Of a stretch of 64,000 nucleotides of DNA, positions 1 to 64,000 are shown in pieces. Position 1 is the stretch's first letter. Every line of letters begins with the position of its first letter. The DNA lies in assembly GCF_000315625.1 (NCBI RefSeq), contig NW_005434661.1, positions 422,878 to 486,877 on the forward strand, in the 5' to 3' direction. This DNA comes from Guillardia theta CCMP2712 (taxonomy: Eukaryota > Protista > Cryptophyta). A model generated the notes under the pieces. That model did not search any database. It was not told where the DNA came from and saw only the letters and a program-made list of their open reading frames with translations. The translations under genes were made by a program, and so were the position numbers.

Positions 1-2483
1 AATGTCTGCGAGTGAGAGATTGTCAGGTTGTCACAAGACTTGCAGAAAGCCCAAGAGACGTCAGAACTTCTTAAGAAACAAGTTGTTTGTTGTTGCATGT
101 CGTCTGTTTTCTGTTGTTTCTTGTTTTGCTGTTTTTTTACATTGCCTTTGTTGTTCGCTTGTTGTCTGTTGTTTGATGCTGCTGTTGCTGTCATCTGCAT
201 GATTGATGGTCGATTGATCTTAAACTTGAAACTATGGGATGGGAAGAGATTACGAGGATGTGATGATTATCGTTCCTTTGATGTCCATGAAGGCAATTTT
301 CAAATGCTGCTGAACAAGGATTATCCAACCTTGAATGAGAGTTTCTGCAGGTTGCAGAGCTGCATGTGATGCTTGAGAAAGCGACATCACAAGTCTGTGT
401 CCTCCTCCTCATCTTGCTCCTCCTCGTTCTCTCTCCCCATTCTTCTCATCCTTTGCTCTTCTTTCTCAACCTCTTTCATCGTATCACCTGAGTTTAGCTT
501 TGTGCGCAGGCGGGCAAATCCAAGTCCGAGGTAACCAAGCTTGAAGGAGAGCTTTCAGCGTGTAAATCAGAAAAGGAAGTTTTGAGTGGCAAAGTATCAA
601 TTCATCTCGCAACCATAATCCTCTTTTCTTTTTTTCTCCTCGCTCTGCTCTCGAAACTCCTCTCCTCTGATCTCCTTTTTCCTCCTCTCTCGAGCAACAT
701 TTTGAGGAGTTGTCATGATGATTCTCTCTGTGTGAATGTTTTCATGTCATAGGTAGATGCTCTTTCCAAGGAGGTGGAGCAGTGGAGAGACAAGATGCTG
801 AATGAAACCTCCAAGAGGAAGACAGCTGAGGCAGAGCTGGGGGAGCTGAAGAAGAGGATGGCAGACTTGAGAGAGGAGAAGGAGAGGGAGGAGAGGCAGG
901 GAAGTGACATGAAACTTAGACTGGATGAGGGCGAGATGAAGGTTGTTGATCAGCACCTGATGTTCTCTCATTCATGTCCTTCCAGGTGAAAGACTTGCAA
1001 GCGAAGATCCACGAGCTCACGGTGAAAAGTGTATCGTCTGTTCGAAGTGGGGGTTGATTGCGATGCTATGATGATCAAATCAATGAGAAGGAGGACAAGA
1101 AAGGGAGCGCGGTGATTTTGTTGTTGATCTTGTTCGAGCAGAAGGAAGTTGAAAACAAGGATGTCAAACTCAAAGAAAGCGAGTCAACGATAAGCGGGTT
1201 ACAATTCTCAAATTCTCAGGTATTCCACCCTCCTCTCCTCTCCTCTCCTGCACATTTCCTCTTCGATCTTCTTGTCCTTACCTCCCTCTTCTCACTTCAA
1301 CCCTCAGATGGAATCAAAGATTGCGCACATGCAGGAGCAAATGGAGTTCTGGGATGAAGAGGTTTTCACCTCCTCCTTCCCTCACCTCCCCTTCTGCCCC
1401 CCCCCCTTCCTTCCTCTCTGCCTCCCCTTCTCCCACTTTCTCCTCACTCTTTCGAAGTCCAGCAAGATGAAAGAACGACTTCAAGCCTCCTCTGTTCGCA
1501 TCGACGAGCAGGAGAAGGAGCTTCGCAGGTCAGCTGCGGCTTTTTGCTGCTGCCGATGAGGGAGACGCAGGCTGAGGAAACAAGCCACCGATCTTGACGG
1601 GGCCAACGAGCAGGCGAACGCTGCGAGGATGGAGATCGAGGTGAAGGGCGGGGGAGAGGATCAGAGGGGAGGATGATAGTCTGCTGGAAGAGCCTACAGA
1701 GAAATCACTTGCTGCAACTGGAGGAGATGAAGAAGTCAAAGGACAAGCTGCAGAAGGTGTTTCTTCCTCCTCGACCCTGCCAGCGTTGACGGCAAGGCAG
1801 GAGCTGGACATGACGGATAGGGCGAGGGAGCGAACAGCGCAGGAGCTGGAGGCATCCAAGAAGAGAGTGGAGGTAGCAAGAGCGGAAGCATGCATCCTCT
1901 CAGCCCCGATGATTCGCCGCAGGAGGCCGAAGAAACCATCCGGTCATTGCAGGCTGGACAGTCAGGAATCGAAGAGATGCAGGCGCAGGTGTGTCGAGGT
2001 GTGATGTTGCGGCTGTCGGGTGACTTGCGTTGAAGATCAACAAGCTCAAGGACACGGTGGAGAAGAAAGAGGCGAACATCGCGAGAAGCGACAAGATCAT
2101 TCAGAAGCTCATGTCGGAACTGGAGGAGCTAAAGGGCAAGAGTTGAGAGTACAAGGGAACAAGGAGAGGTGCTGAGAGGAGAAGGGAGCGTGGACCCGCG
2201 TCTCACGTGTACATGGCGGGAAGGCTGTTGGTAGACGTCTCCCCCGTCAACGTGTACAGCTCATCGAGCATCGTCCAAGTCCCGCCCTCGAAGAAAGTAC
2301 ACATAAGCTCCTCCCACACCTTCACTCGCTCCACCGATCGGTAACTGCGACCTCTGCGTTCAGTACTGCTCAAACATGCGAGGCAAGACGAGGCAGGTGA
2401 GGCAGGGGAAGGTCAACCACCTTGATCCAGGTCCAAGATCTCGTGCCATGTCAACGCCTTGTTCAAGCTCGATGTACATCTGA
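1..2483 (+). CDS. Multi-exon coiled-coil protein (5'-partial, 3' end approximate)
   Basis: Series of E/K/R/L heptad-rich exons (e.g. EQWRDKMLNETSKRKTAEAELGELKKRMADLREEKEREER, ELDMTDRARERTAQELEASKKRVE) separated by short GT-AG introns. Confidence 0.6.
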
Positions 2484-3225
2484 AGAGCATTGCCTCCGTC
2501 GGATGGGCAATGAATCTGTGAAAGTCGTCATCGTCAACATGGTTGTCGTAACACCCACCAACACCACCACCACCACCACCACCACCAACAGTATGATGCT
2601 GTTCCGTTCCTCTCCTCCATCTCCTCCCTCCCCTCCCTCCCCTCCCTCCCCTCCCTCCCTCCCCTCCGCTGTCTTCATTACCGACAAGAGCTTCACTCCA
2701 GCTTTCCGCAGTCCTCTCTCAACCTCCGGCCAGACACCTGAGAACATTTGAGCGATGATGGAGTCGAACGAATGGCACCGACACACAAGCAGCAGATCCC
2801 ATTCTCATCATCGTTATCACTATCGCAACAAAATCTCCTCATCATGGCAATCAAGCAAGAAAGTTTATCGTCTCGGTCATCGGCCATCACTATCGCCACG
2901 ACTCGTCACCTTTGTGATGCCTCTTGTAGAGCTCCAGCTTGTCTTTCTTCACATTCGTTCGAAACATCAACCTGGTCTCAACTTTCAGAGCCTGACATGT
3001 AGAAAATGATATCAGCACCGCTGCTTCTTTTTTCTGCTCATCATCCTGCACGACATGTCACCCATCTCTAAAAACCTTGGCAGGTGAGTTCACCTGTGAT
3101 ACGAATGGACCAGCAACCCTCCACAAACAGCTCCGAGCAGCGTGTAGAATGCCGTCCTCATCTAAGGATCCCAAGATCAAATCTGAGGATATCGACGCTT
3201 TTGTCGAACTCCCTTGCAACGCCTT

Positions 3226-3308
3226 CCTCCTCCTCCTCCTCCTCCTCCTCCTCCTCCTCCTCCTCCTCCTCCTCCTCCTCCTCCTCCTCCTCCTCCTCCT
3301 CCTCCTCC
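3226..3308. repeat. (CCT)n microsatellite
   Basis: Perfect CCT run seen directly. Confidence 0.95.
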
Positions 3309-3578
3309 CTTACCCCCCCCCTCCTCCTCCTTGCCTCCTCTCGTTCTCTCCTCCTCGTCCCTGGCGCCCTGGCAATGCATGCTCGACTTCAGATTCTTCC
3401 CCTTTCTTTTTTTTTGTTTTTCTTTCTTTTTTGGATTTTTTATTTTCCCACCCCTCGAGCAATTCTCCATTTGCAGTACTAAATATGACCCCCCTACCCC
3501 ACAAGTAAAAATGGCACCACCTCTACCCCATTTTTTCCCACCCAACACCCCGTCCACCTCCACCTTCCTAAAGGCATC

Positions 3579-4685
3579 ATGGCGATCAGCGCCAGGGATG
3601 CGAGACTGGCCATGGCCTGCGGGCTGCACGGGCGGCTGGGAGAGGAGAGCTGCATCCAGCTCCTCGGATGCGGCGACATCCTCGTGGAGATCCTGCGCTT
3701 CGTCCCCATCATCGTCCCTGACCATGTGGAAACCCTGAAAGAAGCAGTGGAAGTAGCGCTCCCGAACCAGGTGATAGTGCTGCGGAGAGGAGAGTATATT
3801 GTCGGCTCGAATCCTGGGCAGTACGTCATTGCTGGCAAGCAGGAGAGTGGGAACACTATCCTCCAGCTCATGCGCGATGTCTCACTCTGTGGTGAATCTG
3901 GAACCGTCTTGAAAGGGATGCTGGTGATTCCGAAACAAGTGAGTTGCTCTATGAGCAACATCACCATCACCGATGCCGGACAAAGCTGTGTGAGAGTGGA
4001 TTCAGGCAAGCTGGTAACGTGCTCTCTTCTTTCCGTGAGATGTCTTGCATTGATGCCCGTGAAACAACAGTATCTGGATAACTGCTCGTTGATATGTGGG
4101 CATGCAAGCGCTGTGAGGGTTGAAGGGGATGGTGAGGTGAGCAAGCTATGGCAGTGCATGCTCGTTCTTAGAAGCTCACGCCATGCCCGCTAGGTAGCAG
4201 CTAAGAGATGCCGATTGGGCGGTGAAGGAGAGATTGGGAAAGCCGTTCCTGAGTTCTATGAACTCCCGAGGACCTGGATCGATACGGCAGGGTCGGTGCA
4301 GGAGTACGGGCTTAGAAAGAACTCATGTGAGACGATCGGTCAGCTGGACCCTTGCTGAAGAGAGTTTGTTTGAGCGCAGGCTATGGCGTCTTCCTCCGAG
4401 ACAGAGGGAGTGCGGAGCTGTGGGGGTGTGAAGTCTCCTACTGCTCTGAATCTGGCATCTTCCTTCGTGATGAGGGGCGGGTCTCGATCTATGGGTAAGT
4501 AACGACTAGAGCTGCTCCTCTTACGCTCATGCTGCGATGATAGGGGCAAGATCCGCTGCTGCAGGTACGTCTTCACCTCCGGCGATGGGCTGGGCAAGGA
4601 GCTGCGATGCGAGTCATGCTTGTTCGACGGCAACAGCCACTGCTGGTATGACGAGGACAGGCCGTCGCAAGTTCACCTGCTCTAA
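3579..4685 (+). CDS. Right-handed beta-helix (pectin-lyase-fold/CASH-like) protein with N-terminal F-box-like motif, spliced
   Basis: LAMACGLHGRLGEES..DILVEIL, then IVPDHVETLKEAVEVA..IVLRRGEY and DVSLCGESG (typical beta-helix N-cap); last exon ...CLFDGNSHCWYDEDRPSQVHLL*. Confidence 0.65.
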
Positions 4686-4726
4686 GCTAATCTCTTAGTA
4701 AAGTGCGCGTGCGATATTTGAAGCGA

Positions 4727-4800
4727 CTCCTCCTCCTCCTCCTCCTCCTCCTCCTCCTCCTCCTCCTCCTCCTCCTCCTCCTCCTCCTCCTCCTCCTCCC
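4727..4800. repeat. (CCT)n microsatellite
   Basis: Perfect CCT run seen directly. Confidence 0.95.
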
Positions 4801-4905
4801 CAACCTCAAGCTCAAGTACGTTCCAGCATGCAGCGCCTTAATCGTGAATCAAGGCGCACTATTTTTTTACAACTGCTACTACTACCAGGAAAAAAAAGAA
4901 TGTCA

Positions 4906-5896
4906 ATGAGCGGTCAAATGGCGGCGAGCTCGAGGGCGGCCGAGCTTGATGCGGCGGCGTCGAGACTTCGTGGGCGAGCAGAGGAGCTGGCGAGACACTA
5001 CGAGGAGCAGGGAGGAGCGAGGAAGAGCTCATGGCAGACAGCCTTGCGCTTTCTGCATAAGGAGCTCCTGTCGCCTTCTGTTTCACAAGATCAAAGGTGA
5101 GGTGTCCTGCCAGGCAGAAGGAGGTTCTGACATGCGAGCCAGCGCTATGCGGCATTCGTCGTCGTCAGATGCTAGCTTGATCGAGTAAGCCTTGTTGACG
5201 GTGTGATGCCTTCCAACCCCCGCCCCTCACTCCCACAAGTTTGATAGGGCGATCGCTAGAGGAACAGCAACGGATGGCAGAGTGGAGCAAAAGACAAGAG
5301 AGGGCATTGGCAATGTCCAAGATTGTGGAAAGAAAGAGAGTCAAGGAGAACGACAGGCAGCTGAAGGACATCGAGAAGAAGGCATTCCAGCCGCATGCTC
5401 GACAAGGACACGACTGACTAGCTTTTGCAGTTGAAGCTCAAGGTTGTGAAGCAGTCGTCAATCCACGATCAAATCCTCGACACGATGGCGGCGACGATGG
5501 AGATGCATGTTGAGCATGCGCACGAGTCCTTCCGAAGAAGAAGCCTGCTCTTCTGCGAGACTCGTTTCAAAGAGCAAGACGCGACCATGCAGCCTGTCCA
5601 CGACTACTTGCGAGACAGCCTGCAACATCGCTCATTCAACACTGGGAGCTGGAAGCGACTTGACAGGAAGCTCTCGTTACCGGAGATGCACATGAAGTCG
5701 TAAGTCAGCTCTCTTCTTCTTCCTCCCATCTCGCTGCTCGTGCGTGACTCGAACCATCAGGCCGTTCGCACCTCGGATGAGGTCGGAGTCGACACTCCTC
5801 AACGATAGGAGCTCGTACACCTCTATCGTCAGACGCAACAGCTCAATCTTCACAACTTCCCAGATCAACGGGGACAAGCTGCTGCAAACGATTTGA
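4906..5896 (+). CDS. Hypothetical protein, spliced, partly coiled-coil
   Basis: ATG 4906 (MSGQMAASSRAAELDAAASRLRG..); exons joined by GT-AG introns; last exon ..INGDKLLQTI*. Confidence 0.5.
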
Positions 5897-5975
5897 GCTA
5901 AACGTCTCACGAGGAGCAGTGAGTTGTAACATATGTAGATTTGTGTAGAATCAATTGTTTTATGCAAAGTGAAAG

Positions 5976-8506
5976 TCATCTTTTTGTACAATCATATATG
6001 TCTAAAGTAAGTTGATCTTGTAAGGATTTTGATGCTCCCATCGATGGCGCATCTTCTGTGGACAAATGCGGAAAGATCGATTTATACAAGATACATTTTG
6101 AACCTGCCACGAAGAATCAGATGATTGCGATCTCAACGATATTCTATGTATCAATCCAATGGTCAATATTCCCATTACCATTCACTAGATCGTTGTTATG
6201 GTCTATACTCCCTGGAAGAATCACAAAGACTTCTCCCTGCTGTCCATCAGAAAGTCAGAAGCTCGACTCCTGAGACACCTCGACTCCTGTCAATTCTAAC
6301 CTTGATGGTGTTCACCGCATGCTGAATACGCTTCAAATCCCCCCTGCAAGATCGAGCGAGCTCCACTTCACATCAAGAACTCCTGCAAAGCTCAAGATGA
6401 CTCCTCCTCACACTCCTCTCGAATCATCATGCATACCTAACGCAGAAGGCATGGAGAGCAATGAGCTCACCGGAGGCATGTACGTGTGCGACCAAATCAC
6501 GTGTCTCGTTATCATGCTCCTCCTGCCCTCACGCTTCGCGCAAATGGCGCTAGTATCCTCCTCCAACCATGACAGTACCTGTCGCCATGCGTCACTCAAT
6601 CTATCGGCTGAATCCTGAGCCATACCTTAGTGATGCCAGCCTGGTGCAGAAACCCAAAGAAAACAATCAAAAGTGCATTGAAAATCATCCACATGATAAT
6701 TCTGTGACTCCTCATCCCTTCAGCTCCGAAGATTTTATTCCCACACAGGACACACAATGGTACTATCATTGGTAACAGGAATCTCGGCTCCTGGTTCAAA
6801 TCAGCTATCGAAGCAATAATCTTCATTTGACCTGATGCGGAGCGAGGGACAGGAGGCAAATTCCAGAACTTGCCATGGCAGTCAAACAAATTCGAATCTT
6901 CAGATCGCAAGTCATTCGGAAAAATAGCAAGTCTTGCTCTAAACTAACCTTGTAGTGAATTTCTAACTTGTAAGAAGTGCGATGAAATTGTTGAAACTTG
7001 AAAAAATGGTACACTGACTTTAGAAGAGTTGTGGCAGAAAGAATGTACAGCGGCCCGAACATCTGGTTGATAAAGTCAGTTGAAATGAATGTCAAGCGTT
7101 GGAATGTCATGAGGATGGAGTCAATACCAGCACTGCGTTGACGACAATGTGTGTAATTCGTGGGTGGAGACCATGAGTTTCCAGATTCTTTGAGTTTAGA
7201 TTGTATCTATGAAAGGTTTCAGATTTTCAATGAGAGAGTCAAATCAATTGAAGTACAGAAAAGAATTGATTGGGCTTATGACAAGATGTTTTGATGCCAG
7301 AGAAGGGATATCAGAAATGTGGCCAGAGATGAAGAACTGCTGCATTTGATCCCAGTGCAGGGTAATCTTTCCAAAATACAGAGAATCCAGGAAGATCAAT
7401 GTGATCGAAGAGAACAAGAAACCCAGTATCTGCATTGAACTTTGAGACTACAAGTTCAGCAAGACTTTCTGATGACCAGGCTGGCAATGTGGGCTCTTTT
7501 CCTGTCACTATTTTGAAAAGAATGATGAGTCACGTAAAGGAATATTTCGACAGCTTACTGTTGGTCAAGAAAGATGTATAGAAATAGCGGCCAGGCGTAA
7601 AGAATGAAAGTAAATCTGATAAATACACCTGAAAGAAGATGTTGAAAATCCAACACAAAAGACAAGGACCAAATTTGAAATACCTACAGCTGTTAGACCT
7701 CCAGTAAACATCGCTGTGATCCTGTGGGTTTGCTGGATCATGTCTTGTATTTGCATCGTAGTCAAACAACCTGTTCCTACTCGACGATGTGATGAGAAGG
7801 GTAACTAGCCAGAGAATCTCTGTTTCGTAACTGGAACGAATCATGAAGAACGAACTTGAACCGAAAAAAATCTCACGTGTTTGAAAAAGGTCGTGTGCAT
7901 AGAAACAAAACCGGCCAGGAAGTGGCAAGACAGAGCAAGACAGCTTGCCAGTGCTCTCCGCATCTTTCAGACAGATGATCTGTAAAACACATTACTCTTG
8001 ATACAAGCAAAAAGTTAGCGCACAAGCGGCATAGTCCAACAGAAAAGAATTAGCAAACGCCAAGTATCTCGGTGCATGCTAAAACAAATGCAAGCAATCT
8101 CAGCAAAAGGTGTTCACGATTTGCAATAAGACCAGAATTGTCTCTGCGCTAATTCGGAATCCCAGCATAGTTTGAAATGCTGCGGCAAGCCGTATGGGCA
8201 GGCCTGAGAGATACAGTCAACAATGAAATGTTTCCTTGCCGAAACAACCCGCTGCCACTTCGGGCATGAAGAAAGAGCGACAAGGGCGGTCATTCTTGAA
8301 CTCCCATGGTAGTTGTACATCTGCAAGGTCTGGGTGAGAATGAGCAGCATGTCTGCCAAGGCATTACCGAGGGTTCGGTCACGTACTGCAAATACTTCTT
8401 GGGCTTGAAAGAATTCGTCCGGGTGTAGGTAACCATGGGTGTAGATCATAGCGAACCGCACAGTGATGACAACACCGTAGATGACCAGGAACTTATGGAG
8501 TCGCAT
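5976..8506 (-). CDS. PIGZ: GPI mannosyltransferase 4 (PIG-Z/SMP3, glycosyltransferase family 22), multi-exon
   Basis: GT22/PIG-Z motifs in correct order: GYLHPDEFFQAQEV, QEPRFLLPMIVPL, FNALLIVFFGFLHQAG, SHTYMPP, C-terminal FPHLSTEDAP. Confidence 0.88.
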
Positions 8507-9195
8507 GCTTGTCTATGACACAGCGAGCGGCACTTCGGGATTTAAGATAACAAAGTGCAACAAAGTGGCGACGTGTCGGAGAATCGGAATTGGAATTCGT
8601 TTTCTACCATGCAGAGAGAAAGAGAGACAGACAGACAGACAGATAAATCAATCACAGAGAGGATCTTTTTTGAGAAACGGAGAGTTCGCGTCGTCGTTGT
8701 CATACTTTCTGTCCTTCTCATCCTCCTCTCTGCCATGCCACTCCCTGTACTTGTGCCGCCATTGGCAACTGCATTGGCAAGGTTTGTGGCCGGTATGAGC
8801 CCCAGCGTGTCGAGGGGTCCCAAACCCCTGAAACAAAGGGGTGGAAGCGATTCAGGAGAAATTGTCTGGGTACTCTGCCTAGGATCAAGGGGTAGGGGTA
8901 CTGGATCACCCCACCAGTAGAATTCTTGTTAGCAAATAGAGGGGTAGTCATTCAATATTTTGGACAGGGGGTGGTCTCAACATATTTTCGAGGGTAGGGG
9001 TATATCGTCGCAGTGTTTGGACGGGTAGTGATAAACAGGGGTAGGGGTAATAAAATAAGGGGGTAGTTTGTCTAGCTCAGGACAGGTATGACAAGGGTGG
9101 GGGGTACTAAAACAATGATTAGGTGGTAGGGTACAGACACCTTGCGGTGGGGTGGTTAAAAAAAACTCCTCGTGCGCGTGAGACAGACAAGCGCC

Positions 9196-10503
9196 ATGGG
9201 CAGAAGTAAGAAGATGCAGAGGCGGAGGTGCAGGATGCGAAGGAATATCATGACAATGCTGTTGATGCCTGTCTTGGGGATGATACAAAATCTCATTCTT
9301 ACCGATGCCTGCATGTCCATCATTCCTGTTTCCTTGTGTAATGGTGTGCATGTCTCTTTGTTCGTGCTCGCTCAACTCTTACTGTCGACGGCGGCAACAT
9401 ACGTCCCTTGTTCTTGTAAAGCGTGCAATTGCGCATCTTGCCCTATGCGTCTTCACTTTGCTTAGATGCCGTTGTGGTGCCTGGGCTTTCTCAGGACGCT
9501 ACATGAAAGACTGCCCCCTGTCACTTGGGCGTCCTCATGTCGGCCGTCCTCCAGACCATGTGGTTGAGGGTTGGATGTGGGACTACATGTTTCGTTCGCT
9601 GTCATGATGATTCTGATGTGGAGATCTCTCTTGTGATGAGTGCTCATCTACATTCCAGGACCCTGGAAGTGTTCTCGTTACATCAAGAACAAGCCCTACA
9701 TCAAGTCACGCTACTGCCGTGGTGTGCCAGGTTGGCCTCTCGCTTGATTGCTCTCAACCCTTCTGATGATGCATAACAGAGGCTAAGATCAAGATTTTTG
9801 ATGTCGGCAAAAAGAGAGTTGGTGTTCACCAGTTCCCTGCCTGTGTGCACTTGCTCTCCCTTGAGAAGGAGCAGATCTCTTCCGAGTCCCTCGAGGCAGC
9901 TCGTGTCAGTGCCAACAAGCACATGATCAACTCCGTCGGAAAGGATAACTTCCACATCCGCATCCGTCTTCATCCCTACAACATCATCCGTATCAACAAG
10001 ATGCTTACCTGTGCAGGAGCAGATCGTCTGCAGACTGGTATGCGTGGTGCTTACGGAAAGCCCTCGGGCCTTTGCGCTCGTGTCAAGATCAACCAGATCA
10101 TGATCTCCATCCGTACCCATCTCAAGGGAGAGGACGCCGCTGTTGAGGCTCTCCGCAAGGCCAAGTTCAAGTTCCCTGGTCGTCAGCTCGTGTACGTTTC
10201 TCGCAACTGGGGCTTCACCAAGTTCCCCAAGGATGTCTACATGCAGGGAAGTACTGGAGGCTTCGATGAGGAGGGCAACCCCACTCCTCCTAGGGTGAGT
10301 ATCTCATTGTGTCTTGTCTCGTTTGTCTAACTTGCTCGCAGATTGAGTGGAGAGGTGCCGTCGGAAAGATTCAGCCTGACGGTGTTGGCTGCAAGTTGAT
10401 TACCAAGAAGAGCGTTCGTCTTTCAAAGCTGGGAATTTGGCACAAGTCCTCGGGTGACAACAAGGAGAAGCCCAACGATGCTATGCGCCTCAACTGGACC
10501 TAA
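9196..10503 (+). CDS. RPL10: 60S ribosomal protein L10 (uL16); exons 9196-9205, 9659-9730, 9780-10294, 10342-10503
   Basis: [83 protein letters not shown]; GT-AG introns keep frame. Confidence 0.97.
9447..9590 (+). ncRNA. Candidate intronic box H/ACA snoRNA
   Basis: Hairpin 1 (GCGUCUU/AGGACGC lower stem, internal loop, GCUUAGAUGCC/GGUGCCUGGGC upper stem) + H box ACAUGA (9501-9506); hairpin 2 (GUCC/GGAC base, CCUC/GAGG upper stem) + ACA (9585-9587) + 3 nt; 14 nt from upper stem to box in both; lies in an unusually long (453 nt) ribosomal-protein intron. Confidence 0.65.
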
Positions 10504-11623
10504 GCTGGTTGACGTTTCTACGAGTTGCTACCTTAGAGTTTTGGAATATACCTCTCAAACTGTGCTTTGTCCATCGATTGCATATTGAATAGCATGTAAT
10601 GCTGGATAGCAACCCCAGGAAGACTCTTGCAGAAGCCTTCCCGGTGTCTTCGTTCATAGATCACAGTTGCAAAAGGCACAGCAAAATTGCTGAAAACACT
10701 GAGTTAGGCGAAGGTGTAATGCAAGGAAAGCAACAACACACGATTTGGATGTGAAGGCAACCGCTACATGGCATGACTTCTTCTGTGGCAAACAGTCTTC
10801 TCCTTGCAAAGGTAGGACGGTTGTGTACATGAGAGCATTCGATGGTTTTCACCAACTACGAATCATACTGAGAGTGTGCCATACGATAATATTTGTATGC
10901 AAAATGGAAGCATACCACGAAGAGATCGTCTATTCAAACTCAAAAATACGAATGCATATACTTAGACTCAACTAAGCCCCTGCCAAATGTTATTGAGTTG
11001 AAGGAAATGACACGACTTGTTAAAAAAAACAATTTGAGCGTTGTGAGAGCATGATTCATTCATGTACGATCACAACAGAATAGCGAGGGGCTTGGGCTTG
11101 GGTTGGAATAGACGGCAAGGACGACAATGAAAACAGCAGGACGACGCTGGTCATCAAGAGGAGAGCAGAACCAGAGGATGCAGTGGTGGGAGAAAACCAG
11201 AACATCTCGGAGAGCACCACAACATTTATACATCAACTTCTGAGGGCGATGATCTTTACAATTGCCCTTACCTGGGTCCTGGAGTCCAACTCTCCTCCCC
11301 CCGAGCTGCCGTTCGACCTTTCCATCTCCCTCCACCTACCAGCACTCTGACGGTAATCCTCCTCCCCTCCCCTCCCTCCTGCCTACAAGAGCCTCGAACT
11401 GCACTCATCTGTACTGTGCTGTCCTCCCCTCCCCTCCCCTCCCCTCCCCTCCCCTCCCCTCCCGTTCTTCTGCTTCGCATCGCCCTTCCGAGGTCAGCAG
11501 CTGCTGACCTCGTCGCCGTGCTCAGGTGAACGCGATCGCTACAAGGGAGCGATGGAAGGCAAAGATGCTTGTGGGCCTCATCCCCTCGCTGACTCCCGAA
11601 ATAGAACAAAAAACCCGGTCGCC

Positions 11624-12221
11624 ATGTTCGAGCTTCTCGCCACCCAGCAGAGCCAGGTACCGCCTTGATGCGCTTGCTCGTGGGCATGAAGGGTCCGTAG
11701 AGACGATGATGACAATGATGATGATGTTTCTATCTCAACCACTCCTTGTGCTCGTTAATCTCCACGAGGACCTCCTGCACATTTTCCAGAATGAGAACCG
11801 TCGAAACAAGTTCTGACGTGCTGGTCGCGGGCTGATCGATGCCTGTGCACTTCTTGATGTTGTCGCAAACCGAAAACTAGTCTTCTATTGGCTTAAAAGA
11901 TGGTCTTGTACATGCACGCCCGTTTGGATCCTGATTGTTACATCGAATAGATGATTGTTCATTGATGCATTCATCGCATCTTGTCACTTGTTGATTCGTT
12001 GATATATCTTACTTGTTCACTTTCGATCAATCCTGACACTATTTGTTGACTGTTTCTCTCAGGTCACGCAGCAGCTTTTTGGCACTGATTTCCCTCTTGC
12101 TGACAAGATTCTCAACTCCAAGTGAGGGTGACGTACCGAATGCTACCAGTCTGACTCTGTGAACATCCACAGGTCAACCAAGGGTGGAGCAGATTTCTTC
12201 TATGTTAAGCATCAGGCCTAA
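11624..12221 (+). CDS. Small 46-aa hypothetical protein; exons 11624-11656, 12063-12121, 12173-12221
   Basis: gccATG context; CAG|gtac..ctcag| and AA|gtgag..cacag|G junctions give MFELLATQQSQVTQQLFGTDFPLADKILNSKSTKGGADFFYVKHQA*. Confidence 0.5.
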
Positions 12222-12816
12222 GCGATCAAGCTGCCCGGCTCTGAATGATTTGTATTTGAATCTTGCCATTTACCTGTCGCAAGACAGAGATCATAAGCCC
12301 CTAGTTTCATCGTAATGCTTCAAGTGCTTGTGCTTTACGCAGAATACGAATTCAATTTGATTTGAATGAAGTTAGCAACTGATAGATTGCCTGGTATGTT
12401 AAGTCGATGTTGGTAAACCACTTGAGCTGTTGCAGCTGTAGCTAATGCAAGCAGATACTGTTCTGGATGATATTGCATCCACATGAGACAATCACAGGAA
12501 CCTTTCAACCAAGAAGATTAGTGCGCACAGACCATTGTCGACTGCCATACACGTGTGCACTGATCCTGTCGCTTGTTCTTTGCGCTTGGTACTCGTGGAC
12601 TGTGGTCTAAACTTAAATAGAACTAGCTCAATTGCCTAAACTAAACAAAGCCTTGCGAAATATTCTTACAAATCGCTAAATTTGCATATTTTCTATCATG
12701 GCAAAGCATATACCATAACATCTAATTCATGGATATTTCCAAGCTGATCGTGAATTCCAATTGACATGTCATCAGCGATGATGAAAATGAAGTACCATAC
12801 GCTGCCAAACATCCTC

Positions 12817-12878
12817 ACAGAGCCCCAAGAAAGCACGCAAGAATTATCGACAGAGCCCCAATCACGCAAGAATTATCG
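12817..12878. repeat. Imperfect tandem duplication (~30 bp x2) downstream of SRP9
   Basis: acagagccccaa(gaaag/t)cacgcaagaattatcg twice in tandem. Confidence 0.85.
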
Positions 12879-12898
12879 TTTTCAATCATTCTACAGCT

Positions 12899-13482
12899 TT
12901 ACTTTCCCTTCTTCTTCTTCTTCTTTCCTTCAGCTCCTTCGGTAGGGACATGATGCTGCGTCTGTGCCTGTGCCTGCTGCTGCGCTGCTTCTGCTCATCT
13001 CGTCAGCTTCACATCTAGAACAGCATACAGGTGCAAATTACAGACCTGATTCAATGTCTGCTAGAATGGACGAAGACGCCTCAGCATCAATCTGTCAGAG
13101 AGCTTCAGACGCGACCGAACAGGCAAAGCCACGCCCAAGACCTTTTGGCTTGGCATCAACCGTAGAAACAGATTATTCAATCTTTCCATCTTCTTGACAT
13201 CAAGTGACTGATCTGTCTTGTACTTTATGCACTGCCACATCGTAAGCCAACAAACCGAGCTATTCAAATTGCTCACCACCACATCGTCAGTGACCTTCAA
13301 TACCAGTTGTGCATCAACATGCCTATACTTAATAAGATATCTCGTCTGCACGAAGTGTTAGCCGTCAATGATCAATGCAATCTGCATGTCAGTCATGTTC
13401 AAGAAAACACCTTGTCGGGAGACTTGATCAAGAGCTCTTGCGCTGCCTGCATGAAATCGTCCCAATTGTTGATGTACACCAT
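12899..13482 (-). CDS. SRP9: Signal recognition particle 9 kDa protein, multi-exon
   Basis: MVYINNWDDFMQAAQELLIKSPDK/TRYLIKYRHVDAQLVLKVTDDVV/CIKYKTDQSLDVKKMERLNNLFL; Lys-rich tail ..EGKKKKKKGK*. Confidence 0.92.
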
Positions 13483-14005
13483 CTTGCCCGAATTTCTTGA
13501 ATCCAAAGAGAAGCTTTGTGCTATTCACGTAAGGATATTTGATTTCTTCCTCGAATGCTTCTTTGTTTGTCTCCTTGCTTTCGCTCTTCCCTCGTCCCTT
13601 GCCGTTGCTTCACGCCCCTCCCACCATGGCCTCTACTACCACGTGCACAAGCCGGATATTATCCGGCAATGACTAAGACATATTGATTAAAAAATGAATA
13701 CCGGACTGACTGCGCTGGCCCTCAGACGTTCAGTAGACCGTCGGACCGTACTTGACGGACGGTACGGTACGAGTTTGTTAGACTTGTACCACATCAGTTG
13801 ACCTCAGCTGCAACAAGACAGTTTTTGCTTATCAAAGACCGAGTTTAATTCCGGGTATGGCAGCACTCGGTCAGTGTGACACTCTCAGCTCCGAAGGCTC
13901 TCGCCGCCGTATCAACGCCCCGGGCCATTGGTCTTCACGGATGGTCATGAGATTTTACTTGACATTTCTTTGTACATGTTAGGTTGCCGCTGGTCTGAGC
14001 CCGGG

Positions 14006-17000
14006 TCAGTCTGCTGGGAGAGAGCTGAATCGTCTCAATGCATTTGATCGCTTTAGAAGTCCATCAGCTTGAATATCTGAAGTTCTGCCCAGGAGGGCAC
14101 TGGCTCGCAGCTTCTTCTTCTTGTGACTGTTCAGCTCTTTCTCCTTCATCTTCTGAGCTCTGCGATTGAAGTAGAACCACCGGAAGGGACTTGCCAGCAG
14201 CCCGCACACGATCACAACCAGACAGGCGATGTTGAGCGCTCCCAGCAAGTACCCGGCGTAGAAGAGAAAGCTGCAGTATGTGTTGTTCCCCGAGGTCGAC
14301 GAGCTCGAGCCCGTGAGGTTGACTTGGCTGACGCCGGCGATGGCGAGGCCGAAGCTAGAGGAGGAGGAGCTGGCGCAGGTCATGTTGGTCACATGCGGGA
14401 AGAAGATCGACCCGTTGTCCTTGGGGTCTGACGCCAGGTAGATGACAAGCGCATTGCACAGGTTGCAAACTCTACATGCCACGTCATTGACCGTATCTTG
14501 CCAGTCCATGTAAGGTCGGATCACAATGCTGAGGACGAAGAAAATCCCTGCACTGACAGCGATGAGACATTTCTGCAGCTGCATCTCGGTGACGCTTTGG
14601 TACGTCGTAGGGTCGTGACCGTAGAAGAGGAAGATGGTAGCTTGAGACAGGAAGAGAGTGTAAAGTAGGAGAAGGACCTGTACCGTCTCGTCAGGAGCTC
14701 AGAAAACAAGAAAGGACTCTCACCTTCTCAAGCAGCGTAATCAGCTTATAGTACTTCCATCGCCACTTGTAGCTGAAATTCATCCTTAGAGAAAGAGGAG
14801 AGACTTCGCAGTCAAGCTGACCTGCAGTAGAGAGTCGTCCTTGCGTCATCGAAGTCACAAACGGCCTGCTGATATAAAGAATGTGCTTGCTGCAACAATC
14901 GCTTTTGCTGCAGACGAATCTTCTTCTCAAAGTTTCTCTCGCCGTTCGATCGCCTCTTTACCAACTGCTCGTTCAGCCTCTTGACATCGTTGAGCAACTT
15001 GATATGACGAGGATTGTTTCTATCTACCACGTCAACAGCGTTCTTGATGTGATACCCCAAATACAGCGGCATGCCGATGATGTACATGGCTGCGAAGGCC
15101 GCACTGATCCAGAAGACAACGTACTGCGATCTGAGCCCGTCGGTCGCTGAGGGGTAGGGCTTGCACAGGCGGTTGGCGACTCCTGACGTCATCGTGCATC
15201 CCCCAGCTGGGAAGTACCATTTGACTGCTTCGCCGTCTGCGCCCTGGTGGAGAACTGGTCTCACGTTGTCTAGGAGAAGGTTGCACACAGGGAGGTAGGT
15301 GAGGACGAGCAGGAGCATGCCGATCTTCTTGATCGCGTTGGTGAGATCCAGCCAGAACCCCGTGTTGTGCTTCTTCCTGTTTTTGTAGCGAGCGATCAGC
15401 ACGACGAGCAGCCAGACGAGGTCAACGAAGCCGATCACTGAGAGAAAGAAGAAGACCCATCCCCAGGTCCAGGACGGCAGACCCTTGCCTCCCTTGAGCA
15501 TCTCCCAAGCCACGCAGTGCCCTGAGCCCATGAAGCGCGAGCACTGAGGAAGAGACTCGTACTGCGAGTTGTCCATGCAGTTGATGCAATCGATGGCTAT
15601 GGAAATGACGACCAAGATCAGGAAAGCTGCCATGGATTGAAAGAGTTTCACTCGCAGTTTCCCCCTGACGTTGTTCAATATCTGATACTCCCAGACTGTC
15701 CAGTCCAATCGAACCCTATAGAGGCCCCAGAAGATGAGGGGGAGGACGACAAAGAGCACGCTCTGCAAGTAGCCCCAAAAGCAGATGCACTGCACGCTAG
15801 GGAAGACATACTCGATGCGGATGGAGGCCAAGGGCTTCAGGAGGTCGAGGGTGGAGCCCAGCAGAGGGATTGAGTCCCACGGAACTCCAGAGAGAGAGCG
15901 AAGGAAACCTTGAACCTGCAGGAACGAGAAGAAAGTTTCAAACTGCGAGCCCCACAGGGACGACGCTCCAGCCCCTGAACTCTTGGGCATAGCCGCCTGC
16001 ATCATGCGTCCAGCATTGTTCAGCTTCAAACTGTCGATGGTCGGGGGCATGTAGATGAGGTCATGCATCATCTCCTCCACCTTCTTGTAGGCATTCACCC
16101 GTTCTTCTTCCGTTATTTCACATCCGTCAAGCGTTCGCAGAGTCCTGATGTCGTTGATGAGAATGTAGCGATAGGATTGCAGCGTGCGACAGAAAGGGTT
16201 GTCCTGAATGTAGAGCTCTTCCACAGGGAGAAACGCCAGCCAATCTCTCAGCATGTAAAACCTTGCTTGATCGATCCCCTTGCCTCTAAGGTCAATGCGT
16301 AAGATGCGATTCGGACCTATTGCGAAGTGGTTTCGAAGATTAAGGATCGACTTCCACTGGAAGTCTTGCAAAGGCGCAAAGTTGAGCATAGAATCACAAT
16401 CGAGGAGAGCTGGGAGGCACTTGAACATGTGCAGCTGGAAGGGCAGGTCGGCTGGCAGCTCCCTTGCCCAGCTTGACCAGTCAAGACTGACTTTCTCTAA
16501 CTTGAGATGCCTCAACGCGTCGCATTTCATTAGAGATCCGACAGCTTCTGACACCCGCGGCACCGAGTTGTTGCTGACGTCCAAGCGGATAAGGAGAGGA
16601 AGGGCGCAAAGAGGTTCAAGTGAAACTATTCTGTTGCCTTGTAGGTTCAACTCCTCTACCTTCTTGTAGAATGCAAGAGAATGTAGACTTGCAATCTGTC
16701 TATACGGAAGATGCACTGCTCGCGTGACTGCAGAGGCTCCGTATTCTTCCAGGAGCAGAACCAATCTCAACTCTCGCACCGTGGAAGCATCTTCATCCAG
16801 CAACGATTGTCCCAATGCCAAGCACTTCTCGTCTACAGTGATCGCCGCTGAGTTCAAACTTTGCAGGCTCGCATGCCTGCGTGATATGAAACTTAATACA
16901 TGCTCGTTCCTGAGGAAGGAAATGCGATCCAGCTCGTCATTGGCAGAGGGAAACACCGGATTAAAACTGACAGAGACCGATCGCAATGACATGTTGCTTT

Positions 17001-20000
17001 GGCCAATGGAGATGATGCTTCCCATGATCTTCATGTCTGCAATTTCATTGTGATTCAAGTTCAAGTGCGAAAGACGAGTGAGACGAGTGATACGTCCATT
17101 CTCGAGCCCTTGCGAAGTCAATCGGTTGTGCGACAAGTTCAACGCAGTCAAAGAGGTCATCTCCGAAAAGTCCACGAAAGAAAGATTCCTCCAGGACATA
17201 TCCAGCTCGCTTACGTGAGAGATACTGTCAGACTGTATAAGTTTCAAATCCCGGAGATCTTGCACAGCTCTCTCCAATGACACAAAGAATCGGATCATTT
17301 CTGCTTGCTGCTTCGCAGAACTTGTGCCTGAAGAAAAGCAGGGAACCATCAGGTCCAAGATGAGGGAGAAAAGTTGAAACAGACCTCTTATGAGCTCTTC
17401 GATGGAGATCTCAACATCATCTAGAAACCTCAACTTGTTTCCTCGTTTTGACAATTTTCTTGGAGCCAAGTATTCGATGACTTCTTGCCGCAAAGATTCT
17501 TCACCGTGCATCACACTATAGCAAGGGTGAGGTGTAAGGAAACCAATTTTACCAATTTTTTCGGAAATTTCACCTGCGACCAAATGGATTCCCTCTCAGC
17601 CCAACTTCATGCAGAAGCTCCTGACTCAGAACAACTTGGTATATCTCGGAAACCTCATTCATTCGATTGTTTCTCATGTCGAACAGCTCGAGCCTCACGA
17701 GACTTTCGATACCACTCTCGTGAATGGTAGAGATACAATTGGACTGTTACAATGTCAGTCCAATCATCGAAGGATTCTGTTCCTCACCTGTAGGTTCAGA
17801 ACTTTCAGGTTAAAAAATTTGGAGAAGAAACTACGCGGAATTTGTCGCAGCTTGCAATCAATAAGCTGCAGCTCTGAGACCATGGATTGCTCCGTGGAAT
17901 TACAGCAGAGAGCAACAGCTGCGTCCAGTCGTGCAGCACCGTCGAGGTTTGTGTTACCAGACTGAGAACCTGCATCTATCCGCTGAAGACAAATAAGCAT
18001 TTGAAAAACAAACTCCTTCAGCAAACCTCATCGAGGGTCACTAGCTTGTCAATGAATCTGATTTTGCAGCGAACGTCGTGAAAGCATTTCAACAATCCCA
18101 TCAAACGACGGCGATCAGATGGAATCCGGAAGCATGGGTTGCTTCTGAGTGCAACGGCAACCAGAGAAGGCAAGCAGTCAATGACGTCAGCTACAGCCTC
18201 AAGCTCATCCTTTATGGAATTCTTCGAGACCTGAACGATACCCCTCAAACTTCCTCCATTCAAAAGAAGCGACTCACGTCAAGGACGACAAGTTGTTGCA
18301 TGAATTCGAGCCCCAGGCCTTGCAGTGTTACAAGTCGATTTCTTGAAAGGTTCAGTCGCCTAAGACCTTGACAGCCAATCAGTTCTCACGCTGTAAATTC
18401 ACTATTTCTGAACCAGTGAACTTTGGAAGAACGAGTTTCAGAGTGTCTGAAACGAGCCCCCAGCTATGCGTGTCGCTCAACTCTTCCACCCGGGCTGGAT
18501 CATACCGCAAACCGACTTTCACATCGGATGGTAAAACGCAACCTTCCATTGCACAAGCACGTTTTGCCATGGGCAAGTATGATAGCCTCGGATGCTCCCG
18601 CAGATCTCGGCCTTGAGAAACGATTCATCATTCATCTCATCAAACGCAGCAGGCTTCTCTTACAGCATTGACATTGATTTTTTACACTCGTTGCCAAGAC
18701 CAGCTCAGTCAAATACATCTGCACGGAAAAACCGATTATCTGTAAAATGAAGCCGAAGCCATCGTACCTGATAATCTTCCGAGCCTGCTTCGTTGTAATA
18801 CACACTGACTCTATCTCGGATTGACAGTTCTTTGCCATTCAACGTCTCTATTGGATTCTGCTTGATGAGCATCATCAAAATTGCTTTTATCATCTTCCTG
18901 AAAAATTCATCATGACATGGCCCAACCAATTCAACAATTTTCATACATGTTCAAATTTTTGGTTTGGTTCGATGAGTACTTGTTGACCTCGTAGGAGTTG
19001 AAAACATTTGCGCAGCGCAATTTGTGCAAGCAATTCAGTTGTTGATAAAGAAATTGTAGTGCTTCGAAATCAATAAATTCGAAATTTTTTGATATGTCGA
19101 GTAAACGAAGAAATTGACAGCGCTCCAGGCCTATCACCTGCCGAGACGCATCAGAATTCATCCGTGACATGCACGTGCGGGGCTGCTTACCTGATCAAGA
19201 TGGTTTTCAGCCAAATCAAGTACTTCTAAAGAATTCATGCCCATAACATTCGCATATTTCAAATCACACTTCCTGAGGACCACACATCTTATTCGATCGA
19301 AGTCGTTCGAATAAAGAGATCTGGACAAGGCGATTGTAAACATTTGATCACAATCAATCAAGCTATCGTTCACCTTTGCCCAATCAGCGATATCAACTTG
19401 CAACGGTAAAATTCTTTTTGAAGAATTTGTGAAAGGTTTCTTCGAGGATCGGCCTCTTTTTGGAGAATTTCCAATTGAACCTCAATGAAACACCGAAACA
19501 AACTGCTCCAGACGTCGCTTGTCAGATCCTCTTGCAATCGGTCTGTCAACAAGATCTCAATGGCGTCTAGTCTCTCTTGCGTTGTAACTTCTATCCAGTC
19601 CCCAGAGGTTTCACGATGGTGTTGTGCTGTGTCAGTGTCAAGAAAGTTTAGCCCAGGTTTGGTTTCTGAGCCCTTGGAATCTATTGTGAGCAATACAACT
19701 GCCAGCCTGTATATCTTGCTGTCTACGAAGAAGCTTCTTTCATTCTGAGGAGAAACTTCAAGCCAATTCAAGGCAGTGAGATGAGCGAGAGGAAGGAGTT
19801 CCATCGGATCACAAACATCATTCCTCGACACCTTGAACAATCTCAACTTTCTCAATTGCTCGATGCCTCCCTCCTTGATAGAAGAGATTCGATTGCAAGA
19901 AAGGTCAAGATGCTCCAGCGAAGACATCAATCCAACATGAAACACTGAAATCCCAGTACATGATATATCTAGATGACGAATCATTTCAGGCTTGAACAAG

Positions 20001-21019
20001 TTCATTTTGGCGAACGTCTTATTCTTGCAAACTTGATAGTCCCAGACATCGTGAGAAAGTGACGCACGGTCGCAATCCTTTGTGTTCAGGCGCACTGCAT
20101 CCACCTTTCTTGAGATTTCCACGGGCTTTCTATTCAGCGTTTGCAATGACCATGGCGCGCTTGCGAGGAGTCGGTCTTCTGAATTCGGCATCAGGCTCAA
20201 AACAGGGTTTCCTGAGAAATCGGCGTATTGCAGGACTTTGCTGTTGTCAAATATTCTCAAGGCCTCTTCTATGTCTTGAATAAGATTGTTTGAGACATCT
20301 AAGTACAGGAGTGATCTGACTTCAAGACCCTTCACGGATTTCAATCCAGTTCGAATTAAGATCACGACTTCCAAGTTAGACAATCTGTTGAGAGATCTCA
20401 ACAAAGATTGTGTTGAGGAACCTCCAAAGTCGCTATCCTGAAGATGCAAGAAACAGATTCTCTCATTCATGCCATGCTTGTCTTTGAGCTCAAGGTCTTC
20501 GATCGAAGACACCATCTCGTCGCTAGAGAATTCGTGAATGCTTCTTAATCGTTTGTTGTTGAACTTGGACGGCACGTAGCTCTCGAACTGTGTCTCTGGG
20601 TGACGCTTCCTCAAGGCATCCATCAGCATTCCTGTACAACATCCCTCTGCCATAGGCTCTTGGATGACTTTGCTGTCACCATGAGCCTGGGCCCTCGGTC
20701 CCTCCCGATCAAGTGGGAACGGGTGGAATGATATTACGTTACCCCAGATCGGATCAAAGTCGACATCAAGGCAGGAGAGAATCTCATCAGATCTCTCTTG
20801 CTCTTCCTCGCGCATACAGCATTCTCCGATCGCGCACTCCCTGCTCGGCAATACCCGGCTCACATCTGAACTCTTCATAGTCAAGCCATGTGATAATATT
20901 TTCTCCTGTAATGGCTCCTCCTAAGGTGAATCTTGCTTCTCCGACCAGGTCCCTTACACTTTCTGCCTCTCAGCATCTCTTCTTCCCTCTTCCTCCTCCT
21001 CCTCCCGCGCTTCCGCCAT
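14006..21019 (-). CDS. Large leucine-rich-repeat protein with C-terminal multi-pass membrane domain, multi-exon
   Basis: Many LxxLxLxxNxL repeats and LRRcap motifs (e.g. DNPFCRTLQSYRYILINDIRTLRTLDGCEITEEER) in ORFs 19370-20884 and 14812-17583; about ten hydrophobic segments in 14100-16000; first exon MAEAREEEEEE at 21019 splices in frame. Confidence 0.8.
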
Positions 21020-21944
21020 TCCAAAGTTCGCACGGTATCTCAGGAGGACAGTAGTGGTAATCTTGAAGGCATGAACCTTCAAGCCGGGGCCCGGGGCCGG
21101 GCCGGGGCCGGGCCGCCGCTACGGCATCGCCGAGTCACTCAGCCTGCCCGAGTCACACTTTCACTAAAAAAAAGTATCTGGTCCCTAGGAAGTATTAATT
21201 GCCTAAGACTTCTATAGGACCCCGTGCTAGGAAGCTTTTCAAGCCCGAACGGTTCTCACCTAACACCACCCTATGGCATTGGTCCTAGGAAAATCTTACA
21301 CTGCCTACGACATGCAAAGTTACGGTCCCTTTGATGGTCTAGTAGGGCCTGAAGTTCGTATGGCTAGGTCATAGGATCTTCTTAGGAATACTGCAGCATG
21401 TTAATTTGAATCATAGGAGGCTAGCACCAGGTGCTAGGAATAGTTCCGCTATGAAGATACGGTAAGACAAATGTTGACCGTATCTACTTGTACCCCCCTG
21501 TCTCAATCCCATGAGGGGGATGAGAGGGGTGGGGTACACAACCCCTCCCCCAGTTCCATTGTAGTTTTCAAAGCACCCCCACCCTTGGTTTCGACTTCAT
21601 ATGTTCAAGGTACCCCCAACTTTATCTTGTTTCTCCAGCAAAGATACATAGGTAGGGTGGGGTACCTCACCCTTTTAAATTTCGACAGTGCGATCGCATG
21701 GCGAACGGGTGAGTAGGAGGGGAGGGGGAGCAGACACAGAGCGTGAGGAGGGGAGCCTGAGAGAGGAGAGAGGAGAGAGGAGAGAGGAGAGAGGAGAGAG
21801 GAGCGAGGAGAGGAGAGGATCCTGCAGTGAAGATGAACGCATGACGTTGAATGACGCGTGAGTCACTCGAAAGTAAATGCCCTGGATGGAATTCAGTGCA
21901 ACCAAACTTCTGCTGAGATTGGTTGTCTTCAGGAGCTGATCAGC

Positions 21945-24900
21945 ATGACGACTAGCTTAGGAAGAGATTGGCAGAATGGTAAAGTCGTAGACAAACAGTG
22001 GGATAACAATTCATTCAGCGATATGGATTCTCGGCAGGTACTTTATGTGGTGAACGGTAGCATATACCAGGACTGAAATAACTGTAAGATGATGCTCTCT
22101 GCTGGATCGGCAAGCAACTTGAGCACCTCCTCGAGGGCTTCCAACAAGGTGTTGAGACGATGTGACTGGGTATCAATTGAGGGCTCATACGTTCCTTAGG
22201 CTGACCAAGCGGCGCGGGTGTTCTGCAAAGTTGGAAACAAAACAGAAGTGATTTCAATACCGGATACAAGTCAAAATGTGTCATGGCTGGTGGATGTGAT
22301 TCAGGCACGATTTGGAACAAGAGTATGCCAACCTTAGCATAACTGCATTTACTCACTAGCCTCCAGGTCCAGTCACTGACTGTGATGGGCTGTGAATTGA
22401 GAAATCAAGATGTTATCATGAGTGTTATAAGAGATGGAGATCTGATCGAAGCTGGACCTTCAAAAGGTCTAGATAATGGCAAGAACCTCAGCATCCGTGA
22501 GCGGTATAAGGAGGTGAAAAGATACAAGGTTCATGTTGCAAGAGACTGCCTAAAGATCTTTGATTGTGGCTGCAGGGAGGTGTAATGGGTACAGTTTACA
22601 AAGCTCAAGATACAGCAAGTAAGGGCCTGTACAGAGAGGTAGTTGTAAAACTGCTTCAGAATGGAGCATCAAAAGAAAGACAAGAGGTATCCGTACTTGA
22701 ATAACAGCCTCGTCAAGTACTGATGAATACTCCAAGCGTTTCAACCGGGAAGCAAGGATTGTTGCATCTTTACAGCATCCGAATATCATCTCATATATCG
22801 ATATGGGGTCAGAACCGGATGGAACATCATATATTGTACTGTAGATTCTGATCTTAGACTAGATCTAAAAGCATGTCCCCTTTTGTAGGTGATGGAAGCC
22901 ATCAACGGCCCGGACCTGCAGCAAATCCTAGACAAGCGAGGATTCATTTCAGAGGAAGAAACCGTGAACATAGTCATCGGAATTCTACAAGGCCTTGTCT
23001 GTACCCATGCGCATGGTGTTGTTCATCGAGATCTGAAACCTGCCAATGTAAGTTGTTGCCTTGAGATGCGGAGAGGGACTTGTGACCGATCATTGCCAGG
23101 TCCTCGTCATCCTTGAAACCCTGCACGTCAAGATCATTGATTTTGGCCTTGCAAGAGAACTGTCCGGCGGATCTTTGTTGACAGGAGAGAATGTCGTAGG
23201 AACTCCGATGTATTTTGCCCCAGAGCAAACTATTTCGGGTGCTGAGATCACCACCGTGACTGATCTGTGGGCTGTTGGCGTTCTGATCTATCATTGCGTC
23301 ACAGGTTTGTTAAGTTCTTTTCTGGAGCGTCGCTGAATTGTCATCCAGGAACTCTGCCGTTTGCGAAACTTGGTGATCCCTTGCAAGTGAGTTCACATCG
23401 AATTCGATTTGATGTCCCCCTTGACGGGTTTGTTTCGAAAGGTGATTGTGAACGAGATTTGTACGAAGCCAGTTCCAAACATTGTGCAAGTGTCTGGGGG
23501 GCGATCTTCGGAGCAGTTGAGAGGCATTCTAGATCAAGCTCTGCAGAAGAGACCTCAAAACAGGGTAGCGACAGCAGAGATCATGTTGGGAAGGCTCAAA
23601 GAGCTCGCACTTGTACATCAAACTTTGAGATCTCAATCAGCCACCAGAGTCATTCCCAACGACAAAATGCAAGGGGGGCCACTGGGGATGAAGATGCACA
23701 ACGAACAACAGGTGCGACCTTGACAATTTTCGTCATGACAACGAGACATCTGACTCGATACCAAGAATGGAGCACGGGATCGGAGCAGCTCGCGCAAGGA
23801 CGTGGTGACGGTACATTGCAGCCATTATCAGGGTAGAGATGACTTGACTGATAGGATGAGAGAGAGAAGATACACTCGCTGGAGATGAAATGTGATGAGC
23901 TGTCAAAGATCAATGCTGATTACCATCAAACTATAACGACGTTGCATCGAGAGGTAAGCAGGGTCTCCTCCTGATCTGACACTTGTTGACACCTGATATC
24001 TAGGCAAGAGAAGCTGAAGAATTGCACAGAAGACTGAAAACAGAGCATCGCAAGATGAAAGAGGATTTTGAAGCTGAAGCAAGGCTGAGAAGAAAATTGG
24101 AGGGCGATTTGAAAGCTGCATTGGAGCGCAGTGAAAAAGAGAAGCAACGGGTTGCTGTCCTGCAAGTCGAGGTGGAAGACGCTCGTGCTGTCTTGAAGTA
24201 TGTCATACTTTGTGTATCTGCTCGAGTTTTGATCGCTTTCCTCCTTCAGGGATCGCACAGAACACTTTGAAGAGTCACTGAAAGAGCTACGAGATGAGCT
24301 GTTCAAGGCAAACCAACGAGAGGCAACACTCTTGGCACAGGCAAGATGATCTCCACGTCTCAAACAAGTGAGACTGATAGTGATGGTTGAAGATGCAACA
24401 ATCCGTGGAAGACCAATCCACCATCGATCTCCTTGAAATGACGAAGAAAGAGTTAGAATCTGAGCGGAACGAATCCAGGTCGTCAGGTTTGCGTTGGTGA
24501 GTTGTATGCTGCAGCATCTGCATGCGTTGATGACTTGATGGCGCAGGTCATCAAAAGTCAGCACCTTGGAGAAAGAAATCGCAACAGTCTCTCAACAGTT
24601 CGAAGTCACGCAGAAGCAATTGAAAGAAGCTGAGAAAGCGCTGAGGGAGATGGACACCAAGTTTGCGCTTATGAGCGATGAGAAAGAGAGGATGCAGACG
24701 GCGTTGAGTGGAGCTCAAATGGAATCCGAGAAGCTGAACAGAGAGATCATCACGCTCAAGGAGCTGAACTCCAACGTGAGATCTGAAAAGATGAAAGCTG
24801 ATGGGAGGATGGAAGAGATGCAGATCAAGCTGAAGGAGAGGGAGAAGGCGTTGGAGCTGCTGGAGTTAAGGATCGTCGAGCTGAAAGACAGGCAAACCAA

Positions 24901-26569
24901 GGACCGCCAATCAATCGACAATAGCCGAGCGCAGATTCTTGAAAACGAACTGAAAGAATCGAGAGAAGCTATTGCCATGCTTTCTCAACAAGTTGAATCG
25001 ATTTCTCAAGCAAAGAACATGGTCGCATACGAGTTGGAGCAAGTCTTTGAACGTTTGAGGATGACGGAAATGGTATGAAGTCACGGAGTCTTTGAAAACC
25101 TGTAACTTCTTGTTTTCCAGGAGAAGTCTGAATCAATGCATCAAATTCTCGATCTTCGCCTTCAGTTGTCGAATGCAAAAGAAAGGGAACGAGAGCAAGG
25201 GCTTGCCTTGAAGGAGTTGGAGCAGGCGGTGTTGATCGTCAAGGGAGAGAATGACAGTTTAGTGGGAGTACGTTGAGACTCGTTTGATGGTCTATCTGCT
25301 CACTCGAGTACAGGTGCAGGAGGAGTGTAAAAGGTTAAAGTCGGAGCTGGAAAGAACCAAGAGCTCTCTACAGAAAGAGGAAGAGTTGGCACAATATCGT
25401 CAAGGACAACTGCTGGACCTGCAAGGTAAAGTCAAAGGGCTCGAAGTCTTCGGGCGTCATGGCGGCCATGACCGACTCAAGGTAAAGGATGTTGGAGGAG
25501 GCGAATGCTGACAGAGAGGCAGGGGGAGAGCGATGAAGACAACCTGCCGGTGAAGATCAGACACCTCGATCGCGTGAATGGCAGAGACAAGGCAGACATG
25601 TCTCGCAGAGAAAACTTCGCGTCTTGGAGCATGGGGTCTCGTCCGTCCCTAGAGGTCTCGGCAATTCCCTTCCTCAAGTGGCTTGACTGACATTCGAATG
25701 CGACGCAGGAGTCGGGTGATGCTGCTGCGATGAGGCAGAGGCTGCTGGGAAGACGCGGAGCTGTCGCCATCTTACGCATGCTTGCCCGCACGTGGTCGAG
25801 GTACCTGGTGATCTCCTGCTTCAACGCTTGGAAGCAACTGGCGAGGGAGGAGGGAGAGGAGGAGGCCGACGAGGATCTCTCGGAGGAGGAAGACTCGCGG
25901 CAACTGGCCATCAAGAGGATCGAGAAGGAGCTGCTGAGTCTCAAGGCTGAGGGTCTCAACTCTGACCGTCGCAAGTTCAAACGGCCGCAGTCTGTCGACC
26001 CAGCGAGCGTGAAGGAGGCTGACCAGTGGAGCCTCAGCCGCCCCAAGTCGCAAGCGAAGATGCTGGCAAGCCTCGGACACAGTGCGAGCTCGGTAGATCA
26101 GCGTCGACAAGGAAAAGACGCGGGGGAGTCGCCCAAGAGCGCGCTGAAGCAGCAGTACCACAGCATGAATAGCTTGGCGGGTCGGTCGATGAGCAAGTCA
26201 GATTTGAGCAGGGCGAACAGCTTCGAGGCGAACAAGAGAAGCGACAGCTGGAGGGGGAGGGAGAGGAGCAAGTCCAGCATGTCGGAGGAGGTGGAGGAGC
26301 AGATCATCAGGCTGATCCGCCTCGGGCGAACCAACTCTCAGGTGCTCTCGCACTATGCCGTCGCTCCCTACGGAGTCTCGGAGGAGCAGGTGGAGACGAT
26401 GCGGGAGAGTTTCATCCGCAACCCAACCGTCGGCTTCTCAGCCCTGCGAAGAGACGGCAGCGGGTCCAAGGGGAGGCGATCAGAGTCAGAAGACTCGGAG
26501 CACGAGGAAAGTCTGGAGATCAGGTATGGAGTAAGCAGCCGCTTGAGCCTAGCGGGTCCGGACGAGTGA
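21945..26569 (+). CDS. Ser/Thr protein kinase (PknB-like catalytic domain) with N-terminal ubiquitin-like domain and long C-terminal coiled coil, multi-exon
   Basis: GGVMGTVYKAQD, VVVKLL, RFNREARIVASLQHPNII, VVHRDLKPAN, VKIIDFGLAR, VGTPMYFAPEQ, TDLWAVGVLIYHCVTG/TLPF; heptad-rich exons ~23850-25430; start approximate. Confidence 0.85.
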
Positions 26570-26684
26570 AGGAGGAGCGAGACCATCTCTGCTCACCATG
26601 TTGAAGTAGTACATGTACTTGAAGATCACCTTGTCTCCCCTCCTCCTCCCATTACTTCCTCCTATCAACCCTCTTCCTCCTCTC

Positions 26685-29600
26685 CTATCGCAGCCCCAGC
26701 CGTCGCATGGCGAGCGTTGCGAGTTCCTTCAGTTCAGGCTGACCAGACTCGAGCATGGCGTGCAGCCCGATGGAGGTGCCGTGCTGGAGAAGAACCGGGC
26801 GAACGCGAGGGAAGGAGGAGATGGAGATGATCAGGTTCGCAGCTTCGCGCTGAACGAGAGGACGAGGAGTCTGCAGGAGCCGCGCGATCTTGACCAGAAC
26901 CTCCTCCTCAAGGGTCGCCGCCAAGTCGGAGCGACCAGAGATCAAGTTACGGAGGGCGAGGAGAGCGTCGCGTTGGATGTCTGGCTCCTGTCGCGACAGC
27001 AGAAGCTTCAGGGCTGCGAAACTCTCAGGCCCTGCCACCCTCCTCACACTCTGAGCGCTGCCACTCGACATGCTCAGCATGATCCTCGCGATCAGCGTCA
27101 TGACCTGACCGTCTGATCTATCGCCATTGCTCCTCGCATCCTCGCTCTCACTGTCCGGCTGATCTGCTTGCGTTGATGAGAGCTGCGGCTTCATGAGACG
27201 GTCGGTGAGGTCGCAGCAGAGGAGGTGCAGGTTATGGTCTGCTGCTTGATCTCGCAGCTTCCTCTCTCGCAAGAGCGACAGCAGGGACAACAGCACGACC
27301 ACCCTGAGCTCCTCCTCCCCCGCCAACCTCGATACGTGCAGCAAGATCCCACACTCGATCGCCTGCACCATGTTCGCCTGCAACGAGACCAAGTTGGTGA
27401 TGACGATGAGCAGGCGAGACTTGACGGGGAGAGCCGTTGCTTCCTTGAGCCTCGCGATCAGCTGAGGCAGCAGGCTTGACCGCGCGAGCTCCGACTGGCA
27501 GGTGGTGTAGGAGGAGAGAGAAACAAGGAGGTCGAGCCAGAAGACGAAGAGCTGCTCGTCGCTACGAGAGAACGTCTCCAGCTCCAGCTCCGTCAAGTCT
27601 GCCGCGTGCTTGCGCAGGTTGAAGTTCTCGTCTCGACACAATTTGGCGAGAGCCACGGAGGCTGTTTGAATGAGCGTGCGAGACGATGCTTGGCTTTTGA
27701 TCAAAGTGATGAGCAGCTGCGGGAAGCGACAAGTTTCAAGGATCTCAACGCTAGTCGGGTCGGGGATGATGGACACGATTGCTGTCAGGAGTCTCTCCTT
27801 CAACAAAGACGCGTCGCCTGCCTGGTTGAACTTGTCAATCAACTTAGTCAAGACTTGATGCTTGAGCAAGAACTCTTTGGGGAGGCGGAAGCGAGAGAGG
27901 GTGATGATGGCTTCGACGGCATAGAGGTATGCTTCTTCTGTGACATCTCCTTCTAACATGTCCGTCATGCTTGCCAGCACGATCTTGTCTGTCACAACGC
28001 GCGGGTCAGCCTTGAGCTTGAAGAAAGTTGCGTTTGACTTGTAGGTCAAAGAGGAGCTGAGAAGAATGTCGCAGACGAGGATGCGTTCGAACGCTTTGAA
28101 CACGCCTCGCACACGGAAGCCCTTCTTCTCTTGGTCGTACTTGACCTCCTCCTCGCTGAACTCCAGCAATCGCCCCGACGAATCTTGATATCCCCGCAGC
28201 TCCTGCGGCAGCTCCCAAGAAGCGACCTCTCGCTGCCTGCTCCAGTAGAAGCTCAACCTGTCGCTCGCGCAGAGTCTGGCGAGGGCGTAGGAGGCGCAGC
28301 ATCTGGTGGGGAAGTCGGTGGAGGAGAGGCAGGCGACGAGGAGGCTGAGGACTTTTGACCTCAACAGCCTCAGTCGCGTGTCGTCCTCCAGGCAGACGGC
28401 AGCTGCGAGGAGGGCAGCGAGAGACTGTCGAGCCGCCATCTTGACTGACTGGACATTCTCACGCGAGCCCAGCATGTGTTCCAGTGACGCTGTGACGCCC
28501 TCCAACAGCCCCTCGTCCCCCGCCAGCATCTCCTTCAGCTCCTTCTTGAACTCCCTTGCAGGTAGCAGACAGAGGAGCAAAGTCGTTCCCAGCTCACGCA
28601 TCCTCCAGCTGCCGTGCTGCAGCAGCTGGAGACAAACCTGCTGGGCTCCATTCTCGAGAGCCAGGGACAAGCAGCTCCTGCAGGCGTCGGCGTGCGAACA
28701 GCGAGGGAGGCACTGGCGGAGGACGACAATCTCACCTTGGAACTTAGCCTGGAAGTGATGCTCGCTCTCAGACAACACCTGACATCGCTTGCACTCCAGC
28801 AGTCCAACCAGCCCATCCACGCTCCTCTTGACATGCTCCTCTCCCTCCTCCTCCTCGCCCTCCTCCTCTCTTCCTCCTCTGACTGCCAGGGACTTGAGCG
28901 AGGCCAGCACAGCCTCCACAGCTCCGCACTCAAGGGCTTGCAACCTCAGCCCGACGTGTCCCCTCGCACAGGAAGCCAACGCCCTCATCGCCGGAATGGC
29001 ACAGGAGCGATGAGAAGCAGCCGCGTCCTTGAGGGCGGAGATGAGACCATGCTCGAGCACAAACTGCCTGCACTGCTCCAGGTCACTGAGCTTGAGCAAG
29101 ACGTTGGCAGCGACGAGGATGAAAGTTTCCGAGGCAGCGAGCAGAAGCCTCTTGGCCCCCACCAGCAGACCAGCATCGACGAGAAGCTTCTTGTAACCCT
29201 CCTTGTGCCTGCTCCTGTTGCCGATGCTTGCGGCGACAGCAGCACAGAGCTCGCTTGCGACGGAGATATCAGGTTCAGCAAGCAAGGCTTGAACCAACTC
29301 CCTCGCCAAGGTCAGAGACTTGCTCGAGCCTTCGCTCTCAAACGGAACATGTCGCAGGTACTTGGCCATCACCTTGGCTGCTGATCGTTTGGCTGCACTT
29401 GAAACGGGCTGGCTCAAGGGCAGCAGGAGAGCTTGAGGGCGATGGTGCTCGTAAAACGCCAGCGACATGTCGCGATGCTCCATGAGGCGCTGCAGGCAGA
29501 CGCTGACGGACTGCGAGACTCGCTCCTCCCCCCCCTCATACCTCTCATACAACCTCTCCATGGTCCCGCACACCAGCATTGCTTTTCTGCTGCTCTCGTC

Positions 29601-32600
29601 TTGTGCGAAGGCAGCGATGACGTGGCAAGCACTGACGACAACAGCTGCATTCGCCATCTCAAGCAAGTTGTTGCAGATCACGAGAATGCCCTGAGCTTTG
29701 AGTAGCGCGAAGTTGCTTGTTTCTGCTATCAGCTCCTCGACGCACTGGAGAGACGAGAGAACCAAGCTCTCGCTCGAGCTCAACAGGCTCTCGCTGACCA
29801 CCACAGCTGACAGCTGGCACACGATGAACGACCAGGACTTGTCGCGGGCGACGAGGCGAAGGAACTTACAGCACTCTGTCTTAATCCTCTCTGACTCAGT
29901 TCGATGCAGCAGGGAGCTCACCAGGTGCAGGCCATCCTGACCCCCAGCAGGCTTGACCAGCTTCACACAATCGGCGAAGCTGTCAGGGAGGCGGAGCACC
30001 TGGTTGAGAGCCTTCAAGGCCTCCAAGTTGTCAAACTCCAAACGAGAGCTCAGCATCTCGAGCAGCCGCAGCACGAGGTCGGAAGAGACCAGCCGCCAGC
30101 TGAGGTCGTGTCCCAGTAGCACCTCCAGCACTCGAGCAGCAACGCGGCGACACTCGTAGCGACAGGCAGACATGCGAAGGAGCAGAAGGTCGCGGAGGTT
30201 CAGACCTCTCAGCTGGGACCTGACGTTCTCGAACTTGGCCAAGCACACGATGCTCTTGAGGGCTGCCTTGACCGTCTTGCCGCTGTCAGCTCGGAGGTAC
30301 TGCTTGACCCTCGGCAGGAGAAGAAGAAATTTCTTGTCGTCAAGAAGCGACGCCAGCAAGCACATGTTGACGAAGATGTAAGGCCGGAGCTGCTCGAATC
30401 GTTTCTGCCCATCATTGTCCTTCAACCGGTTGAATGAATCGTCAAGAAATTGTTGAGTGCATGGAATACCTCGCTGAAGGATTTCTTCAAAGACCTTGAG
30501 GCTGGTCTTGGAGATGTTCAAGTCAGAGGTTTCAGACAGGTCAAGGACTTGCGTCATCGTTTCTTGTGTAGCGATCTCTTCAACTATGACGTTCCCCTTC
30601 TCTTCGTTTCGACGAGCAAGCACAAGCATTGTTCTCATCATCTTCAGCGCCTCTGACGAGCGGTGAACCTTCCCGTCCCTTTCGAGCATCATCTCCATTC
30701 CGCCATGTTCGACGAAGAGGTGGGCGTCAGCTGGGCTCTGAATGAAAGACGCTATGGCAGGCAGTAGCTGCCTCGTGAGCAGCAGCGACGAGCTGGACCT
30801 GAAGGTGAGGAAGAGGGCGAGCAAGAGGCGAACCCTCTCCTCTTGCAGCGAGAGATGCAAAGAAAGGAGAGGCAAAAGTTCAACGATCCCCAGCATGAGA
30901 CCCAGCAGTTGAGACTTGTCAAGAAGATGAATCAACCTGGGTATCAGACCAAGATCCACCAGCCGCTGCCTCATCTCTTCCTTGTCTTTTCCTCTCGCAA
31001 TGTCTGCAAGACACTTGACGACATGCTGAACGTTCATCATGTCACGGTCTTTCAAGGCATCCATCAGAACCTCAAACAAGTTTTGTCCGAACAAGAATGT
31101 TTGCATGTCAGAAATCTCGCACATCTTTGAGATGATGTCAGTGTACCTCCCTGTCATGTCAGGCGCCCTGTCTGAGCGTCTGAGGTACTGCAGCAATCTT
31201 TGCAGCATGCTTCGGATACAAGGCCTTGTGAACATCACAAGAATCTTGTCGAGCTTGTTCTCCCCAAGCAGTTCAGTAGTGACAAGACTCTGAAACATCT
31301 TCGCAGACACACCGTCTCGTTCTACGCCCCTGCACACGTTGAGACAGATCTCGTCCAAGACCGCAGGGTAACACATCTTCAACCTCATTGACGGTTCAGC
31401 TCTGCAAACTAACAAGATTGAATTTTCAAGCAGCTGCATCTCTACGTTGATGTTGCCATCGAACGCGTAAGAGAAGCGACGGACAACTTCGTCGGTGAGC
31501 AGTTCTTGCGTCTTCTTTGCGGATATGGCGGCAAGAAACAAGCTCAAGCAGCCTCGTAACGTCTCCGAGTAGAGCGACAGCATCGCTTGTGAGCTGACAA
31601 GACCTTGCAAGAGCTGAACGTCTTCAGAGGACATGTTGGTGCGTTGCCGGTGAAGGTCAAAGGCATGGAGGTACGCGATGACGGTCAGCAGCCTTGCGAT
31701 CCTAAGCTCGAAGCGACAAGGGATGGAGCTGAGAGATGAGACGAGGAGCTTACACAAGTCCCGCTGCAGCTCGTATGAGACGAGCTCACGAAAGGGAAAG
31801 CTCTCACAGCAGGACTCTGACGTCAGCTCTCTCGGTGTCATCGGAAATCGTTTGCGCTCCGGCAGGTGATGCTGAAAGGCGCCAATGAACAAGTTGAGGC
31901 AGAGGTCCAACACTCCTCCATCGCCCACGTCCTCACCCCCGCGCATCAGCGAGCTGCGAATGCTCTCTTTCACGTGCGGCACCAGCACCTTGAGCTCTTC
32001 GACGTCGAAGCATCTGAGGCCAGCTGCTGCTGAGCTCTTGTAGGTCGCATGCAGGAGCGTCAGGGCGGCAGGAGCGTGCGAGGAGAGGGGAGAGGAGAGG
32101 AGATTGAGACACAAGTCCACCCCTCCGCTCTCCCGCATGACTCGGGCCGCAAAGACGTTGGAGGAGATGAGGCGAGCCAGCAAGTCTCTCATGCATGAAA
32201 GTTCCTCCCCGCCGTCACCCGCGCGTCTGCTTCCTCCAACAACTGAGCGCAAGAGCTTGAGGGAGCGATCGAGATGAGCCTCGTCCACCAGCTCCTCCGT
32301 CCTGCCCTCCAGCATCTGATCCAGCAGCCGACTCAACAAGCTCGCTTCCTTCCAGCTCCTCTCCTTCACGCGTCGCTCGAGTGACCTCTTGGCAGCAGCT
32401 ATCAGCTCGCGGTTGATGTGCGAGGGGTTGGCCTGCAAGAAGCACAGCAGCAACTCCATCCTCGTGGGGTCTTCTCCCCTCGTCGTCTCAAGGAAGAAGT
32501 GAAGCTCCTCTGACCCTCGCACTGCCTTCGCCAAGCTGCTTCCCTTGGCCATGGCTGGCAGGGGTGAAGGATCATCCCCAGACTGCGATTGAGAATCGAG

Positions 32601-33805
32601 CGGGGGGAACCGACTTCCAAAAGCCTCGTGGGCTTCAGCAGCGGCAGCAGAGAGGAGAGGCGAGACGAGAGCTGCAGACATCAGGTCCCTCAAGCTCATC
32701 GCGACCACCAGCTCGTGTCCAGCTACTCGCACCTTGTCGATCGGAAACAAGAGGATCACGGCGAGGGTGCTTGCGAACAAGGAAGGATCCTTCGCCAGCT
32801 GACCCTCCATCAGTTGCTTGACAGCAGTCTGACCTTGACAGAAGGGAAGCAGCGACTCTGAGAGACAAGTCAGGAGCAGAGAGGCAAGGAGGAGCTCTCA
32901 CTGAAAAGCTCGAGGGCCGTGAGGATGAACTCTTGTGTCAGGTTCTCTCTGACCTGAGCCATCACCGCTAGCAAGAAACTCTCTCGCTCCATGACCGCTA
33001 GCACAGAGCTTGTCTCCACGCTATGCAGCTTGTTGGCGCTCAACCTGGTGATCTGATGAATGATTCTTAGCGCTGCGAGCTTGACCGGCTGGTCCTTGCT
33101 TAGCTGAAACAAGCTCACGAACCTCTCCAACAGCTCCCAGGCTTCGATCACGGCGAGAGCGCTGCCAGGAGGGGAGGCGAAGACAAACTTGTGGATGAGA
33201 AGCGCGGAGATGCGCTGAAGGTCTCGCGAGCGAGAAGCGAGTCGGTCGATGAGGGAAGGCAGGAGGTTGTCAAGGTGAGGCCTGGCGAGATGATCCTCAA
33301 GAAGGAAGAGAAATCGAAAGAAAGACAATTGCTCGTTCACTTGCGGTGATTGTGAAAGTTGCTGCTCCATGACAGACACAACCTGCTGCTCTACCAGGTA
33401 CTGCTGCACTCTCTCATTCTTATACACTAACACATGCATGAGCCTCATGGCAGCGAGGTGTCGACAAGGTTCACACAGCGCCTCTCGCATCACAGACAAA
33501 AAGTTGTCATGCATGGCGATCATCTCTTGCCTCTCCTTGTCTTGTATGCTTGCTTCCCAACTGCCACCTGTCCAAGGTTGCAAGTCATCGGCCCTGAGAC
33601 AGAGCCCTCGCAGATCTGACAGCCGTCGATCGATGTCCTCGGCGTCTTTCAAGTCTCTCATCAAGCTTCTGATCGCGCTAGCTCCATCAGTCACTTCATC
33701 TGTCGCTGTCTCTCCTCCTCCTCCTCCTCCTCCTCCGTCGTCGTCGTGCTCCTTCTCCTCTCCGTCTCTCTCGTCCATCCTCTCCGCCTCCTCCGCCTCC
33801 TCCAT
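26685..33805 (-). CDS. Giant armadillo/HEAT-repeat protein (~2,350 aa), two exons joined by a short intron near 32858-32902
   Basis: 2041-aa ORF 26685-32810 plus 324-aa ORF 32870-33844; A|gtgag..ctcag|AG junction keeps frame; Leu-rich helical ARM-like repeats (LVDLGLIPRLIHLL, ALLALRNL, VQREAANLIISIS). Confidence 0.85.
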
Positions 33806-33987
33806 CCCCTCCCCTGCCCCTCCCTCCCCTGCCCCTCTCTCCAATCGAGCGGCCCTAAATGAAACCTACGGAAATTCCGACACTGAGAGAAATGGGGCAT
33901 GGGAGGTCAGACTGCTGCTGATCCTCTCGCTCAAGTGCTTTCAGGTGTATCGTTTTACTGCACATGTTACCATCTTATGTTTCTACT

Positions 33988-36900
33988 TCATCTGCGAGGC
34001 AGGAGCAGCTTGTGAGCGAGCGAGTGGAACTTGGAGGCCTGCATGCTGATGTACTGATGCGTCGCTCCCTGCAGCTCTTCTATCTTCCCTCGGTTCGTCT
34101 GGTCCAGCGGAACGTCAAACGCATCCCCCTCGGGCGAGAAGCGGTAGTAACTTCCCTCCGCCATCGCGTCTTCCAGACAGTCAGCGATTCTCGACACGCT
34201 GCTGGCGCTGTAGATTACTGTATTCAAGACCCCCTGCCGTAGCTTGAGATCGCTCCTCCTCTCTCCTCCTCAGCCTCACCTGCCATCCAACTCCTGCTCC
34301 AGGAAGCGCCCGGACAGGAGGGGAACCTGTAGCAAGCGATACCACACACTCGATGGGTGTGTTGGGGAACAGACACTTGGCTTCGTGTATCCCAATGGCC
34401 GCAGGGTTGTTGGCAACGCATCCTCCTGCGGTCGAGTCAGCAGCTCCCAGCAGAGCAGCAGCTTACCGTCCAGGTGCCTTCCCAGCTCGTGCTGGACATC
34501 GTCGAAGTAGCTGGGTGCCGCAGAGGTCGCTCGCAGTGCGGTAACGAGAGAAGCGTCGCACGTTCCCGGGTAGCGCGAGCAGGCGTCAAGAGGATACGCG
34601 TAGTTGCGCCAGATGAAGGGCTGGGAGACGTCAGGGGAGGCGGCAGACGCGTGAGGTACCTGAGCTGGGACAACAGAGGCGAGGGTGGAGGTCATGAAGC
34701 AGAAGGGTCTGGCTGGAGTGTCGAGGAGCGAGCCGTTGCCGTACTGCTCGCGAAACAAGTCCTCGAGCAATCTCGCATCGTACTGCCCCCACTTCATTCC
34801 GACGCCTCCAACCTCCTCCCCTCCTAACCTTGGAGCCCGTGTACGTGAGCTGCTGAGCCGTGGTGAACCAACCCTTCCGGAAGATGCTCGAGCTAATGCG
34901 GAAGAACTGCGAAGAGTCAGGCAGAGGAGAAGCTGAGAAGACCTGCCGGGACCTGCTCTTCGATCTCTTCCAGCGTTCGCCCTATGGTGAGGGCCATGGC
35001 TAGCAGCCCCCCAGCGCTCGTCCCACAGATCACGTCGAAGATCTCATGAATTCTTCTCCCCGAGTCTGCTTCTACTTTCCTGAGCAGCTCCACCAGCACC
35101 AGCCCTCGGATTCCTCCTCCGTCCATGGCCAACACTCTCACTCCCCTTCCAGACAGAGTCCTCGCTGAACTGTCGCCGAGCAGCCGCTGGATCCTCAGGA
35201 TGTCGCCCCTCGTCCTCGCCCACTCCTCTTCCTCCTTCCTCCGAGCTTCAGTCGGCTTAGAAGCCTGCTCCTCGGAGTTCGCTTCATCTTCCCTCTTCCG
35301 CTTGCTGCCTTCATCCCGCAGCTGCAAGCCTCGTCACTTCAGTGTTGCAACTTCCTGGCCTCACCAGCTTGTGCAGCAGCGGAAGCGCGCGGAAGACAAG
35401 CTTGCGACGACACTCCACCGGGACATGGAGGGAGCACAGGACAGGAGCCTGCGAACCTGAGGCGGCTTGCTTCTTCTTCAACTCCACGTACGCTTGCAGG
35501 CGTGACGCCTCCTCTTTGGGGATGCAGATGACGGGGATGGTGACGTCACCGAAATCGCGAGGTAGATGCTGCAGCACGGGATACTGTGCTGCTCCTCCTA
35601 GAAGTGTGAGGATGACTGCCAACAGCTCGTGAGGACGAAGGGAGGAGCTTGAGCTGACTCACCTGCGCTGGCTCCCGACTGCTGGCACATGCGGATAGAA
35701 GCGACGGCTGCCTCACGCGAGGGCTGGGGGAAGAATCAGAAGCGGCCATGACTACTTCTCCTCTCACCTGCTGCCCCGTTAAGAGCGCGACGTCGCCCTG
35801 GTCACAAACAAAGTTGCTCCCCTTCTCGAGGAGGGAGGACGCGATCATCGCCAGCTTTCCTCTGAATTCTCTTTTCCAACGACCAGCGGCCACAACTCCC
35901 CACACTGAGAAAGATTCCAGCTCAGCAAGATCCGCAGCATCCAAGTGCGAGGTCGTGACAGGTCCTGATCCTTGTCCTCCTCTGTCGCTACTTGTCGCTT
36001 CTTCTCCTTCCCTTGTCGCCTCCTCTTGCACCTCCACGTGCAACTTAGTAAGGACTACATCTGTCTGCGCCAGATTCTTGATGATGATGAGCGCGTTGAT
36101 GTGAGGCGAGGAATGAGAAAAGCTCAAAGTCGAAGAGGAGGAGGAAGAGGAAGCAGCAGAGGCGGCGGCGGCAACGGTATCGGTGGCGGAGGAGAAGGAA
36201 GCATCCTCTAGCGCCAAGGAGGTATGGTCGCTCTCTACAAGCGCAGAGATCACAGGGTCGAGGATCTGCAGACGAAGTAGTTCTATCCTCATCTCATGGG
36301 ATACGCAGAGGCTGCACACGGCAGGGTCAGAGCCTCCCCTGGGGCCTCTCCGACAGACCTGGCGATACCCAGAAGGGCGTCTGACCGCAGCTCTCTGTCG
36401 TCCTCCTCCTCCTGCCTTGCACGAGCCCGACGCTCATGCTGATACTTCTGCAGAGATGAAATGAGCAGCAGGAAGAAATGAAACAATGAGATGGGCCAAC
36501 AGCACACGAAGATGGTGAAAAGAAGAGACATTGGAGGACACAACAGACATGAGGCAAGAGAGATGAAGATTGGAAGAAATGAACAAGAATCGAGGGGAGG
36601 AGGAAGTCAACAACAACAGAAGTTGCAGAAGAACAAGAAGCTGAGAGCATCGATGGAGGCGAAGGGACGAGAAGATGCGAACATGAGACGGCGGAATGAC
36701 AGCATCAGCAAGAATGTTGAGTGCTGGAGAGGCGACGATCTTGGCTGCCATGTCGGCATTCTTGGAGAGGCTGGAGATACGAAGGATGAGAGCTCGCTGA
36801 ACTTCCTTGCGAACGGTCTGGCACAAAGAGAATCAAAGGCAGGATAGGCAGCGAAGCATCACCTTGATGAAATACAAGTCAAGAATCTCTCGACGGAGAG

Positions 36901-38979
36901 AAAACTTGTCGTCGTGGATGAGGTGACACAGCAGCTGAGCTGCGTCCAGTCGCACTGCTCACTGAAGTCACTTCCTTCCCCTGCTCGCTCTCTCCTTACC
37001 TGCGTTCAGCTCGTCCCTAGGTCGTGACATCTCACCATCTCCTGCAATCGACCTGTCAAGGTACTTCTGGACGATCTTCTCCAAACTTTGAGGAGGAGAG
37101 AGGAGAAGAAACGTGAGGAGGAGAGAGGAGAGAAAGAGCACCGGAGTCAGAGATGGAGTAGATGTTGATGAGAACGTCAAGAGCTTCGTCAAGGAGGAGG
37201 GAGCGGAAGGAAGGCGTCTCGATCCACACTTTCAAGATGGACGTGAAGGCACGCAGGAGTTGGACGTCATGAGGATGGAGGGACACCAGCAGGGCCATCG
37301 GCCGCACCTGGCCCGCGCTGAAGCTGATCTCCTTGAGTAGTTGACGCTTTTCCGACCCCAGCGAAAGCATCGCAGCACGCAAGCAGGAGACATGCGAGGG
37401 AGCGAGCAGGGCAACCAACTTGTCGTTCCTCAGTGACGGAGGGGTCAGCAGTGCCCAAAGAGCAAGGTGCCCTAGCGCAGGAAGCGATCCGGGAGCAACG
37501 ACGGTGGAGCTCTGCGGGGATGAGGAGGAGGAGGAGGAGGAATCGATGGAAAGAGACTCACGGCCGGGTGGGTCGGGGAGTGACCAGATCCAGGGCTTGT
37601 CGCCTCCGCTCCTCACAGCGACAGGCAGCCAATCCTCCCCCCCCCTCACGAGCACAAGCTCCAGCTCAGCCGCTTGCTTCTTCCCCTGCGAGCCTCCAAG
37701 AATCTCCGCGCTGAATCGTAGCTCAGACCGCCTGCCGGGGATGCCGACGAGGACGTACGGGGTCGAGTAGCGCGAAGAAATCCAGCTAGAGCAGTTCCTC
37801 TGGATGGCAAGGAGGCGATCAAGATCGGCACCGCAGCGAGCGAGTCGGTCGCAGAGGACAGGAGAGGAGAAGTATCCTTCCCACGCGTACTGCGACGTCA
37901 CGAGCACGAGCACGCGTGAAGGCTCTGCAACTTCGAGCGCCTTTGAAGAGATGTCTGCCGACAGCCTCTCAGCTGCAGTGCCGTCATGGTGAGTGTCGTA
38001 GCACTGAGAGAAGAGGCAGCAGAGGTCGGAGAGGCGGAGGACGAGGAGGTGAAGCCCTGCCGCACTCTTAGCGGCTGCTGAGTCTCCTTCCACCATCACG
38101 CTGTCTCCCAGCATCACCATGCGGGAATCTCCTTGCGCGTCTCGCCCCTGCGAGTAATATCCGCTGCCCTGACCCTCAACCGCAGTAATCTCTCATGGCC
38201 GAAGCCAGACGCCTCTGAGTCTTCCGCCGACTGAGTGCTGCATGCAAGTCACTGCGAGACCGAATCTCTCGCGCTCCCTCACCTCTCCGATGAAGCTTCA
38301 ACATCCGACTCCTTGACATCCGACTCCTTTTCTGGTCGATCAGGAGCTGAAGGTTCTTCCTGTGCATTGCTTCGACGCGCCTGGAGCTCTCTCCAGCTCT
38401 CGAGCGCTTGCTTATGGAAGGCTTCGTCGTTTGCTTTCAGTTGCAGCATCATGGTCTCGAACATCTCCAGCACCGCCTCGGTGTTTCCCCTCATCCCCTG
38501 CGACTTGACCTCCTCCAATAGGACGGAAAGAGCTGAACGCACAGTGACAGCAGAGCTCGAGGCCATCTCAGAGTAGTCCGCTCTGAGGTAGCGAAAGATG
38601 TACTTGCCGGGCTTCGAAGGTGCCGCAAACTCCATCTTTCCCCCTATCATTCCCTCTCGCTCCACCTGCTTGTAGTCGATGTACTTCCTCGAAGATGACC
38701 CGAAGGTGTAGCAAGCAATGAAGTCCCTCCGAATGCTGCTCTGCGAGGTGGCTGCTGACCATCGGACAAGGAGCTTCCCGCCAACATGAACTGAGTCAGC
38801 AGTCTCGATGGACCAGGAGGATTCAGATGTCTCGCTGTCTTCCATCCTGGACATGGACCTCGTTCTATCCTTGACTTCCTCTCTGCTCTCCTCTGCTCGT
38901 CTCGCCCTCTCCTCCTCTCCTCTCACTTGACCTCTCCCTCCTTCTCCATCTCCTTGCTTCAGTCCTGTCACCTGAGCAT
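33988..38979 (-). CDS. Patatin-like phospholipase (iPLA2-gamma/PNPLA8-like) with N-terminal SKICH-like, ILEI/GG-like, ARM-like and PA-like domains; start approximate
   Basis: VLAMDGGGIRG, FDVICGTSAGG, ALRATSAAPSYF, HLDG/GCVANNP, VVSLATG, YYRFSP; upstream exons on the same strand linked by GT-AG introns (one apparent frameshift near 38168). Confidence 0.8.
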
Positions 38980-39244
38980 CGCGATGAGGAAAAATAGTTT
39001 TACTTATCTACAGTCTGCCTCGTTGAGAAGCTATGAATGAATAAAGGCAGAATGTCACTTGGCCCTATATTTGCATTGATGTCCTCTCTATAGCCGCCTC
39101 AGAGTTAGATGCGCATGTGCAGAGCTGGTGCAGAGCCGCATGAGAGGGGAGGACAGAGGAGCAGGAGGCAGAGGAGCAAGGGAGAGGGCTGGAGGGAAGA
39201 GGAAGCATTAAGAATCAGGAGGTAGACCAGCAGGCAGGAGCTCA

Positions 39245-40725
<1,481 letters not shown>

Positions 40726-41469
40726 CGACCTTGTTCGTTATCACTCTTTGAGTCACCTCTTGTTCGACCGCTCTCAACACCCTCAGTCCTCGATCGCGAG
40801 TGTAAGCGACTTGACTGAGAGTTGCGCAGCAGTGCGCTCGGATATATCCTGTGAGGCGGGCCAGGCGTGTGAAGGTGCATGCAAGGCTTCCACAGTCTCG
40901 AGGGGTAGTGAAAGGTGCTGGACCTGGAAGGGGGTGGGGTAGAGGAGCATCATGGGGGTGGAGGTTTGAATTGGGGGAATACGAGACCTTCTCATCGGGG
41001 AATATGCAGGAGAGAGGTGGGGTAGGGGTAGAACATTAGAGTTGAATAAGGGGTGGTTGTGGTAAAGTATGGGGTAGGACAAAGGAGGGGTAGTGTAAGG
41101 ACGACCAAAGGTAGTAGGGGCGGGTAGAAATTGAATTCGAAACGTTGGAGGTGCCCTGCGGGACATGAAGGAAGCGAAGGCAGCGGAGAGAGAGGGGGGG
41201 AGAGAGAAGGAAGAGAAGAGGGATAGAGGGAGATACAGGAGAAGATTGAAACAGGGAGGCAGGGAAAGAGCTACAGGAAAGGAGGGGAATAAACAGGAGG
41301 AGAGATGAGAAGAGAACGTAGGTGAGGTATGTTACATATGCAGGCAGATTAAGAAAGCCGAAGGAAAGACGCAGTGACTAGACAGAGAGAGAAAAGGACA
41401 ACAGAGGAGAGTGAAACATCCTGATCCTTGCTTTGAAGGTTGTGTCGTCGCCCTAGGCGATTCTTCGAG

Positions 41470-44400
41470 ATGTTCAGACACTTCCCTGAGCTCGGACAAG
41501 CTGCTGTCAACTTCCTCTCGCCCATCGCCAAGAGCGTTGCGAGCCCTCTGCGTCACTCTCCGAATCCTGGCAGCAGCACGCCCGCAAGCTGCGTCAAGGC
41601 ACAGCAGTCTCATGTGGGGTCGACTCCGAAAGGAGTTCCTGACCGAGACACGCTGGTGAAGGTGACGTTTCAAGCCATCCACGAGGATTCGCCGCAAGAC
41701 GCTTCCATGTACATCACCGGGTCGCTCCCGTCCCTGGGCTCTTGGGACCTCAAACGTGCGAGGAAGATGGCGAGAGGACAGGGAGGCACCTGGTGCCTGG
41801 CGATCTACATCCCCGAGAAAGCCGAATTCCTGTACCAGTACCTTCTGTTGCAGGACACATCCGGTCCGGACGAAGATCCTGTCGTTCTGTGGGAAGGAGG
41901 ATTGGAGCGGAAGTGCAAAGTGAACGACAACCCGAGCCCCTCTCGAAGCATGCTGCTGTCTGACGACACGAGGGGCGAAGGAACCCTGATCGTTGCTGAG
42001 GACTCCAAGCTGATGCCTTCCCCTCCTCCTCAGCAGCTTGAGTTTGTCAGCAACGAGGCGATCCCAGACCTGACAGCATCGGAGAAAGAGCAGCTGGAAA
42101 CTCTAATGAGAGAGCGAGAGATGTGTCAGAATGAACTGCAAAAGCTCAAAGACATCATCGGCTTTGCTGCTGTTGGAAGCGAGTACCGAGCTCGAGCCTC
42201 GTACCTGCCTGAGACCGGGGCCCTTTACGACACTGTCCGACAAGTTCAAGCATTCATGCGCTTGCAAGCAGAACAAATTAGGCAAGAGGAGAAGAAGATA
42301 CAGGCAAGTCCTGAGGGAGGAAAAACGGAAGGGCAGGAAAAGCTGCGCATGGAGTTGGAGGAAAGCGAACGAGAACGAGTGGAGGCAGCGAGCAGGTACG
42401 AGACACAGATGCTGGAGCTGAAGGAATACTACCAATCCATCATCGGGAAGCTTGATGCCGAGCAGGATGGACGAGCAGCGGAGCGCGAGCAGCAGGAGCA
42501 GAGCAAGCTGATGCTTCAGAGTTCTGTTCGGGTGGTGGCAGGAAACCTGGACAGGGTGAAGCAAGACTTGGGAGGGTTGAGGGAGGCAGCAGAAGAGCTG
42601 AGAAACTTCCTACCCAACTTGAACTCCCTGCAGTCAATGATGACGAATCGAGTGCAGGAGGAGACAGGAAAGTTGAAAGAGGAGGCCTCGTGCTTGAGCG
42701 AGCGACTCGCAGGAGAGACGAAGGAGAGGAAGCGTCTGCACAACCTGGTGCTGGACCTCAAAGGAAATATCCGCGTCTTCTGCCGAGCTCGACCAGCTAG
42801 GTCTAGCTCTCTTGCTCCTCCCATAGTCTCCTACCCCGCTCCAAACGAGCTTCTGGTTGAAGCAGGAGGAAAGTCGCAGACGTTCAGGTAATGCAGGAGG
42901 AGAGGGAGGAGGAGGAGGAGAGGTTGTTGTTGTTCTTGTTGTTGTTGTTGTTGGAGGAGGAGGAGGAGGAGAGAGAGAGAGAGGAGGAGAGGTTGTTGTT
43001 GTTGTTGTTGTTCTTGTTGTTCTTGTTGTTCTTGTTGGAGGAGGAGGAGACTCAAGACACTGATCTTGCGACAGTTACGATGCAACCTTCGGGCCTCAAG
43101 CTCAGCAAGATGAGATCTTTCGGGAGGCGCAACCGCTTGTGGTCTCTGTACTCGATGGCTATCACGTCTGCATCCTCGCATACGGTCAGACGGGCTCTGG
43201 GAAGACACACACGATGCAAGGCACTGCCTCCTCCCCCGGCGTCAACACTAGAGCACTGGGCGAACTATTTGCGCTGGCTGCCGAGCGAGCAAAGGAGCAT
43301 GACTTCAAGATCAAGATCAGCCTCCTGGAGATCTATAACGAGACCATCCGCGATTTGCTCGAGCCCCTCGACGAAAAGGGTGAGAGGAGGAGGAGGAGGA
43401 GGAGGAGGAGGAGGAGGAGGAGGAGGAGGAGGAGGAGCTTACGTCTCTCTATCAGGGGAGGAAAAGAAGCTCGATGTAAAACTTGGACAAGACGGAGGAA
43501 CTTGCGTGCCCGGCGTCTTGACGAGCGAGGTGGAGAGCATGGAAGAAGTGATGCAGGCGCTGCAACGAGGAGAGCAGAACAGAAGCGTCGCAGGGACTGA
43601 CATGAACGAGCACTCGTCTCGCAGCCACATGGTGTTGACCGTCTACACGCAGGTGAGAGGCGAGGGGAGGGAAGGAAGGCTGCGAGGCTGACGAGACTGC
43701 AGGGAACGAGCAAGGCGACCGGGACCCGCAGCTTCGGCAAACTTCACCTGATCGACCTGGCGGGTTCAGAGAGGCTGCGCCGAACATGCGCAGAGGGCGA
43801 GCGACTGAAAGAAGCGCAAAACATTAACAAGTCGTTGAGCGCGCTGGGCGACTGCATGCAGAGTCTAGTGGCGAAGGTGAGGGAGGAGGAGCGAGAGCGA
43901 GGGAGGAACTGATGAGAAGGCAGTCGAAGCACGTGCCGTACAGGAACTCAAAGTTGACCTTCCTGCTGCAAGACTCTCTCGGAGGCGACGCCAAGGCTCT
44001 CATGTTTGTCTGCATCAGCTCTGAGGAGGTTGTTTGTCTCTCCTCCTGACCGCCTCCTTGCTTCACTGCAATCTCTCCTTCTTTTCAGCCTTCCTCCTCC
44101 TCTGCTCCTCCTCCTCCTCCTCTGCTCCTCCTCCTGCTGCTCCTCCTCCTGCTGCTCCTCCTCTTCTGCTCCTGCTGCTCCTCCTCTGCTCCTCCTCTTC
44201 TGCTCCTCCTCCTCCTCCTCCTCCTCCTCCTCCTCCTGATCGTCGTCGTCGTCATCATCATTATCATCATCATCATTATCATCATCTTCAATCATCATCC
44301 TCTTTGTCAATGGTTGACCACGACTCCATTCTTTGCCTTCTCTTCCCCCCCCTTCCCCTCTGATCTTCCTGCATCTCCACCTCTTCCTCTCTCCCTTGTT

Positions 44401-45943
44401 GCCTCTCACACCCTCGCACAGGCTGACGCTGGTGAGACCCTCTGCTCGCTCAACTTCGCGTCTCGCGTTAGGAACGTCGTGCTGGGACCTGCCAAGGTGA
44501 GTGGAGGGGAGCAAGGTGAGCATTGAATGGCGAGCTCAGCGGCGAGGTGATGGAGCAAGCGACGTGAAGCTGAGGGAGAGAGAGAGAGAGGTGGAGGCCT
44601 TGCGAGGTACTGAAAACTTTTTCCTCCTCCTGCATCTCCTCCCTCCTGCTCCTCCTCCGCGTGCTGCTGCTGGGCCCCTGACGGAGGTGCAGATGCCAGC
44701 AGGCGAGCAGAGGCCGAGGCAGAGAAGCTGCGAGAGCGACTGGAGGAGAAGGTGGGGGAAGGTGGAGGGATGAGAGGGGGAAGTGAACGCGGATGCAGGC
44801 GATCGCATTGGAGGCATCCGAGAAGGTGAGAAGAAGAGCAGAGAAGAGAAGAGAAGAGAAGAGAAGAGAAGAGAAGAGAAGAGAAGAGAAGAGAAGAGAA
44901 GAGTGAAGGGAGTGAACAGGCGAGGAAGCAAGCCATGGAGGAACTCTCGACGGCAGAGAAAACTAACAAGGTGAGGGGAGGAACAGCATTGAGGAGAAGT
45001 GACGAGTGGATTCAGAGCTTGGGGTCAAGGCTGCAGGAGAAGGTGGGAGGGAGCGAAGAGGGAGGGAGGAGATGAATCACTTGCAGGAGCTGCTGATCGA
45101 CTCACTCAAGTCCTCCTCTTGCTCGTCGGAGATGCTTGGGGATGAGCAGGGAGAGCGAGACAAGGAGGAAACGAACAAGCTCAACGGATACAAGCTGCTG
45201 AAGGCGAACAGACACGCCACCCTCGCCCACAAGTCTTCACTAACAAGGTCATCCTGTTTATGACCTCTCTTCCTTCCTCTCCTCTCTAGGCTCCTCCACC
45301 ATCTTCAGTCTTCTCCCTCCTGCCGCTCATCATGTTGTCTCAGCGGCCTCCTCTCTCCAAGGGCGACAGTCTCCAGCAATAAGGAGAACGCAGTGCTCTC
45401 TCCCGTCCTCTCTCCCATCCTCTCGCCTCGTCGCCATCCTTCCGAGGTAGAGATCAAGTTCAACAAGGTATGCTCATCTTGTCCTCTCCCTCCACCTTCC
45501 TCTCGGGCTCCTCACAGGACAAAACAGGAAATCTCTCATGAAAAGAGCGAAGACACAAGGCAAAGAAAGCGAGACGCCAGCGCTGACGCGAGGAGAGGAG
45601 CAGACGTGAAGGACGTCAAGGTATCGCTTGACCATCCCCATGCTCTCCCTCTCACCTCAATCGCAGCCTCGTCCCAGCACGGCCCCTGCTCCTCCAACGG
45701 GGATACGCGAGAGGATGAGGACAGGTAGGATAAGGGGGACGAGGCGGGGGAAGGGGAAGGGGAAGGGGAGGAGAAGGGGGGCGGGGAGGAGGAGGTGGGG
45801 GAAGGGAAGGAGGAGGAGAGAGGGAAGAAGTTGACTGCTGTGTAGGATTGTCGTCGAAGCTTGGCAAACCAGCGGAGCGTGTCCCAAGTGTGAAGGCAGA
45901 AGGAAGAGACAAGGGGAGGTACTCGGTAGGTGGCTGGAGATGA
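41470..45943 (+). CDS. Kinesin-14 family motor with N-terminal CBM20 starch-binding domain and coiled coils, multi-exon
   Basis: CBM20 ([41 protein letters not shown]) ~41656-41922; kinesin-14 neck [23 protein letters not shown]; [58 protein letters not shown]; last exon ..RYSVGGWR*. Confidence 0.9.
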
Positions 45944-46012
45944 AGAGGAGGAGCAAGAGAGTGGTATCTATCTGTTTCAGTGAAGCGTTCTTTCCTCATC
46001 TCGTTTCTCACT

Positions 46013-47021
46013 CTAGCTTCCGAAGCCTGTTCTTGGTCTTGCTCGAAAGATCCGTTCCTCCAGTCACGCACGCCTCTCCTCCTCATCATCACCTGACCCA
46101 CTCCCTCCGCCGCGCTCACATCCCAGGACTCCACATGCTCCCTCATCCTCCCACTCTCATCGAATACATGCTTCCTGTAGTCAGATTTCAGCATCCGCCC
46201 CTCCCCAGGACCCCTGAACCCTCCTCCTCCGCCGCCTCCTCCTCCTCCTCCTCCTCTGCTGCTCCTCTGCTCCTCCTCCTCTGCTCCTCCTGCTCTGCTC
46301 CTCCTCCTGCTGCTGCTGCTGCTCCTCCTCCTCCTCCTCTTACACGCGCCACGGCCACGCGAGGACAGGGCGCCAGGGGAGGTTGAGCTGCAGCTTGACC
46401 ATGACGCAACTGCGGAAGACGTTGGGGTCGACGGGGTCCTGAGCGAGGGAGAGGAGGCGACAGCGATAGCTGAGCACAAAGAGCCCCAGGTTGCTCAAGT
46501 TGCGCCGAAACCTCTCGCGGCCCCGAAAGCTCGCGAAGGGGTCTGAAAGCGAAGATAAGGGAGAGAAGACAAGCAAACAAGACAAGAACGAACGAACCCG
46601 CAAACAAGCAGTCAGGGTGATAGAGAGAGACGTCGATGTCTCCCGACAAGAAATAGTTCTTCTCATACTCGAGTTGCAACCTCTGAAGAAGATCCTGCCC
46701 GGTCACAACTGCTCCTGCCTCCACCTTGTGTTCTACTTCTACCTCATTTCCTCCTCGTCCCTGAACGAACGCGGCGAGATTACCAAGAGCTTCTGCTCCT
46801 TTCCATGCCAGTCGTAGAGGCAGGCTGACATCGTCCTTGTAGTCCTCGCTTTCAGACTTCATGCTAGCAAGTCGACCTTGAGGGAAGCGCGAGCGAGAGC
46901 GACAAGAGAGAGGAGGAGGAGGAGAGTGACAAGAGAGATGATGATGAGAAGAGCGACAAGAGAGAGGAGGAGGAGGAGGAGAGCGACATGCGCTCAGAAC
47001 TATCAGGACTGATGGCAGCAT
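46013..47021 (-). CDS. SnoaL/NTF2-like (DUF2358-type) protein, probably plastid-targeted, spliced
   Basis: YFLSGDIDVSLYHPDCLFA/DPFASFRGRERFRRNLSNL, LQLNLPWRPVLAWP, HVFDESGRMREHVESWDVSA; hydrophobic N-terminus MLPSVLIVLSAC followed by S/R/P-rich segment. Confidence 0.75.
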
Positions 47022-47132
47022 GGAAGCCTTTGTGTGTTGTACTGGGGCAGTGATTACCAACTAGTGAAATATGGCTCTCAAGCAATGCTGCCTCCCTGAG
47101 GTGGGTTTGGTTGTACGCCCCTGGCATGCAGG

Positions 47133-49328
47133 ATGACTACGTACATGGACGACATGCTTGGGAGGAGAGAGGAGAGAGAGGAGAGAGGTAGCGCCAGGTC
47201 TGCTCAGGTTCGCCATGTCTGCGATGAGCTCAAGCGCATCTACAAGGAGCAAATTCGTCCTCTTGAGCTGCACTACAACTTTGCTCACTTCTTCTCTCCT
47301 CCTCTCACCGACAGCGACATCGAGGCCAAGCCCTTCGTCCTCCTCCTCGGCCAGTACTCCGTCGGCAAGACTTCCCTCATCCATCATCTTCTTGGATCTC
47401 ACGGATATCCCGGCTCCCGTGTTGGGCCTGAGCCCACGACTGATGGCTTCGTCGCCATTATGCAAGGACAAGAACCGCGGGTGCTACCTGGCAACGCGGC
47501 GGCGTCGGACATGGGGAAGCCGTTCAGGGGGCTGCAGGCGTTCGGCAACGCTTTCCTTCAAAGGTTCTCATGCGCGGAGATGCAGGCGGAGGTGCTGGGC
47601 GACGTGACGCTCATCGACACCCCTGGGGTGTTATCAGGGGAGGCGCAGAGAATCGGGAGGAACTACGACATGCCCAAAGTCTGCCGGTGGTTCGCAGAGC
47701 GATCAGACCTCATCCTCATCCTCTTCGATGCGCACAAGCTGGACATCAGCGACGAGCTCAAGGAGGTCATCCAGGCGCTCGCAGACCACGACGACAAGAT
47801 CCGCATCATCCTCAACAAGTCGGACCAGGTGACCCCCCGCCAGCTCATGCGCGTCCATGGCGCCCTCATGTGGAGCCTCGGGAAAGTGTTGAAGACGCCC
47901 GAGGTCTGCCGGGTGTATGTGTCTTCCTTCTGGGACGAGGAGTACGCGGAGAGCGGGCGAGCAGGACGCGAGCTGTTCGACAGTGAGAAGGCGGAGCTTA
48001 TGAGAGACCTGCGGGAGATTCCTCGCAACATGCTCATCAGGTAGGATGCGAACTGCCTGCAGCGAAGAGGCGGAGGATGACAAGGAGGCGGCAGGAGGGT
48101 GAACGAGTTGGTGAGACGAGCGAGACAGGCCAAGACACACGCGCTTGTGGGTTTAGTTTCTTGTAATGATCCTGTGACGGGGCTCCTGCAATAGGTGTGC
48201 GCGTGTCTGAGGAAGATGATGCCAGTGCTGTGGGGGAAGCAGCAGAAGGAGGTGAACGTCATCTACCGCGTGCCTCTCTTTCTGCTCCCCCTCAGCCTCA
48301 TTCAGCTCCTCCCGCCGTCTGCTATTCCATTGTTGTCACATTCATCGTCGACATCATTCCAATCCTCTGCCTCCATTTGTTTGAAATCATTATCATCATC
48401 TCGTTTGCTCTTTATGTTCTTGCTCTTGCTCTTGCTCGTCCTTCCCTTAAATTCTGTTTAGCGAGATTTGCTGGAGCACCTCGATGTCGTTTCAAAGCGG
48501 TTCAACAAGGTACTCCCCTCCCCTCCCCTCCCCTCCCCTCCCCTCCCCTCCCCTCCCCTCCCCTCCCCTCCCCTCCCCTCCCCTCCCCTCCCCTCCCCTC
48601 CCCTCCCCTCCCCTCTCACTTTCTGTTCTCCCTCAGAATTTCGTCTTGCTCCTGGCGACTTCCCCGACCTCAGCAGTAAGACTTCTGACCCCACGAGACC
48701 CTCAGCTGACAGCAGCAGGGCATCGAAGTCAATTAGCCAGCTGGTTGTCAGCTGGAAGTTCCTTCAGCCAGATGCCGCGACTAGACAAGTCGCTCATAGA
48801 CAAGCTCGATCACTGGTGACCTCCTCCCCTCCTTCCTCTCCCTCCGTTCTCCCCTGAGCCTCTCGCTTCCACTTTCGTTTTCAGTCCTGCACTTGTGAAC
48901 CATTCCTCCTCCTCTTCCTCTTTCAAGCCCTGCTCTCTGACCTCCATCTCGCCTCCTCACCTGCTCTCCCATGTCTCCTGCCCCTCGTCTTGTTGTGTTG
49001 AGGAATGATTTCTGACTCTTGCAGCTTACAAGAAGTGATCCCCCAGCTTCTCTCTCTTCTTCACTCTCCTCCCCTTCCAAGCCTTCCCCCACCAGAATTT
49101 TCTGCGTCTCCTCCTTCCACTGTCGCAGGGCAACCAAGGAGGAATGTAGAGGACAAGGGGCACAAGGACGAGGAGAAGCGAAAGCTCGTCGAGGGAACGA
49201 GGTCGTTCGTCTCGAGCTCGTCGGAGGAGCTCAGCGTGAAACCGGTGACGAAGAGGAGGAGGAGGAGGAGGAGGAGGAGGAGGAGGAGGAGGAGGAGGAG
49301 GAGGAGGAGGAGGCTTGTGCCAGGATGA
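47133..49328 (+). CDS. EHD/RME-1 family dynamin-like ATPase, multi-exon (3' end approximate)
   Basis: VLLLGQYSVGKTS, VGPEPTTD, FGNAFLQRF, IDTPGVLSGE, LILILFDAHKLDISDE, ILNKSDQV, LMRVHGALMWSLGKVLKTPEV, RVNELVRRARQAKTHA. Confidence 0.92.
48514..48615. repeat. (CCCCT)n intronic microsatellite
   Basis: Perfect pentamer run inside an EHD intron. Confidence 0.95.
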
Positions 49329-49571
49329 CGGAGACCAGGGTGAAACTATCGAAGTGCTGGAGGAGAGTGCGAGCGGGTGGTGGCGAGGAAAGAACTTGCG
49401 GTGAGTGGCAGAGGGTGCAAGGGAAGAGAGGGAGAGGAAATGAGAGGATCGCAGAACGGCAGCAAGCGGGTGGTTTCCTGTGAGCTACACACAGCCAGCG
49501 CTATGACAATGAACCATGTTAATGTTACATCCTCCTCTTCTCTCCTCCCCTCCCTCCTCCCCGGGAGGAGC

Positions 49572-52500
49572 TCACTGAAGGACCGAGAGGATCACGAGTG
49601 TTTCCTCCCCGTTCCCTCCCCTCACTCGCGCCAAGTCGCGGTCGAAGAGAGGAAACTCCTTGCTGCCCCCCATGCTCATCAGGTCGCTCACTCGCACGCT
49701 GAAGCCTCCGAGGAGGAGAGAGACGGACGAGTCGCCACGAGACTTGTCGGCCAAGAGCTCAACGGTGACGTGGGTGTTTGCAGATGGGCAGGAGAACTGA
49801 AGCTGCTTGCTGTCCGTGCTGTCTTGCCCGTTGCTAAGGAGGTGGAGGAAACGCTTCTCGTCGCCAGCCGTGGCCTCCGTCCCCTCAGGTCTCACCGTCA
49901 CTCTCAGGTACACCTGCTCAACCGCTGCAGTGAAGAAGGGGACGTTGCTGACTCTTCCGACACGGAGGGTGACGAGCTGAGACAGAGGAGAGAAGAGGAG
50001 CGGCAGCGGTACGACCACTCGTCCTCTGCTTCCCCTGAGGTTCATCGGCGTCTGTTGACGCATGAGACTGACGTAGAGGAGTCGAGCTGCGCGAGGGCGG
50101 AAGAGTTTGAGGAAGACGAGGGTCCCGCTCTTGCCTCGCAGCTTCTCTTCAACCTCCTCCACCTTGAGGTCCTCAGCCCTGCAGCCATCGATGGAGAGAA
50201 TCTCATCGTCAACGCGGACAAGCCTGCTAAAGAAGGAGGGGCTGCCGTACTCCAGCTTGAGCACAAGCAGCTTCTCACCCGGTCCCCGCCTTCCGAAGTG
50301 AAGACCTACCCCGCAGGAGGTGGAGCTAGAAGGGGTACCAAAGCTGCAGGACTTGAGCCAGACATCCTTGCGAGCATAGCGAGGATCCTCGTCAAGAGGA
50401 AAGAAAGGAAGATCAGGTTGACGGGAGCCACCTTTGAAAGGAGGATAAGACGCCAAGCCCTCGCCAACCGTCACAGATGAGCTGTAAAGCTCAAGCGCTT
50501 CCTCTGCGACCCCCATGGTTTTGCAGATCTTGTCCCACGATGAAGAAACTTTGTCCTCTAGCAGAAAGTTTTCAATGATCTGCTCCTCCACCAGCAACAG
50601 AGAGTGAGCCCGCCTCTTGTAGCAGCCAGCGATCCCCTCAGCTAACCTCTTGCACTCCCTCTCCAACTCGGAGGAGGAGGAAGGAGAGGAGGTGAGGGGA
50701 TGCGGGGGGTTTTGCTCTGCAGCTCTCTTGGCTTCTTGGATTCTTTCCATGAGCAGGATGACGTGCTTGGAGGTCTCCTGCACGAAAAGGTCGTTCTGCT
50801 CGCAGAGGAGCTTTAGTCGCATCCCTTTTTCTCGCTCGCTCTCCTCCCCGTCTTTGAGCATCGTCATCACTCCGAAGCTCAACTTGTCGATGCACTGCTG
50901 GAGGACCAGCAAGTCGTCATCAATCACCGCCACAAGCCCCCCGAGCTGCTCAAGCACCAGCACCTTCTCCTCTTCTCTCTCCACAAAGATGACGTCATCA
51001 TTTCCTACAGGCCCGTGAGAGGATACGAGGCCGCTTCTGACGACAGCGCCAAGAGCTTCTTCAGCCTCCTCCTTCCCACCAACCCCAACCAGAAGAATCT
51101 GAAAGCCGCGAGAAGCAAGAGCCCTGATTGCCTTGCTTGCTTCCTTGCTCGCCTCCACACGCGTCCAATCTCTCTTCCTCTTCATCTTAATGGCGCTATC
51201 TACACCGCCCAGTTTCCCTTGCGGTGCCGTCTTGTCGTATGCCTGAAAGAGGGAGAGAGGAAGCCAGCCGGTCAAGAGGTCTAGAGAGCTCAAGCTCACC
51301 AACGGCTGCTGCCTCTGCTGTCTCACCTCCTCCTGCCTCGGCTGCCTCATCTCTTCCTGTTCGCGTGATTGGTTGTCTCCCCCTCCCTCCAACACCGAGT
51401 CCTTCCTCTCCTCTTCTCTCTCTTCTCGTTCCGAAGGATTCACGTTTGCGAAAGACGAATCCTCGTCTCCAATTCGCAGAAATGAGGATGGTTGGATAGG
51501 AGCAGGAGCAGAAGCAGGAGGTGCAAGGACAGGGGCAGGGGCAGGGGCAGGGGGAGAAGGAGTAACTGGGGCAGGAATAGAGAAAAGATTGGTCACTGCT
51601 GCTGCTGAACCCATGGAACCGAAGGGCGGGAAGGATGGAGGAGGCTCAGAGAAGGAGGGGTTGCGCGAAGGTGGAAGATGAAGACGAGCAAAGATGACGT
51701 CTCCTCCTGCCTGCGAGCGGCGCAACAAGCTTCCCTTGTCGAACACCTAGAACAGACAGTGAGAGGAAAAGAATCATTTTGAGCATTAGCACGCTTGCCT
51801 GCATCACTACCTCGGCGGCCAGGTCCTGCAAGCAGCGAGCGATCAGCACGCTGGTGCGATCAGGTTGCCTAACCTTGGGGCTCCTCGAATCAGAGGCAGA
51901 CTGAGAAGGAGGAGGCGACAACTTGAGCTCGAACTGAACGAGGAGGTCACTCGACAAAGCGGGTACCAGTCGCTGACCTCATCTTCGGACGTGGGGACCT
52001 GAGAGATCTCGAGCCTCTCGTGCTGACAGCCGATAGCCGAGGAGATATCCCTGCAGCAACTTGAGCTCGAGCAAGGGGAGGATGAGGAAGTAGAGAGCCG
52101 AAAGAAAGTGTGTTGGGGTGCTACCGGGAAAGAAGTTGTAGAAGCACATGCGAAGGCGTAAGCTTGACCTTATCTTCTTTCAAGCGAAGAAGAACACTGA
52201 CAGGCTGATCCCTTACCCTCTGACTTCACCGTCACCTTCTCCTCTTCTCTTATCTCATCACCTTCAACTCTCCATCCTCGTCAAGAGTTCCCCGCGATTT
52301 CTCCCCAGACGAGCCGTCGCGCCATCCGGTCCGGGCTGATGAACGCATACATGAGGAGCAGCCGACAAGACTCTTGCAGCTCTCTCACCTCTCTCAACTC
52401 GTTGCAGGAGCACTGGAAACGTTTTGTGGCCTCGTTGCATCTCAACGGTCAAGAAGCTACCCGGTCTTCCTCGAAATGCTTGCTCCACTCTCTTCTTGTC

Positions 52501-52674
52501 AACATAGCTCGTGCGCATCCCTTCCACCATTAGGATCTGATCGCCGATGCGGATCAAGCCAGAAGACCAGGCAGCACCTCCTGGCTCAAGCTCTGTAACG
52601 CGATGAGTTCCATCGACCAGGCTCGCAAACTTCATGCCCACGACTCCATCTTGCGACTGAAGCCCAGAGGTCAT
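49572..52674 (-). CDS. PDZ- and C2-like domain protein with internal HAD-like segment, multi-exon
   Basis: PDZ 1 (VVGMKF..VTELEPGGAAWSSGLIRIGDQILMVEG..FRGRPGSFLTVEMQR), PDZ 2 (GVGLHF..VRVDDEILSIDG..KLRGKSGTLVFLKLFR), C-terminal C2-like beta domain (VTLRVGRVSNVP..VYLRVTV..VTVELL..LLGGFSVRVSDL). Confidence 0.75.
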
Positions 52675-52851
52675 CGAGTCTTCTAATGCAGCAGGTCAAA
52701 GTCAAGCATATGAAACTAACGATTATCTTCATCCTCCCTCCCTATTCATCATCATCATTTTCCTCTGCTCTTCTCTCTCCCACTACTTCGCATCCTCGCT
52801 GTATCCCATCTTTTCTCGCTCTTCCTCGCGTCCTCTCTCCTCCTTCAGCAC

Positions 52852-53070
52852 TCTCCTCGCCTCGCCTCGCCTCGCCTCGCCTCGCCTCGCCTCGCCTCGC
52901 CTCTCCTCTCCTCTCCTCTCCTCTCCTCTCCTCTCCTCTCCTCTCCTCTCCTCTCCTCTCCTCTCCTCTCCTCTCCTCTCCTCTCCTCTCCTCTCCTCTC
53001 CTCTCCTCTCCTCTCCTCTCCTCTCCTCTCCTCTCCTCTCCTCTCCTCTCCTCTCCTCTCCTCTCTCTCT
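52852..53070. repeat. (CCTCG)n-(CCTCT)n compound pentanucleotide array
   Basis: Seen directly. Confidence 0.95.
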
Positions 53071-53230
53071 CCATCGCCCCCTCTGTTGTGCACAAGAATG
53101 TCTCTTCCCTACGCAACCACCCCTTTCTATGACCCCCTGCTTTACGGTCTTAGAGGGGGTTGAAGTACCCCCAATGATCATACAATGCCGTCAAGAGGTT
53201 TGACAAAAAAAAAATGGTTGACGAGAAACA

Positions 53231-53596
53231 CAGAAGAGAAGAGAAGAGAAGAGAAGAGAAGAGAAGAGCAGAGAAGAGAAGAGAAGAGAAGAGCAGAGAA
53301 GAGAAGAGAAGAGCAGAGAAGAGCAGAGAAGAGAAGAGAAGAGCAGAGAAGAGAAGAGCAGAGAAGAGAAGAGCAGAGCAGAGAAGAGAAGAGCAGAGAA
53401 GAGAAGAGAAGAGCAGAGAAGAGAAGAGCAGAGCAGAGAAGAGAAGAGAAGAGAAGAGCAGAGAAGAGAAGATAAGAGCAGAGAAGAGCAGAGAAGAGAA
53501 GAGAAGAGAAGAGAAGAGAAGAGAAGAGAAGAGAAGAGCAGAGAAGAGAAGAGAAGAGAAGAGAAGAGAAGAGAAGAGAAGAGAAGAGAAAAGAAG
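53231..53596. repeat. (AGAAG/AGCAG)n variant pentanucleotide array
   Basis: Seen directly; two unit variants interspersed. Confidence 0.95.
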
Positions 53597-53703
53597 ACGA
53601 CGTAGCTGAAGGGGGTGAGTTGAAAGAGGGAAAACAAGAAAACTGGCACATCAAACCACGAATCCAAGCTTTTTTAACCGACCACGACAGATCACGTATC
53701 ACC

Positions 53704-56457
53704 ATGCTTCAGGAATGCTCTTCGCCTGTGGAGAGCAAAGCAGACAAGGGGGGGGGCAGAACGGAATGGTATAAGACTTGAAATTGTTTGCTGTTGTGAA
53801 TTGATTACTCTTGCTGTAAACAGGCATTCTTGTTTGTGAGCAAGTGCCTGCGATGAAACAGGCAAAGAGATGGTTTCAATTGCGGCAGAAAGGACAGGCG
53901 AAGGACCGTTTGTCGCCTGTGTCCATGGGTGTTGAAGCATGGCAAGCCAGCCAAGACTCAAAGCGGGGAGGGGAGAGCGGAAGTGAGAGAGCGGAACGAG
54001 AGGATCTGAGAGCCTCTAAGGGCAGGAAGTGTCATGAAGATGAGAGAGAGGGAGGTGGGAGAGAGGACTCAAAGCGCCCTACCAGTCATACTGTGATAGA
54101 GGACCTGCGGCTTGACGATGCAGATCTTTTTCGACGAGGTCTCAACACGAGCATCTTGCAAGCCATGTGGTTCGAAGAGCATGCCTTGTTGGATAGCCTC
54201 ATGCAGCTGCATCACGAGTTGAGCATACAGACCCTGCACCATCAGCTGGCGACACAGAGAGGTAAACAAGCTGTCGCTTTCTGCAAACACTCAGTCAGAA
54301 ATTGAAGCTCTTTGCTCAAAACTTGACATGGTTGTGTGCTTGCAGGTTGCTCTGCTACATCTGAGTTGTGTCCTTCCATCTCCATCACCAGGTCAGACAT
54401 CTCCGCGAAATTAGAAGCGTTGCGATCATCGTCCAAGCTTCAGAGGCATCACGCGAGGGTGCAACATTTGCAAGAAAAGCTCTGTGCTCGCAGAGACAAG
54501 TTACTAGACAGTGAGACTAGAGCTTTAGTCTCTCTGGAAGCGAAAGCCAGCGAATGCTTCCTCGCCGAACGAGACTCTCAGCCACATGCTTTATTCAGAC
54601 GCAGTGACTGCCTGCATCAGACAAGCATTATGATGAGAAATCCTTACAGTTCGAGCCAAGGAAGAGAACCTGAAAGTAGCCAATTTGATGCTGGACAGAA
54701 TACCACGAGCACATGCGTGGATGTACAACCATCACATTCCATTCACAAACCCCAAAACTTTTGTTCGACAAAAGATGGTGGTGAAATCGTTTGCTTCAAT
54801 TCAAGTCACCAACATGCGCTTGAGAGCACACAAGTAAAGGGACAATACCCGAATCACCTGGACGGCAACTTATTACTTCCTTGCTTCTCACGCTTGCTTC
54901 CGAGCCTGTTGACAGAGTCCGTTGAAGCTCAAAAGGTCCTTGATGACCCAGCAAAAACTTTCCACGGCGACGACCCACTAGAGGAAGCTTTCAGTGCTGA
55001 AGAAGATGTTTTTGTTTCTTTGCGCCAGCACCGGCATCGCGTGGCTGCTAAAGTGAGTCTGTGACGCTATTTGAAACAGACTGAGTTGTTTTGCAGCTGT
55101 TTGTCCTCAAGGGAGATTTTCTCACGCAGCATTGCTCCCCACCTGTTCTCAGTGCTCGGCAGCTGCAGCAGCCCCCGCTGCTCCCCTGCAGGTCTCCTGG
55201 AGCTGGTTGAGGCTTCGCTTACCTTGTCGCAGGACTTTCGTGTCCATCCTCCCGAGCCCAGCTCTCAACCCAGCTGGCTCTCAAACCGATGAAACGGAGG
55301 GCAGCTCCTGGCCTGGGACTGCAGAAACAAGAAGACGCGGGTTTGTGAAGGTCGGAGAGAGGATGGAGAGGCTGCTGGGAGCGAGTAGACACGAGCGGCT
55401 GCCGCGAGTTTTGATCCTTCAGGTGGAGCGACGGAGACGATCAAGAGTAAGTCGACTGATCTCCAGTGCCATGGCTGACAACCTATCAGGTAGGTGCAAA
55501 GCAGCTTTTCTTGGAAGCGGAAAGTGTTGAGAAAGCGAGCTTGTGGATCAGAGGCATCAAGTGCGTGTTGAACGAGGAAGATCAGTCAGATCCTGAAAAC
55601 TCCTTGTAGACTCCTCTTCTTGAAAATTTATGATGTTATTTCATTCATCAAATGCTCTATCAGTAGTTCAGCTAGTTTTCTGGCAAGATTATCAACATTT
55701 CAGCCGACCATTTACCTCTATTGCTCTCAGCTGCCCAGCAGAGCTTCACTCCTCACTTCGCGATAAATCCGCATTTCGTTGCAACTTCTTCAGCCGCCAT
55801 GAGTCTTCTCAGACTCCAAGATGCTGAAATTCAGCACCAGAAAGTTTCAACACAGCCTGTCTTGAACTTTCGAAGCCTTTTGCTCCTGATGCCCAGCACT
55901 GCTTGAATGACTCGCACAGGAAACGCTTGCAATACTTTGGTGTCAGTAATGATCACGTTCTTAGCTTGTAGGAGGACAAGCTGTGAAGCGACTTGCAGTA
56001 TCGTGAGAAGAATCAGCGCTCTCACTATCAAGGGCTGCAAAGTGGCTTGAAGGCTCTGCTCTTCTTCCCTCCTAGAGAGCTTCGAGCGGAGCCTGAACTC
56101 ATAGAGCTTCTCCTCCACAGGAGCGAACAACGTTTCTGTGACCTTTCCTGTACAGCTCAGTGAGGCTATAAACGCCTCATGATCTTCTTTTCCTTCTGCT
56201 GACGCGTCCTCAGGCACACTCGGCCACTCGCCAGGTCTTGAAGTGCAAACGCAACAGCATCGCCAGCTGCTCTGTGTCTCGATGCTCCCTGTTGCACGAA
56301 GCTTGGGGATGCAGGAAGAAGGATAGAGGGAGAGTGAGGACGAGAGAGCGCGCACGAGGCTGCTAAGGAAGAACGAGGAGCCGTCAGGCGGAAGGATGAG
56401 GAGGCAGGAGCTGAGAGCAGAGCGCTGAAAGCAGTGCCCACCATTGTCGCCTCCTGA
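53704..56457 (+). CDS. Hypothetical multi-exon protein (boundaries uncertain)
   Basis: ORFs 53844-54305 and 54336-55064 with plausible coding composition and flanking GT-AG introns; no family recognised. Confidence 0.4.
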
Positions 56458-56584
56458 CGGTGAGTCCACCCCCACCCCACCCTCACCCTCCCTATTTCAG
56501 ATTTTCCCTTTCCACCTACCCCACCCCATGACGCATGAGAGTCTGGTGGCCCCCGCGGTGGAGTCGCCGAGCCTGTCACTGAGA

Positions 56585-59465
56585 GGTCCCGGCGGGCCTG
56601 GCCCGCCGGGACCACCACAAAGCGGGCCGGGCGGCCGCCACAAAGCGGGCGGCCGCGGACGGAGAAAGGGCAGCCGCCGACAAGGAGCCGGCGTTGCCCG
56701 GGGGTCCGCCTGGGGCAGCGGACGGAGGGAGGCTGGACACAGGAACACGGTACCGCTCGAGGTAGTCCTCCTCGCTAGCCTCCGAGTCAGCGGTAGCCGA
56801 GTCAGCGGTAGCCGCCCGTGACGGCGGCGACGCCGCAGCAATGCCCAAGGACCGGCGTGACCCGACCGATGCCGGGGAGGAAGCAGGCGAGCTCGGACCA
56901 GCAGCAAGCACCCCAGCGCCGATCGTCGGCGCCACTCGACGTGTTTCCCCCATCGGAGTCGGAGACCTCCGGCGAAGACTCCTCCTCGGGCGACTCGACA
57001 AAGTCCGAGGAGGAGCTGTCCTCTGGCTCGAGAAGTGCTTGCGCCCGCAAGGGCGTCATGCGCCTCGCACCAGACAAGAGCGCCTCCAGCCGCTGAGCGT
57101 CAGCTGCATAGTGAGGCGCTGATAGGTGGCGGCGCGTTTGCGAGCCAAGACCTCAGCAGCAGGGCCGTCATCAGGCACGAAGTGCCGCAGTGACCAAACG
57201 CCGCATCCTCAAGAGGCATCGAGCGCTGATCAATGATGTCCGCGAGATACCAGATGAAGCGGAGGGTGTCAGGATGCAGGGTACCGTCTCCGTCCCTCAC
57301 TGTGACGTCGGGTGCCTCCGGAGAGCTCGACACCACTGGGGTGCTTGCTGCTGGTCCGAGCTCGCCTGCTTCCTCCCCGGCATCGGTCGGGTCACGCCGG
57401 TCCTTGGGCATTGCCGCGGCGTCGCCGCCGTCACGGGCGGCTACCGCTGACTCGGCTACCGCTGACTCGGAGGCTAGCGAGGAGGACTACCTCGAGCGGT
57501 ACCGTGTTCCGCTGCCCCTGGCGGACCCCCGGGCAGCGCCGGCTCCTTGTCGGCGGCTGCCCTTTCTCCGTCCGCGGCCGCCCGCTTTGTGGCGGCAGCG
57601 GACGTCTCGACTGACAGTGGTCAGTCGGCTGCCTCCGGGTATCGCGTCTAAGGGATTTTATTCCTCCTGCATGCTCCTGCTGCTTGTTGCTTGATTGCTT
57701 GACCCTTAGGCTGCTTGTCTGCGCGGCTTCGCGCTTGGGCTGGCGCTGCCGCGTCTGGGTGCCAGCCGTGCTGGTTCTTTTCGGGCTTGTGTTTTGTGTG
57801 TGCTTGTGCCGCTTCTCGCTGTGGACTGTGTGCCTGCCGGTTCAGCTTGTTCCTGCTTTGTTTTGCTTGAGGCACTTTTTACCTTCTGCCAGTAAATCCT
57901 ATACCGTCCGTCGAGATGGCAAGAGGGATGAACGCTCGAGGAGGAGTAGTCATAGCATATGCAGCGCGATGTTTGCGAATCTTCTCAGACGCTGCAACAT
58001 GGAGGGCGTCGAGGTTGACCTCCCCCCACTTGGTCAGGTCGGCAGAGCTACCAATGTAAGGGTGGACCAACGTCACGTCCGCCATCAAGCCCTCGTACTG
58101 CTCAGACCCTCGATCGCGGATTCCAGGGATGTGGATATCGCCCTTCATCTTGCGGCCATGAGGATGGGAACTTGCCGTCGAGAACGAGGATCCCCCACTG
58201 TATCGATGACGCTCTGAAGACCAGCTTTGTTCAGCATCGACCGAATCGTACGAGTAAGGTTGTCATGCGCCGTGGGAAGCTTGGAGGATCGGCGTTTGCA
58301 GGTCTGGAGATGATGTGCAGCAACGGAGGGATCGAGCTCGCGCTGACATCCATCACATTCCGTCGGACACTGGCAGATCGGCATGCCATGGAGATAGCAG
58401 TCGAGCATCTGAGCATAGCGGTGCGGGAAGGCCTTGAGGGGGTAGTAGCTCGAGACTGCAGCCGCCGCCGGCAAGGAGCCGGCGTTGGTCCGCCTGGGGA
58501 AGCGGACGGAGGGAGGCTGGACACTAGCAGTATACTGGAACACGGTATCGCTCGGGGTCCGCAAGGTGTGCTTGCTGCTGGTCCGAGCTCGCCTGCTTCC
58601 TCCCCGGCATCGGTCGGGTCCCGCCGGTCCTTGGGCATTGCTGCGGCGGCGTCGCCGCCGTCACGGGCGGTTATAGGATTTACTGGCAGAAGATAAAAAG
58701 TGCCTCAAGCAAAACAAAGCAGGAACAAGCTGAACCGGCAGGTACACAGTCCACAGCGGTGTTGGTCTCGGCTACCGCTGACTCGGAGGCTAGCGAGGAG
58801 GACTACCTCGAGCGGTACCGTGTTCCTGTGTCCAGCCTCCCTCCGTCCGCTGCCCCAGGCTATATTCCTCCAGGCGGACCCCCGGACAGCGCCCCAGTCA
58901 TTGGCAGAGTATAGGATTTACTGGCAGAAGGTAAAAAGTGCCTCAAGCAAAATAAAGCAGGAACAAGCTAAACCTCCAGGCACACAGTCCACAGCGAGAA
59001 GCTGCACAAGCACACACAAAACACAAGCCCGAAAAGAACCAGCACTGCTGGCACCCAGACGCGGCAGCGCCAGCCCAAGCGCGAAGCCGCGCAGACAAGC
59101 AGCCTAAGCCTCCGGTCAAGCAATCAAGCAACAAGCAGCAGGAGCATGCAGGAGGAATAAAATCCCTTAGACGCGATACCCGGAGGCAGCCGACTGACCA
59201 CTGTCAGTCGAGACGTCCGCTGCCGCCACAAAGCGGGCGGCCGCGGACGGAGAAAGGGCAGCCGCCGACAAGGAGCCGGCGCTGCCCGGGGGTCCGCCTG
59301 GGGCAGCGGACGGAGGGAGGCTGGACACAGCTAGCCTCCGAGTCAGCGGTAGCCGAGTCAGCGGTAGCCGCCCGTGACGGCGGCGACGCCGCGGCAATGC
59401 CCAAGGACCGGCGTGACCCGACCCGGCCGATGCCGGGGAGGAAGCACTGCGGCAGGCGAGCTCGG
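56585..59465 (-). mobile_element. Rearranged, 5'-truncated relic of a CRE-like (RLE-type) non-LTR retrotransposon with internal inverted duplications
   Basis: Minus-strand CCHC knuckle CDGC..HHLQTC, AHDNL, KGDI..ADVTLVHP, EKIRKH, FIPLAISTDG (58564-57904, one frameshift); continuation LHPDTLRFIWYLAD and LARKRAATYQRL at 57290-57100; repeated 3'-end modules in both orientations. Confidence 0.75.
57356..59465. repeat. Long inverted repeat: arms ~57356-57903 and ~58910-59465
   Basis: Left arm ends ..ttctgccagtaaatcctata; right arm starts tataggatttactggcagaag.. and is a near-exact reverse complement with small indels. Confidence 0.92.
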
Positions 59466-59724
59466 TAACAGGCTGCTCCACGCGTGAAGCTCGGCATCCG
59501 GGCCGGTGCTCCGTTCAGTATCAGTCACAATCCGGCGGGCCCGGGCGTCACGTCACAGTGAGTGCCGTGCAGGTCTTGATTGTCCCTGTCTTTACTCAAC
59601 TTGAAGTCCTGCTTGAGGTAGCAGAAGAAGTCTTTCGCTGTCTTTCCTTGTGTTAGCGACTCTCTCTGAGGCGGACTGGTTGGGCACCAGCCAGCCTGTT
59701 GGATTCTCGATTTTGAGGAACAAG

Positions 59725-61908
59725 ATGCTGGGTCATATGCGCGCGTTGGTGGGCGGTGGAGGAGGAGACGAAGGGGAAGGAGAAGGATGGCGTCTGGTGG
59801 AGGAGGCAACCAGAGAAGAAATAAGCGCAGAAGATGGAGCGAGCTCTCTCGCAGGAACACAAGAGGATGTGCGCATGCTACGCATGCTCCACGTCTGTGA
59901 CTCAGTGAACGTGGGTGGTCGCGAGATGTGGGTGACAAGCTCTGATGCTTCTCTTCTTCTCTCTCCTCGCTCTCATCGTGTTTCTCAGGGCTCAACAAGT
60001 GGTTAAAGCGATAAGGATACGTCTAACAAGGTCAAGACCACAAGTGCAACTATCTGCGCTTGAGGTTTGCGCTTATAGTTCGGTGAAAGCGTGTGTGAAG
60101 TGAGGCCATGAAGCTGGCAGAAGTTTTGGTAAAGAACTGCGGGGCAGAGCTTCATCAACAAGTTGGCAGCAAGCACTTCATGGCAGATCTGCAATCGATG
60201 GCAACAGGGGAGGTGAGTCGGAAGGTAGCGAGGGAGGTTGTAAAGGTGACAACAGGAGGTGGATGCAGCGGTGCAGCGAAAGTGTCTCGAGCTCATCCAA
60301 GCGTGGGGGGAAGCTTTCAAGAGTCTGCAGCAGGTGACAACCATCTGCTTCCTTGCCATAGCCTGCTCACTCTCAGGCAGACTCTTCCGCTGTTCACAGC
60401 TACCTTCAACTTCCTGAAGGCGCAGGGTAAGGAGAAGGAGGAGCGATACTGCATGACGAGGCCTGCAGGAGTTGAGTTTCCTCAGTTTGACGCCTCTCTC
60501 GCTCCTCAGCTGTCGGGCAAGGTGGGTGACCTTGCTGGAGTCAGCGCTGACCTGTTGGCTTCAAGATCAACCTCAACGAGGGTGCTGGGAGTACATCGTA
60601 CGGAGTGATGGCACCAGCATCTCACAGTAGTAACCAGCTGCTGCTTCCTCCCGCTCTGAAAGTTTCTCAGACCCTCAGGCATCAAAAGTTCTGCCCCCCG
60701 TGTTCATGTCGGAGCTACTGAAAGAAGATCTAGAGCAGGTGCTGTTCGTGCTGTAAACCTTTGCCTGACCATGCGCAGGTCAGCATTCAGTGTAATTTAC
60801 TTGTAGATATGATGAATGAAGCGATCGTCATGGTGAGAGCTCCTGCCATGCCCCTCATGTCCCTCATCTGAGCTACAGAAACATGACATACGCAAGAACA
60901 ACATCCTGACCGAGCTCGTGCGAAACTGCCGCATCTTCCAGGTGATACAAGTGGGAGAGCACCTGACCCTGACTGAGTTGATGGGGTGAAGCCGAGGATC
61001 ATGAGACTCGCCGAGCAAGTCCCAGACGAAGATGTCATTCCGCTCCTCCTCAAAGTCGTCAACCCTGTCGTGCTCTTACGAGACTTCAACTGATGTGCTT
61101 GTTGCAGATCAATGACGATCTCATCAATGCACTCAACGTGTACAGCTCGACGCTGCAAGAAGTCAATCAGAGAGAAAAGAATCAAAAACAGAAGAAGCTG
61201 GCCAATCAAAATGCGAAGAAGACGATCATATGGGAACCAGATGTGAGTTGTCGCCTTACAGGCGTGAGATTGATGGTCATCTTTCGTTTGTTTTCAGGGA
61301 GCAACAACCGAGGAGGATACGAATTTGAGCATGCTTCTTGGTGACTGCAGTCTTTTTCTCTCTCTTCTGTCTGCGTGTGGAGTTGTCATTTGCTTACAAC
61401 TATCGTAAGGCATCGACAACTCATCCTCGCTGATTCCTCCCCCTCCTTCCAAGAGCAAATCAACCGCAGAAGTGAAAGCAGATGCTGATCTCGACGCGCT
61501 GCTTGGTGAGCGACATGGCACGAGCGCAAGAGGCTGATGGTGTTCAAGGGATCGACATGCAGCAGTCGCTGCCTACCGTCGCCACCTCTGAAGCAGCAGG
61601 CAGCCAAGGTGGAGGGTCAAGTGAAGTGAGCGAAAGTCAAGAACACCAACAGAGTTTGTCAGCCACTGACAAGTCTCATCCGGTGCCCTGCCCTGCCCTG
61701 CTCTTGTTTCCTCTTGTCTTCATCTGTTCTGATGCATCTTCAGGCTTCTGATTCGTCACTCGCGGGTCTCTCAGCATCGCCTTCATCTTCTTTGACTGCA
61801 GGAACAACAACCGACGACCTCACACGTGTGGAGTCAAAGAAAGATTCAAGAGAAGGAGCAGACGATGATCGAGTGAGAGAAGACGAGGGAGAAAAGCAAC
61901 ACGATTGA
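59725..61908 (+). CDS. TOM1-like VHS-GAT domain protein, multi-exon
   Basis: VHS: RLVEEATREE, VVKAIRIRL..PQVQLSAL, LAEVLVKNCGAELHQQVGSKHF, ELIQAWGEAF, FNFLKAQ/GVEFP; GAT: ELVRNCRIFQ/PRIMRLAEQVPDEDVIPLLLK/INDDLINALNVY. Confidence 0.88.
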
Positions 61909-62100
61909 TGCAGTACACAAGTTGTTGCAAAGAAATTCAATCCATTCTTAATGTCTTCCCTTCCCAGTCAATTTGTTCGCAAGATACTAAACACATGAAG
62001 TTTGCTCGTCAAGTGCGAAATATTCAACCTGAGAGACTGTGTCAAGCAACGTGAGCAACACAAGCAATCTTTGAAATCGATTAGTCCGCTTTACTTCTGC

Positions 62101-64000
62101 TCACCTCTCCTCCTCCTCTTTGTCAGTCAGCATGTCAAAATCTTTCTCGTTGACCTCAACGTTCAACAAACGTGCCATGATACGTTCACTTCGCAAGCGA
62201 ACTTCTGCAAGATGAGAAGGAGAGCGTCAGCCAATCTCCTCCTCCTCCACGCCCTGGCTGAGTCACCTGAGTTGATCTCCTCCAATGATTGGATACCCCA
62301 GCTGGTCTTCTCTACTGCGTGATGTTCATGCCATGATCAGCTTCCTCTTCATCTCTCACCTAGTTGCTCCAACAACTTCTCCACCTTCTCTGCTCGCACG
62401 TCAGCAGCGCCTCCTCCTCTCCTCCCCTCACCTCGCAGAGTCTCGAAGACGAGCATCGACCAAACCACCTGCTTGTGCTCCTGCTCCCCCCGTCACTCCT
62501 AGCAGACTTCCGCACCATCAACCTGTCGCAGCTTGATGAACTTGCGGATGACGGTCTCACAGACTGAAAGTGAGTTACAACATCATCGTTCCTCCCTTTC
62601 CTTCCTCCTCCCTCGCATCTCTTCGACCTCTTCCCTCCCCTCCCTCTGCTGCCTTGCCTGTCTCTTCCGCGCTCTCGCTGATGCTCGAGCTTTCCAGCGC
62701 GCTTGAGCAGAGGGAGGACATTTCTTGCAGCTCGTCTTCCATCCACGTTACCTTGTCGTACTGCGGGAGAGCTGAGGGAGGACAGGGAGGGGGTGCAAGG
62801 AACCTCAAGGGAGGGGTGGACCAAGAACAGCACGGCTGTCACTGCCAGTCTCCCTGCGTCATCCTCCGGATCTGCCAGCTGGCTGACGGTGAAACGCTGC
62901 GGACAAGCATTAAGAGCCTCCCGCTGCTGCTACCGCTGCTGCTACCGCTGCTGCTACCGCTGCTGCTACCGCTGCTGCTACCGCTGCTGCTACCGCTGCT
63001 GACTTTTCTCTTTTGCTCGAGAATCAGATCCCTCCATTCCTCACATGCGAAGACGTGAAACCATTTCGAGCCAGTTTATCCACAAGCTCCTCACATTTCC
63101 GATGCGACCTGGCGGATGAAACAAAAAACGCGGAAAATCAGCAAGAAGAGAGGAGAGGAGAGGAGAGGAGAGGAGAGGAGAGGAGAGGAGAGGAGAGGAG
63201 AGGAGAGGAGAGGAGAGGAGAGGAGAGGAGAGGAGAGGAGAGGAGAGGAGAGGAGAGGAGAGGAGAGGAGAGGAGAGGAGAGGAGAGGAGAGGAGAGGAG
63301 AGGAGAGGAGAGGAGAGGAGAGGAGAGGAGAGGAGAGGAGAGGAGAGGAGATTCATCTTACTTGTTCACCTCCCGACCAGTCCGCATCACTTGCTGCATC
63401 ACCTGACTTCGGCTAGACGACGACAAAAGAGAGACGAGCAGCTTTTGTTGGATGGTCTCCTTGTGAGACTTGGAGGAATCTTGCATGTGATCAGCATTGC
63501 CAGACTTGCAAGGAGGAGAGGGAGGAGGGAGAAGGAGGAGAGGGAGGAGGGAGAAGGAGGAGAGGGAGGAGGGAGAAGTCCATGCAATCTCACTTACGTT
63601 CAATGAGTTCTGCAAGCAAACCGCTCTCCACCATCGTCTCCACCCCAAAGCTTTCAAGCCTGACACTCGTAAGATGCGCAGGGATCGGCAGCCTTCACCG
63701 CTCTGAGAGCTTCTGCGCCGCGTGGCTTCCCTTGAGTCTACCTCGCATTGTCTCCACCCATCGCATCAGAACCTCCACCGCCGTCGCGTCCCGTCTGCAT
63801 GTCAGTGAGACCATTCGCCATCCCCTGCCACTCCCCTCCTCCTCCCCTCCCTCCTTTCTCTCCTTCCCCTGTACTTCCCCCGAGGTTGACTCCTCCTCCT
63901 CTCCCTCCTCCTTCTCCTCTCCTCGCCCTCCTCCTTCTAATCGTCTCCCTCCTCCTCTTGACCCTCCTCCTCCTCCTCGTCGCACAGAGAGTCAAGATGA
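62101..64000 (-). CDS. Hypothetical multi-exon protein (5'-partial)
   Basis: Chain of spliceable exons ending ..EVRLRSERIMARLLNVEVNEKDFDMLTDKEEEER*. Confidence 0.5.
62921..63000. repeat. 12-bp minisatellite (CCGCTGCTGCTA)n
   Basis: About six and a half tandem units seen directly. Confidence 0.9.
63147..63351. repeat. (AGAGG)n intronic microsatellite
   Basis: Perfect pentamer run. Confidence 0.95.

What the first reader, a model, noticed from the sequence alone, without database searches (positions are those of the whole stretch)
41470..45943. Starch-binding motor: CBM20 domain fused to a kinesin-14
Seen: one intron-free ORF (41440-42891) carries a CBM20-like domain (three conserved Trp in LGSWD, GTW and VLWEGG), a coiled coil and the kinesin-14 neck ([16 protein letters not shown]). 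The fusion therefore does not depend on my splice model. P-loop and switch I/II are intact in later exons. Known: CBM20 binds starch/glycogen; kinesin-14s are minus-end motors; some plant kinesin-14s carry a carbohydrate-binding malectin domain. I do not know of a CBM20-kinesin. Inference: a motor that directly tethers or moves alpha-glucan granules, or glucan-tagged cargo, on microtubules. If this is a cryptophyte, starch is periplastidial, yet no signal peptide is visible, implying a cytosolic glucan cargo or a missed targeting exon. Caveat: the usual YKY lysine is Q (FLYQY) and NR is ER, so binding site 1 may be weakened.
Basis: partly seen in the sequence, partly recalled or inferred. Interest (0 to 1): 0.8.

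Follow-up and report, generated by a model that had tools for sequence, protein, structure and literature searches.

The report
Starch-binding-domain kinesin-14 of cryptophytes
This Guillardia theta gene really encodes a minus-end-type kinesin whose tail carries a starch-binding (CBM20) domain. It belongs to an undescribed motor family shared by cryptophytes and red algae, and the cryptophyte protein has no signal for entering the compartment where the alga keeps its starch.

Summary
The window is Guillardia theta CCMP2712 nuclear DNA. One exon (41470-42887) encodes four parts in order: a disordered Ser/Thr-Pro N-terminus, a CBM20 domain, a roughly 230-residue helical stalk, and the kinesin-14 neck. 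The CBM20 scores 43 bits in Pfam against a cutoff of 23, and its AF2 model matches solved CBM20 folds. Exons 2-6 encode a complete KIFC3/KCBP-like motor. Exons 7-12 add a coiled-coil tail with a KEN box.

GenBank's model (GUITHDRAFT_66467) starts inside exon 1 and misses the CBM20.

The architecture is not unique to this gene. It occurs in Hanusia, Teleaulax, Baffinella and Rhodomonas, in two paralogous clades, and a second copy is noted elsewhere in this genome. With an extra PLAT domain it also occurs in the red algae Galdieria and Rhodosorus, whose starch is cytosolic. Nine literature searches found no description of it.

No signal peptide was found in G. theta, in its upstream DNA, or in homologous transcripts. 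The protein should therefore stay in the host cytosol, two membranes away from periplastidial starch. Both site-1 tryptophans are conserved, but the canonical Lys and Asn are fixed as Gln and Glu.

Best reading: a cell-cycle-regulated minus-end motor with a retained but altered glucan-binding tail. Its ligand is unknown. Read-level evidence could not be obtained.

The parts
41470..42887 (+). Exon 1 (aa 1-473). It holds the whole tail, stalk and neck, so the CBM20-kinesin-14 fusion lies within one uninterrupted ORF.
   Evidence: ORF list; translation and GT donor at 42888; 86% identical to Hanusia phi transcript protein P0001 over 100% of its length.
41470..41646 (+). N-terminal disordered region (aa 1-59). 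It has five Ser/Thr-Pro sites and a family-conserved motif ([12 protein letters not shown]). It has no signal peptide.
   Evidence: AF2 pLDDT below 50 for aa 1-59. Maximum Kyte-Doolittle 9-residue mean is 1.44. The motif is shared with P0023, P0029 and P0030. The first 52 aa are identical in Hanusia.
41656..41937 (+). CBM20 starch-binding-type domain (Pfam envelope aa 63-156; beta-sandwich aa 62-166 in the model).
   Evidence: Pfam PF00686, 43.4 bits against a cutoff of 23.3. A family profile hits the glucoamylase starch-binding domain 1ac0 at E 3.3e-8 and the STBD1 CBM20 8x8k. The AF2 model has pLDDT 84. The top 50 listed Foldseek PDB hits are CBM20 domains or CBM20-bearing amylolytic enzymes, TM 0.63-0.75.
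42073..42768 (+). Helical stalk (aa 202-433): helices 202-234, 251-278 and a continuous 285-433. Presumed dimerising coiled coil.
   Evidence: AF2 secondary structure, pLDDT 82-94 over aa 291-430. It contains the family-conserved motifs [15 protein letters not shown] and SYLPxxGxLYDTVR.
42715..42795 (+). Kinesin-14 neck and neck-motor junction ([27 protein letters not shown]).
   Evidence: Invariant in all 14 aligned relatives. Pfam Microtub_bd PF16796. The best solved matches are the kinesin-14s KIFC3, KCBP, Kar3 and Ncd.
43075..44496 (+). Exons 2-6 (43075-43379, 43456-43652, 43703-43876, 43924-44028, 44422-44496): the complete kinesin motor domain, with P-loop aa 510, switch I aa 628 and switch II aa 658.
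   Evidence: Pfam Kinesin PF00225 in every exon piece. GT-AG at all junctions. Identical to GenBank model P0016. KIFC3 5wde scores 312 bits.
44540..45467 (+). Exons 7-12 (44540-44606, 44693-44751, 44799-44825, 44920-44970, 45087-45247, 45290-45467): a post-motor tail with a second charged, likely helical segment and a Ser-Pro-rich end. The protein reaches 939 aa at this point.
   Evidence: Exon 7 aligns to the tails of P0026, P0027 and P0028 (tblastn). All exons are in frame with GT-AG borders. Exons 8-12 rest on frame, splice sites and loose similarity only.
45381..45389 (+). KEN box (aa 911-913, SNKENAV), a candidate APC/C degron.
   Evidence: KEN is present in the otherwise divergent tails of five cryptophyte lineages and both Galdieria species. 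The chance of KEN in a shuffled tail is 1-9% per tail.
45518..45541 (+). Candidate last exon (DKTGNLS, stop). The true 3' end is unresolved.
Evidence: An AG acceptor in phase 0 gives a stop after 7 codons. There is no read or homology support.

Best explanation
The gene encodes a homodimeric, minus-end-directed kinesin-14 of the KIFC3/KCBP type. Its cargo-end tail is a CBM20 carbohydrate-binding module, preceded by a disordered Ser/Thr-Pro-rich peptide.

It belongs to a conserved but undescribed family. Cryptophytes have two paralogous clades of it. Red algae have it with an added N-terminal PLAT domain.

In red algae starch granules lie in the cytosol and the CBM20 keeps the canonical binding residues, so the motor most likely tethers or gathers starch granules on microtubules. 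In G. theta the protein has no bipartite targeting signal and so works in the host cytosol or spindle. There its CBM20 keeps the two stacking tryptophans of site 1 but has Gln and Glu in place of the canonical Lys and Asn. It most likely still binds an alpha-glucan-type ligand with altered affinity or specificity. The ligand could be a soluble or particulate cytosolic glucan, or a glucan-decorated cargo.

The conserved KEN box and Ser/Thr-Pro sites suggest that its abundance and activity are tied to the cell cycle.

**Shown:** gene structure, domain identities, CBM20 fold, family distribution, and absence of a signal peptide.
**Inferred:** dimerisation, direction of movement, glucan binding, cell-cycle control, and the red-algal starch role.
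For: - **Single-exon fusion:**
- **CBM20 domain:** Pfam CBM_20 at 43.4 bits, and kinesin in all motor exons. The fold matches solved CBM20s at TM 0.63-0.75. A family profile hits glucoamylase and STBD1 CBM20s.
- **Kinesin-14 type:** the closest solved motors are KIFC3, KCBP, Kar3 and Ncd.
- **Stalk:** a long helix spans aa 285-433.
- **Binding residues:** W92 and W108 are invariant and W141 nearly so across both cryptophyte clades. Surface tryptophans are usually kept for ligand stacking.
- **Same architecture in other cryptophytes:** Hanusia (transcript), Teleaulax, Baffinella and Rhodomonas.
- **Red algae:** PLAT-CBM20-kinesin-14 in Galdieria partita, G. sulphuraria and Rhodosorus. The Galdieria CBM20 keeps FQYKY and WENGENR.
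- **No signal peptide:** none in any N-terminus or in upstream DNA.
- **KEN box:** conserved in the tails.
- **Second copy:** a second CBM20-kinesin-14 gene is noted elsewhere in this genome.
Against: - No glucan store is known in the cytosol of plastid-bearing cryptophytes. A 2026 preprint argues that host-cytosol starch metabolism disappeared.
- The site-1 Lys is Gln and the Asn is Glu in every cryptophyte member. The site-2 tyrosines are missing. In my recollection the equivalent Lys is needed for binding in laforin.
- The motor tree does not resolve whether the cryptophyte and red-algal fusions share one origin. The CBM20 sequences of the two groups are no closer to each other than to generic CBM20s.
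- There is no read-level proof that the G. theta transcript includes the CBM20. A shorter isoform starting downstream cannot be excluded.
Confidence: 0.45

Rival explanations
1. Repurposed domain. After starch became confined to the periplastidial compartment, the CBM20 of the cryptophyte motors stopped binding glucan. It now serves as a protein- or microtubule-binding tail module of an ordinary mitotic spindle kinesin-14. This would be analogous to the ATP-independent tail site of Ncd/KIFC1.
For: - The canonical Lys is Gln and the Asn is Glu in the whole family, and the site-2 tyrosines are lost.
- A conserved basic patch (KRARKM) sits next to W92, beside a basic Ser/Thr-Pro N-terminus typical of kinesin-14 tails.
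- The KEN box and Ser/Thr-Pro sites point to a mitotic role.
- No cytosolic starch is known in cryptophytes.
Against: - Both exposed site-1 tryptophans and the site-2 tryptophan are held invariant or nearly so across two deep paralogue clades. That pattern is the signature of sugar stacking rather than of the fold alone.
- Gln and Glu can still hydrogen-bond sugar hydroxyls.
Confidence: 0.28
2. Glucan sensor. The CBM20 binds soluble malto-oligosaccharides released when periplastidial starch is degraded. Occupancy switches the motor on or off, for example by relieving tail-motor autoinhibition. This would couple division or organelle positioning to carbon status, in the way the CBM48 of the AMPK beta subunit senses glycogen.
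For: - The aromatic platform is retained but the polar contacts are altered. That fits lower-affinity, reversible binding.
- The protein is cytosolic.
- Cell-cycle motifs are present.
- G. theta has GH14 and GH77 enzymes without signal peptides in the CAZyme table of PMC6260743. That would allow cytosolic maltose metabolism.
Against: This is purely inferential. No autoinhibitory contact is shown, and the AMPK analogy comes from memory.
Confidence: 0.12
3. Periplastidial motor. A targeting exon was missed, the protein enters the periplastidial compartment, and it moves starch granules there on microtubules built from nucleomorph-encoded tubulins.
For: - Starch lies in that compartment, which descends from red-algal cytosol, and red algae have the PLAT-CBM20-kinesin.
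- From my own knowledge, cryptophyte nucleomorphs encode tubulins.
- Other G. theta CBM20 proteins do carry signal peptides (and note s1-432793).
Against: - No hydrophobic leader appears in G. theta or in 14 of the 15 homologue N-termini examined, including the transcript-derived ones. The exception, P0027, has a Leu-rich start that looks like intron read-through and cuts into the first CBM20 strand.
- The Hanusia transcript protein starts at the same Met, and the first 52 residues are identical.
- An in-frame stop lies at 41434, and there is no signal-peptide-like ORF in 40727-41469.
- From my own knowledge, microtubules have never been seen in that compartment.
Confidence: 0.06
4. Artefact. 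Two adjacent genes, a CBM20 protein and a kinesin, are wrongly read as one.
For: GenBank annotates only the motor part, from window 42641 to 44524.
Against: - The CBM20, the stalk, the neck and the first 82 residues of the GenBank protein lie in one uninterrupted ORF within one exon.
- Transcript-derived proteins of Hanusia and two MMETSP organisms carry both domains.
- More than 10 independent environmental ORFs do too.
Confidence: 0.02

Closest known systems
Kinesin-14 motors of the KIFC3 / KCBP group (kinesin-14B)
   Same: - The motor lies C-terminal to a long coiled-coil stalk.
- The neck [24 protein letters not shown] is invariant.
- The best solved matches are KIFC3 5wde (312 bits) and KCBP 3h4s (293 bits).
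- The P-loop and switches I and II are complete.
   Different: - The tail carries a CBM20 instead of the MyTH4-FERM (KCBP), calponin-homology (KCH) or plain basic tails known so far.
- A further tail of about 180 aa with a KEN box follows the motor.
   Same: A kinesin-14 whose tail holds a carbohydrate-binding-type domain.
   Different: Malectin is an unrelated fold that recognises Glc2-N-glycan-type ligands. CBM20 is the classical raw-starch and glycogen module. The taxa differ: land plants versus cryptophytes and red algae.
Non-enzymatic CBM20 proteins: STBD1/genethonin-1, laforin, GPCPD1/GDE5
   Same: A CBM20 acts as a targeting module on a protein that does not hydrolyse starch. The fold matches STBD1 8x8k and GDE5 2z0b at TM 0.65-0.75.
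   Different: The partners there are an autophagy receptor, a phosphatase and a phosphodiesterase. None is a cytoskeletal motor. The canonical site-1 Lys is Gln here.
Red-algal PLAT-CBM20-kinesin-14 (Galdieria partita GJQ13818.1, G. sulphuraria 'Kinesin-4', Rhodosorus marinus EP00189_P000776)
   Same: The domain order is the same: CBM20, coiled coil, kinesin-14 motor, coiled-coil tail. The cryptophyte profile aligns from CBM20 to neck in one stretch. Galdieria also has a KEN in its tail.
   Different: - There is an extra N-terminal PLAT/LH2 domain.
- In Galdieria the CBM20 keeps the canonical Lys and Asn-Arg.
- Starch is cytosolic in red algae.
- Common origin is neither shown nor rejected (AU p 0.13).

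Membership tests
Kinesin-14 | Kinesin motor domain with intact P-loop, switch I and switch II | tested here: met
   Pfam PF00225 in exons 2-5. GQTGSGKT at aa 510, SSRSH at 628 and DLAGSE at 658.
Kinesin-14 | Motor C-terminal to the stalk, with the class-specific neck directly upstream of the motor | tested here: met
   The neck [23 protein letters not shown] is at aa 420-442, after a helix spanning 285-433. Pfam PF16796.
Kinesin-14 | Closest relatives are kinesin-14 motors rather than other kinesin classes | tested here: met
   The top solved matches are all kinesin-14s (KIFC3, KCBP, Kar3, Ncd chimeras, KIFC1), ahead of kinesin-2 OSM-3 and kinesin-1. No tree across all kinesin classes was built.
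Kinesin-14 | Minus-end-directed motility | not testable with these tools
   Needs a polarity-marked microtubule gliding assay.
CBM20 (CAZy) / Pfam CBM_20 | Profile match above the curated threshold | tested here: met
   43.4 bits in the whole exon and 47.8 bits for the isolated domain, against a cutoff of 23.3.
CBM20 (CAZy) / Pfam CBM_20 | CBM20 beta-sandwich fold | tested here: met
   AF2 pLDDT 84. All top Foldseek PDB hits are CBM20 domains or CBM20-bearing enzymes, E 2e-6, TM 0.63-0.75.
CBM20 (CAZy) / Pfam CBM_20 | Binding site 1 aromatic pair (W543 and W590 of A. niger glucoamylase) | tested here: met
   W92 is invariant and W141 is present in at least 90% of relatives.
CBM20 (CAZy) / Pfam CBM_20 | Binding site 1 polar residues (K578, N595) | tested here: not met
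   Q123 is invariant in the cryptophyte family, and Glu sits in LER. Galdieria keeps K and N.
CBM20 (CAZy) / Pfam CBM_20 | Binding site 2 (Y527, Y556, W563) | tested here: not met
   Only W108, the W563 equivalent, is kept. Y527 aligns to Gln, and Y556 falls in a deletion.
CBM20 (CAZy) / Pfam CBM_20 | Binding of starch, glycogen or cyclodextrin | not testable with these tools
   Needs pull-down or ITC with the recombinant domain.
Cryptophyte periplastidial (PPC) proteins | N-terminal bipartite signal: signal peptide plus transit-peptide-like region | tested here: not met
   The maximum hydropathy of the N-terminus is 1.44, and the real N-termini of homologues are below 2. An in-frame stop lies at 41434, and there is no signal-peptide-like ORF upstream. 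No dedicated signal-peptide predictor was available.
APC/C substrates | KEN-box degron in a disordered region | tested here: inconclusive
   KEN at aa 911 is conserved in five cryptophyte tails and in Galdieria. Degradation itself is not testable here.

The most novel reading that the evidence does not exclude
A motor that grips a polysaccharide directly. The CBM20-kinesin-14 family arose as the machine that positions and partitions cytosolic floridean starch granules on microtubules in red algae, which lack dynein. Cryptophytes either inherited it from their red-algal endosymbiont by gene transfer or share it by descent. Once starch was sealed inside the periplastidial compartment, the host-cytosolic copies were kept, duplicated and retuned (Lys to Gln, Asn to Glu) for a new glucan-type ligand or as a carbon-status sensor for cell division. 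An even bolder version has the protein working inside the periplastidial compartment on nucleomorph-encoded tubulin. My evidence leaves that at about 6%.
Probability: 0.3. Interest if true: 0.85.

Novelty: new variant of a known kind. Interest (0 to 1): 0.66.

Why it matters
Kinesins are known to reach cargo through protein or lipid adaptors. A tail that is itself a starch- or glycogen-binding module would be a new way of choosing cargo.

The family gives red-algal cell biology a concrete candidate for how cytosolic starch granules are held and shared out at division. Red algae lack dynein, which makes a minus-end kinesin a natural candidate.

In cryptophytes the same domain sits on the wrong side of two membranes from the starch. 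That is a clean evolutionary puzzle about what happens to an endosymbiont-era or ancestral function after compartments are rearranged. It can be tested directly with one recombinant domain and one localisation experiment.

Practically, the GenBank model of this gene (GUITHDRAFT_66467) is truncated. CAZyme counts for G. theta therefore miss this CBM20.

Tried and rejected
- **Read evidence.** Expression, the 5' end and the splice junctions are therefore unconfirmed by reads. I kept all later scripts and searches at or below 45792.
- **NCBIfam.** No hit, as expected for a eukaryotic protein.
- **ESM Atlas.** The feature search found no large cluster with CBM20 plus kinesin. It returned only generic KIFC3 clusters and chlorophyte CBM20 clusters, all below 0.9.
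- **Literature.** Nine searches found nothing on this architecture. Terms included CBM20+kinesin, starch-binding domain+kinesin, red algae+kinesin-14+starch, floridean starch+kinesin, Galdieria+kinesin+PLAT and nucleomorph+tubulin+kinesin.
- **Motor-domain tree (45 rows).** It gives strong clades for cryptophyte A, cryptophyte B and the red-algal PLAT group, but the backbone is unresolved. AU tests do not reject one clade of all three (p 0.129) or of A+B (p 0.41). They do not show a clade either.
- **CBM20 similarity.** An HMM of the cryptophyte CBM20 scores red-algal kinesin CBM20s at 24-45 bits. That is no better than unrelated CBM20 proteins, so it gives no specific link.
- **Two-gene artefact.** Considered and rejected.
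- **Environmental members.** I could not name the organism behind several of them: P0117 (an intronless gene on an 81-kb contig beside a Meckelin gene), P0025, P0156 and P0180.


Full report
**What is in the sequence**

The window is nuclear DNA of the cryptophyte Guillardia theta CCMP2712. The motor part of the gene is 100% identical to GenBank protein GUITHDRAFT_66467 on scaffold JH992977.1. Its first ATG is at 41470, with an in-frame TGA at 41434.

I built a gene model in which every intron is GT-AG. The exons are:
- 41470-42887
- 43075-43379
- 43456-43652
- 43703-43876
- 43924-44028
- 44422-44496
- 44540-44606
- 44693-44751
- 44799-44825
- 44920-44970
- 45087-45247
- 45290-45467

This gives 939 aa. 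A possible 7-codon last exon lies at 45518-45541. Introns are 42-393 nt.

Junctions 1-5 reproduce the GenBank protein exactly. Junctions 1-2 match a Hanusia phi transcript-derived protein, P0001, which is 86% identical and then reads into intron 3. Exon 7 is supported by homology to the tails of P0026, P0027 and P0028. GenBank's model instead stops in intron 6 at 44524. Exons 8-12 rest on frame, splice sites and loose resemblance only.

**Domains**

Pfam finds CBM_20 at aa 63-156 (E 3.1e-11, 43.4 bits, cutoff 23.3). It finds Microtub_bd at the neck and the kinesin motor in every later exon piece.

A profile of 16 family CBM20s hits the A. niger glucoamylase starch-binding domain (1ac0, E 3.3e-8), CGTases and the human STBD1 CBM20. 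An AF2 model of the domain has pLDDT 84. Its top 50 listed Foldseek matches in the PDB are all CBM20 domains or CBM20-bearing enzymes: beta-amylase, STBD1, CGTase, GDE5 and glucoamylase, at TM 0.63-0.75.

An AF2 model of the whole tail shows the following:
- aa 1-59 are disordered.
- aa 62-166 form the beta-sandwich.
- A disordered linker follows.
- Helices span 202-234 and 251-278, and an unbroken helix spans 285-433 and runs into the neck.

The motor's best solved relatives are KIFC3, KCBP, Kar3 and Ncd. This is therefore a kinesin-14 of the KIFC3/KCBP type with intact P-loop, switch I and switch II. The fusion is certain, because CBM20, stalk, neck and the first 82 residues of the GenBank protein share one exon.

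**Binding site**

Residues were aligned to glucoamylase numbering.
- The site-1 stacking tryptophans are present. W92 (W543) is invariant and W141 (W590) nearly invariant in relatives.
- W108 (W563 of site 2) is invariant.
- The site-1 Lys (K578) is Gln in every cryptophyte member, and N595 is Glu.
- The site-2 tyrosines are absent.

**The family**

The word-index searches found the same architecture in several places:
- Hanusia phi, in two paralogues
- Teleaulax amphioxeia
- Baffinella frigidus / CCMP2293
- Rhodomonas salina, as a fragment
- two MMETSP transcriptomes
- many marine metagenome contigs

These fall into two clades. Clade A includes G. theta and has support 98/99. Clade B has support 100/100. 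I did not check that note.

I then searched a profile exhaustively against 1.84 billion representative proteins, which was justified because the novelty claim rests on absence of relatives. It gave 31 hits below 1e-30. It also revealed longer proteins matching from CBM20 to neck in one stretch. Pfam shows these are PLAT-CBM20-coiled coil-kinesin. The named ones are red algae:
- Galdieria partita GJQ13818.1
- G. sulphuraria, labelled 'Kinesin-4'
- Rhodosorus marinus

The Galdieria CBM20 keeps the canonical FQYKY and WENGENR. Whether the red-algal and cryptophyte fusions share one origin is open. The motor tree backbone is unresolved, and an AU test does not reject a single clade (p 0.129). The CBM20 sequences show no special affinity between the two groups.

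**Where the protein works**

From established knowledge, cryptophyte starch lies in the periplastidial compartment, and nucleus-encoded proteins reach it only with a signal peptide plus a transit-like peptide. The evidence against such a signal here is as follows.
- The G. theta N-terminus has a maximum 9-residue hydropathy of 1.44.
- None of the genuine homologue N-termini exceeds 2. These include transcript-derived ones beginning MADDGG..., MDGTPG... and MLSPTGK....
- The Hanusia protein starts at the same Met, with 52 identical residues.
- The 743-bp gap to the upstream gene (Methyltransf_5, window 39579-40726) contains no signal-peptide-like ORF.

By contrast, 8 of 17 annotated G. theta CBM20 proteins carry signal peptides (PMC6260743). 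I therefore place the motor in the host cytosol or spindle with about 90% confidence. I had no dedicated signal-peptide predictor.

**Regulatory motifs**

The disordered N-terminus holds five Ser/Thr-Pro sites and a motif shared by both clades ([12 protein letters not shown], compared with GFLGQAVNLLQSP).

The post-motor tails are otherwise divergent. They nevertheless carry a KEN tripeptide in G. theta, P0026, P0112, P0031 and P0018, and in both Galdieria species. Shuffled tails contain KEN in only 1-9% of trials each. KEN boxes are APC/C degrons (established knowledge). From memory, KIFC1 is controlled by CDK1 and APC/C. This points to cell-cycle control. It is inference only.

**Reading**

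The most economical account is a minus-end motor with a carbohydrate-binding tail.
- In red algae, cytosolic starch and a canonical site make direct granule tethering or partition plausible.
- In cryptophytes, the motor cannot reach periplastidial starch, yet the stacking tryptophans are held fixed in two old paralogue clades. This argues for a retained sugar-type ligand with changed polar contacts.

The rivals and my weights are:
- a repurposed non-glucan tail domain (0.28)
- a soluble-glucan sensor (0.12)
- a periplastidial motor with a missed leader (0.06)
- an annotation artefact (0.02)

**Novelty**

Nine full-text searches found no description of a CBM20-kinesin. Database entries exist but are unnamed, mislabelled or truncated. 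I class this as a new variant of a known kind, namely a kinesin-14 with an unprecedented tail module.

**Limits**

Organism names are missing for most environmental members. All functional statements are inferences.

Noticed in passing
window 42641-44524 versus 41470-42640: The GenBank model GUITHDRAFT_66467 (377 aa) starts at an internal Met of exon 1 and ends by reading into intron 6. It therefore lacks the CBM20, most of the stalk and the C-terminal tail. Published CAZyme counts for G. theta (17 CBM20 proteins, PMC6260743) would not include this one.
   Followed up: yes
window 42888-43074, 43380-43455, 44029-44421, 44826-44919: Introns are filled with simple purine-rich or triplet repeats: (GAG/GAGGAG)n, (GTT)n, (CTC/CTG)n and (GAGAA)n. 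These create long spurious ORFs on both strands, for example 42891-43691 (+) and 43948-44523 (-).
   Followed up: partly
P0136 (984 aa, environmental; also P0265, P0267, P0269): This protein has a CBM20 almost identical to that of the cryptophyte clade-B kinesins. It is followed by a long acidic, coiled-coil region and has no motor. The same tail module is thus also used on a non-motor protein.
   Followed up: no
L001 10001-12505 (ENA contig of 81.7 kb; P0117, 834 aa): This is an intronless clade-A CBM20-kinesin-14 gene in a compact, GC-rich eukaryotic genome. It lies next to genes for Meckelin, a UAA sugar transporter and a 2-oxoacid dehydrogenase E2. The organism is unidentified. Its stalk is much shorter, with the neck at aa 274.
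   Followed up: partly
P0154, P0194, P0147 C-termini: The red-algal PLAT-CBM20-kinesins share a conserved C-terminal motif, K(R/K)(I/V/M)(I/V)YAFGSR(V/L)(E/H)V. It is absent from cryptophyte members. Two clade-B cryptophyte proteins (P0112, P0031) instead end in GWR.
   Followed up: no
P0134 / P0270 / P0271 (2719-2983 aa, rock-inhabiting ascomycetes Rachicladosporium and Cryoendolithus): These are giant fungal proteins with 12 tandem CBM20 repeats. They surfaced in the profile search. They are unrelated to kinesins but have an unusual architecture.
   Followed up: no
window 39579-40726 (+) and 46341-46863 (-): The annotated neighbours are a Methyltransf_5 (RsmH-like) gene upstream and a DUF2358 gene downstream on the opposite strand. 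The 1.8 kb between GenBank's kinesin stop and DUF2358 is unannotated and holds the kinesin's tail exons.
   Followed up: partly
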